DNA of 64,000 nucleotides from assembly GCA_951406725.2 (NCBI GenBank), contig OX597821.1:1984001-2048000 (forward strand), written 5' to 3'. Both the position numbers and the translations under genes were made by a program. Positions 1-64,000 of this stretch are shown here, piece by piece. The notes beneath the pieces are model-generated. The model did not search any database, was not told the origin of the DNA, and was given only the letters and a program-made list of their open reading frames with translations. The DNA comes from Octopus vulgaris (taxonomy: Eukaryota). Position 1 is the first letter of the stretch, and the number at the start of each line of letters is the position of its first letter.

Positions 1-430
1 TATTTCAAATGTATACATAACTATATATATATATATATATATACATCTTTATGCACACACACACACACACATACACACGCATGTCTAAAGACAAACGCTA
101 TCTCACCCGTATGTATATTCATGGCTGCATCGCTGTACGTTCTATTACATTTCATTTAGTTTCAAGTGTCCGTTTCATGTCACACGATGATTATGTCTGA
201 TGAGTAGTTTTTCGATTTTTTCAACCCGTTTCAATGATTCGTTATATAAATAAGGTGATACATCATAATATACGCATATGTGCGTGCACACACTCGCACG
301 CGCACATACAGACAGACAAGCAGACAGATAGATACAGACACAAACATTTATAGTCTGCACTCACATTGTACATACGAACATACATCTACATAGACACAAA
401 TTGACTTAAACATGTGTGTATATATATATG

Positions 431-484
<54 letters not shown>

Positions 485-567
485 AGGTCCCGGGTTGAGT
501 CGGGGTTAACCACAGTAAATAAGGTACTCAATACATAGCAGAGCAAAGTAATTTATTTTATAGAAGA

Positions 568-618
568 AGCCTCTACAGGACTAGAACTGTTTCATTCAGA
601 TGAAATCTTCAGGAAGCT
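568..618 (-). ncRNA. Type I hammerhead ribozyme, canonical core
   Basis: Minus strand: AGCTTC-CTGAAGA-TTTCATCTGAAT-GAAA-CAG(ttctagtc)CTG-TA-GAGGCT. Stem I has 6 bp, stem III is ACAG/CTGT, and the cleavage triplet is GUA. Confidence 0.85.
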
Positions 619-913
619 GGCTGTCAAAATAAGTTCTGGTATTTATGCATTTAGGCAGATATAATGGGGTGGTGGGGGGACGTTTTTTGGGTAGGTTGGT
701 ATTTAGGAGATAAACAGAGCACAAGCTATTGTTCTTAGGGGAGTGGTCAAAAGGCCAGAGAGTTTTTTGAAAAGAGAAGAATCAGTGAGAAAATAAATAA
801 ATGAATAGACTAAGAGACTATATATTTATGTATGCGTATGTGTATTTATATATACATGTGTATTTGTATATAAATGTATGTGTGTATGCATGTATATTTG
901 TGTATGGATGTAA

Positions 914-949
<36 letters not shown>

Positions 950-1857
950 ACATGTAGATTTATGTATGTGTATATATATATATGTGTATATGTGTAGATT
1001 TGTATGTACGTGTATGTATGTGTATGTATGTGCATGTGTGTATATGTGTGTATGTATATGCATGTGTGTATTTATATATGCATATATGTATTTATATGCG
1101 TATATATACTTATATATGCGTATTTGTATTTATATGCACATATGGTTTTATATGTGCATATGTGTTTATATATGCGTGTATATATTTATATGTGTGTGTT
1201 TTTGTGTACATATGTATATTTATGTATGTGTTTATATATGCATAATTATGTATATGTTTATATGTACATGGGTATATTTATGTATGTATACTTATGTGTA
1301 TTTGTATGTGTATATATATATATATGTATGCATATATATATATATATGTGTGTGTGTGTATGTAGGTGTATGTATGTATATGTATATGTATGTATATATA
1401 TATATGTGTATGTGTATATATGTATATATGTATGTATGTGTTTGTTTGTATGTATATATATGTGCGTATGTTATGTATACTTGTGTATATTCGCATGTGT
1501 ATGTATGTGTATTTGTAAGTATATTTATTTTATATGTTTTTTTCATGTATATTTATCTATTTATTCCCTCCACCTAACAAAAACACACTGCCTACCTCTT
1601 CTTGACCACCTAAAAGCAATTGTCTTCTATTTTTACCTAAAATCCCATCCCGTACGTCTGTTTCTATTCATTTATTCTATTTATTCATTTATTTATTTTC
1701 TCACTGATTCTTCTCTGGTCTTTTGACCACTCCCCTAAGAACAATAGCGTGTGCCCTGTTTTTTCTCCTAAATACCAACCTACCCAAAAAACGTCCCCCA
1801 CCATCACCCCATTATATCTGCCTAAATGCATAAATACCAGAACTTATTTTGACAGCC

Positions 1858-1908
1858 AGCTTCCTGAAAATTTCATCTGAATGAAACAGTTCTAGTCCTG
1901 TAGAGGCT
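1858..1908 (+). ncRNA. Hammerhead copy with G8->A core mutation (probably inactive)
   Basis: Identical to 568-618 except the core reads CTGAAAA instead of CTGAAGA. Confidence 0.75.
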
Positions 1909-1932
1909 CCTGCTATAAAATAAAAATAAAAT

Positions 1933-1968
<36 letters not shown>

Positions 1969-2373
1969 GGCGCAGGAGTGGCTGTGTGGTAAGTAGCTTG
2001 CTAACCAACCATATGGTTCTGGGTTCAGTCCCTCTGCGTGGCATCTTGGGCAAGTGTCTTCTGCTATAGCCCCGGGCCGACCAATGCCTTGTGAGTGGAT
2101 TTGGTAGACGGAAACTGAAAGAAGCCTGTCGTATATATGTATATATATATATATGTATACGTGTGTGTGTTTGTGTGTCTGTGTTTGTCCCCCTAGCATT
2201 GCTTGACAACCGATGCTGGTGTGTTTATGTCCCCGTTACTTAGCCGTTCGGCAAAAGAGACCGATAGAATAAGTACTGGGCTTACAAAAGTATAAGTCCC
2301 GGGGTCGAGTTACTCGATTAAAGGCGGTGCTCCAGCATGGCCGCAGTCATATGACTGAAACAAGTAAAAGAGT
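1969..2373 (+). mobile_element. tRNA-derived SINE family A, young full-length copy with internal (TA)n/(TG)n
   Basis: Head GGCGCAGGAGTGGCTGTGTGGTAAG...GGGTTCAGTCC has A/B-box-like motifs and the tail is GAAACAAGTAAAAGAGTA. Near-identical copies lie at 6279, 52780 and 63103. Confidence 0.9.
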
Positions 2374-2378
2374 ATATA

Positions 2379-2430
<52 letters not shown>

Positions 2431-2839
2431 TGTATATACATTGATATATATATATATATATATATCTTTATATCTCTATGTATGTGTATGCATGTATATA
2501 TGTACATACACACATACACACACACAAACTCATACACATACATATAGGTTAGCGTGGCTGCGTGGTTAAATATTTGTTTTCTTGCCACATGGTTCCAGGT
2601 TCAGTCCCACAGCGTGGTACCTTCGGCCACTGTCACGTGACTGAATTTGATTGAAGGAAACGGTAAGACGCTCGTCGTATATATATATATATATATATAT
2701 ATAAGAAAATAGTAAAGAGTGAAAAAACGACAGAAGGCTTAAATGTTAAAAAATATATATATATTTGTGTCAAAATGTCTGGAGAATATTGGAAAATTTT
2801 TTTTCCTTTCCTTAAAATGACATAATTTAAAAATTTTTA

Positions 2840-2879
2840 AAGAAATTACCGGTTTCGCGTGTAGCTTTTCAAATTTCTT
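2840..2879 (-). ncRNA. Minimal type I hammerhead, U3-A8 compensatory core variant
   Basis: AAGAAAT-TTGAAAA-GC(TACAC)GC-GAAA-CCGG-TA-ATTTCTT. Stem I has 7 bp, stem III is the palindrome ACCGGT, and the triplet is GUA. Confidence 0.75.
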
Positions 2880-3081
2880 GTGACGTTTCTTGAAAAGTAC
2901 AAACCCAGACTCAACCATCCGAACATACTGACACAGAGAAATTAACAAGGGAAAAGGGAAAAAAATTTCTAAGCGATTATCTCCCTTACACCGGAAGAAA
3001 TCACTCACTACCTCCCCTTATTTAGAAATCTCCTAAAAATGAACACAAAGATAACTCCATGCAATATAAACATAACGTCAC

Positions 3082-3121
3082 AAGAAATTTGAAAAGCTAC
3101 ACGCGAAACCGGTAATTTATT
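3082..3121 (+). ncRNA. Second copy of the U3-A8 hammerhead, one stem I mismatch
   Basis: Same core as 2840-2879; the 3' stem I strand reads ATTTATT. Confidence 0.7.
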
Positions 3122-3297
3122 TAAAAATTTTAAAATTATGTCATTTTAAGGAAAGGAAAAAATTTTTTCCAATATTCTCCAGACATTTTGACACAAATAT
3201 ATATATTTTTTAACATTTAAGCCTTCTGTCGTTTTTTCACTCTTTACTATTTTCTTATATATTCACCCACGTGCTTTACCAAACAAACTTTCTTATC

Positions 3298-3344
<47 letters not shown>

Positions 3345-3879
3345 TGTGTGTGTGTGTTGTGCGTGTGTGTTTGTGTAAATGTGTGCGTTTCTGTATTTGT
3401 GTGTGTGTGTGTGTGTGTGTCTATGTTGTCCTCCCATCAACGCTTGACAACGGAAGTTGATGTGTTTACGTCTCCGTAACTTAGCATTTCGGATGAAGAA
3501 ACCGATAGAATAAGAACTAGGCTTAGAAAGTCCGGGGGTTAATTTATCCGTCTAAATTCGGTGCTCCAGCATGGCCGCAGTCACATGGTTGAAACAAGTG
3601 ACAGATGAACTATAATATATACATATACATATTATATATGCATATGTGGGCACAGGACGTCATGAAACGTGTACAACAAAAATATGAATTACGAGTAAAG
3701 GGAATATCAACTATTTTTTAGAACATCGAAAGACACAAACGGAAAACAAGAGAAACAACATAAAGAACAACCTTTTGTCAGTTGTTGGTTGTTTTTCTAA
3801 TGTCATATTTCCAGCTTTTAACAACAATATACGGGTATAGGATTAGTGGAAACGAGCGTAGTGAGGCATTAAAATAGTC

Positions 3880-4930
3880 ATGAATTCCATCCAAGGATTA
3901 TTACACTTTTAGCATCATTTATCGCTTTTATAGGGTTAGGCATTGAATCAACTAGATTCTTGCAGTTGCTAGACGCAATTTTACTCCATCCTTCTCTCAA
4001 CTTTTGGTACAGATGCTCTTTATTTTTCATTGTTGTGTTCCTGATAGCTTCACGAAGAGTTCCCCATAGGTGTTCGTGCTGGCCAGTCTATGGGAACAAT
4101 ACTCTGTGTCTCAAACCATTTACGAGTATTCTTTGCTGTACGGCATGGAGCGTTGTCCCGTTGAAAGATAACACTGTTTTTCAACACTCCTGGATGCAAT
4201 TTAGCAATTGATGGCTCTAAAACATCTGATAATATAGAAACATAGGTAGCTGAATTCATCCTTCCCCGACAAAAGAACATTTTTTCGGGTCCTGTGGCAG
4301 ACATGCAGGCCTACGCCATGATAGAACCATCCACATCTTTTACAGATGGTACCTGGCATTCAGCCTTAAATGTTTTCCCAACTCTGCGACGCACGAAAGT
4401 TGCACCCTGATGTACCGAAAACTTGAGTAAAAACACGAAAAATAATATTAGCTTTATGTTGGATACTTGTTTTTATATATTTGTGCAACAAATGAAATAC
4501 ATTAGGTTTATATGGTAATTGAACACATGTACTATCTTACCTCCTAGTTACTTTTATCAGACCATATGACTTTCAACCATTGCTCACTGGTTCAATTTGA
4601 GTGGTTTTTGGCACACTGAAGACGTTTTTCTATATTCGCTTCTTCCTGGCTTTACAGCCCTTCTTCTAACAGTTCTGGTTGACATTTGTGAAGTACTTGC
4701 CTCATTGAAGTCCACACAGTGTTCCGACTATGATTTTGTCCTGTTTCTGAGCGACTGACTAGAGATGGATCTGGCATCGCAAGATGATGTAACCTTTTTT
4801 CTACCTGCTCTTTGTATTGTCCTCACATCTTTTGTCTCTGAAGTGCTTGAGAGTCGTTTACACCGCACATCGAGAACATTTCATCTTCTGAGCAATTTGC
4901 CTTTGAGACACTCCATCTTCATTTGACTTC
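3880..4930 (-). pseudogene. Decayed Tc1-family transposase with a putative intron at 4423-4540
   Basis: Translated pieces: RAGRKKVT, TVRRR, WLKVIWSDKS, VFGTSG/ATFVRRR, MSATG...GRMNSATYVSILSDVLEPS, IFQRDNAPC. Multiple stops and frameshifts. Confidence 0.85.
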
Positions 4931-5144
4931 GCTCACACTCAACTCCCTTGTTCTAGGTATTTTACTGTTTATTAACTGTATCTACAACATATTTTAGCAT
5001 AAAACTCTGAGATAATCGAGGAAACACGAGTTAATTTTGCACGTTGGTTTTAATCATAATAGGTAGCATATGTACAGTATAAAAGCGGTAATTGATGCTA
5101 AAGGAGGGTCATCCAGATATTAAAACTAATGTATAGTGTGAAAT

Positions 5145-5257
<113 letters not shown>

Positions 5258-5764
5258 ATATATATTTATATATATATATATGTATATATATATATGTATA
5301 TATATATGTGTATATATAAATATATACTAATATATATATATATATATGCGTGTGTGTGTGTGTGTATACATCTATCTATCTATATATATATATATATATT
5401 TGTACATATATGTATGTAAAAATATATACATATACTGCGATTCCTGTAAATATACCCCTATATATACAAATATTGAAGCATTAATATTTTGCAAATTTTC
5501 ATCTGAATACGTTTTAGTGTACATATCTTTAATACATATTAAGTCTTTATCTTTTATCAATCCTTGAAAAAGTTTTCTACGATAATTTCAGTTTATGCCA
5601 AACAAAAAAACAAAAGAGAAAGTGCAATTCTGGAAGCTCATGTCATGAACAACGTTCTCCAATAAATAGTAAAGACAAATCATTTCTCTGTCGTGTATAC
5701 TAACGATATGTAAAGCTCCTTTCGCTGATTCGTCCAGAATGTTACATTTTAAATCGTATGAAAT

Positions 5765-6182
5765 CCATTAGACTGCGGCAATCCGGGAACACCACCTTGA
5801 AAAAGTTTTAGCCGAATGAATTTGCCCTCCGTACTTCATTTTTTAAAAAACCTGGTAAGTATACTTTTGGACGCTTTGCGGAACCACTAAGCTACGGAGA
5901 CGCAAAACATCAACAGAGATTGTCAAGCAGTGGAAGGGGCAGGGCAGACACAGTCACTATGACAGACACATACGCACACACAAACACACACACACGTACA
6001 CACACGCATATATATATACATGCGACAGCTCCTTCCAGATTCCGCCCATCAAATCCACTCACAAGGGTTTGGTCGGCCGATGGCTATAGTAGAAAACACT
6101 TACCCAAGATGCCACTCCGCGAGACTGAACCCGGAACCATGTGATTACGAAGTAAACTACCTACCACACAGCCACGCCCGCA
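5765..6182 (-). mobile_element. Diverged SINE A
   Basis: Reverse-complement similarity to 1969-2373 along its length. Confidence 0.75.
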
Positions 6183-6278
6183 TCTGCCTGTCTCTCTATC
6201 CGTCTGTCTGTCTTTCAGTTTCTCTCTGTGTGTCTACCTGTCTGTTTATCTATCTCTCTCTCTCTCTCTGTATATGTA

Positions 6279-6689
6279 TACTCTTTTACTCTTTTACTTG
6301 TTTCAGTCATTTGACTGCGGCCATGCTGGAGCACCGCCTTTAGTCGAGCAAATCGACCCCAGGACTTATTCTTTGTAAGCCCAGTACTTATTCTATCGGT
6401 CGCTTTTGCCGAACCGCTAAGTGACGGGGACGTAAACACACCAGCATCGGTTGTCAAGCAATGCTTGGGGGACAAACACAGACACACAAACATGCACACA
6501 CACATACATGTATATATACATATATTCGACAGGCTTCTTTCAGTTTCTGTCTACCAAATCCACTCACAAGGCATTGGTCGGCCCGGGGCTATAGCAGAAG
6601 ACACTTGCCCAAGATGCCACGCAGTGGGACTGAACCCAGAACCATGTGGTTGGTTAGCAAGCTACTTACCACACAGCCACTCCTGCGCC

Positions 6690-6690
<1 letters not shown>
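6279..6690 (-). mobile_element. SINE A, young full-length copy
   Basis: Near-identical reverse complement of 1969-2373. Confidence 0.9.
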
Positions 6691-6772
<82 letters not shown>

Positions 6773-7344
6773 TATAATTGTAACAGATCCTTGGAAAACC
6801 TAATCTTGGTAAAATCTTCCAGAATATGGAAAGAAGTTTTCCTTTGACTGTAAAGGTTGTTTTGTGTTAGCGTCATTAAATTCCCTGTTTAAACGCAATA
6901 TTTTTAAAAGTAAGTCTTAAATAAATTTTGGTTAAAATGTGTAGATATAATCTTTAGCGTAAAATACTTTTTATTGCAGGTAAAAAGCTGGAATTATTGG
7001 AAGTGGTGTCTAGACAATTCCATCGCCATCAGCCCCCAACTGGTACTTACTTTATCGGTTAAGAAATAATAAACGGCAAAGTCAACCACGATGGAATTTT
7101 GATTCAAAAATTAAAGACGGACGAAATGCTGCTTAGTTTTGCCATCTCGTCGTCATTGTTCTGTACATAATCTCATTAAACAAAGAATAGTATCGCTTTT
7201 AATGCATCTCTAATTTATTAATCGATCTAGCTGCGAAGAATCGGTTATAAATCAAATCAATCTATCCAATTTAAAATTTAGCTATTTTAATAGTGGTTTG
7301 ACAAGCAATACCTGTGGGGGAAGATAATAAAAGGGACATTTAAC

Positions 7345-7670
7345 TGGCTCTCCGTCGGCTGAGAAGATGCGTGTTCCAGTCGATCCGTTGAACGGAACAG
7401 CCTGCTCGTGAAATTAACGTGCTGTTGGCAGAGTACCCCAAAATACGCGTACCTTTAGCCTAGTTCTCATGGAGTTTCAGCGATACAGACAATGTGACAA
7501 AGCTGGCCCTTTCGAAATACAGATACGATCCATTTTTTTTCTAGCTGAGCAAACTGAAGCAACGTGAAATAAAGTGTCTTGATAAAGGATACAATCCACT
7601 GTCGGAAATCGAACTAGTGACGTAACAATCATGAACCGAATACCTTAATCACAAATCCACGCGCCTTCAC
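7345..7670 (-). mobile_element. tRNA-derived SINE family B, diverged
   Basis: Shares gatccg..aacggaacagcctgctcgtgaaattaacgtg and the head ccacgcgccttcac with 36163-36545. Confidence 0.8.
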
Positions 7671-9157
7671 AATGAGGGGACTTAGTCTTCGATGAAATCC
7701 TAACATGCGATTCTGGATTCAAACAGCCTCTTTATCCTTCCGCCAAAATATCGTATACGAATCCGCGGTGTGCACACCTGTCGAAACATAAAGCGTCAAA
7801 AATCTACATGTATATTGTGGAATATAGTTTAGAATTGGAGGTCAAGCGTAATCTATGAATTATTCGAGTTAATACAGAAATAAATGATTTGTTAATCTTT
7901 ATGTTCATAACTTCAGAAATATTTATAACAATATTTTTGTCACTCAATACACGACCACTTACTTAACTTCTTATTTTTCATGCAGATGATAGGTTGCAGT
8001 GATTATACTGAGATTAATACTGACATAATGCATATTAAAATATGCTAATTTTTCAGGCTTGATCGTGTGTGATATTACGAGTCTACCTTGTGATTTTCTC
8101 TTTACAACATTCTTGACTGCAATGAAGCCAATGATCAGCCTGTAATTGGCTGAACACGGCCTTATGTATTATTCACGGCATTCTCAGAAAGAATCTCTAA
8201 GATACATCGTTTGACAAAGCTGGACCTTTGAATTACAAATACAAGGCTCGTATTTTATTATTGTAGTAATGTCTGAGTATTCCAAATAAACTGATGTTCT
8301 TCATATAATGATTAAGTCGAACTGAGTTGACGTAGCTAATGATAACGTTGGAACACTGAAGTAAATGTAATTGGCCTGACTGTGATGAAAGAGAATCGCT
8401 CAGTAAATGAACAAGATTGCATAAACGGTTTGACAGTGAGATTATATTAAATTTTGATGCACCGAAAACTAATGAGACTCATGTTAGTTGAAGTTAAAAT
8501 TTATTGGCTGCCATATTGTATGTTATTATCTCTACGTCATTTAGCTTCTATATCTGTTTTGAGTAAAAATAATTGTGCTGAACAGCTTCTATTAGTTAGA
8601 TTTACAACATTCATTACGTGCATCTGTCAACAAGGAAACAGCGTTAATTTATATTCTTTCTAAATAGTTTTTTGATAAATTTCACTTTTTAAAAAAAATT
8701 ATATATAACAAAATAAAACTGAGTTCGAAAAGTAACGTATCAGGAAATCTTAATAAACAAAATAACAATGAAAAACTAACAAAAACAAACAGAAACAAAA
8801 CAAAAACCAAGACACTCCGTTGGTCACATGTCATGAAGAAAGGTTGCTGCGTTTACGTCTGATATGGCAGGAGCTACCGGAGAGCTAAATATAATAGAGT
8901 CTAACATGATTTCCAGAACACCTGAGAATATTATATTACAATGTATATATATCTTGACTTGTAGACACTTATGGACGAATAATTAAGCAATTCGTCTCAC
9001 GGCCACAAGATCCGCGTTCTATCCTATGTAGCAACATGGTCAAATGAAGTGTTCTATAAGCTCTGGACAAACAATAAGTCAAACAATGGTAGCCTTAATA
9101 TACAAATAAAGAGTGTTCTTCAGGTATTGAGCACTGATTCTCATTGTTCGACATTCG

Positions 9158-9212
<55 letters not shown>

Positions 9213-10499
9213 TACTCGAATACCAAAGGTAGAGTAGTATACATTTTCTTGACATAAAATTATGACACAAGTTTTACTCAATTTCACGTTAAATAAAACC
9301 TTCATATGTGTGTATGTATGTGTGTGTGTATGCGTGTATGTATGTATGTATGAATATTTGTATTTATATATATATATATATATATAAATTTAATTTTTAG
9401 TTATCTTGTGTAAACATGTGTAAATAAATTAGACAAATTAAATATACTCTCGGAATAAATTTTAACATCTTAGGAGAGTATTGTAGTTCGCTTGAAGCAC
9501 TGTGTATTGTTTGTAAAGAATAAAAAGTTTTGAATGGTACAACAATGCACCATAATACAGACAATGGTCTGTGTATACCTGTTGTAATTTAGTCATCCAT
9601 AGTCTGATATGATATTTCGGAATAATATTCCTTCTTCAGATATTCTGAAGTGGAGTCGCTGCTATAATCGGTTTTCTAACGGCTTGAGAATGTTAACTTG
9701 TTTCTTACTAGGAGAATTTTAGTGAAATATGTAATTTGAAAACTATATAAAGAAAAACATGAACACATTATCGTCATGATGTTCATGCATTTAATTTCAA
9801 AGTTTAATGTATATATTGAAATATAGTTAAGTTGTAATGTATTTGGTTGTATCATGTAACGTAAAGTATAATTGTTAGCAATGTTAGAAATGAATTAGAT
9901 GCGGCTGAGATATATGTACCCTCATATGTTTATATATATATATATATGTTTGTATATGTGTATGCGTGTGTTTCTGTGTTTGTGAGAGAGGGAGAAAGAT
10001 AAAGAGAGAAGGATAGGTGTGCGTGTATGCAAATATATGAAGAATCTGATAATGAACCGATAAGCATCCGCTCTTAAAGTCTCCTCTCAGACATAGATGT
10101 TATTGATATTTTCATTTCGTCAATGTTTCTTTCTTCGCTACTATGTATCAGTGAGTCTGTGACTTTAATTCGTCCCTCAGGATACAACATACTTCTGTCT
10201 CTAGTGACACTTACCGGGCAAGTTACGATAATTTTAGTTTACGTCAAATAAAAAAAGAAAAGAAAAAAATACAATTCTTGAAGTCCATGCCATGAACAAC
10301 GTTCCCCAATGAATGGTAAAGACAAATCACTTCTCTGTTGTGTATACTAACGATATATGAAGTTCCCTTCGTCGATTCGTCCAGAATGTTACATTTTAAA
10401 TCGTATTATTCTAAAATTCTTGTTGAAACTATGAGAAAAACAAATAAGCGAATACAAACAATAATCTGAACTTGCTATTTTGTTGCAACATGTTTTTGT

Positions 10500-10730
10500 T
10501 TGTTTGCCGAAGTTCAGTGCTGGACACACAGAACATAATAAATAATAGAACAGCAGGGAATATAATACCACTGAGATTATCTCGTTGGGAAGGAAGACAA
10601 AGAAAACAATGGCGTTCATTTCCTGTGGCCTACTTCGCCGTCGAATCAGTCAACTCTGGACTCTTGGGTCTACAACACACGACTGATCCCTGGTGGAATC
10701 TTCGAAATAATCACAAACAATGATGTTATT
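10500..10730 (+). pseudogene. Possible decayed ricin B-type beta-trefoil lectin fragment
   Basis: SVLDTQN...LRLSRWEGRQRKQWRSFPVAYFAVESVNSGLL...NNHKQ*(TGA) resembles the VLD..G..QxW..YF.I.S.NSGL repeat, with a second Q-W-like site ~37 aa later. Confidence 0.3.
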
Positions 10731-12135
10731 TGAAAACTTGTGCTAGACATATGTATGAAATGTAACCCTTTATGTTCTCAACACACCCGATCTTACTCGG
10801 AATATTACGTCTCCCTCAAGCCATGCTCTGTATACAAACTAGCATGTAATGAAAATTGAAGACCTTCAGATATTGATTACGGAAATTCTAAACGGTATTG
10901 ATTCCACGGATAGCTGAAAGGCACACTGGGTGTCTTTCAACTTTCAAGACGTCAGACAATATATTTCTTTAATGGAAGGAAACATAACCTAGCGTACTAT
11001 TGCAGGGAATGAAAATATCCAATTTACAATTTCATCTAAGTTTGAAACTTAATGCAGAATTCTCAATCAAAATATATTCTCCGTCACAATTACTTTATAT
11101 CGACTGAACCAAATCTGTTCAAATCTATTCCTAAAGGCAGCAACCAACCAACAAATTTCAACTCGTCCTTAATTGTAATTCCTATTAAAACATTCCTCCA
11201 AGAGATATCTGCAGAATCAGTATTTTACTACTTCACAAATTATATTCGCTGAAACAGGAATTGAAGTGTCTCTCTCCCTGATTAAGTGTTCCTAAACTAG
11301 AGTTTGCTGCGAGAAAAACAGAATTTGAGGAGTGAATGTCAGTCAGTGTGGAGGTTCGTGGTTTAGTGGTTGGTGTATTGCACTCATAATGGTTTGATTG
11401 TAGTTTCAATTCTTGGAGTAATCTTGAGGAAAACTTTTCTTTTTCTTTTGCTCCAGTTCACTCAGCTGTCAAACATGAACAATTCTGCGACGGAACGGCG
11501 TCCCATCAAGGAGACAAATATATATAAGGGCAGATTTACGAGCCTAAGATTTCGGAAGGACCTTTCATACATTTTATTTTAGTCAGTACTAACCAATCGT
11601 TTGAGTTAGAATCTCTATGCGATCAAGAACGAGCACAAACTTTGGTCTCTTCTTGGGTAATTGACTCACTATGCATCCGTTATCTCGGGTTCAACCCTGA
11701 TTCTATAGAGTTAGAACTGTGAATTTTGAGGATATGGAGCCCATGTGGCACCGGTTTCATTTTACGTTTTACTTGTTCCAGTCATTAAGTTGCGGTCATG
11801 CTGTGACACACTCAGCCTTGAACTGCTTTACTCGAATAAATCGCTTCCATTAGTTATGTATTTTTAAAATTATTTTATTCATTCTTTCGGTTTCTTTGGC
11901 TGAATCAATAAGTTTCGAGGATTTAAACAAAGCAACACCGATTGTCAAGCTGTTAGATGTAACAGAATCAAATACACGCACACATTGCTATGTGGGAAGA
12001 AGCTTGTTTCACCACCATATGGTTGCAGGTGTAGTCCCACTGCGTGGAACCTTTAGGCATTTGTTCTCTTATATAGCCTCGAGGTGGCCAAATCTTTGAT
12101 TGGATTTGGTAGACGGAAACTGAGAGAAGCCTGCC

Positions 12136-12184
<49 letters not shown>

Positions 12185-12252
12185 TACATAAATCTTTTTT
12201 CGTAATGAGATAAAAAACAAGATTGTGTAGATTTTAGAACATTTATAGATAG

Positions 12253-12298
12253 GTCTTACAACTGTTTCCAGGATATTTAATATCCCTTCATCGGAGAC
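12253..12298 (-). ncRNA. Type I hammerhead (CCGAUGA core) in a PLE-like fragment (~12190-12363)
   Basis: GTCT-CCGATGA-AGGGATAT(TAA)ATATCCTG-GAAA-CAGTTG-TA-AGAC. Stem III is near-palindromic and the triplet is GUA. Confidence 0.75.
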
Positions 12299-12364
12299 GG
12301 TGTGAAGGGATGGTTAAGTAATAGATAATTTAGCTAAGATACAAAATAGAGAGTGAGGTGGAAC

Positions 12365-12600
12365 CTGCGACGATTTCATCTCAATCAAAGGAGGAGGGCT
12401 TTCTCCGCCCGGGTTGCGGATCCGTGGAATAAGCTGCCGGACGAGATAGTGAAGATGCCGACGACTGCTCGGTTCAAAGTCTCCCTTGACCACATGTGGC
12501 CTGAACTCTTTGCATGAACACCACTCTGTACATAACTCCATGTCCCTCTACATGGCCTTGCTTTTTGCCTTTTGAGTCAAAAAATTAACTTAACTTAACT

Positions 12601-12605
<5 letters not shown>
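12365..12605 (+). mobile_element. 3' end of a CR1-clade-like LINE with (TAACT)n tail
   Basis: LRRFHLNQRRRAFSARVADPWNKLPDEIVKMPTTARFKVSLDHMWPELFA* (stop at 12515-12517) fits the FS.RV...WN.LP.....FK..LD ORF2 C-terminus. Confidence 0.85.
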
Positions 12606-12676
<71 letters not shown>

Positions 12677-13461
12677 CAATATATATATATATATATGCAA
12701 TATATATATGTAAGTATATATCTGCGTGTGTTTATCTTTGTTTCTGTGTTTGTCCCCTACGACACGACGACAACCGGTGTCGGTGTGTTTATGTCTCCGT
12801 AAGAAGCAGGTTTAAAAGAAAATATAACTACAGGGGTCAGTTTATACGACTAAATCAAAACAGTTCAAGGCAGTGCCCCAACATAGCCGATAAAAAAATG
12901 AAAGCTATATATATATATATAAGTGCGACGATCATCTACACAGTTTTCATCTGCCAATCCCTCATAAGGGATTGATCTACCCTGGGTTACCGGGGTTTGA
13001 GAAGAGGATACTTGACCAACGTGCCGCAAAATTATGGTTACTTAACGCTAAATAGTAAAGGGAAAGCAATGCTAAGCTTGTGGGTTTCGAATTTAAACAA
13101 AACAGAAAACTACTCCTAAAGAGTATATCAATAATCTTGGTTCACATACTTGTTTGCAGCGATGCTGGAGCACTCTCTTGTACGGTTTTAGGCGACCTTC
13201 ACTTCTTTAGATGTAGTACTTATTTTATCGGTATTTTTGGCAGAAACGCTAAGTTATGGAGACATAAAGACACCAACACTGGTTCTCAGTTGGTGGTGGC
13301 CAACAAACACAGACACAAAGACACGCGCACGCACACATATACGCACGGAAGTCACTTGAGTCACTCTGCTGCTTCCCCTAAATATTAATAAAAATTTAAT
13401 CATTACAGTATTTACATTATTTACATTCGACGGATATTTGTCCTCATCTTTTTTGTTGTTA

Positions 13462-13504
13462 ACACAACGTTACGGCTGATATAACCTCCAGCCTTCATCA
13501 GGTT
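13462..13504 (-). ncRNA. Degenerate minimal hammerhead (GAAA mutated to GTAA)
   Basis: AAC-CTGATGA-AGGCTG(gaggttatat)CAGCC-GTAA-CG-TT-GTGT. Confidence 0.6.
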
Positions 13505-13568
13505 CTTGGGGGAAATTTCGAACTTGATTTCTTATTCCTAAGGTATAAATCGATGTTATTATTATTAC

Positions 13569-14112
13569 TGAGTAGAGAGAAGTGCATGCCATCAAACTGA
13601 CACTGGGGTAAAATATACGAAGCCCAGTATACCTATCATGACTACCCGTCTGATAAGGGTACACCAGGCACATGCATCACAACCATATGTGCGCGACATG
13701 GTGATCTCATATCAAGATAAACAGCACATGACCTTGCAGGTGGAGCCCAGTTAGAATTTTCTTCAGATCGAGTAACCCATCCCGCTCAAAAGGTCCCTGA
13801 ATAAGGGTTGTTTAAGGACGTTGAACGAAACACCCATGTTTCCAGAGGTGAATTATTCAAACCCCAAAGAATCCTTCTCAACACATGGCTATGATGCTCC
13901 CCCACTACTTCTGCTGGTGATCAGAGATGCACATATCGTCAGCCACTAAGGGACATGCTCAACTGGTTAAGATCAAACGACTGACAAGCAAATCTGTGGT
14001 ATTGAGCAGAATATTTGCTGCAGCCCATCTTTTATACCAAGACAAAACAATGTATATCATAACACCTCCAATCAGTTAAGGTCAGAAACCACGAGAGCCA
14101 CTGCCTGGTACT
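13569..14112 (-). mobile_element. ~545-bp non-coding retroposon inserted in (TAA)n, probably R4/Dong-mobilised
   Basis: Flanked by (TTA)n on both sides. Homologous to 54913-55335 and 58460-58525, whose shared terminus also abuts TAA-like tracts. Confidence 0.75.
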
Positions 14113-14934
14113 TTATTATTATTATTATTATTATTATCATTATTATTATTATTATTGAGGTCACTGCCTTGAATCAAACTTGGAATGTACGTGCATATAG
14201 CGTAGTGGTTAAAAGCGTGGGCTACTAACCTCAATATTCCGAGTTTGTTTTTTTTTATACGTACTGTTATTCTCGAAGACTCTAACCGAAGAGTTGGTTT
14301 TTATATAAAGTAGCTCAACACAATGAAAATATCTGCCAAATTACTAATGATTAACATGGAACCGTTTAAAACATTTAAAGAGAAACTGGACTATGTGGCT
14401 GTGGAAAAAAAAAAATGACTGCCATATATTTACAAGTTCAGCGTTGATATGTGGTTAAACAACAAGGACACCTCCAGCAGCAGTTGCGATAACAACAACA
14501 ACATTAGCAGCAGCGACAATAGGACCGGATATAGTAGGGTTTTAGAATTTAGATATGACAAAAATTTAGTTCTGTTACAAGACAGGAAAATATATCACAA
14601 CTCAAAAAAAATGTATACATATATTCCGCCCTTTTCTGCTTTATCTGGAAATATGAATATTGGAATCTTTAAGCTTTTAGGCTTTCAATAATAGATGAAA
14701 TATTCACATAACAGCTTTCAGTTAAACTTTTGTAAAATTGCCTCACAAGCAAAATGAAGAGTTGAACTTAGAGATTTATCGTGAAAGAACACGTTATATA
14801 ACGTACTCAGGCGTACGTTTGCTTTAGTTCGTTTGGTCTAGGAAAAAGCACTTTACTTTATCGACCACGAATGGATGAAATACAAATTTCCGTATGATTT
14901 CAGCGCAGAACGTAAAGAACCGAGAGTACTCTTT

Positions 14935-15280
14935 GTACTCTTTTTACTCTTTTACTTGTTTCAGTTATTTAGATGCGGCCATGCTGGAGAACCGCCTATA
15001 GTCGAGTACTTATTCTATCGGTCTCTTTTGCCGATCCGCTAAGTTACGGGGACATTAACACACCACCGTCGGTTGTCAAGCGATGCTGGGGGGACAAACA
15101 CAGACACACAAACATATACACACACCTACATACATATATACATATATACGACAGGCTTCTTTCAGTTTTCGTCTACCAGATCCATTCACATGAATTTGGT
15201 CGGCTTGTTGAAGTTTCTTGCCCAGTGTGCCACGCATTGACAATGAACCCGGAACCATGTGGTTCGTAAGCAAGCTACTC
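14935..15280 (-). mobile_element. SINE A with small deletions
   Basis: Matches 6279-6690. Confidence 0.85.
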
Positions 15281-17384
15281 CTTAATATATAAAACTATAG
15301 TAAAGGGAAAACATCACATTCTTGCTGATATTTTCGTTAAACATCATTTCATAAAGAATGTGAAAAATATTTATTCTATGGAAGGCTGTAAAGGAAAAAA
15401 AATAATATTTCGTTTAAAAAATCTGAGTGTTACATGGATGCGTACGATGATATTTGGTGTGAATAACACTGAGTCAATTTGAATCAAACTACACAATATA
15501 ATTTAATGTATTTGTAAATCAAAAACGAAAACATGAAACGAAAAGGTAACAAATGTTGTTTAAATTGCTTTTCATTCTGTTCGACATTGAAAAATATAAT
15601 TTAATGTAAAAATTATTTATTAAGTTATGTTGTTGCTGACGGAATTGATGATGATGAATACAACAATGATAGTGATGGTGGTGGTGGTAATGGTAACCGA
15701 TGACGATAATGATGACACTGATTAGATGATGATGACAATAGCAGAAATGGCGTTGATATTATTTATTATATGATAATGATCATAATTGATGGTAGATAAT
15801 GATGAAGAAGTGGAGCGGAGGTTTAGGTTGACAATAATGATGATGATGTTTAGGCTGACCATCTTAATCATTCTGGTGTTGAAATTATTGGTGATATAAT
15901 TATGATGTCGACGACGACGACGACGACGATGATGACGATGATGATGATTGTAGTGGTTTAGGTTAAGATGGGGGCGATGGCGGAGCGCATCCTCTTGCGG
16001 TTTCAACGGTAAACATTCAGTTGTTTGATTGACTGAACTAAACTCGTTAAAATAATGTATCTATTAAATGTATCGTTGAAATAATAATACTATCAAAACG
16101 CAGTGCAGGCTCTTAACTTTATTCTCATAGAAAATCAGAATGATTGAGCGCATGACAAAAGGCGCTTTTCAATTGCACATATACTTCATCCTACGGATTT
16201 TCACATAGGCTCCGTCAACTCTATTTCACTCTGGGAGAGAAGACAGAAATTCATGAAGAATTTAGGGAGAGGAGATACAAAGAGGAGAAATATTACTTAA
16301 CTGTGAGTTTGTTAGAAATAGAGACTAATGGTGCGGGTGCTGAGAGAGGAGATAAAAGGATTATTATAGGGCCTTTGCCTCTGAGAGGGTATACTAAGAT
16401 TTGTGTTGGTTTGTGGTGATGAGGAAACTTGGGTGTTAACGCTGGGGGATATGAGAGAGGAGATACTGAGATATGTGTGAAGGGTCTAGAAAAAGAAACG
16501 TCGGCGTCCGGGATAGGTCGCATTGGAGCAATGTATATGGATTCGGTGAATTACCTAGCAAGCAATTTTGAGACGCAGATTCTGTTGTCAATACTGCTGG
16601 AGTGGTAGGAGGATATTGAATCTGAATTTTAAATAATTAGTGTATGTCCGTGAGTGGCCCCTTTTTTAATAAGTCGAATGAGTTTTCTTTTGGGTATGTT
16701 CGAGGGTTGCTGTGTGAGTTGAATGTCGGTGGAACGTTGGACACAATTTCGTATGGATTTTAGATAAGTTTTTTTTCATTATTGCGTTTTACTTTTCCTA
16801 CATTCTGGAGTCGATAAAGTATTTTGGGATATCTGTATGCATAACAGTAGCGGAACTCCAGACCGGAAAGCAGCAAACATTTGTTGATTTTGTAGAGTTT
16901 GGAGCCAGCTCAACCGTATGAACCTGTTACATAGCTACAAAAATATAAAACATTTTGCAAGTAACACAAAGTTCATTGACATCGTGTCTCGGAAGTGGTC
17001 GGGTGGTCGATGACCAATTATCATCCAATGAATATGATTATTGATGCATAATGTTCTGACGACACATAACCAGTATTTTGTAAGCAAATATATGACCCAC
17101 AGAAATTAGATAATTATGAAGTCATCAACTGTATCGCGTCTTCTAGAATTAGATTTTGAATATTTTACGATTCAGACTGCTAATTATTTGAAATCGTTTC
17201 AAGATTAAACACAAATAGATACTGCCATTATCACAGGGAGAAATAATTGAATGGCTGAAGATAACTGCGTAGTTCGATAGTTCAAATCCCATGTTAATTG
17301 CAAAGCTTTCTTCTGATTTCTGCTATATGTCAACTATCGTAAGTAGAGCGAAAAATAGTGGCATCCTATAAAACAAAAACAAGT

Positions 17385-17767
17385 AAGCATGGATGTATGG
17401 TTAACAAGCTCACTTTGTAACTGGGCTGTTTCGGATTCAGTCCCACTGCGCAGAACCTGGGGATTGTTTCTTCTACTATAACCCCGAGCAGACCGAAAGC
17501 ATGTGAGCAAAATTTTTAGACACATACCGTATAGGAGCCTGTAACGCGCGCGCGCGCGTGTATATATTTATATGCATTAATGCATACATACACATATACG
17601 TTTGTATGTCATAGATCGCTAGCCACTACACATTCTTTATTTTCTCTCCTTGTTCCTATCTGTGTTCCTTTCTGTGGAAGAGCGTAGGCTCGAAACGTTA
17701 AAGACTTTTTCGCTTCCCGAGCATTAAACTAATACATCTGTTTGTTGTCTACATCACCTGTCTTCGT

Positions 17768-17806
<39 letters not shown>

Positions 17807-18044
17807 TTTCAAAATGTAACACATGTGGATCATTGGCGAATTTTTCCTTCGTCTTGCTTTTTTCTTGGACGTAAAACTACTTTTCTTTCCTTCCCTGTGC
17901 GTCTGCTAATTCTTTGCATGTACCACGTCCTCGTGTTGTTGATCTTTTCTTTTGTTTTTTCTTATTTTTTTCGGGGGGGTATTAGCTCCCTCTCTCTCTC
18001 TCTATATATATATGTATATATATATGTATATATATATGTATATA

Positions 18045-18089
<45 letters not shown>

Positions 18090-18310
18090 ATATATATATA
18101 TATGTATGTATGCATGAATCTTTTTTGTGTTTTCTCCGATCGATAACCGATGTTGGTTAGTTTACCTCTCCGTAATGTAGGTTCGCCCCAAAATACGATA
18201 GAGTAATTACCAGACACGATAATGTGTACTGGGGTCGATGAATTCAATTGAAACCTTCAGTTCGTTATCCCGATATGGCCGCAGTTCAATGTGTGAAGCA
18301 ATGTGTAAGA
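17385..18310 (+). mobile_element. Diverged SINE A split by nested elements
   Basis: 5' half at 17385-17545 and 3' half at ~18120-18310. Confidence 0.6.
17611..17771 (+). mobile_element. Short repeat family with a non-canonical hammerhead-like motif (17668-17703)
   Basis: CTTT-CTGTGGA-A-GAGC(gtag)GCTC-GAAA-CG-TT-AAAG. Homologs at 36704-36860 and 61874-62050. Confidence 0.7.
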
Positions 18311-20654
18311 TAACGGTTAAATGAAGAAAAGACTTAGTTATACACTCAAATATTAATAAAGAATTACATAGAATCTCTTCGATTTCAGTGTATCGATATC
18401 GTCCTCAATAACAAGCAATTAGTTGAACTTCTATATGGCAACGCAAGTTGCAGGATTTTGCATCATATTCGCCCCCAAATCAGAATATATGTTTAGAAAA
18501 AGTGAAATTCTTTAGAAAATGTGTTATGTTGAATAAAAGAAGGAATATTTATGGTCAGAACGTCTTTGATCATTGGTTTGCTCCATCATATCAAATTCGG
18601 AGCATTAAAAGAAATATTGAAGAAACCTTTACTTCTTTATTTCGGTATTTCTCTATGTAGCCATTTCTAGTGATATTTAAGATGTCTATTCCTGTCCTCT
18701 CGGAATCTTTCTTCATATTTTATCAAAGCATAAAACTATATTTTGTTATATATATATTGTTGTTTGCTTCCTTCCCAGACTATAGCCTTTCAAGACGTTA
18801 AAAAAAATGTACGTGACAGAAAACAAAGTGTTCACCGATATTAAGGCCAGAATTGTACTTTTTGTGGATCACGTGATCCAGGATCAAATATAATTTTATC
18901 TTCAGTTTAAAACCTTTATATTTTGCGAGGTTTTGCGGGTATTTTGGAAATGGAGCCATTGAAATATTCTGTATTGTAAGCTAATGCATAATTCTCCTCA
19001 ATATGAGGAGATGGAATTTATAAAAAATTTCTGTTACTCCTGACAATGACTTATAGAACAGCCATTTTGGAAGTTCAGATTTTCAGTGAAGTACTTTTAA
19101 AGATGCGGTGAAAATCTTAGAAGGTAAATGATATGTTAAGGTTTGAGGAAATACGCATTACACGTTTTTTTTTTTGTGTTAGTTTTCACTTTTATTTCCT
19201 GAATATAAAATGCGAAATTCTGAATAATTCACTTCAAAAATCTTAAAATGAAAGCGTTAAAAAGAAATACAAAAAAACAAAAAAATAACGACAGAAATAA
19301 AAGATAACAAAGCAATAAAAATCATATTTATCTCAACTTAACTTTCGCTTCAATCAGATATACGTCACATCACATATACTCTCTCACGGTTGTCGACACG
19401 ACATTAAACAAGAGAATACTGCTATCTGTTCCTAAAGGAATTGAATACATTAAATTTAAAACTCGATATTTACAAAGAAATATCTCGACATGTCGTAATA
19501 ACAAATGAATCAACATCATCGATCTTTCGTGTTTCGTGATTCTCACATCGATATTTCATTACACTGTTCTATTTATAGTATCTCCTTTCTTTTTAAAGTG
19601 ATCCTTTCATCTCTGCCTCCTGCACCACGCTCCTTCCAACAATACATTTTATCATTCATCCAAGTTTGATGTTGTTTTATTCATGCCAACATTCCTCACG
19701 AATGCTCATATACTGCTGTTGTTGATGTGCTTGTTTAACCACAAGTCAATCATGGTTGAGCACAAATATTCAGATACGTTCCAGCCGTGACTATCACGTT
19801 CTTCTTTTAGTATGCTGCGTATTTAAAGGAGTGAACACACGCGGCTTAATGGCTAGGGCGTTGCATTTATGATCGGAAATTCGTAGTTTCGACTCCTGCA
19901 TCGGGTAGCGCCTTCTTAAGCAAAATATTCATCTCACGTTACTAGAGTTCTGTTCAGCTGTAAATGAATAACTCTGCGACAGACAGGTGTTCTGTTCAAG
20001 GGCGGGCGTTGCTATGATCTCAGTCACCTTTATGACGCAGAAACCAGGCGCCCGGCTATCTAGTCCCAAAGCTCGAGATAGTAATTAATGTTCAGTGGTT
20101 GATGAAGACGATGATGATGTATGTAAAATAGCAATGTCTGATGTGCTCCTCACGTTTTCAAACCGATATTTTTTCATAAATTTCAAATAGATTTGATTGG
20201 TTATTGTAACTATATGAACAGACATGAATTTGGACGTAAGAATTTCGCTTTGCAATCAGTGGATTGGGATTCAGTTCCATTGTGCGCCACCTGGCGCAAA
20301 TGCTTTCAACTTTCGTTCGGGGCGAACCGATGTTTTAAGAGGGAATTTGGTGGACGGACGGAAACTATGCGAAACCATTTTGTATATGTGTGTGCATTTG
20401 TATGTATGTGCGAGTGCTATGTTTGTGTGTGCGAGTCTGTCCCCAGGCCACTTGACAATCGGTGTTGGACTGTTTGCGTCCCCATAACATAGTGGTTCGA
20501 TAAAGAAGGCAGCTAAAAGATGTAATAGGGTCTAAAATAATATATATGTATGTATATATATATATATATAACATATGTATATATATATGTCTATATAGAT
20601 ATATAAATATATGTATGTATATATGTGTACATGTATATATATATAAGTATGTAC

Positions 20655-20703
<49 letters not shown>

Positions 20704-20704
<1 letters not shown>

Positions 20705-20918
20705 TTTATTTAAAAGCAGCAGAAAATTCAACAAAACCTGTTACTCTGAGTTTCACGTTCCTGTTCGTCGGACAGTTTTTGCTAGAATGGGAACGTGAAA
20801 CTCAGAGTAAGAGGTTTTGTTGAATTTTCTGCTGCTTTTAAATAAAGCATATTACTCTACCACTGGTACTTGAGTACACTTTTTTCCACCTTGTTTCACA
20901 TTTATGTGTTTACTCCGG
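20704..20918. mobile_element. PLE-like tail-out inverted pair (arms 20704-20761 and 20790-20847) in (TA)n
   Basis: ~58-bp near-perfect inverted arms. The left arm has a complete HHR and the right arm only its 3' half. A degenerate relative lies at ~9212-9290. Confidence 0.75.
20738..20775 (-). ncRNA. Minimal type I hammerhead (CCGACGA core)
   Basis: CTGT-CCGACGA-AC(AGGAAC)GT-GAAA-CTC(A)GAG-TA-ACAG. Confidence 0.8.
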
Positions 20919-20930
20919 TATATATATATG

Positions 20931-21002
<72 letters not shown>

Positions 21003-21003
<1 letters not shown>

Positions 21004-21166
21004 GACAGGCTTCTTTCAGTATCCGTCTACCAAATCCATTCACAAGACTTACGTCGGCCCGAGGCTGCAGTAGAAAAGGCTTGCCCAAGGTGCCGCGCAG
21101 TGGGACTGAACCCAGAACCATGAGGTTGCGAAACAGCCTTCTTAAAACATAACCACGCCTGCGCCT
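21003..21166 (-). mobile_element. SINE A 5' half
   Basis: Matches the head of family A. Confidence 0.8.
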
Positions 21167-21252
21167 AGATATGTATTTATATTTGATATATCTATCCCAC
21201 GCTGATATATTTCTCTTTCTTTGTGTGAGTATACACACACACACATGCACAC

Positions 21253-21287
<35 letters not shown>

Positions 21288-21511
21288 AATGCGGGGGTGG
21301 GGGCTACAAGCTACAGTAACACCCACCCTTTGTGGTTAGCCATATTAAGATGGCAAACTTACCTCACATTGTCGTGCAGTTACTGTTTTTACCTCGTTCA
21401 GAGGTTTATTATTGCTTATATATATGTATTTATACATACACACACATATACATATACACGTTCATGTATCTGTACTTATACATGTATATATATATATATT
21501 TATATATAATA

Positions 21512-21676
<165 letters not shown>

Positions 21677-22036
21677 GTGTGTGTGTGTGTGTGCATGTGT
21701 GTGTATTATCTCTCTCTCACTCTCTCAGTCTCACTCTCTGTCTCTGTCTCAGTCTGTCTGTCACTCTCTCTGTATATAAGCATTCATATACTGAACCGCT
21801 TCTTCTACGCAAATATATGCAAACACAAGTGGTTTGTTGAGTCTTTCCTCCTTCCTTGTAAAGTAGAAAACGAATCATGCTAAAACGTAGGAAAAAAATT
21901 ACGCATAAAATCCACTCAGTTTGAATTTAATAGGATTTCGTGTTCCTTGTAATATGTATATTTGTGTAAACACACACATATGCATACACAAATACACATA
22001 TATATATAGATGTATATACGTCTGTGTTTGTGAGCG

Positions 22037-22069
<33 letters not shown>

Positions 22070-22190
22070 ATTTATATATACACATATATAGATATATATA
22101 TATACACACATATATACACACATATATATATACACACATATATACACACATATATATACATATATATATATATATGTATATATAAGTGTG

Positions 22191-22298
<108 letters not shown>

Positions 22299-23485
22299 TA
22301 TGTATATATCTGTATATGTATGTCTGCATCTGTGTGTGTGTTTGCGTGTGTGTATTCGGGAGATCCACGTATAGACGTGCACAGACGCCGGACTACATAT
22401 ATAAATTTTCGAGCATATTTAGACAAGAAGAAGAACGGCAGTCATAGTCAAGGACACACAGAACGGCACATATACATCAGAAAAATATACACACGCACTC
22501 CCACAGCAAAGACACGTACATAGTCAAAACGAAAAAGAAAAAGAAAACAAAAAATAAACCACTTGCATACTCAGGTATACAGATAGCCATGTATATATAG
22601 ATATATAAATGGCTATAAAGGTACAATCATATACACATATACGAATATACATATCTAGCATCTAACTGAGTTTCACACACAACTTTAAAAACGTACGTTT
22701 CATAAGATATACAAATAAATAGCCACACAGGTTACACGAAACATGCAAGTAGATAAATAATCGTATACACAGAGAAAATAGTGATATGAAATAAGACATA
22801 TATGGCCATACCAATAAACCATCAACGTATACGCACGCATTTAATATCATACGCTTTCACGCCAGCGCTTCTGTGTGATAGAGAAACAGTTACAGACGAA
22901 CGGCACACCTGATATAAACACACATACTTCTATACGCACAAATACACCCAAATAAACACATGTATATTTATACCACAAATATATACAAGCACACGAATCA
23001 CTGCAGAAATGCATATGTACAAAATACACGCATAACTGAATGCTTGTACGCTCATACACACATATACACAAGATACACATATATACATAGAGAGAGAGTG
23101 AGAGAGAGAGAGAGAGAGAAACAACCCTCATTACAGCACAACACACATATACAAGTGCTAATGCACTCATGAACACACACATATACACACACATATATAC
23201 AAACAGTACAATGCGTAAAAATACATATACATGTGTATATACATTCGTAAACTCATGCACATGGGCATATAGGAATACACTACCTCAAATGATAGCACAA
23301 TGCACACACAAGTGCTTATACACCCATAAACACATACATACAAATACACACACACACGTATATACAAGATAGAGGATGAAAACACTCATATAATAGTGTG
23401 TATACATTCATAAGCGCATATACGCAAGCATATATACGTGCAGCATAGCACAGCATACTCAAAGTTAAAGGAAGGAGGAAATTGT

Positions 23486-23541
23486 CGCCATCTTAACAAA
23501 AATGTCAAGCGTGCGAATTCTTTGAAATCGCCGCCATGTTG
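23486..23541 (-). promoter_or_regulatory. Pair of YY1-like motifs, possible promoter/5' end
   Basis: AAGATGGCG (23486-23494) and CAACATGGCGGCG (23529-23541) on the minus strand in otherwise CpG-poor DNA. Confidence 0.3.
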
Positions 23542-23944
23542 AATATTTTTTTAACGTTTCTTTTGTATATTTATTTATTGATTTATTTAATTTTGGTTTT
23601 TAAGGGACTTTAAATTTATTTTTCTCTCGTTTCTCAAAGAAGGAAAATGAAAGTAGTGGAGATGTAAACGCAATGAAGAGTACAGCTTCTCAGGGAAGGA
23701 TTAAAACAGAACATTAAAAACAGAACATCAGCCCCATCGCCGCTGACGCTGTCTCCTCCACCAGCACCACTACAGTGTGTTGGTATATGAGAGTTATTAT
23801 GTACCACAGACATCTGAGAGGGGAGCTGGAAAGAGACGACTATGGTGTCGAAGAATGCGAGAGGCAAAATGAGGAAGACGAGGCAGAGAGGAAGGATTTG
23901 AGAAGTAAAGATGGGTAGTTTTAGTAAGGAAATATCTATAATGA

Positions 23945-24240
23945 AAACATATTTCAGTGAAGCCGTCATTAACATCAATGATATAGACCTCAAATTTTAG
24001 TGACGTCATCGCTGTCAAATTAATTCTGTTATATACTGTCAACATACTTCAGTGACGTCGACACTTTCAACATATTTCTATAGCATCTACGTTAACTACA
24101 AATGCCTGTGTTGCTAACATCGTCAACATGTCGGCATGAAATCAACGTTGTGAACATATTTCAATGACGTCGATGAATCTCAGCAGATTTCAGTGACATC
24201 ACCAATGTTAAAGTAGTTCAATGACGTCGCTTGTCATCAC
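23945..24240. repeat. Degenerate ~28-30-bp minisatellite containing TGACGTC
   Basis: Recurring aacatatttcagtgacgtc-like units. Confidence 0.55.
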
Positions 24241-24984
24241 ATTGCAGTTTCTTTTTGCACCTCTCTCCAAATTCTTTTCTATCATGATGCTGACACCCTA
24301 ACCACTAAGCCACGCGCTTTCACACACACACACACACACACACATATATTACACTGTGTTATATCGGTGCTGATGGGAATGGTTGCAGTTCTAGTGGTTT
24401 TTGCATTCATGATTGCGGCAGTGATGGCGCTAGTAGCAGTGGGGCTAATAGAAAAGGTTGTGTTGTATGGTGGAGGTGATGTTGGTGAAGGTTGTCATGC
24501 CAAGAAGCGTGATGGTTACTGCGTCGTCGATAGAAATGAAAATGAGGGGACATAAATGTCTATGATGACAGTGATGGTGGAGGATGCTCTCAACCAAAAG
24601 TAGCGGAAGTGATTGCAGTGATAGCGAAAGCATTGATGTTGGTACGCGCTAGTGATGACAATGAAGATAGTTGAAGTGGCGCTAGCGTTGTTAGTTCCAA
24701 CCGAAGTAGTAGTCTCATAGAAGAGGTTGCAGTGATAGTATATATTATGATGGTGGTTGCTTTTCAAACAAATATAAATTGTGGTAGCGGTGGTCGTGGT
24801 GATAGCAGTGTTATTTGTAGCAGTGGTGGTGGTAGCGGTGACAGAGATCGTATAGGTGCTAGTGATATTTGTAGCAGTGTTGGCAACAGTTGTTGAGATA
24901 ATAATATTCAAGTTTTGGCTCAAGGCCAGCAGGTTCGGGAGATATATAATTTACAATACAAATTTACGCCAAATCCGGTATTCC

Positions 24985-25810
24985 ATTAGTAGTTATCTTA
25001 TCGACCCCAAAAGTATAAAAGCCAAAAGCGGAATTTGAACTCGTAGTATAAAGGCAGACGAAATGCCGCTAAGCATTTTGCTCGGTGCGATTAAGGATTC
25101 TTATTTCTTTACTGCCAACAAGGGGCTACATACAGAGGGGACGGACAAAGACAGACAAAGGTATTAAACGGATTATATCGACCCCAGTGCGTAACTGGTA
25201 CTTAGTTAATCGACCCCGAAAGGATGAAAGGCAAAGTCGACCTCGGCGGAATTTTAACTCAGAACGTAGCGCCAGACGAAATAACTATTTCTTTACTACC
25301 CACAAGGGGCTAAACACAGAGAGGACAAACAAGGACAGACAAATGGATTAAGTCGATTATATCGACTCCAGTACGTAACTGGTACTTATTTAATCGACCC
25401 AGAAAGGATGAAAGGCAAAGTTGACTTCGGCGGAATTTGAACTCAGAACGTAGCGGCAGACGAATTACCGCTAAGCATTTCGCCTGGCGTGCTAAAGTTC
25501 CTTATTTCTTTATTGCCCACAAGGAGCTAAACATACAGGGGACAAACAAGGATAGACAAAGGGATTAAGTCGATTATATCGACCCCAGTCCGTAACTGCT
25601 ACTTAATTTATCGACCTCGAAACGATGAAAGGCAAAGTCGACCTCGGCGGAATTTGAACTCAGAACGAAATACTGTTAAGCATTTCGCTCAGCTGGAACT
25701 TATTTCACCGACACCGAAAGGGATGAAAAGCAAAGTCGACCTCGGTGGAACTCGAACTCAGAACGTAAAGAAGCACGAAATGCCGCTAAGCAGTTTTTCC
25801 GGTGTGCCAA
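24985..25810 (-). mobile_element. Head-to-tail array of about five SINE family C units
   Basis: Repeated atcgaccccgaaaggatgaaaggcaaagtcgacctcggcggaatttgaactcagaacg. The middle units are ~190-210 bp apart. Confidence 0.85.
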
Positions 25811-25866
25811 CGATTCTGAAAACTCACCCCCTTAAACGCATAATAGTCCTATTGATGGCAGTGATA

Positions 25867-26080
25867 AGGCTGTGAGCTGGCAGAACCGTTAGCATGCCGG
25901 GCGAAATCCTTAACGGCATTTCGCCAATCTAATGTTCTGAGTTCAAATTTTGCTGGGGTCAACTTTACCTTTCATCGTTTCGGGGCTCAATTAAATGCGT
26001 ACTAGTTGAATACAGTGGTCAGCTTAATCGACCTTGCCCTTTCCTGAAATTGCTGGCCTAGTCCCAAAATTTGAAACCAA
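25867..26080 (+). mobile_element. SINE C copy, head-to-head with the array
   Basis: aaggctgtgagctggcagaaccgttagc...ttctgagttcaaat...cctttcatc. Confidence 0.8.
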
Positions 26081-26084
26081 TACT

Positions 26085-27830
26085 GAAAGCAATAGTTGTG
26101 AGGCTAGTGGTAATGGTGGTGGTGGTGGTGCTGGTCGTCATAGTAGTCCTTAGAGGTCGTGATGTTCATGCTGGTGGCCATGGTCATCGATCTTGTATCA
26201 ATTGTGATGGTGGTGGTGATGGCTGTAGTCGTAGTAGCGGAGATGGTGACGGCGATGATAGAAGTAGTGGTAGAGTGATCCAAGTAGCAGTGATCGTTTT
26301 GGCAGCGATGATGCTAGTTTTGGTAATAGTTTTCATAATAGCAGAAGTCAGGAATGTAGTGGTAGTAGTCGAGTTGTAGTGGCGGTAGTAGTGGTGGCGT
26401 TTGAGCCTGTTTTGGAGGGTTTAAACACATAACAACGGCCGCGTTTGTCAACGGGTTATTGATATATCAGCGTTAGTAGCGATTCTAGTGTTGGTTCTGG
26501 TAGTAGTGGTGATAGGGAGAGCAGATGTTATAGTTTAGGCTGTGGTTGCTGTCAATGTAGTATTAGTAGGGATCAGGGTCAGCCCAAGGGCTGCTGGCGC
26601 CCTAGGCAAGCTGAACTTCGGCCTTTACAAGCTGACGTTCGTCAAAATTTGCCTTTGTCACGCTCTCCTTGGCACCCCATAGCACATGGGGCCTCAGGCG
26701 ACTGCCGGTACCCTGAGCCGGCCCTGGGTGGGATGACTGTAATGGTGTTGGTGTCGGAGGAAGTTGTGGTGTTAGGTTTTGAAATGGCAGCAATAGCAAT
26801 GGTAGCAGTAGTCGTTGTTTTTGTGGTTGCGGTGGTGGTTACGATGGCGGTGCTGGTAGTTGTGTTGGTAGTTGTAGTAGTGGTTGTGGTAGTGGTGGAC
26901 GTTGTAGTGGTGGTAGTAGTGGAGGTTATGGTAGTTGCGGTGGTGGTGATGCTGGTGGCGGTGGTTGTGGTGGTAGTTGTAGTTGTAGTTGTAGTTGTTG
27001 TTGTGGTTGTGGTGGCGTTGGTCGTTATAGTAGTGGTGGCGGTGGATGTGGTGGTGATGGAAAGTAGTGGTGGCGGTGGTGGTTGTTGCAGTAGTGATGG
27101 AGGTGGTGTTAGTACAGATAGGTGTAAGAGATTGTGGTGGATGGTGGTTATGATAGCAGCGGTGTTGGCGGTGCTGACTGTAAAAATGCTAGTATTGGCG
27201 GTAGTCATAGCAACGAAGGTGGTTGTTGTAGTGATGGTAAGGATGATGGTGGCGGTAGTGGTAGTGGTGGAGGTTGTGGTGTTGGTTGTAGTTGGTGGTA
27301 GTGTTGTAATTGTAGCACTGATGGTCGTAATATCAGCAATGATGGAGATGGATTGATGGTAGTGGTGGTGGTGGTGGTGATGGTAAAGATGGTTTTGTTG
27401 ATGCTAGTGATGATAATAATGGTGGTGGTGGAAGTGGTGGCGGTGGTAGTGGTGGTGGTGATGTGGAGGTGGTAGTATAATAATGTTGTTTATAGTGGTG
27501 ATGATGGTGGTGGTGGTGGTGGCGATGGTAACGCGTCTTTGGGCTGCAAGGACGAGATTGTGGCGATGATGATATTGGTGACACCAAAGGCGGCGCTGGT
27601 GAAAATGGTTGCTTTGGCGGCGATGGTTGATGGTAGTGAAGACGACAATAACGGCGACACGACACTTACGAATAGCGATGAGAACATTGGTGGCCGAGGT
27701 GACGGTGGAAGTGATGCTGGAGACAGCGGTGGCAGAAGCTCTCATGATAATGTTGCTGCTGTTGTTGTTGTTGTTGTTGGTGTTGGTGGTGGTGGTGGTG
27801 ATGAAGATGACGGTGGCGAAGATGATGGAT
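26085..27830. repeat. Degenerate (GGT/GTA/GAT)n low-complexity region
   Basis: Trinucleotide-derived tract that produces spurious poly-V/poly-T ORFs. Confidence 0.9.
26574..26726. mobile_element. hAT-type MITE
   Basis: TIRs CAGGGTCAGCCCA / TGAGCCGGCCCTG and a degenerate 8-bp TSD gtagggat / ggtgggat. GC-rich relative to its flanks. Confidence 0.65.
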
Positions 27831-27997
27831 TCTGCTTCTTGTTTTTCTTTGCATGTATGTGTTCGTGTATGATATTTTGCTTTCATCTTAACGATGTGTT
27901 TGTATTGGCAATTAGATGTTGCTTTTCATGTTTGTAAACATTTTAGTTTCAAGGCCTCTTATGGCGCTGATTTAACATTTTGTCCGTCCTCATCCAC

Positions 27998-28032
<35 letters not shown>

Positions 28033-28057
28033 ATATATATATATCTATATATATCTG

Positions 28058-28116
<59 letters not shown>

Positions 28117-28124
28117 TTATCTGT

Positions 28125-28188
<64 letters not shown>

Positions 28189-28195
28189 GTATACA

Positions 28196-28227
<32 letters not shown>

Positions 28228-28254
28228 CATATATATCTGTATATTTATATACTT

Positions 28255-28305
<51 letters not shown>

Positions 28306-28568
28306 TAGTCTTCATTTATGTATATATATACACACACGCACACGCACACACACGCATACAGATGCCGGCGCATACGCGTGTTTATACACACGCATGTATT
28401 CCTAGTTTTATCTTCGTCATTGAAGTATTTCTTTTTTTGCCTGTTTCCTTTTTACGTATTCTATTTTTATTTTATTTTTATTTTTAAATATCTATTCTCT
28501 TGCTAAAACGATTAAGTCTGTATACCTGTCCATTTCTCTCTCACTCTCTCTTTACACACACACACACA

Positions 28569-28609
<41 letters not shown>

Positions 28610-28861
28610 ACATATCTTCATTGGTGTATAAGTTTCTATATCGATATCTATCTATGTATGCTTACACATTTACGCGTATATAAACGTAAGTTCCATTCTC
28701 TCTTCCTCTGTCTCTTCCCCCTATGTGTGCGTATGTACACATACACACACGCACATATATACATGTACGTATATACATAGATGCATAGATACATACATAC
28801 ATATATACACATCTATATATATATATATATATATATACATACATATAAATATAAATATAAA

Positions 28862-28955
<94 letters not shown>

Positions 28956-29517
28956 TACATATATAATTTGGGCTAGTGGAAGGATGAGACGGTTCTTATA
29001 GCCCTCGTATATTCTACATTTTTGTGAGATTGATGTTATCAAGGTTCCATTTAAAGTGTTGCATGTAGACAATTGCAAATATTTGAAGGGGGAAATTGCA
29101 GAGAGCAATATTCTGGAAAGCAATGATAGGATGCTGTTGTTGAGGTAGGAAAAGATATGAGTTTGAGATTAAGAGGAGTGAAATATGCCACTTTGTATTA
29201 CCTCCTTAGAGGAGCCCCGGTCATAGCAGTCTGTGTTCATAGATCATTATAGTAGGAAGAAATATTCGATTCTTTTCGTTTCTATTCAACACTTCTCGGC
29301 AGACATTATCCGATACTTCTCTTTACGTGTTTTCGTACATCCCTATCATACTACATCTGGGTACTAAATCTAACTCTGTAGATATTTTACCAGTTACATG
29401 TTTTGCGATTATTTTACTTAACTCGGGGACTAATAAAGTTGGTTAGCTGGCTTCCGTTGTGTAAAACGAACGGAATTATAAGATCCTCTACAGAATGAGA
29501 AGACAATATGTTACAGG

Positions 29518-29903
29518 CACTAGCGTAGCTTGAGCGTGCGCCGCCCGGCGCGGCCCTTCTGTTTGCCGCTCCCAGACCTCCTAAAAAGAAACAAATATTG
29601 GCTAGAAAAGGCGGCGAGCTGGCAGAAACTTTAGAATGCCGGAAGAAATGCTTCGCGGTATTTCGTTTGCCGTTATGTTCTGACTTAGCCCTTCATCCTT
29701 TGGGGGTCGATAAATTAAGTACCAGTTACGCACTGGGGTCGATGTCATCGACTTAATCCCTTTGTCTGTCCTTGTTTCCCCCTGTATGTTTAGCTCCTTG
29801 TGGGAAATAAAAAAATAAGAAACACATATTGGCTAGAGCAGACCCAAAAGTGCCACATGGGGTGAACCGCACCTACGCCCCAATCCCCTCAGCTACGCTA
29901 GTG
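29518..29903. mobile_element. hAT-type MITE containing a nested SINE C
   Basis: Perfect 13-bp TIRs CACTAGCGTAGCT / AGCTACGCTAGTG and a degenerate 8-bp TSD gttacagg / cttacggg. Confidence 0.75.
29607..29816 (+). mobile_element. SINE C with a 21-bp target-site duplication
   Basis: aagaaacaaatattggctaga (29586-29606) and aagaaacacatattggctaga (29817-29837). Confidence 0.85.
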
Positions 29904-31144
29904 CTTACGGGGTTCAAAGCAAGCAAATTTGTGCGGAGAGGGCAAGTGGATTACTTCGATTACATTTCTTGATCGGTACATTTTTTTACCAACCTCAGAC
30001 GGTTGAAATACAAATCGACATTTGTGGGATTTAAACTCGGAACTTCATCAGTTGAAAGTAATGCCACTAAGTATTTTGTCCGCCGTGCTAGCGATTCTCG
30101 CCCCCATTTTTTTCTCCTATTTCTCTATTTAAAAATAAGCATTCAATTTTACTCTTTTACTCTTTACTTTACTTCCCTAATAAAACGCTTCATATTCCAA
30201 CCATTGCAGATTCATCTATCACATTTCTCCTGATTTTCATGTGCTTCAAGTAAAAAAAATATTTTGATACTAGTTCCTTACAATCTTTATGACATGCCAT
30301 TCAAAATCCTCTCATTTTTTACCCCTGTTCTGTAATTTTTAACAATCACATCTTCTCTCACAAACTTGTATCTTATTCCTTTTCTTTCAGTCCTTTTCTT
30401 TCAGAGTTTTGTAATTCCGTTTTTTCTCAAATATCTCCCCGATCTATCGCATATACAATTATTTTCAATTCTTTTAATTCATTTCTTTTCGCCATTTAAA
30501 GGCACCACAAATTCATACATTTGCACGTATATCACGCAATCTGCATTACTTTTGCTTTCCATTTTGCCACACGCTCACGCTTCCTTGCAACTCCACACAC
30601 CTACACATTCTACACATACACACCTGAACATACACACACAACTCGCAGACACACACACACACACTTACGTTCGCCCTCACACACACACACATACAAATAC
30701 GCTCACAGACGATCAAAATTATCTCACACCTCATTAACCTGCGCCGTTATACTTCCTCACGTGATAAACCTAAATTCATGCACTCGTCCCCCATAAGAGC
30801 TCTCAGTATCTATATACTATATCTATCTCAAAACAGGCATCTGCATCTTACTTATCTCCCTTCAACAAATCCACTTCGAACCTCGCATCCAAATCCTCAA
30901 TCGTATTTTTCTCTTACTGATGGTCCTTCCTTCTCATTCGTCTTCGGCTTTCTCTGATAAACGACTGACTGCATTAGCTGTTAAGCTAAGAAAGTACTTA
31001 TTAAAAAATGTCCCTCCTGATTTTTTTTTTGTATTTTTATTCCCTGTATTAAAAAAATATAGATACATATATTTGTGCATAGATACGTGCATATACACAT
31101 ACTTACAGACACTCATGCACACATATACACACACGCACGCACTC

Positions 31145-31217
<73 letters not shown>

Positions 31218-31362
31218 TACATATATATGCACACACACATATATATAAATGTGTGTATGCCTGTATGTATGTAATATATGTACGTACGTCTGTGTATATA
31301 TATATATATCCATACGTACATATACATACACACACACACGCACATATATATATATATATGTA

Positions 31363-31582
31363 TAGGGTGGCCCAAAAGTAGGTTTACAGTTATTCAACCA
31401 TCTCTTTCGCATTCATATTTTAAGTATAAGAAAATATGAAACCATTATTCTATACTAATTTAGTTAATTATATCAAACAACCATTTCAGTTTGTAAGATA
31501 CAAATTTAAATGTAATAAAATGTTTTAAAAGAAATTTAAAGTGCCTGCCAGATATGAGTAAACCTACTTTGGGGCCACCCTG
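31363..31582. mobile_element. 220-bp Tc1/mariner-type MITE
   Basis: 25-bp TIRs tagggtggcccaaaagtaggtttac / gtaaacctactttggggccaccctg with TA on both flanks. Confidence 0.85.
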
Positions 31583-32997
31583 TAGGTACGGAGAAAAGAA
31601 CTTTGTTCCCATACAGGAAAGAATATACTTTTGGGGTTGAAAATACACCTGAGTATTGAGACTCGTGGTCGGTTTTAACATATTTATTCAAATAGTCTTT
31701 TTTTTATCAATGGTTGTAAAAGAAAAAGAAAATAATAGGGAAAACTCTGTAAAACATGCTTAGAAGATCAAATCTTTATACACATTCCAAAATTCAGTGA
31801 GTTTCACATTGATAGGCAGGAACACCTGTAGAAATGTTCGAAGAATTTCACAACAGCCATTCATGATTGAAATTTCAGTAATATTGAGTTATATTAACAA
31901 TTAGATACGAAAAACTATTGAAAAGAGATGGTGAGAAACAAAAGCAAAAAGAGAAAGAAAAAAGTTATTTTCACAACTTATGTCGTAGAGCATCAAGGAG
32001 GATTCCTAGTCGCTGGTTGCGTTGGTAGCATTTTGACTGCTTCGAGTTAGAATTCCTTCGTAACTATATATAATATTTCTACGTAAATTTTTGATTGGTG
32101 GTAAATTGAATAATGTGAAGTATTTTCTCCGTCTGTAGTCTATTATTTGGGTTGCTTCTTATTTCGGATGTTTTGGTAAAATATTTTTGCTTGGCAGAGG
32201 TCCAGCATTCTGGTTGGTTGACTTACTACTGGTGTCATATGTTGGTCGACTGTTTCGACACCTTAGTTTTGACAAGTGGAGATCCAGTACTCTGGCTGGA
32301 TGATTGTCTTTAAATTTTGTCAAAGGATTTGATAGCTTACTTTTGTCAGACAGTCGTACAACTTTCCAGCTGGTTGATTTCCTTAAGGAGCCGCTGGTTT
32401 CGGTCAGCTCAATGCTTATTTGCTTTATGTTGAGGGTCCGGTTTTGACCATTAAAAAGCTTAGAATGATGTTAGCGACTTCTGTAAGGTGCATTTTCAAT
32501 AAATATACACTTACATATACATATATATCTATGTAAGTGATTACGTAAGTGGTAACAACGAAACCGGTTTGTGATTAATCTGTATATTTTGTATCTTTTC
32601 ATTTGTCTTGCTCGCTTGCGTTCAGGCGTTTTCTAAATTTTCTTGAGAACATTCCATTCTGAATGTTATGACCATAGGGGGTCGACTTTTAGCATAACAG
32701 ATGTCCACTTAGTGGTCACCCCTCTTATATGTATATAATATAATTTTTCTGAATCTTCAGATTTTTCCATATGCTAGGCCACTGGGTTTAAATTCATATT
32801 AATCAAATTAATATCCAATTTTTTACACATATTATTTTAAATTTAAATAGAAAATAACTATATTCTCTAACCGGAAAAATTCACTGCAGAGAATTATTTT
32901 CTGCAGTATTATTTCCAGTATTTTGACGCGCCAAAACGAAGACTTTTGAAATATAACCCCAAATGTAAATGATAGAACTATATACATGTTCACTCTC

Positions 32998-33055
<58 letters not shown>

Positions 33056-33869
33056 ACTGTTTATATATATATATATAAGGACTGTTTCAACGAAGTCGCG
33101 TCTTGTCCTTACCTTTGGAACGCGGAGTAGACGAAACAGGGACAACTGAAGAAGGGGAATATTCCTTGTGTTGTATGTCTTGTTTCTTTGTTTTATTTGT
33201 TGTTTGAAAAAAAATATTCGTTTCTATGCTTTTGTTTTTATGTTTTCGTTTCACATTGTGTTTAACGTTTTATTTACGTCCTGTACCCATAAATGCATGT
33301 ATATATACATATATATGTAGGTATGAACATATATGTATGTATATATGCATATATTTATATATTTATATATTATTTATATTATTATTGTATATGTATAAAT
33401 ATACCGAAATTGCGAGGATGATCTGTGTGTGCATGTATACAATACAAATTATATATTAGCGTATCACAGGTTCTATTTGAGGGGCAAAATTTATTAGCCT
33501 AGATAGGGATTTTCTGAATAGCACCTAAGACTATTATAAATACTAATTTTTAAAATCCAGTTCACCACGGTTTGATCTGTATTTGAGCCTCATCAGAAAT
33601 AGAATGCAATTTCAATTTTTTATCCCCATAGAACTATAACGTGACTACATTACTCTGCATAAGTTAGATAAAAATGTAATCATTGATGACATTGTTTTTG
33701 TAGAGTATTATAAACACATAAGGTAAAAAGAACATATAAGATCAATATGTGGTCGTGTGTATATAGTAAAATCATATCGCAGAATCGTTGTAAATAGACA
33801 CTGTAGTTAGATCACGTGGTTCATTCTCTGTGGAGTGAAAAATCTATTGATGTGACTAGATTTAAGATT

Positions 33870-34623
33870 GATTAACGTCTCATCAGTGATTGATTATTGT
33901 CTGTTGTGTAAACAAACTTTTTCCGTGGCGATTGTAAAAAATATTTGTTTATTAAAATCAATCAATCGTGACTTTACCTTATGTTTATATCCAACGATCT
34001 ATGCAGAGCTTGTATTTGTTCCAACACGCATACAAGCACGAAGGCGCAGGCGCTACACATAATAACCAGTGGGGGCGCAGTCTGGGGAGTTGGTGGCCAG
34101 ATGTTACGCGTGGCGAGGTCGCAGATATTGTCTGACAGCCATGAGTGGGTTCTCCTGCTTGTGTGGCATGATACAACATCCTGTTGTCAGACATAGTGCC
34201 TTCCAGTAGTCACCATCTTGACCCAGGGCATCACTACCTCCACCAAGCTCTTGATGTAGGCCTCCGTGTTGAGTCTGATGCCGTGTGAGAAGATGAATGA
34301 AGGCACAACGTCACCGTCAGTACTAAACTCTCTAAAATCATGAAGTCGAGTGGATATTTGATTTTTATCACCCTCGGTACATGTCCTCAAATTGCACTGT
34401 CCACTAATTGACATTAAAAGACTCCGACGCGAATACCAAGCAGTACTATATGTCGTTTAAAATTTTTTGGCAGGGATGATTGCGTCATGGTACTGTATTC
34501 GTCACAGACAGTGCCCACCTGGCCCTACTATACTGAGTACTGGATAACATCAAATTACCAAGAATGCGCATGGGTGAAATTAAAAAATATAAAATGGTGA
34601 CAATTTACCTATCGCACCCTCTG
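33870..34623 (-). pseudogene. Internally deleted Tc1/mariner-superfamily transposase (maT/rosa-like)
   Basis: DGDVVPSFIFSHGIRLNTEAYIKSLVEVVMPWV...YV*QQD..SCHTSRRTHSWLSDN...IWPP, with a TIR-like end cagagggtgcgatagg at ~34623. Confidence 0.8.
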
Positions 34624-34647
34624 TGTGTGTGTGTATATATATGTATA

Positions 34648-34685
<38 letters not shown>

Positions 34686-34808
34686 CATACATACAAATAT
34701 ATATACATACATATATAAATATATGTATATGTATACATACTTATATATATATGTATGTATGTATATATGTATATTATATATATATTACACACACACACAC
34801 ACATATAC

Positions 34809-34840
<32 letters not shown>

Positions 34841-35424
34841 GCATATTATATTTCCAATAGAGAAAAATCGAAAAAAAGAGCATTTATTCAGAGATAGCGT
34901 TACTTTCGAGTCACAGATTTTATTTTAGTCAAACAATGGATACTAACTTTTTCTGAAGGAAAATAAAAAACAAAACGGAGAACATATCGAAAATTACTCC
35001 ACATTTCAACAATATTTTTAGAAAAATTATTGATATCTTTGCACAACAACTACAAAATTGCAAGGAAATAAAATATTTCTTCAGCCGTTTCTTTCTTTCT
35101 TTTGAGCCTTCAGTCTTCAGTGCTGTCTTCTATCCTTTAGCAAACGCCTATTATTTTACGGCTTACTTACTCCACGCCATTCTCTTCAAATGTGACAAAA
35201 AACTGTTTTTGCTTCCGAAATATAATTTTTTCCAAATTTACGAATTGCAAATATTTTTTATATTCTATCGAAAGAATTTATTATGTCATTTTTATATCAT
35301 CACTTTTTTCAATATTTTACCAATTATTATTATTTATTTTAATATTTCAAACTATAGTCTCTACATTTATTGTTTCCCGATGAAGAATTTTAACATAAGA
35401 ACAAAATAGTCTCACTCAATCCAT

Positions 35425-35455
35425 CTCTCTCTCTCTCTATCTATCTCTCTATCTC

Positions 35456-35514
<59 letters not shown>

Positions 35515-35521
35515 CTCTCAC

Positions 35522-35578
<57 letters not shown>

Positions 35579-35659
35579 CTAATATAATCTGTCTATCTAT
35601 CTATGTCTATCCAACTATCTATCTATCTCTCTATCTATCTCTCTATCTATCTATCTATG

Positions 35660-35756
<97 letters not shown>

Positions 35757-35790
35757 GTCTATCCAACTATCTATCTATCTGTCTATCCAA
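35425..35790. repeat. (CTAT)n microsatellite
   Basis: Read directly from the sequence. Confidence 0.95.
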
Positions 35791-35935
35791 CACTCTATAT
35801 TATCTCTCAATTTATTATTCTTTTACTTCTCTGTATGTCCCAACCACATCCTCGTCCTTTGATATGTCTATTCTATTTCAAATATGTCGCTATATACAAC
35901 CGCCAACATTAATACGTAACCCATTATATTTATGC

Positions 35936-35972
<37 letters not shown>

Positions 35973-36162
35973 CACACACAAATATATATACATCCCATCC
36001 CACCCCTACCACATCCTTTAGAACCCACCCTTTCTTCCCCCTTTCTCGCCTGCCCCACACCTCAACACCACCACACCACCGATCACTTCTCAGCACCCAC
36101 ACGAGCGCACACCCGAGTACTGACCACTTCCCAGCACCTACACTATCATCCACACACGTGTG

Positions 36163-36545
36163 GAAGCACTCCGTCGGTTACGACGATGAGGGTTCCGGTT
36201 GATCCGATCAACGGAACAGCCTGCTCGTGAAATTAACGTGTAAGTGTCTGAGCACTCCACAGACACGTGTACCCTTAACGTAGTTCTCGGGGATATTCAG
36301 CGTGACACAGAGAGTGACAAGGCCGGCCCTTTGAAATACAGGTACAACAGAAACAGGAAGTAAGAGTGAGAGAAAGTTGTGGTGAAAGAGTACAGCAGGG
36401 ATCACCACCATCCCTGCCGGAACTTGGTGGAGCTTTAGGTGTTTTCGCTCAAAAAACACTCACAACGCCCGGTCTGGGAATCGAAACCGCGATCCTATGA
36501 CCGCGCGTCCGCTGCCCTAACCACTGAGCCATTGCGCCTCCACCT
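36163..36545 (-). mobile_element. tRNA-derived SINE family B, young full-length copy
   Basis: Head GGTGGAGGCGCAATGGCTCAGTGGTTAGGGCAGCGG...GGTTTCGATTCCC with A and B boxes. Homologs at 44156, 7345, 41695 and 48545. Confidence 0.9.
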
Positions 36546-36703
36546 ACGACCGCGCGTACACATGCACACACTCGTCAAGGTCACCAGCCCCTTTCCACAC
36601 GCACATACACGCTCTCACATATACACGCACGAGCACCACTAGTTTATCATCTGCCCTTTTTCCTAGCTCTACTGTGTCATCCCTCTGTCCGGCATTCGCC
36701 ATG

Positions 36704-36860
36704 ATAGATCGCTATCCACTAAACCCTTTTCTATTTTCTCTCCCTGTTTATTTTTGTGTTCGTTTCTGTCGGAGGGCGTGGGTATGAAACGTAAAAGACT
36801 TTCTCACCTCCCAAGCGTTAAACTAATACATCTGTTTGTTGTTTACACACCCGTCTTCGT
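36704..36860 (+). mobile_element. Copy of the 17611 family with a degenerate HHR-like motif (36762-36797)
   Basis: gtttctgtcggagggcgtgggtatgaaacgtaaaag, plus shared flanks. Confidence 0.65.
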
Positions 36861-37313
36861 ATATAAATCTCTGAGTGAGGTATAAATAGTAGCAATACGG
36901 AATCGTAACATATAATTACCAGCCAAGTGTAGCGTCCTATACAGTGTTACTGACGTCTATAGCCCCAGGAAGACATTTCTTCCAGCTGGCTAACGACACA
37001 TATTCTCTCTCTCTCTCTCTGTCTATCTATCTTTACACACACACACACACACACCCTCACACACGCTTTTATATATATATATATATATATATTAATCAAT
37101 ATAGGGTGGCAAAAAAAGAAGATTGGCTTGATTTAATTTAATCAGGTTAGTTTACCATTAATCAGCAGATGAAACGGTATATCGTATAAGAAATTACAGG
37201 GTAAATGTTTTTAAATTTTCTCCTGGTTTACTGAATTAACTTTTATTTGCGGTTGAAGCTTTGGCTGTTATTTCTAGTGGGTGAATGGCCTATTATGGCC
37301 GTTCCTTTATTGT

Positions 37314-37364
<51 letters not shown>

Positions 37365-37769
37365 CATATCTGAATCTGTATATAAATACTTCTCTCTTCT
37401 TTGGGAATCACCCTGATTGCATGTTATGTAACTGTAATATCCCCTACACTTGCCTTCAATGTTTGCACTACTTAGCCTTTCATGCAAACTCTCTCGACTA
37501 ACACTCTCTCATCTTATCACTACTTCCTCTCAAACCTTACTTGACTTTCTCTCTCACTCTATGCCTGTGTCTCTCTGTGTCGCACACGCACACTTTCTTT
37601 TCATTCTTTGATATTTTCTGTTTTTTTTAAAATGTTTATCGTATACTTCTGTTTGGCAAGGTTATTCCTTCTGCAAGATACTTCCTCGTGTGCAACCCTC
37701 AATATATTCAATGCCATTTGGGCAATCGCAGTATGTCTGCAAAGTTGGATGAGTACGATAGAGATTAAG

Positions 37770-37834
37770 ATGGTGATGATGGTTATGATTATGGTAGTGG
37801 CTTTTGTGGTGACGATGATGATGATGATGATGAA

Positions 37835-37893
<59 letters not shown>

Positions 37894-39065
37894 CGAGGAG
37901 GAAGGGATGAGCAGGTTGAGGATGAGGATGATGGTAATGATGATGTTGATGTGAATGACGAGGATGAGGATGGTCAGTTGGATGCTGCTGCTGCTGATGA
38001 TGATGATGATGATAATAACGATAGCAAGGAGGATGAGGATGAACATATTTCAGGATGATGATGACGATGTGGATGATGTAGTGGAAGAAGATGGTGAGGA
38101 TGGTGAAGATGAGGAGGATGAGGATGGTGAGGTGGATGGAGATGATGACGAGTAAGACGCGCACTGATGGGGGTGATAATGATGATGATGAAGTGGATTA
38201 TATATGTTGATGGTGATGATGGTGATTACGTGGATAATGGGTGATGACGGATGATGATAAAAGATGATGTTGATGATGATGATGATGATGATGATATAGA
38301 GAAAGAAGAGAATGAAGAGAACAAGGAGGAGGACGACGTGTATAACGACGACGACGATGGCGGTGAGGATGTCTATGACAACAATAACCTCGTCGATAAT
38401 GACGGCGTCGACAGTATTAATGAAGGCGATGGTGATGATGGTGGTGATGATGATGTTGACGACCATGAGGTGATGCTGCTGCTGCTGCTGCTGATGATGA
38501 TGATGATGTTCAAGATGACGACTCAGGATTCAAAGAAAATGTAATGAAAATGATAGGGATCCAGACAGATATGGTTGATAATTAAGATAGGGGTAGATGA
38601 GGGAGAGCAGGCAGGGAAAGAGAAAGACGGGTTGGGCAGGAGCTGGTCGAGGAGAACGGTGACAATTACGAATTGTCTAATTACTATTATGATAAAACTC
38701 TTGATCATGTTAATAGTCTTGGTTGAGATCCTCTGCCTCCGTCTCCTCGTCCTTCTTCTTTTCCTCCCCCTCATCTCTCCCCCCTCCCCACCATCAGCAA
38801 CACAATTATCAATTTCTACTCATTACTACTTCTTCTTCTTCTTCTTTTACTTTTTCTTCTTCTTCTGCTCCTTGGTCTTCTTACTCTCCTACATCTCCAT
38901 CTTCTCATCTCTTCCACTTCTTCCTCCCATTCCTCGTCAACATTTTCTTTTTCATTCCTCTTCTTTCTTCTTCTTCTTCTTCTTCTTCTTCTTCTTCTTC
39001 TTCTTCTTTTTCTTCCTCTTCTTTCTTCTTCTTCTTCTTCTTCTTCTTCTCCACCTCCTTCCTCT
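37770..39065. repeat. (GAT)n-derived and (TTC)n low-complexity tracts
   Basis: Read directly; the poly-M/D/F/S ORFs here are artefacts. Confidence 0.9.
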
Positions 39066-39794
39066 TCATCTCTCTTTATATCTCTTTCGTTATATAATAT
39101 ACTCATACATACATATACATATATATATATACATATGTGTGTGTGTCTGGTTTGTTCCTTCCTGCTCTTTCTTCATATCATCTTTCCCGCTTTCGGTTTC
39201 ACCCACCCTTACAAACTTCTACGCCGCTCACACAGCTCCGCTTTCACATCTCTCTTTCTCTCTCTCTCGCTCTCTCTCTCTTTCTTTCTGTCTGTCTGTC
39301 TCTCTCTCTCTCTTCACCGCCCATTGAAAGCCCGATAACCTGCTTGCATGCCGTGTTATTCAATTGCTTGCTATCTCTGTATCGTTTGTTTCCTACTAAC
39401 GTTTTCCTTTACACACTTACCTTCCTCTCTTAAACGCCATTGTTTCTTCGTTCTCGCCATTCTGTTTCCGGTCCTTATCCATAGAAAACCATTTGGAAAG
39501 AAACTATTTGATTATCTTAACAATGAAATTATGTTCATTGTTAAATACCATTGCTTTGCATGCATCGTATAATATTTTGTGGAGGTACGGCTCGTGATAA
39601 TGTGATGAAAAGGGATTGTATAGTTGGCTTTGCTGTAATTAGTGTTGCTGATAGAGATGAAGACGGCTGTGGTAGAGGTGGTGCAGGTGGTAGGTACCGG
39701 TGGTGGTAGTGGTACTGGTGGTTGTGGTGATGGTGCTGTTTGTGGTGGTGGCGACGTTGGTTGTGATATACATACATATATGTATATGTATATG

Positions 39795-39833
<39 letters not shown>

Positions 39834-39858
39834 CATATATACATACATATATATGTAT

Positions 39859-39915
<57 letters not shown>

Positions 39916-41295
39916 ATATGTGTGTATGTGATGTTGCTAGGGGATGTATTGACGCATGGGTAATAACGACGGCGATGCAGATAGATGATGGCGGCAGAGT
40001 TGGCGATGTTGGACGTGTGTGTGGACGATGGTGGTGGACCCGGGAATGGCGGTGGCGCTCATTCCGTGTATCGCTGTTGTAGTCGAGAATGATACGTCTG
40101 CAAATGATGGCGATGGCGCGACTGGTCTTCGTAATAGCGTTGCTGTTATGAAAGAATGAAATAGTGCTACCGATGACGGCGGCTGCGGATGCTGTTGCAG
40201 CAATGGTAGTGATGGTGGTACTGATGCTGATGAGGGCTTTGGGTATATGGTGGTGGACATACTGGTGTTTCTTTATAATGTTATTCTTGTGCATGTTGTT
40301 GTTGCGTATGGTGGGTATAGGTTTGCTCCGTTGTTGCAATAAAAGCGGAGACCACGTCGGTGATGATGACGATGATGATGCTAACGGTTTTGATGATGTG
40401 GGCGGTAGTGGTGATGACGGCAGTGGTGGTGGCCGGGGGGCTGTTAATATCGGCGGTGGTGATGATGGCAGTAGTACTGACGGTGGCGGTGTTGATGGCA
40501 GTGGTTGTGGTGATGGCTGTGGTGGCGATACCATTAGTAATGGGGATGATGGTGGTGGTGACGGATGTCGTGAGTCTGGCGGTAAAGAGAGTTAGGACTT
40601 TTATAATAGCTGTACTTCTGGACACGGGCTAAACTCGATAGATACAGTGGTGAAAATGGTTTTCTCTTTTCTTTTTTCCTGTTACTATTATTATTTACCT
40701 ACACCCCCCGCCCAGCATAAAGGGCATTGCAGCCTTGACCATCTCATCGCATACTCATATTTGATGAACCCAGAACTACATTATCCATCGAGTCCCTTAC
40801 TAAAACAATGAACTGTTATATGGAGTTAATTTGGTTGCCATTTCTAGGGCGTTTATCGACCATCAACTGGTTCCATCGTTGATTATGATTCTGGTGATTA
40901 TAGTAAAATTGATGTTAGTGTTGTCAATGTTGCTGTCGGGCTTACTACTTTTGTTGCTTGCAATGTTGGTCATGATATAAGCTACTGTGCTTCCTCTTAC
41001 CATGTCATAGATGATGCTCCTGATAGTGGTTATGATGATATTTCTATAAATATAATATATGACAATTATTCGGTAGCCATGATAAAACTCCAAGTTTCGG
41101 ATGTCTAAAATTTTTATTACCCTGGTATTATTAATTATATATATGATTATTACATACATATAAGAGGGAATTCCATCACTATGTGCATAGTGGGAAAATT
41201 CCCTCTTATATATATGTAACAGTTTTTTTTATATGCTAGACCACCGGTGTTAAAACTGATGTTATCAAATTAATATCCAATTTTTCAACCTCATT

Positions 41296-41351
<56 letters not shown>

Positions 41352-41355
<4 letters not shown>

Positions 41356-41630
41356 TGATAGAAATGGTAAGACAACAATAGAATAAAAGAGACCTCGATA
41401 TTATATAAATAGAGGAATTTATCTGTAAATATAATATGTGAAAATTATTCGGTAGCCATGATAAAATTCCGAGTTTCGGATGTTGGGGCGGAAACCTACG
41501 CCGCCATCTCTTCAGTTATCGGGCCATCCAAAAAAATCATATTTTTTTTCGATTACCTGATAACTGAAGAGATGATGGCGGAGTTTTACTATGGCTACCG
41601 AATAACTGCCAAATATTATATTTACAGTTA
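41352..41630. mobile_element. PLE-like tail-out inverted pair in (TA)n; a third truncated piece lies at ~41040-41103
   Basis: ctgtaaatataat...ggtagccatgataaaa is mirrored at 41558-41627, where the arm lacks the GAAA half. Confidence 0.75.
41460..41520 (-). ncRNA. Type I hammerhead with canonical core and one stem III mismatch
   Basis: GATAA-CTGAAGA-GATG..GGCG(..)CGCC..CATC-C-GAAA-CTC(G)GAA-TT-TTATC. Sister copies show GAGT in stem III. Confidence 0.75.
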
Positions 41631-41694
41631 CACCCCCCCCCACACACACACATATATATATATATATATGTTTCCATGGTACTTCATAGACTGT

Positions 41695-41870
41695 GGCAAC
41701 GAGGGTTCCAGTTGATCCGATCAATGGAACAGCCTGCTCGTGAAATGAATATGCAAGTGGGTGAGGACTCCAAAGGCACGGGTACCCTTAACGTCGTTCT
41801 CGGGGAGATTCAGCGTGACAGAGTGCGACAGGGCTTTGAAATAGAGGTACAACAGAACCAGGAAGAGCTA
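41695..41870 (-). mobile_element. SINE B 3' part
   Basis: Matches 36180-36360. Confidence 0.8.
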
Positions 41871-41956
41871 GCTTAAAAGCCGCCCGCTATATATATATAT
41901 ATATATATATATATGAATAAAAAATGGAGTTAACGCAGGTTTAAACAAGTATTTTT

Positions 41957-42043
41957 ACTTTCTACATATGTTTCAAAAAGTCCACTGATACTTATTCAAA
42001 AGAATAAAAGGTATAAACAATGCAATCTTCTCTTCGGGAAAGT
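41957..42043 (-). ncRNA. Type I hammerhead (CCGAAGA) with an extended stem II
   Basis: ACTTTC-CCGAAGA-[~56-nt hairpin: CATTG/CAGTG, ATAC/GTAT, TTATTC/GAATAA]-GAAA-CATATG-TA-GAAAGT. Confidence 0.8.
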
Positions 42044-42197
42044 GAAAAAACGAAACTTATCAATACGACATTTTAGCAAAAAATGATGGATTCGTATAGC
42101 GATGGACAGAACGCTATTAATATCGTTTATAAGGTAAAATACACTCATCTATTTATATATATATATTTATATAGGTGTAGGTGTGGGTGTGTGTGTG

Positions 42198-42243
<46 letters not shown>

Positions 42244-42256
42244 GGTGTAGGTGTGG

Positions 42257-42400
<144 letters not shown>

Positions 42401-43833
42401 CACACCCACACCCACACCTACACCCACAAACCCACACCTACAAACGCACGCACACACATACATACGACGGGTTGCTTTCGGTTTTAGTTTACTAAATCTA
42501 CAAACAGGGATTTGTTGGGACCGAGGTTATAGCAGAAGACACTTGCTCAAGGTGCCACGCAGTGGGACGGAATCCGGAACCATGCGGTTGCTTCCCAACC
42601 TCATGGTTCCGGGTGATTTTGGTAATATTTCCAGTATTCCTGTTACTCACAGACACGCTTTCAATTTTGCCTTTTAAAGACTCTACCAAATGATTTTATG
42701 TCATTTTTGGTATTTCTTTAAAGCTGTTGAATTCGTCGTCGTTGCAGTTGCAGTTCTTACTCCACCTCCGCATCCTCTCCCTCCACATCTCCTCCACCTT
42801 CCTTCCCCTCTTCCCACTTCCTCTTCCTCCTCCTCTCTCCCCTCCTCCCCTTCCACCCCCGTCTCCCCTCCGCACCTCCACCCCCTCCCCTCCTTGCGTT
42901 CCTCCCCTCCTTGCCCCTCTTCTCCCCCTCCCCCATCGTCGTCGTCGTCATTGTTGTTATTCTTCTTCTCCTTCTCCTTCTTCCCCTTCTTCTTCTTCTT
43001 TATCTTCTTCTTTTACCTCTTCTTCTTCTTAGTCTTCATTTCTCTCCTCCCCGTCTTGCTCGTCCTCCTGCTTATCTTTGTCCTCCTCCGCATCTTGCTA
43101 TCGTTTTCCTTCCCCTCCCCCTCCTCTCCTTCTTTTTCTTTTCCTCTTTCTTCTCTTTCTTCTCGCTGCCCTTATGCTTTTTTGCAGAAGGTCAGAATGA
43201 CCTCAGAATTAAAGTATGCTCAGAAACTGTTCAAGAACCAGTGGAGCAAATTAACAAGACAGCATCTCCTTAGAGAACAGAAATCGTTATCATTGCCAAA
43301 GTAACGAGCCAGAGAATTCCTTGCAAAACATGGGTACAAAAGACGAAATTATTGAAGAACTCGAATATACATCAGAGGCTTAACACCAACACACTGCCAT
43401 TTGGGTAGCAATGAAAGACAGTTTCATTTCAAACACAGTAATAAACTGGGTTGTTGTTTCGATCTTTGTATCATACATTGTGAAGGGATACGAGGGAAAA
43501 TCCGGAATCAGAGGTAACTGGTCGTAGTTGCACTTTTGATGTTTAGCTAAATAAATCTTTGCATATTAAATCTTAATTATTGAGCACGAAAATATTTTCA
43601 GACGCATAAGCCTACTTTACCACACAAATTCAGATTTCATGTGTATGTAAAACGATAAAAAATATATCCTAATTGAATATTGTATTCCATTTTTTTTATG
43701 TAAGTTTAAGAAACGCAACTGCAGACATGGATATTTCAAAAACGTTTGTTAACTGTGCAGAGGAAACCCTCATGCGATATATAGGTGTGTAAAATGTATG
43801 TTTAACATCAGTGGCCCAGTGGTTAGGATAATC

Positions 43834-43962
43834 CTTTATTGGCGCTTTCGTTGGTTTATCGAATTCAAGACAAAATCATTTTGATTTTGTCTTCACGAAT
43901 TTGCTAAACGAACGAAAGTGCTAAGAATTATACAAAATTCTGACTGCCTCCTTTATTTCAAT
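43834..43962. repeat. Foldback element; second copy at 48802-48970
   Basis: gcgctttcgtt..tcaagacaaaatc / gattttgtctt..aacgaaagtgct in both copies. Confidence 0.7.
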
Positions 43963-43972
43963 ATATACATAC

Positions 43973-44102
<130 letters not shown>

Positions 44103-44155
44103 GTTTGTGTGTATGTGAGAGTGTACACCACTTCAATCACTATAAATATATGTAT

Positions 44156-44522
44156 GGTGGAGTGTAGTGGCCCACTGGGTAGGGCAGCGGACCCGCGGTC
44201 GTAGGATGGCGGTTTCAATTCCCAGACCGGGCATTGAGTGTTTATTGAGCGAAAACACGAGCCTCTGGCAACGGGTGGTGGTGAATCCTGTTGTACTCTT
44301 TCCCTATAACTTTCTCTCACTCTTTCTTCCTGCTCTTGTTGTACTTGTATTTCAAAGGGACAGCCTTGTCACATTATGTGTCACACTGAATCTCCCCAAG
44401 AACTACGTTAAGAGTACAAGTGTCTGTGGAGTGCTGAGCCACTTGCACGTTAATTTCACAAGCAGGCTTTACAGTTGATCGGATCAACTGGAATCCTCGT
44501 CGTCGTAACCGACGGAGTGCCA
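44156..44522 (+). mobile_element. SINE B, full length
   Basis: Reverse-complement homolog of 36163-36545. Confidence 0.9.
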
Positions 44523-44596
44523 CGAATAACATCAATAACATAAAATTCAAACTATGTGGACATGTAAAGTATGTCAACATGATTTGGTTACGCCTA

Positions 44597-45056
44597 CTCT
44601 TTACTCTCTTTTATTTGTTTCAGTCATTTGACTGTGGCCATGCTGGAGCACCGCCTTTAGTCGAGCAAATTGACTCCAGGACTTATTGTTTGTAAGCCTA
44701 GTACTTATTCTGTCGGTCTCTTTTGCCTAAGCGCTAAGTTACGGGGACGTAAACACACCAGCATCGGTTGTCCAGCGATGCTGGGGGAACAAACACAGGC
44801 ACACAAACATATACACAGATACACATATATATACACATACATACATATATACATGCATATAAATGTATATATATATATATATATATATATACATGCATAT
44901 GTATGACGGGCTTCCGTCTACCAAATCCGCTCACAAGGCGTTGGTCGGCCTGAGGCTATAGTAGAAGACACTTTCCGAAGGTGAACGCAGTGGGAATGAA
45001 CTTGGAACCATGAGGTTGGTAAACAAGCTACTTACCACACAGCCACTCCTAAGCCT
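44597..45056 (-). mobile_element. SINE A, full length
   Basis: Matches 6279-6690. Confidence 0.9.
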
Positions 45057-45295
45057 ATAGTTGGTAATTTTACTCTATGAAATATAGCATAATTTTCTGC
45101 CAACAAGTATATATTTGAACATTTTTTATTAAAAACTTTGTTGATCAGTTTAATATGAGCTTTAGAAGAAATACACCAATTTCCCTCAAATCATCTGTTT
45201 GTATTTTATGCCTATTCTTTGCCTGCTGTTTCATCAAATCGTGTGACCTGCATAGAACCTGCTGCTGATATGACGATTGGGAATAAGGTAACAAC

Positions 45296-45497
45296 CTGGC
45301 AGAGTAGTTCGCCGGCGAAACGAAAAGCTTAGCGGCATTTCGTCCTTCTTTACATTCTTAGTTCAAATTTCACCGAGATATTCTTTGCCTTTCATCCGTT
45401 TGGTGTTGATTAAATAAGTACCAAATTATTACTCGTGTCGGTTAACCGACTTAACTCCTGCAAACCTGCTGGCCTTGTGCCAAACCTTGGAACCAAT
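45296..45497 (+). mobile_element. SINE C, diverged
   Basis: ctggcagag...gcttagcggcatttcgtcc...gttcaaatt...gcctttcatcc. Confidence 0.75.
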
Positions 45498-46539
45498 GTC
45501 GTAACTGGGAATATTCTCTGTTAGTAGGTGGCATTCAGCTAAGAGTCTATAGTTTCCCAATTGATAATATAGAGTCAAATATATAGTGAAAGGCGGGGTG
45601 GTTACATCTGGAGCGTCCTTGCTGATATATTATTGTTCCTGAAGCTTCTGGATGGGCTCCATAAGAATATCCATGATGTACGTGTTCTTGCCATGAAAAT
45701 CGCCGTCATTTATATAACAGACAATATATTATTTATTAAAATGCTCAATGGTATTATCTGGGTACTTTATATTGCTATTTCTAGGTCATACGGTTTTTCT
45801 CTTTAGTTTGTTGATGAAGCTCTTCTCTGACCCGTGACTAAACAACTACTTCTGATAACCATCACGAATGTATAGAGATATGGCTGTAAAGTAGAAATAT
45901 TCGACAGAAAAACTGGCGGCTAGTTTACGGTTTGATACATTTGCCTTGGTATTGTAATGTTTATCTAACAAGATATAATATTATGAAAGATCCACGATTA
46001 TAAACTTCACGGAGCGTAAGTAAAAAAGTAGATTATCTCACTTCAGACTTTGAGAACGAAACTGTCAAGATTTTCCTACAATTCCCCTAATCTTTATTGC
46101 AGTTAATCATATCTCTGAAGCTGTCGTCACGTAGCTTAGATAATAGGCCCACATATGAATAGGTAATGTACTACGAATAGCGGAGAAATTGAACCAGATT
46201 GGTATAGATAGAATCAGACAAAGAGAAGGAAAAATGAGGAAGATAAAAATTAAGAAGAATAAGAAATTGAGAGAAGAGATATGCATTGACATAGATAAAT
46301 GAGGCTGGAGAAGATAAAGAAAAAACTGAGACTGGGAAGAGGGGTGAACGGCGAGCAAGGATGGTATAAAGATGAAACACTGACAAAAGATGAGAGGGGA
46401 CAGAAAGATGACGAAAGGTTAAGTGTAAAAGATAATTGAGGTTGATGCTCAGAAAGTGAGAGAGATAAGAAAATGATTTGTACACCTCCACACACACATA
46501 TGTAAATATATGTATAACTATATATACATGATATACACT

Positions 46540-46578
<39 letters not shown>

Positions 46579-47177
46579 CACTCACACACACACATACATA
46601 TATATATATATGCATACATAAGTTATATCTATATATATGCGTGTGGTTAGTGCGTGTTTATGTCTATTTGTATGTGTAAGTTTTTGTTGTGGTTAAAGAG
46701 AAAGAGAGGGAGAGGCGGAGGTAGAAATATAACGATGGCGAGGGAGACATGCAAAAGAAAAGGGGGAAGGAGCGAGAGAGAGACAAAGAGAGAAACGGAG
46801 AAAGAGGAGAGTGGGACTGACAGTTTTCAGCTTGTAAACAATAAGAAAGTTGATAGTCAAGAGGATTGATGCAACAAAAAGAACGTCAACCTTAATGCCA
46901 TTTGAACTGGGAACTTTGAAACTCAGAAACATAAATGTTCTGCATTTACTAAAGACCTGATGCTGTCTAAAAGTAAGCATAGAGGCCATTTCAGTGATAT
47001 AATGATATAATGGGTATGAAAGTTATTACATATTTAGTGTTTTAAACAACAGCGGGAAGTAACACATCCCGGTAAGTGTGCCTAAGGCTTGAACTAATGG
47101 TGGGTTAGTGGGATACGTTGAAAGCATGTTGCAGAATTTATATTTCAGAAAATTTTCGCATGCTATAGTACATATAT

Positions 47178-47670
47178 TGCGTGGCTGTTTGGTAAGAAAC
47201 TTGGTCCCGGGTTCACTTCCACTGCGTGACAACATGGGCAAGTGTCTTCTGCTTTAGTCTCGGACTGACCAAGGCCTTGTGAGTGGATTTGGTAGAAGGA
47301 AACTGAAAGAACCCCGTCGTATATATATATATATCGGAATTACTACTATTTGCGGTTGGAGCCCTTGCTGCTATTTCTAGTGGGTCGAACGGCCTATTAT
47401 AGCCGTTCCTCAATTGTTGTTATATATATATACATATATATATGTATGTATATATCTAAGTGTGTCTTTGTATCTGTATTTATCTTCTTCATCACCGCTT
47501 GATACGTTGTGAGTGTGTGTACACACCCGTAAGCTAGCGGTTCAGCAAAAGAATTGACAAGATAAGTAGTAGGCTTTAAAAAAATTAGTCGTGGAGTCAA
47601 TTTGTTCGACTATAATCCTTCAAGGCGGTGCTTCTGTATGGCTGCAGTCAAATGGCCGAGAGAAGTAAAA
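47178..47670 (+). mobile_element. SINE A with a small insert in its internal (TA)n
   Basis: 5' half at 47178-47320 and 3' half at 47460-47670. The insert at 47348-47420 also occurs at 37246-37315. Confidence 0.75.
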
Positions 47671-47685
47671 GGATAAAATTAAAAA

Positions 47686-47754
<69 letters not shown>

Positions 47755-47872
47755 AAAAATACGATAAAATCTTCATAAGAAATTATCAAGTAGTTAGCGT
47801 GAAAGACCTCATAAGAGAAAAAATCTGTAAATTTTTTTCCACTTGAATATATATATATTTATATAATATAGA

Positions 47873-48213
47873 GGGCATTATTACACATAAATGCCACACG
47901 CAAGGAGGGACTCTTAAAGTCAAAACTACCAAAATAAACATATCGTACCGAATGCAAGTCTGGAAAGAAGTAATTTAAAAACAGAATTTAGCTGCAGATC
48001 ACCAGTGATTTCGTAATTAACGAAGTGGTCGCGTCCCTTACTGATCAGTGACAGCGTGATTCAAGATTTATAATGAATGAACAAAATCAACATACCAGAC
48101 GAACAACCATCGTATCCACCGTAGCATACAGAACTGTTCACATATGTTTATTTTAGTAGTTTTGACTTTAAGAGTCCCTCCTAGCGTGCGGCATTTATGT
48201 GTAATAATGCCCT
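47873..48213. mobile_element. PLE-like tail-out inverted pair (arms ~47873-47944 and ~48141-48213) in (TA)n
   Basis: ~72-bp inverted arms with an internal HHR. Confidence 0.7.
47991..48055 (-). ncRNA. Type I hammerhead with a G8->C core change
   Basis: GCTG(T)CA-CTGATCA-GTAA(21 nt)TTAC-GAAA-TCAC(TG)GTGA-TC-TGCAGC, triplet AUC. Confidence 0.7.
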
Positions 48214-48237
48214 GTATATAATATATATATATATATA

Positions 48238-48545
48238 TCAGGTCATCCTATAAGTTTTGTCCTAATTTTGAATAAAGAAAACAAATGATCAAATGTTATA
48301 TTTAATTGAAATTTAATCATCAATGCACTTTTCCTGATTATCTATGACTTCCTTCCATTTACTTACAAGCTTTTTAATCCCATCAATGTAAAACTCAAAG
48401 CGAAGAAGTCTGAAATGTTAGTTTCAACCTTCTCTTGGCTTGCGAAAGTTATGACCCCCAAATGATTCTGTAAACTACGAAACAAATGGTAGTCTGAAGG
48501 AGCAAGATCGGGAGAATAAGGTTGATGGGGAGTTTTTTTCCCAAC
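48238..48545 (-). pseudogene. mariner (DD34D) transposase 3' fragment with terminal repeat
   Basis: HQPYSPDLAPSDYHLFRSLQNHL motif; the end TA-tcaggtcatcc lies at 48238. Confidence 0.9.
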
Positions 48546-48653
48546 CAAGCTCTTGGCCACCATCCCTTGCCAGAGCCTCGTGGAGCTGAATTGAAACCGC
48601 GATGCTATGACCGCGAGTCCGCTGCCCTAACCACTGGACCATGGCGCCTCCAC
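48545..48653 (-). mobile_element. SINE B head fragment
   Basis: gaaaccgcgatgctatgaccgcgagtccgctgccctaaccactggaccatggcgcctccac. Confidence 0.8.
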
Positions 48654-48708
48654 AATACATATATATATATATATATATATAGTGATTCAACATATCTATA
48701 TATATATC

Positions 48709-48741
<33 letters not shown>

Positions 48742-48758
48742 TCAACATATCTATATAT

Positions 48759-48789
<31 letters not shown>

Positions 48790-48985
48790 TATATATATAT
48801 ATTGAAAAAAGGAGGCAATCTAGCATAATTCTTTATTAGCGCTTTCGTTCGTTTGTAAAACTCAAGACAAAATAAAATTCAAAATGGTTTTCTCTTGACG
48901 AATTCGATAAACTAACGAAAGGGCCAATAAGAGATTATCCGAAATTCTAACTGTCTCCTTTTTCTCAGTATATGTGAGAGCGCGC

Positions 48986-49034
<49 letters not shown>

Positions 49035-50026
49035 TGTTTGTGTGTCTGTGTGTGTACACATCGTGCTGGGGAGTCCGATTTGAGGAAGCCATATGTCATG
49101 TAGGGATATAATAAATATAATCCTGTGTTTATATGGACTCTCTTAACTCTCAGGTCCAGTGAAAGCGACCGTGAATATACAGATTGTTAGTATGTGCATA
49201 GGTGGTTACTTTCTGCCTGTATGCGATCTACATGTTGGGGCCCTGAGCATTTCAGTTATGGCACCCCATCCTAACGCTCACAAACTAGAATACAGTCCAA
49301 ATAACCATAATTGCACACAACACTACATCCCTTTCGTCTCGTCAGAATTGACAGTTTATACACACATAGAAAGGCTAAAAGCAAAATAATTGCAAATATA
49401 GACACCTGTAAATGCTGTGACCTACATGAGACACATGTAACCTTAATGGCTACTCAGCCACAAAGCTTTTGGAAAGTGTAGTAAATGATAAACCAAAATA
49501 TGTCCCAAAGTAACCAAACCTCTTTAATTGCTAAAATGTTTATCGAAACTTACAAACATTTTTCTCATACTTGTTTCAACTTCATTAAATTTGAACGATG
49601 CATGTTTGAGGTCCCTAGAATGGAAGCCGAAGGGACGTAGTATTTGATGCATATAACTTGCTATAATCTAGATCTGATTACCATCACGTGGTAACAGAGG
49701 AGAATGTAAGGGAAGATTAGTAAGTTCTGAGATAGCACCTCTTATATATTGTGATGTGTTTTAAGACGTAATATATATCGGAGAGAGACAGAAATAGTCC
49801 AAGCATCCGGCAGATAGAAAATCGGAAACACTCTGCGCTAAATGGGCCTATTGTTATACGATGGACTATTGTTATACAACAATGTCTGCTCAGTAAATAT
49901 GATGCATAGATGGTTGTTTTTCTATATAATGCCACTTCTATTGGCTATGACAGATTATTGTTGAGCTGGGTTTATCGCAATACCAGTCACTATTTTTTCA
50001 CCATGTTCACATATTTTGGTGGCGAT

Positions 50027-50089
<63 letters not shown>

Positions 50090-50229
50090 TACACACACAC
50101 ACTACACTCACCTGTTTGTCTGTGTGCATGTGAAGCTTACTTTTCTGCTAAGATAAGACCAACGAAAATAAAACTACATTCAGTGACAGGTAATTATTTA
50201 ATACGTACAGAATTTTTACTGTGTATATT

Positions 50230-50334
<105 letters not shown>

Positions 50335-51780
50335 GCGCGTGTATATATTTATATATCTGTATGTATTTATACGAACGTGTGCTCTGAGACGGAGAGAGTT
50401 GATAGACAGCGATATCTGGGGTTCCTCGTATGCTATAAATAGCCGGCAAATTTCCATCAAATCGCACTCGCAAGTCTTTATAAGATAAGAAATAAAAAGA
50501 AAATTTCAGTTATTCCGTCAGTGGTATACATTAAAATGTTATGGGATGGTCACGGCTGTCGCGCTTTTGATCGTAGCAAAATTCGATGAGATATACAAAA
50601 AACAATTACCTGCATCTTATTGTTTATATGTAGAACAGTTTATTTGAAACACTGTATAATTACGGAATTTGTACCTATACTTTATCCATAAGGTCATACC
50701 TGTATACAATTATATTAGAATAGACCAACCATTTTAGATATGCTATCAGAAAATAAAGGCGTAAAGTAAAAGCAAAGAAAAGAATACCATGCTAATATTA
50801 CTTATATATACATATATGTTTATGTTCCTTAATATATTCCATCAGTAAATTCTTCTCTAGTGCTTAGTTATTCTTCGGTTCAGAAGGTAAAAATAATTGT
50901 TTATTCGTGTCACATTCCATACAGCTATTTCTCGTAAGAGGTCAACAACTATCAAACTTACCCGAAGAAAGAATTATCTCAATTTGATATCAAGATTAGT
51001 GTAGTGGAAGAAAATGGTGAAAGAAGAAACTAAATGCCTTTAAGTATTCACTTTCGTAACTGCTCGTTCTAAAATCAAATTACAGTGGAGGAGATTCTCG
51101 CCCTGTCTTTCTATGCAGATAATAAAATTAGTACCAGTAAAATAATGTACTCTATTCGGTCCAATCAACACAGCAACCTTGTGCCGATGTGTCAGTTTAT
51201 GCCAATGTAACGTAGTAATATTAGCTGGTTTCATTTAAGATGAAATTCTATAGTTTCGCTCACACAGCAAAGAAATGTGTTACGTTGAACGTATAATGGT
51301 AGCTGTTTGTATCTGATGGATGAGGTCACTATCGCCACGCACCGAAATTCTGTTGCTACTATGTCCCGATTATATAAAGGACCAACAAGGAAAGCTTATT
51401 GCATGTTCAAAGATATATCAGGATATATATATATATATATATATGATATAGATATACATGCACACACACACATACATACATACATACATACATACATACA
51501 TACATACATACATACATACATACATACATACACACATACATACATACAAATATACATACGTATATATATACATACATGCATATATATATACATATAAACA
51601 TATATACACGCGCACACACACGCACACACACACACGCACACACACACACACACACATAAATGTTACCACAGTATTATATACCGATGAGACATAATGTTGT
51701 AGCTAAGGCACTCTATAATGAAAGATAATCCCTAGCACACAGAAATAAGAACCCACAGCATGGTAGAAGCCATAGCCATT

Positions 51781-51950
51781 CATAATAAAAAGGAATACTG
51801 GTGGAGTGAACCAGTGAAGATCTCAATAAAATGTAAGCATAACAGACCTGATATACTGATTTGGGATATGAAGATAAACTGTGCACAGTTGTGGATATTA
51901 GCTGCTCAGTGGATGTTAATATAAATCAGTGAAAAAGAGAACACCTAAGA
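51781..51950 (+). pseudogene. Decayed RLE fragment of an R4/Dong-type LINE
   Basis: HNKKEYWWSEPVKISIKCKHNRPDILIWD / KLCTVVDISCSVDVNI / SEKEN, the PD..D RLE motif with frameshifts. Confidence 0.75.
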
Positions 51951-52494
51951 TGAAGTATTAGTCACTCTTGTTGATGTTAAAATTGCAATACAGGAGCCTT
52001 AGATGCAGGTTAGAAACCAACTCTTTCTCTATTGGCAACAAATCTTGAAATAAAGCTGAATGATGATATACATATATCAGCCACACTTATTTAAATATAT
52101 ATATATATATACAAATTGAGATAGGGGTTGTGAGTGCAACCCACCATGTGATAACAGATATCCAATATACTGCCAGTAAAGCACCCAACAAAGTTAATAG
52201 ATAAATGTTAAGAATTGCTATGCAATTAATTCCTTTATTGTATTATATGGGCGAAGGTAAAATGTTTTGCCACAAATTCATAATACAAAATAAGAAAATG
52301 GAGAAATACACCTTAATCAATAATCAACTGCCAGATAATACCCATTCACATAATTTATTAACACACTACATATGAACATCACGGTCAAACATAATAGTAC
52401 AGAACAAAACATTGCACATCAATGAGTAATATAATACAATAGGTACAATATGCATAAATAAATATAAATGAATATAAATATAAATATAAACTAT

Positions 52495-52617
52495 ATCTTA
52501 CAGCTGTTTCAGCCATGTAGATATGAGTATCTCATTATCCTCATATTAGCCAGGTGTGATAAGTTAATATGTGGTAATAAATGAGACACAAATATATCCC
52601 AAGGCCTCTTCAGAGAT
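52495..52617 (-). ncRNA. Type I hammerhead with canonical core and ~96-nt stem II hairpin
   Basis: ATCT-CTGAAGA-GGCC..GGATAT..GTGTCTCATT..CATATTA(loop)TAATATG..AATGAGATAC..ATATCT..GGCT-GAAA-CAGCTG-TA-AGAT. Confidence 0.85.
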
Positions 52618-52779
52618 TATAAAGTACAATCTAAATATGAATATCAGAGAAGATACACCCATACAAGAATGAGTAGATATACATAATATATAATATACAC
52701 ATACATATAAGTGTATATACACATGCACCTATATATATATACGTATATACATAATAATACATAATAATAATATATAATA

Positions 52780-53176
52780 GGCGCAGGAGTGGCTGTGTGG
52801 TAAGTAGCTTGCTAACCAACCACATGGTTCCGGGTTCAGTCACACTGCGTGGCATCTTGGGCAAGTGTCTTCTGCTATAGCCCCGGGTCGACCAATGCCT
52901 TGTGAGTGGATTTGGTAGACAGAAACTGAAAGAAGCCTGTCGTATATATATATAGATATGTATGTTTGTGTGTCTGTGTTTTTCTCCCTTGCATTGCTTG
53001 ACAACCGATGCTGGTGTGTTTACGTTCCCGTCACTTAGCGGTTCGGCAAAAGAGACCGATAGAATAAGTACAGGGCTTAGAAAGAATAAGTCCCGAGGTC
53101 GATTTGCTCGACTAAAGGCGGTGCTCCAGCATGGCCGCAGTCAAATGACTGAAACAAGTAAAAGAGTAAAAGAGTA
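52780..53176 (+). mobile_element. SINE A, young full-length copy
   Basis: Near-identical to 1969-2373. Confidence 0.9.
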
Positions 53177-53531
53177 ATATATAATATATAATATTATAAT
53201 ATTCTAATATATTGAATTGACTAACTGTAACCTTATATATATGTATGTGTATTATTATATACATACATATATATAATGTTAAACTGTTATTTAGGTTTCA
53301 TATTTCTGACTAACAAAGAATTTGTTTTCCACTACCAAGTATCTTACCAGTTGTTTCACAATTGCAAGCATGAAAATTTAAATACCAACAATTTCAGCTT
53401 TAAATTACTCACACACACAAACACACACACAGGTGCGCACGCAAGAACACACATATACGATATAACGACGGGATACAACACAAGACCAACGAGAAGATTT
53501 ATAAAGGAATCAGCAAATACAAAATACATAC

Positions 53532-53667
53532 AGGCGCAGGGGTGGGTTTGTGGTAAGAAGCTTGCTTCCCAGCCACATGGTTCCGGGTTCAGTCCCACTC
53601 CGTGGTAGTCTCGGGCGGAGCAAAATCCTGTGAGAGGATTTGGTAGACGGAAACTGAAAAAAGGCCG

Positions 53668-53668
<1 letters not shown>
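53532..53668 (+). mobile_element. SINE A 5' half with an internal deletion
   Basis: aggcgcaggggtgggtttgtggtaagaagcttgc...gacggaaactgaaa. Confidence 0.8.
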
Positions 53669-53732
<64 letters not shown>

Positions 53733-53795
53733 GTATACATACATACACAAATATACATATATATATATATATTTATAAATATATGTATGTATATA

Positions 53796-53890
<95 letters not shown>

Positions 53891-54912
53891 GTATGCATAT
53901 ATGTATAAAAATATATAAATATAAATACATATATATACATAGGGAGATGTACTTGCGTAGCAAGTGATTTGATCTGTGCAAGTGCTGGAACGAAACAATT
54001 GCAGCGTGGAAGGTGTTTGTAAGCCATTTAATGTATGTATGTTTGTACTTATGTGCTACGTATGTATGTGAGTATCTAGGAGAATGGGCAGACGCGTCTG
54101 TGTGTGTGTACATGTGTATGTGCATGTGAACGTATGCCCGTGTACTGGTATGTGTCCGTCCAAGTTGTGTATATGACCTACTTTGTTGAAGGTTGTATAT
54201 ATACACACGTATATGTTTGTATAGACGCACACACATATATATATGTGTGGGTGTGTGTTTGTTCCTCTCATCATCGTCTAACTGTGAATGGATACAACGT
54301 TTAGGTGCAACTGTGCACATATAACCATATACATATACGCAAGTACACACAATTATATAGACACACTCATAAATATACATATAATCTTAAATTATATACT
54401 CATATATTCTTAACCACTTCTACATACATATGTCCTATTTCAAACATACACACACACGCATAAACATAGATACGCACACACACACACATACATACAAAAT
54501 ACGTCACAGTGTACAAGGGCAACGGTTAAGAATCGAACATGCAATATATTAACCTATCTGCTCAATTTTATATATGCATAAACGCATACATATACAATAC
54601 ATACATGCATGCTCATATGTGCATGCATGTGCATTTTTTATATCACCAGGATATTTTCCTTTTGATGGACGAAAATTTCTAGTTAATAAACAATTTGAAA
54701 CTTTGTATTCTGGCAGAATGTGTCAAAAAAAAACATTTTCACTTGGCTTTTTTGAGAAAATTGTAATTTGTAAGTATAACGTTGTTTAATTCTTCGAATT
54801 TTAACCAATGAAATGTCAGCATTTGATCATCATCATCATCATCATCATCAATCATCATCAATCATCATCATCATCATCATCATCATTATTATTATTAATA
54901 TTATTATTATTA

Positions 54913-55335
54913 TAGAGTGAGAGAGCAGCGCATGCCATCAGAGTGACTCTGGGGTACAAATATACGAATCCCAGTATACACATCATGACTACCTGTCTGA
55001 TAAGGGTACAGTAGACACATGCATCACAACCATACGCGAGGGACATGGTGATCTCATATCAAGTTTCCAAAGGTGAATTATCCAAACCCCAGATAATCCC
55101 TCTCAACACATGGCTATGTTGCTCCCCCACTACTTCTGTTTGTGATCAGAGATGCACACATCATCAGCCACTAAGGGGCATGCTCAACTGGTTAAGGTCA
55201 AACAACTGACAAGCAAATCTGTGGTATTGAGCAGAATATTTGCTGTAGACCATCTTTTGTACCAAGACATAACAAGGTACATGATAACACTTCCAATCAC
55301 TTAAGATCAGTAGACATGATGGCCACTGTCTGGTA
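54913..55335 (-). mobile_element. Copy of the 13569-14112 retroposon, internally deleted and joined to an RT fragment
   Basis: Colinear with 13569-14110 apart from a ~120-bp deletion, and ends in (TAA)n. Confidence 0.8.
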
Positions 55336-56510
55336 GAGTTTTTCAGGTAGGTGTCTAAGCAATCTTCCTTGTTATTGCCAGTTGTAAAAGTCCACGGCCT
55401 TCCTCTTTTCTTGGCAGATAAAGTCGTTCTAAATCTGACTTAGGGTGGTGCATTCTATGCATTGTCAACAGTTTTCGTATTTTTCTGTCAAGATTACATA
55501 TTTCAGTAACTGACCAGTTAAGGATATTGAAACTGTAAGTCACGACTGGTATGGCTAAATCATTGATCGCTTCGATCATGTTTCTCGCATTCAGCTCTGT
55601 CTTTAGTATTGCACTTACTCTGCGATAACATTCTCTCCTGATCCTTTCCTTCATCACTGAATGCCTTATTCTGTCCCCTTCAATTACCCCTAGGTACTTG
55701 TAGCTCTCCGCTGGGTCTAATTCTTTTATGACATTCTACCGGTCAAGGTTAACGTTAGATGTTTCTGTCATTTTTCCTTTGATAAAGGTAGCTTTTGCAC
55801 ATTTATCGAGGCCAAATTGCATTCTGATGTCATCACTGAATTGTTTAACAATCGCTAGTAAGCCCTTGAGTTGTTGGTCATTTTTTGCAAAGAGCTTTAA
55901 ATCATCCATGTAAATGAGATGATTTATATTTTTATCAAACATTTTTATATCCGTACTGCGCGTCATTGAGCAATTTTGAGAGAGGTATCAAGGCTAAACA
56001 AAAGAGGAGTGGTGATAGGAGTCACCCTCGAAAATGCCAAATGGAATTTTTACATCACCAGCATTTAGAGATTCATTGTCACTGTTTAAAGTTAGTGTGG
56101 TTCTCCATGATCTCATACTTACAGACAAAAAGTTTCGCAGAGTAGGCGCTATTTTATACATTTCCAGGCATTTCTTTATCCAGCTATGTGGTAGGCTATC
56201 AAAAGCCTTTTTATAGTCTATCCAGGCTATTGATAAGTTTTTGTGTCGTTTGTGACAATCTTCTAAGATCATCTTATTGATGAGTAGTTGATCTTTATAA
56301 CCATAGAATCCATGTTTACATCCTTTTTGTTCATTTGGGAATATGCTGCTGTCTGTTGAAAAACTATAGGTATATTCCGTCAGGGTAGATGTTAGCGTTT
56401 TATACATAGTTGTTAAGCAGGTTATGGGTCTATAGTTTTTGGTTCATTTGTTTCTTCACTTTTTGGAAGCAGGAATGTTAACCCAGTAACTAGCCAAGGA
56501 GGTATCCTAC
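55336..56510 (-). pseudogene. Reverse transcriptase region of an R4/Dong-clade non-LTR retrotransposon (frameshifted)
   Basis: YRPITCLTTMYK, EQKGC, AWIDYKKAFDSLPHSWI, GIFEGDS, YMDDLKL, FGLDKC, RLYLPRKEEGRGL. Confidence 0.92.
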
Positions 56511-56553
56511 TAGGGTGTTGCAAAATATCATTGTAAAGATATTATTACTTTTA

Positions 56554-57463
<910 letters not shown>

Positions 57464-57521
57464 GTTATTATTATTATTATTATTACTATTGTTATTATTA
57501 TTATTATTTTTATTATTATTG

Positions 57522-57586
<65 letters not shown>

Positions 57587-57588
<2 letters not shown>

Positions 57589-57775
57589 AGCGGTGATCTG
57601 GCGGAATCGTTATCGTGTCGGGCAAAATACTTATCAGCATATCGTCCGTCTTTACGTTCTGAGTTCAAATGCCACTTCACCTTTCATCCTTTCGGGGTCG
57701 ATCAAATATGTACCAGTTGATCTGTGAGGTTACTATAATCAACCTATCTCTTCCTTCGAAATTGCTGGCCTTGTG
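57587..57775 (+). mobile_element. SINE C
   Basis: aaagcggtgatctggcggaatcgtta...gttctgagttcaaat...cctttcatcctttcggggtcgat. Confidence 0.8.
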
Positions 57776-58341
57776 CTTATTGTAGAATATAGGAATATTA
57801 TAAAAGTGTTTAGTGTAAATAGCAGTATTTTTGTAGGTTGAAAACACAGGCAATTCATTGAAATTTATCCCAAAGAAAGTTTAGGATGGTTATACCGCGT
57901 CCCACCCTGAGCTGACTGAATGTAGGTTGAGTAAAATGTTGAGGGAGGATTGAATGTGACACAAGAATAATATTTCTTGAAATTTGTAGCGAAGAATGAT
58001 CTCACTAACATCATATTTGTTTGATTTTGTTGCCAACTTCCATTTTTACATTCGGTGGAATAGAAGGCATACCCGTGCGTGTATTTAGATATGCAGATGT
58101 ACTTTTGTGTGAATGTTTGTGAGGGTAGGATGGAGTGTGGAGATGTACGTTTGAGATGTACGTATGTGAGGAAACATTACTCTTTCAAATGTCTTAACTG
58201 ATAGAATCTTGTTGATTTAGCGTGCGGTGGCATTCCGCCATTACTTTTTCACGTGTCATACGAAAGACAAAACGCTGTTAATAAGAATACATACATACAG
58301 ACATATATATATATATATATACATACATACTCATACATACG

Positions 58342-58424
<83 letters not shown>

Positions 58425-58529
58425 GGGGGCATTATTGTAATCATTGTTACTATTATTGGATGAGAGAACAACGCATGCCATCAAAGTGACACTGGAGTAT
58501 AAATATACAAAGCCCAATATACACACTAT

Positions 58530-58591
<62 letters not shown>

Positions 58592-58654
58592 TTATTATTA
58601 TTATCATTATTATTATTACTATTATTATTCTTTTTTCTATTGTTATTATTTATT

Positions 58655-58836
58655 AAAGACTCGCAGATTAGTTTGGTGGGTATAGTGGAAAGTGTCAGCA
58701 GTCCACAGCCAACAGATTAAGGTGACTCTTGTTTACTGGTCATGCTTCAAGAATTCTGCGAAAAATTCTTACAGTTTCAAGTAATACTGATTTTTGTAGG
58801 TGTTCTCCCTTCATACTTGCACCAATGTTTTTAGCC
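58655..58836 (-). mobile_element. 3' end of another R4/Dong-like LINE next to a TAA tract
   Basis: HLQKSVLLETVRIFRRILEA* (stop at 58740-58742) parallels the C-terminus at 56767. Confidence 0.7.
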
Positions 58837-58899
58837 ATCTATCTCCCTATGTATGTATGTATGTATGTATGTATGTATGTATGTATGTATGTATGTATG

Positions 58900-58945
<46 letters not shown>

Positions 58946-59234
58946 CCCTGTCTGTCCTTTTGTCTGTCTGTCTGTCTGCCTGTCTGTCTGTCTTTCTATT
59001 GTGACAATGTAGTTGCGTGTATTTGTGAGAATGTAGTTATTTGTATTTCTTATTTTTTTAATATTTTATGTCTTTTATACTATTCATACATATTAGAGTA
59101 ATTTCCCTTTTATTCAACGTTTTTATTTTTACATAGCATCTCTCGTCAAAAATTACCGAAGGAAATGCCCCGAAGCTTTTAGCTGCGGCATTTGAAACTC
59201 TGAGTTCTATTATGACAACTTACTGATTGTCCTC

Positions 59235-59268
<34 letters not shown>

Positions 59269-59271
<3 letters not shown>

Positions 59272-59467
59272 CAATAATAAATCTCTGAACGATATAAACA
59301 GTCACTGCAGGACAATGTGAGGTATACTTGCCATCTCAATATGGCTAACCACTAAGGGTGGGTGTTACTGTGTGCCTAAAGCCAGCTGGAGACGATGTTC
59401 TCCTGGGGCTACAAGCTACAGTAACACCCACCCTTAGTGGTTAGCCATATTGAGATGGCTAGTATAC
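59269..59467. repeat. Tail-out inverted pair (50-bp arms 59322-59371 and 59418-59467) of a repeat also at 21300-21417 and ~36945-36990
   Basis: One mismatch between arms; flanked by (TA)n/(CA)n. Confidence 0.8.
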
Positions 59468-59479
59468 TTTACGTTATAT

Positions 59480-59512
<33 letters not shown>

Positions 59513-59760
59513 GATATATATATATAATAATAGTTATCGCCATACTAATATGGCATTCTTATAAAAATAAGAATAAAGCTGACCGCTTATTAGCTCCATG
59601 AGGCCATCGCCTTAAGTTAGCTATTTGATACACAAACTGTATCCATATAACCTTCGAACAAGGGAGACTTAGTAATTTTAATATTTCTATTATATATATA
59701 TATATATGATTGATTGATTCTAGTTTCAGCTTATGAGCTGTGGCCATGCTGGGGCACCGC

Positions 59761-59829
<69 letters not shown>

Positions 59830-60195
59830 TGTATGTATGTATGTATGTATGTATGTATGTATGTATATATATACTCACACTCACACAGAGTTTCTGTCTA
59901 CCACATCCACTTATAAGGTTTTGGTCGAACCGAGGCGACTATAGAAACTGAACCCGGAGCAATGTGGTTGGGAAGCAAGCTTCTTACCACGCATTCATAC
60001 ATTCATGTGTGTATCAGTAGATTAATAGACATACAAACACATGTATAGTTACAAAAGTTTCCTCACACTCCCCCTCCCATTCTCTGTTTGACATTTCACC
60101 TTCATTTCCCTCCACGCTCTGCAGTTTTACTTTCTTAACATAAAATTTTTGTCCTTCGTTGTCACTCTCAATCTCCGCCCGTAAATCTCTTTTTC

Positions 60196-60484
<289 letters not shown>

Positions 60485-61169
60485 TAATTCTGTTCCTTCT
60501 CAATCTTGTTATTTCCCTTCTGCCCTTCCATTGAATGTAATTCTATGGAATGGCATAATGAAATGAAACACAAAAGTTGTCACATATTAGGTGCCTGCCG
60601 TAATATTACACGTAATTCTATAGACTCAACTGTAAAACCTTTAATGGACGGAGAGTTAAGGTAACATAATTATAATTTCAACTCAGACCAGTTTAGGGAC
60701 ATAAGTAGATTCGGCCATCTCTCGTAAAAGAGCGAAAATAAAATTGAAAGGACTAAAGGAAATAAAAGGAAATACGTTTTAAACTATAATAGGTACAGTG
60801 TAAGAGAGGAATGCAAAGGAAGAGGACCAGGAACAGTAAAGAATATTACAAATTACAAAAAAAAAAAAAAATGAGATTAGTTTCGGAATTTCGTTTGGTT
60901 ATAATAGAGTCAGTGCTTGGTTTGTTTTTATTATATTTCTTAATGCTTTTCTTTTTCCTTTTCTTTTTTTCAAGTCTTTAGTTTCTATTTGTGTTGCAAA
61001 CACGAACCGCAGAATGAAAGACAGGGATGGAGAAAGCAAGCGTAAAAAGTGAAATGTAGATGAGAAGGGGGTAAAAATTTTAGAGCAGGGGAGACAGTAG
61101 GAGGAAGGAAAACGGTGGGTCTTTTCGAAATTCTGGCACCTTCTGGAGAATGCATTACAGAAATTCTTT

Positions 61170-61184
61170 AGAATATTCTAGAAA
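61170..61184. promoter_or_regulatory. Perfect three-unit heat-shock element
   Basis: aGAAtaTTCtaGAAa, with additional GAA/TTC half-sites at 61123-61166. Confidence 0.4.
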
Positions 61185-61575
61185 TGTTGGTTTCCCAACT
61201 GAATTTTACGTTTGTTTCCCAGCTGAATTTTACGTGTGTTAAATGATATTGACCTGTTTTTGTAACCTTCATTTTCTTTCCTACACGATCCCTTCATTAT
61301 ATATTACACGACACAGTTCCGTTTTATATAATGAGAAACAGAGCGTGGAGGAAAATGAAATACGGAAAAGGAAAGAGAAAAGGAAACCTAAAGAAATACG
61401 CAAAATAGTGAGAAAATGGAAATTATGTTACTTTAGAATTATGTATGCATCAGGAAATAAGCAGCATAATATATGTGACTTGTTTTTATTCGTTAGAAGG
61501 AGTATGAGTTGTAGCAATTTTTAGCCTGACTACAAGCAGCTTATTTACAGGAAAAAAAAGTAATTGAATGATCTA

Positions 61576-61588
61576 CAAAATGGCGGCG
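61576..61588 (+). promoter_or_regulatory. YY1 consensus motif
   Basis: CAAAATGGCGGCG, with a GGGCGG at ~61658. Confidence 0.35.
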
Positions 61589-61873
61589 TTTCATTTTTGT
61601 TTTTCAGTCGTGCGCGAATAGGTTGATGAGGTGAAAATGATAGCAAAGTTGATCAGTGGGCGGTGCGCTTGAAACAGTAAAATAATGTATGTAAAAAGCT
61701 CATGATTCGAAGAGATTGATTAAATTCGAGTGATGAATGACTTTTAGGAATATTATGCTTGTTGTTGCCCTACAAATCCTAAATATTAATAAGCATTAGA
61801 ATATATACCTCTATATCGGCGTGTGTGTACACACACATATTCATTAATATATGTTATTCATATATATATGCAT

Positions 61874-62050
61874 TAGCCACTATACATTCTTTATTTTCTT
61901 TCCTTGTTTCTTTCTGTGTTCCTTTCTGTGGAAGAGCGTAGGATCGAAAAGTTAAAGACTTTCACTTCCCGAGCGTTATACTAATACATCTGTTTGTTGT
62001 CTACACCACCTGTCTTCGTCTTTTGTATTTTTTTGTGAATTCTCCCCCCC
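61874..62050 (+). mobile_element. Copy of the 17611 family (HHR-like motif 61922-61957)
   Basis: ctttctgtggaagagcgtaggatcgaaaagttaaag, plus shared flanks. Confidence 0.7.
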
Positions 62051-62225
62051 ATATATATATATAATCAACCGAAATTGCGAGGATAATCTGGTGCTTGACT
62101 TTGGAACGAAAAATTTGAACAAGCCGTCCTTGTTTTCGTTGCGATGTTTTGTTTTCGTTGGATGTTAGTTGTCCCTTTTTGTATTACCTAGCTGTCCGGA
62201 TGTTTTGCGTTCTTGTCCCAGTTTC

Positions 62226-62380
<155 letters not shown>

Positions 62381-63102
62381 TGCATGCATTTGTGCGTGTG
62401 AGTGTATGATTGTATGTATGAGTATGTATATTATGCTTGTTTGTGCGTGCGCATTTGTATGAAAATACAAAAATCGAATCGTTGCTCATTGAGAACAGGC
62501 ACCTCTGAATAAATGATCGAACTGATGCCAAATCCGATTCACGAAGGATTTTTATACAAGTGAATAAGTCACTAGTAATATCACTTGTAGAGGCTTAAAA
62601 ACCGTTACTTTTTTAAACAACTCAATGTCGCGTGCTCTGGAATTCATAATGCCGGAGCGAAATTCGGTTTCCATGACTGAGATCATAAAACTTTCCCAGA
62701 GCAGGATGCCTATCTTTGGAACACATATGCAGCTCAGGAGACTTGTCCAACATGAAATGAAGTGTTTTGTTCAAGAAACCGAAGTGCTGTCCACTCAGAG
62801 AATCCAAACCACAAACTAACGATTGTGTATGCAAACACCCCAACCAATAGGCCACCCGCTTTCACGTTTTAAATTAACGAGTGCTATATTAGTGAATTCA
62901 TCCAGAGCAAAAGTAATTATTGCTAATTAACAGTTTAACTCAATTAATCTCACAATCCTCGTAATGTGACCATTTTAATGACTGTGGATCGTTTTATTTA
63001 TAGATCAATATCCTACGTTTTATTTTATCCGTGAGAGTTGCAATTTGAACTATAGACACTTCATGAAGTTGTGGTTGTTTGAATATTAGGAAATAGCGAT
63101 GT

Positions 63103-63515
63103 TGCGCAGGAGTGGCTATGTGGTAAGTAGCTTGTTTACCAACCATATGGTTTAGGGTTCATTCCCACTGCGTGGCAATTGAGCAAGTGTCTTGTGCTAT
63201 AGCCTCGGGCAGACCAAAGCCTTGTGAGTGGTTTTGGTAGATGGAAACTGAAGGAAGCCCGTCGTACTTATGTATATATATGTATGTGTGTGTATATGTT
63301 TTTGTGTCTGTGTTTGTTTCCCCACTACACCATCGCTTGACAACCGATGCTGGTGTGTTTACGTCCCCGTAACTTAGCAGTTCGGCAAAAAAGACCGATA
63401 GAATAAGTACTAGCCTTACAAAGAATAAGTCCTGGGGTCGATTTGCTCGACTAAAAGCGGTGCTCCAGCATGGCCGCATTCAAATGACTGAAGCAAATAA
63501 AATAGTAAAGAGAGT
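63103..63515 (+). mobile_element. SINE A, full length
   Basis: Matches 1969-2373. Confidence 0.9.
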
Positions 63516-63869
63516 ATGCTCGTTCATAAAACTAGCAATATTTGAACGAGTGTTGCGAAAATGAACATGGGAGCATATCTAAAGAAGCAACGCCAATCTC
63601 TTATTCAACGTAATCTTGACGTTTTCTAATATTCCAAAGGAATAAGACGAGGATTTTCTTGCATTTATGCTGCCTTCTGTTTGTTACTTTTCCTATGATC
63701 GGAAAGACTTCCTTTCTCGAATGTTTTTTCACTTTATCCTCCGTCAGCATTCTTATTTGCTAGCTTAAACTTTGTAATTGGCCTCATGTATCACGTTTAA
63801 TCTATTTTGGAGGCTATTTTTGATTGGTGCATATAACGCTTCGTTTTTAGAAATTGCACCTCTTAGCAC

Positions 63870-63982
63870 TTGTGTTCATTTGGCTAATGCGTTCACTTCT
63901 GTAATATGTTCACCTGTGTTATTTGTTCACTAGTGTATTGTGTTCAATTGCGTAATGTGTTCACATGTATAACGTGTTCACC
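63870..63982. repeat. Degenerate 17-bp tandem repeat (gtaatgtgttcac-like), about 6-7 units
   Basis: gttca recurs with ~17-bp spacing. Confidence 0.7.
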
Positions 63983-64000
63983 ACTCACTTCCTTCTACTT

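What the first reader, a model, noticed from the sequence alone, without database searches (positions are those of the whole stretch)
52495..52617. Canonical HHR whose stem II is a ~96-nt multi-segment hairpin
Seen: an intact CUGAAGA/GAAA/GUA core, palindromic ACAGCUGU stem III, and four consecutive helices in stem II. Inference: the long arm could be a protein-binding or editing-sensitive (allosteric) module, or a captured hairpin.
Basis: partly seen in the sequence, partly recalled or inferred. Interest (0 to 1): 0.7.

Follow-up and report, generated by a model that had tools for sequence, protein, structure and literature searches.

The report
Long-armed hammerhead of Hydra-clade retrotransposon
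This is a hammerhead RNA motif at the tail of a broken copy of a known kind of animal jumping gene; its side arm is about four times longer than in published relatives and is kept paired across related families, so it likely serves as a folding or protein-docking scaffold, while cutting and RNA editing are untested.

Summary
The motif is real. The minus strand at 52617-52495 carries CUGAAGA, a 96-nt stem II, GAAA, palindromic ACAGCUGU and GUA. It sits near the 3' end of a 5'-truncated Penelope-like retrotransposon copy inserted in (TA)n. Longer copies carry RT and GIY-YIG with Hydra-clade motifs. Hammerheads in these elements are known, but published Hydra stems II are 10-24 nt. Here 2192 of 2239 exact-core matches in the genome have spacers of 50 nt or more. 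The arm is selected: across 23 subfamily sequences, 8 of 36 pairs show two-sided changes, and internal branches keep pairing 16 times against 3 breaks. It is therefore inherited, not a hairpin captured at this locus. 'Canonical' overstates it: short stem I, G-U at 10.1-11.1, predicted inactive monomer. I found no fossil sign of editing and no excess of copies starting at the cut site. Best reading: a dimer- or protein-dependent ribozyme whose arm is a conserved RNA scaffold; tolerated expansion is the main rival. This scan noted long-stem-II Penelope hammerheads before on other DNA (e1-9545524, e1-8669291). New variant of a known kind.

The parts
52614..52617 (-). Stem I, 5' strand (AUCU)
   Evidence: sequence; pairing with 52495-52498 in the constrained fold
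52607..52613 (-). Catalytic core C3-A9 (CUGAAGA); its CUG is predicted to pair with CAG of the palindrome in the monomer
   Evidence: invariant pairing in RNAalifold; probability 0.6-0.9 in this copy
52511..52606 (-). 96-nt stem II arm: basal helices 52606-52594 with 52524-52511, middle helix 52589-52580 with 52536-52527, distal hairpin 52574-52539
   Evidence: fold; z -4.45; covariation in basal and middle helices
52499..52510 (-). GAAA, palindromic stem III ACAGCUGU and H17; predicted cut between 52499 and 52498 (GUA)
   Evidence: self-duplex -11.1 kcal/mol; invariant in 23 of 23 aligned sequences, (all selected on this motif)
52495..52498 (-). Stem I, 3' strand (AGAU)
52110..52765 (-). 5'-truncated copy of a Hydra-clade Penelope-like element: end of the long 3' non-coding region, ribozyme and tail; no ORF left
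   Evidence: 86-92% identity to longer copies L053, L055, L026; L053 carries RT and GIY-YIG 2.3 kb upstream of the same ribozyme
52280..52305 (-). First fixed 3' end of the family, about 215 nt after the cut site; inferred reverse-transcription start 1
   Evidence: copy ends pile up here; analogy to PMC11167929
52110..52145 (-). Second fixed 3' end, about 390 nt after the cut site, with a short GGGUUG/CAACCC hairpin; this copy ends here; inferred start 2
52095..52111 (.). (TA)n target site
   Evidence: most copies end in (TA)n
53191..53261 (+). Inverted 70-bp continuation of the element's upstream sequence (5' inversion), separated from the main piece by a 400-bp repeat at 52780-53180
   Evidence: contiguous in element coordinates 2154-2231 and 2230-2907 of L055

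Best explanation
This is the pseudo-LTR hammerhead motif of a truncated Hydra-clade Penelope-like retrotransposon, with a long stem II kept base-paired by selection, that is predicted to be inactive as a monomer and likely cuts only as a dimer or with help from the element's protein, the arm likely serving as the folding and docking scaffold. Shown: identity of the element, core nucleotides, inheritance and covariation of the arm, two fixed 3' ends, (TA)n targets, tandem copies with a ribozyme on each side of the ORF. Predicted: the arm closes stem II firmly, and the core CUG pairs with CAG of the palindrome, giving an inactive rod 5.5-10 kcal/mol below the active fold. Inferred: in tandem transcripts two ACAGCUGU palindromes pair, free the core and release a unit-length RNA with the arm at its 3' end. 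Inferred: reverse transcription starts 215 or 390 nt downstream and usually reads through an uncut (or religated) ribozyme. Inferred, least certain: the conserved middle helix and the asymmetric loop about one turn from the core are where the RT-endonuclease or a host protein binds. This particular copy is a dead fragment.
For: Element identity: walk from the window to L053 with RT and GIY-YIG; sister family with an open 962-codon frame and ribozymes at 1079 and 6683 of L060; Hydra motifs. Arm selection: 8 of 36 pairs with two-sided changes and 90.4% of cells paired, against 31-49% for slid controls, on a sequence-only alignment; RNAalifold finds 7 of 22; parsimony on 21 pairs gives 16 pair-keeping against 3 breaking changes on internal branches, and 8 against 6 on tips; z of -2 or lower in 18 of 19 arms. 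The 5' strand of the basal and middle arm is 62-84% identical among subfamilies A, B, C, E, against 43-56% just after the cut. Monomer inactivity: active fold less stable than the MFE in 10 of 10 sequences. Precedent: the Anolis Penelope ribozyme cuts only with its protein, and uncut RNA is the main template (PMC11167929); minimal PLE hammerheads show low activity as dimers and none as monomers (PMC4209133).
Against: No cleavage, binding or expression data. Arm length varies from about 50 to 110 nt or more, and the distal hairpin differs between subfamilies. Subfamily D keeps the middle helix only weakly and one copy (L128) does not fold better than shuffles. The tail is more conserved (72-89%) than the arm (48-83%), and the 100 nt upstream score 53-68%, close to the arm. 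The whole element is expanded (2 kb 3' region, 180-nt tail, Asn-rich linker), so the arm may have grown passively. Copies starting at the cut site are not enriched (4 true junctions against 2-3 at a control site). CUG:CAG pairing is weak (probability 0.02-0.4) in 3 of 10 sequences. The structure was derived from these sequences, which favours it over slid controls, and the tree came from the same alignment.
Confidence: 0.55

Rival explanations
1. The arm is a tolerated expansion. Minimal PLE hammerheads lack the loop I-II contact, so loop II can grow; selection only keeps the insert paired so that stem II still closes.
For: Lengths run from about 50 to over 110 nt; distal part not homologous between A and B; one-sided and two-sided changes are freely accepted; the element is expanded everywhere.
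Against: Only 47 of 2239 exact-core matches are shorter than 50 nt, and several of these look like deletions of longer families, so short forms do not seem to amplify. CUCAUU/AAUGAG and the loop UAA are nearly invariant in subfamilies A, B, C, E.
Confidence: 0.33
2. The arm is an A-to-I editing switch: ADAR editing of the long duplex turns cleavage on or off.
For: A 33-pair imperfect duplex is a plausible ADAR substrate, and coleoid cephalopods edit repeats heavily (own knowledge; the host is only inferred to be octopus-like).
Against: No strand-biased A-to-G excess in the arm: 5 A>G against 3 T>C in 30 family A copies, 2 against 2 in 59 family B motifs (small numbers). A-to-G differences in the guessed-RNA contigs also occur in genomic copies and in run X18.
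Confidence: 0.07
3. The arm is a hairpin captured at this locus or a chance fold between unrelated core motifs.
For: The genome is AT-rich and full of inverted repeats; Rfam gives no hammerhead hit.
Against: 2239 pattern matches against 1 control; inheritance with compensatory changes across subfamilies; fixed position in the element.
Confidence: 0.03

Closest known systems
Hammerheads of Hydra-clade Penelope-like elements, e.g. Hydra-1_Obim, Penelope-1_NV (Craig et al. 2021, PMC8557442; read: outline, passages, section 11, supplement parts 1-2 of 59)
   Same: Type I motif near the element's 3' end; short stem I; ACAG/CUGU-type stem III in several families; (TA)n targets; RWK-like, DKT and CxCX5C motifs, no CCHH.
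   Different: Published stem II plus loop is 10-24 nt in the 26 Hydra rows of File S2; here 85-110 nt. The longest in that table is 53 nt (Selaginella PLE-X1). These elements are about 5.6 kb with a 949-aa protein, against under 3 kb in general. The listed Hydra-1_Obim ribozyme has a different sequence.
Minimal PLE hammerheads (Cervera and de la Pena 2014, PMC4209133; read: parts 1-2 of 4)
   Same: Short helix I, palindromic helix III, longer-than-usual helix II with bulges, predicted dimer activity.
   Different: Their helix II is 6-8 bp; here about 33 bp in several segments.
Anolis Poseidon element PAc (Frangieh et al. 2024, PMC11167929; read: parts 1-2 of 4)
   Same: Two fixed 3' ends downstream of the ribozyme, AT-rich targets, copying through an uncut ribozyme.
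   Different: Other clade; its ribozyme overlaps the start codon, here the ORF starts about 520 nt after the cut; the tail is described as 30-40 bp, here about 180.
Discontinuous Clec2 hammerheads of mammals (review PMC2950038; read: passages)
   Same: Natural hammerheads with a large insertion in a loop.

Membership tests
Type I hammerhead ribozyme | Core C3 U4 G5 A6 N7 G8 A9, G12 A13 A14, A15.1-U16.1, H17 | tested here: met
Type I hammerhead ribozyme | Three helices around the core, helix I open | tested here: met
   Stem I 4 bp, stem II long, stem III 2 bp or intermolecular; not the predicted minimum-energy monomer fold
Type I hammerhead ribozyme | Self-cleavage after H17 | not testable with these tools
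   Only contigs were available; the fossil test showed no enrichment
Canonical (extended) hammerhead | G10.1-C11.1 pair | tested here: not met
   G-U in this copy and in 9 of 23 aligned sequences; G-C in 14
Canonical (extended) hammerhead | 4-bp helix II with a loop that contacts loop I | tested here: not met
   Helix II continues for about 33 bp; a contact through the internal loop cannot be excluded
Penelope-like element, EN+ | One ORF with RT and C-terminal GIY-YIG | tested here: met
   L053: Pfam RVT_1 E 1e-5 and GIY-YIG E 0.006, both below the curated cut-offs; open frame in sister family L060, which itself gave no Pfam hit; the window copy has no ORF
Penelope-like element, EN+ | Partial tandems, inverted 5'-truncated copies, two 3' ends | tested here: met
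Hydra clade of PLEs | RWK-like motif, DKT, CxCX5C linker, no CCHH | tested here: met
   RWR, DKT, CNCRNKNKC in L060; DKT and CNCRNRDEC in family A L053; definition
Hydra clade of PLEs | Insertion into (TA)n | tested here: met
Hydra clade of PLEs | Placement in an RT phylogeny with named Hydra elements | not tested
   The published proteins were not available as query sequences
Non-LTR retrozyme | Short non-coding tandem units, each with a hammerhead | tested here: not met
   Single motif in the window; belongs to a coding element

The most novel reading that the evidence does not exclude
Octopus-like genomes hold a lineage of Hydra-clade retrotransposons whose hammerhead has become a regulated RNP switch: a self-locking core (CUG:CAG) plus a conserved 50-110-nt arm that binds the element's RT-endonuclease and decides between cutting the RNA and copying it uncut. 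It would be a natural counterpart of engineered stem II aptazymes, missed by short-stem search patterns and by Rfam.
Probability: 0.25. Interest if true: 0.7.

Novelty: new variant of a known kind. Interest (0 to 1): 0.4.

Why it matters
The role of hammerheads in Penelope-like elements is stated as unknown in the papers read (PMC8557442, PMC7761336). A young sister family (99% identical copies, at least one open 962-codon frame) with a covarying arm gives a direct way to test protein-assisted cleavage and the purpose of the ribozyme. It also shows that standard patterns undercount these motifs: Rfam missed this one, and over 2000 long-spacer matches exist in one genome. The copy in this window has no evident function for the host.

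Tried and rejected
Rfam scans found no hammerhead. RNA search: no RNA holder listed on record. Four runs were laid as contigs, which cannot show ends, strand or editing; higher depth 3' of the ribozyme also appears in run X18 and was not used. Contig loose ends at 52630, right after an AG, suggested a splice site; the loose sequence matches the upstream DNA of another subfamily (L123, 1 of 148 loci), so splicing was rejected. Cut-site fossil test: 5 hits at the family B cut site (4 true junctions, 1 mutated core), 3 at a control 8 nt downstream (2 clean), 2 at the family A cut site; no enrichment. Editing fossil test negative but weak. The lower substitution rate of the family B arm against its flanks was not used, because flanks are low-complexity and partly truncated. 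My first label 'Neptune' was dropped after reading the Hydra definition. Linking the 50-60-nt-arm families to an ORF failed: 0 of 20 fetched stretches showed a linked ORF, only 2 weak distant hits; their PLE origin rests on the shared 3'-end motif and stem III. RNAalifold gave no consensus for those arms; only their basal 5 pairs were counted (one search was misregistered and is void). A likeness between the middle helix and the 3'-end motifs was noticed but not tested. Lunse et al. 2017 and Arkhipova et al. 2017 are not held, so long stems II reported there cannot be excluded. Seven literature searches listed no paper describing 85-110-nt stems II in PLE hammerheads; supplements of PMC4209133 were not read.

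Full report
Observation. The arm folds into a 33-pair segmented rod, better than 200 of 200 shuffles. Rfam does not recognise it. The motif is not canonical in the strict sense: G-U at 10.1-11.1, four pairs in stem I, and a palindrome in place of a stem III hairpin.

Context. A DNA search of the own genome (2.8 Gb) scored 40 of 1195 candidates; all 40 were full matches at 93-100% identity. Thirty copies have ragged 5' ends and two fixed 3' ends followed by (TA)n, often with inverted pieces. Walking upstream reached L053, which carries a broken RT and GIY-YIG frame, 2.3 kb of non-coding DNA and the same ribozyme. The window copy matches L053 at 86% over 496 nt and has a 70-bp inverted continuation beyond an inserted 400-bp repeat. 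A younger sister family (B; ORF 72-77% identical; 40 of 510 candidates scored, 99-100% alike) has an open 962-codon frame flanked by two ribozymes 5.6 kb apart. Its protein has RWR, DKT and CxCX5C and lacks CCHH, the features that define the Hydra clade (PMC8557442 section 11). The nearest named relative is from Argonauta hians; that the host is octopus-like is my inference.

The arm is inherited and selected. Exact patterns with the same core and stem III give 4, 43, 410, 1707 and 75 matches for spacers of 4-19, 20-49, 50-80, 81-111 and 112-142 nt, with 1 control match in all. Of the first 100 listed, I read 8 as family A type, 85 as B or C, 6 as D or E and 1 as other. I aligned 23 sequences chosen by hand from 102 GGCC-type motifs, leaving out subfamily D, whose distal part aligns poorly. 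RNAalifold finds the basal and middle helices unaided, with two-sided changes in 7 of 22 pairs. With my structure, 8 of 36 pairs show two-sided changes and 90.4% of cells pair, against 31-49% when slid. On a tree from the same alignment, internal branches carry 16 pair-keeping and 3 pair-breaking changes; tips carry 8 and 6 (21 pairs, three poorly paired columns and the distal hairpin left out). That contrast fits selection during transposition and neutral decay afterwards. The distal hairpin differs between subfamilies.

Mechanism. Folding predicts the active monomer to be less stable than an inactive fold in 10 of 10 sequences; in this copy by 5.5-10 kcal/mol, with core CUG paired to CAG of the palindrome. 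The palindrome self-pairs at -11.1 kcal/mol, and tandem copies provide a second ribozyme on the same transcript. Minimal PLE hammerheads show no monomer activity and low dimer activity (PMC4209133); the Anolis one needs its protein, and uncut RNA is the main template, copied from two internal starts (PMC11167929). The two fixed ends here fit two such starts. Copies beginning at the cut site are rare and not enriched over a control, so cut products are seldom copied. I commit to a dimer- or protein-dependent ribozyme with the arm as scaffold (0.55). Tolerated expansion (0.33) is the serious rival: lengths vary, the tail is more conserved than the arm, and the whole element is enlarged. Editing (0.07) has no support: no A-to-G excess among copies, and no usable RNA reads.

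Comparison and novelty. Hammerheads in Hydra elements are published, with stem II plus loop of 10-24 nt in 26 rows; the longest in that table is 53 nt. Seven searches listed no description of 85-110-nt arms, but two relevant papers are not held and the supplements of PMC4209133 were not read. Earlier notes of this scan report long-stem-II Penelope hammerheads in this and another genome; they are unchecked AI notes and add no independent support. Verdict: real, a new variant of a known kind, interest 0.4.

Noticed in passing
G000 matches, e.g. C1:6151225-6151366: A further family with the same core and stem III but a spacer of about 120-135 nt starting GCTAGC; arm not folded.
   Followed up: no
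L070-L098, L199-L218: Many older families with 50-60-nt stem II share the 3'-end motif about 70 nt after the ribozyme; basal helix covaries; no linked ORF found.
   Followed up: partly
window 52125-52142 (-); L060 7125-7150: Short GGGUUG/CAACCC hairpin just before the second 3' end, kept in families A, B, C; candidate RT start signal.
   Followed up: partly
window 52580-52592 (-) against 52110-52125 (-): The middle-helix strand UCUCAUUU resembles the motifs at both 3' ends, so the arm's 3' strand could also pair with the end-2 motif; significance not tested.
   Followed up: no
L060:1701-4547 (+): Family B protein is 949 aa, with long Asn-rich inserts between RT and endonuclease; relatives are about 700 aa. 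Several copies differ by a frameshift near the C-terminal CxxC.
   Followed up: partly
window 52780-53180 (+): A 400-bp SINE-like repeat with 14 further matches in the window, inserted at the element's inversion junction.
   Followed up: partly
window 56779-57332 (-) and about 51736-51924 (+): Remnants of LINEs with a restriction-like endonuclease: the first matched by tblastn, the second seen only by eye in a translation.
   Followed up: partly
L063:8193 and 8545 (+): Two ordinary minimal hammerheads 352 nt apart (14-nt stem II, CUCGAG palindrome), retrozyme-like.
   Followed up: no
L052:3069-5275, L054:3180-5378 (+): Tandemly repeated TPR-like host gene about every 13 kb on C20, each unit carrying a family A copy.
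   Followed up: no
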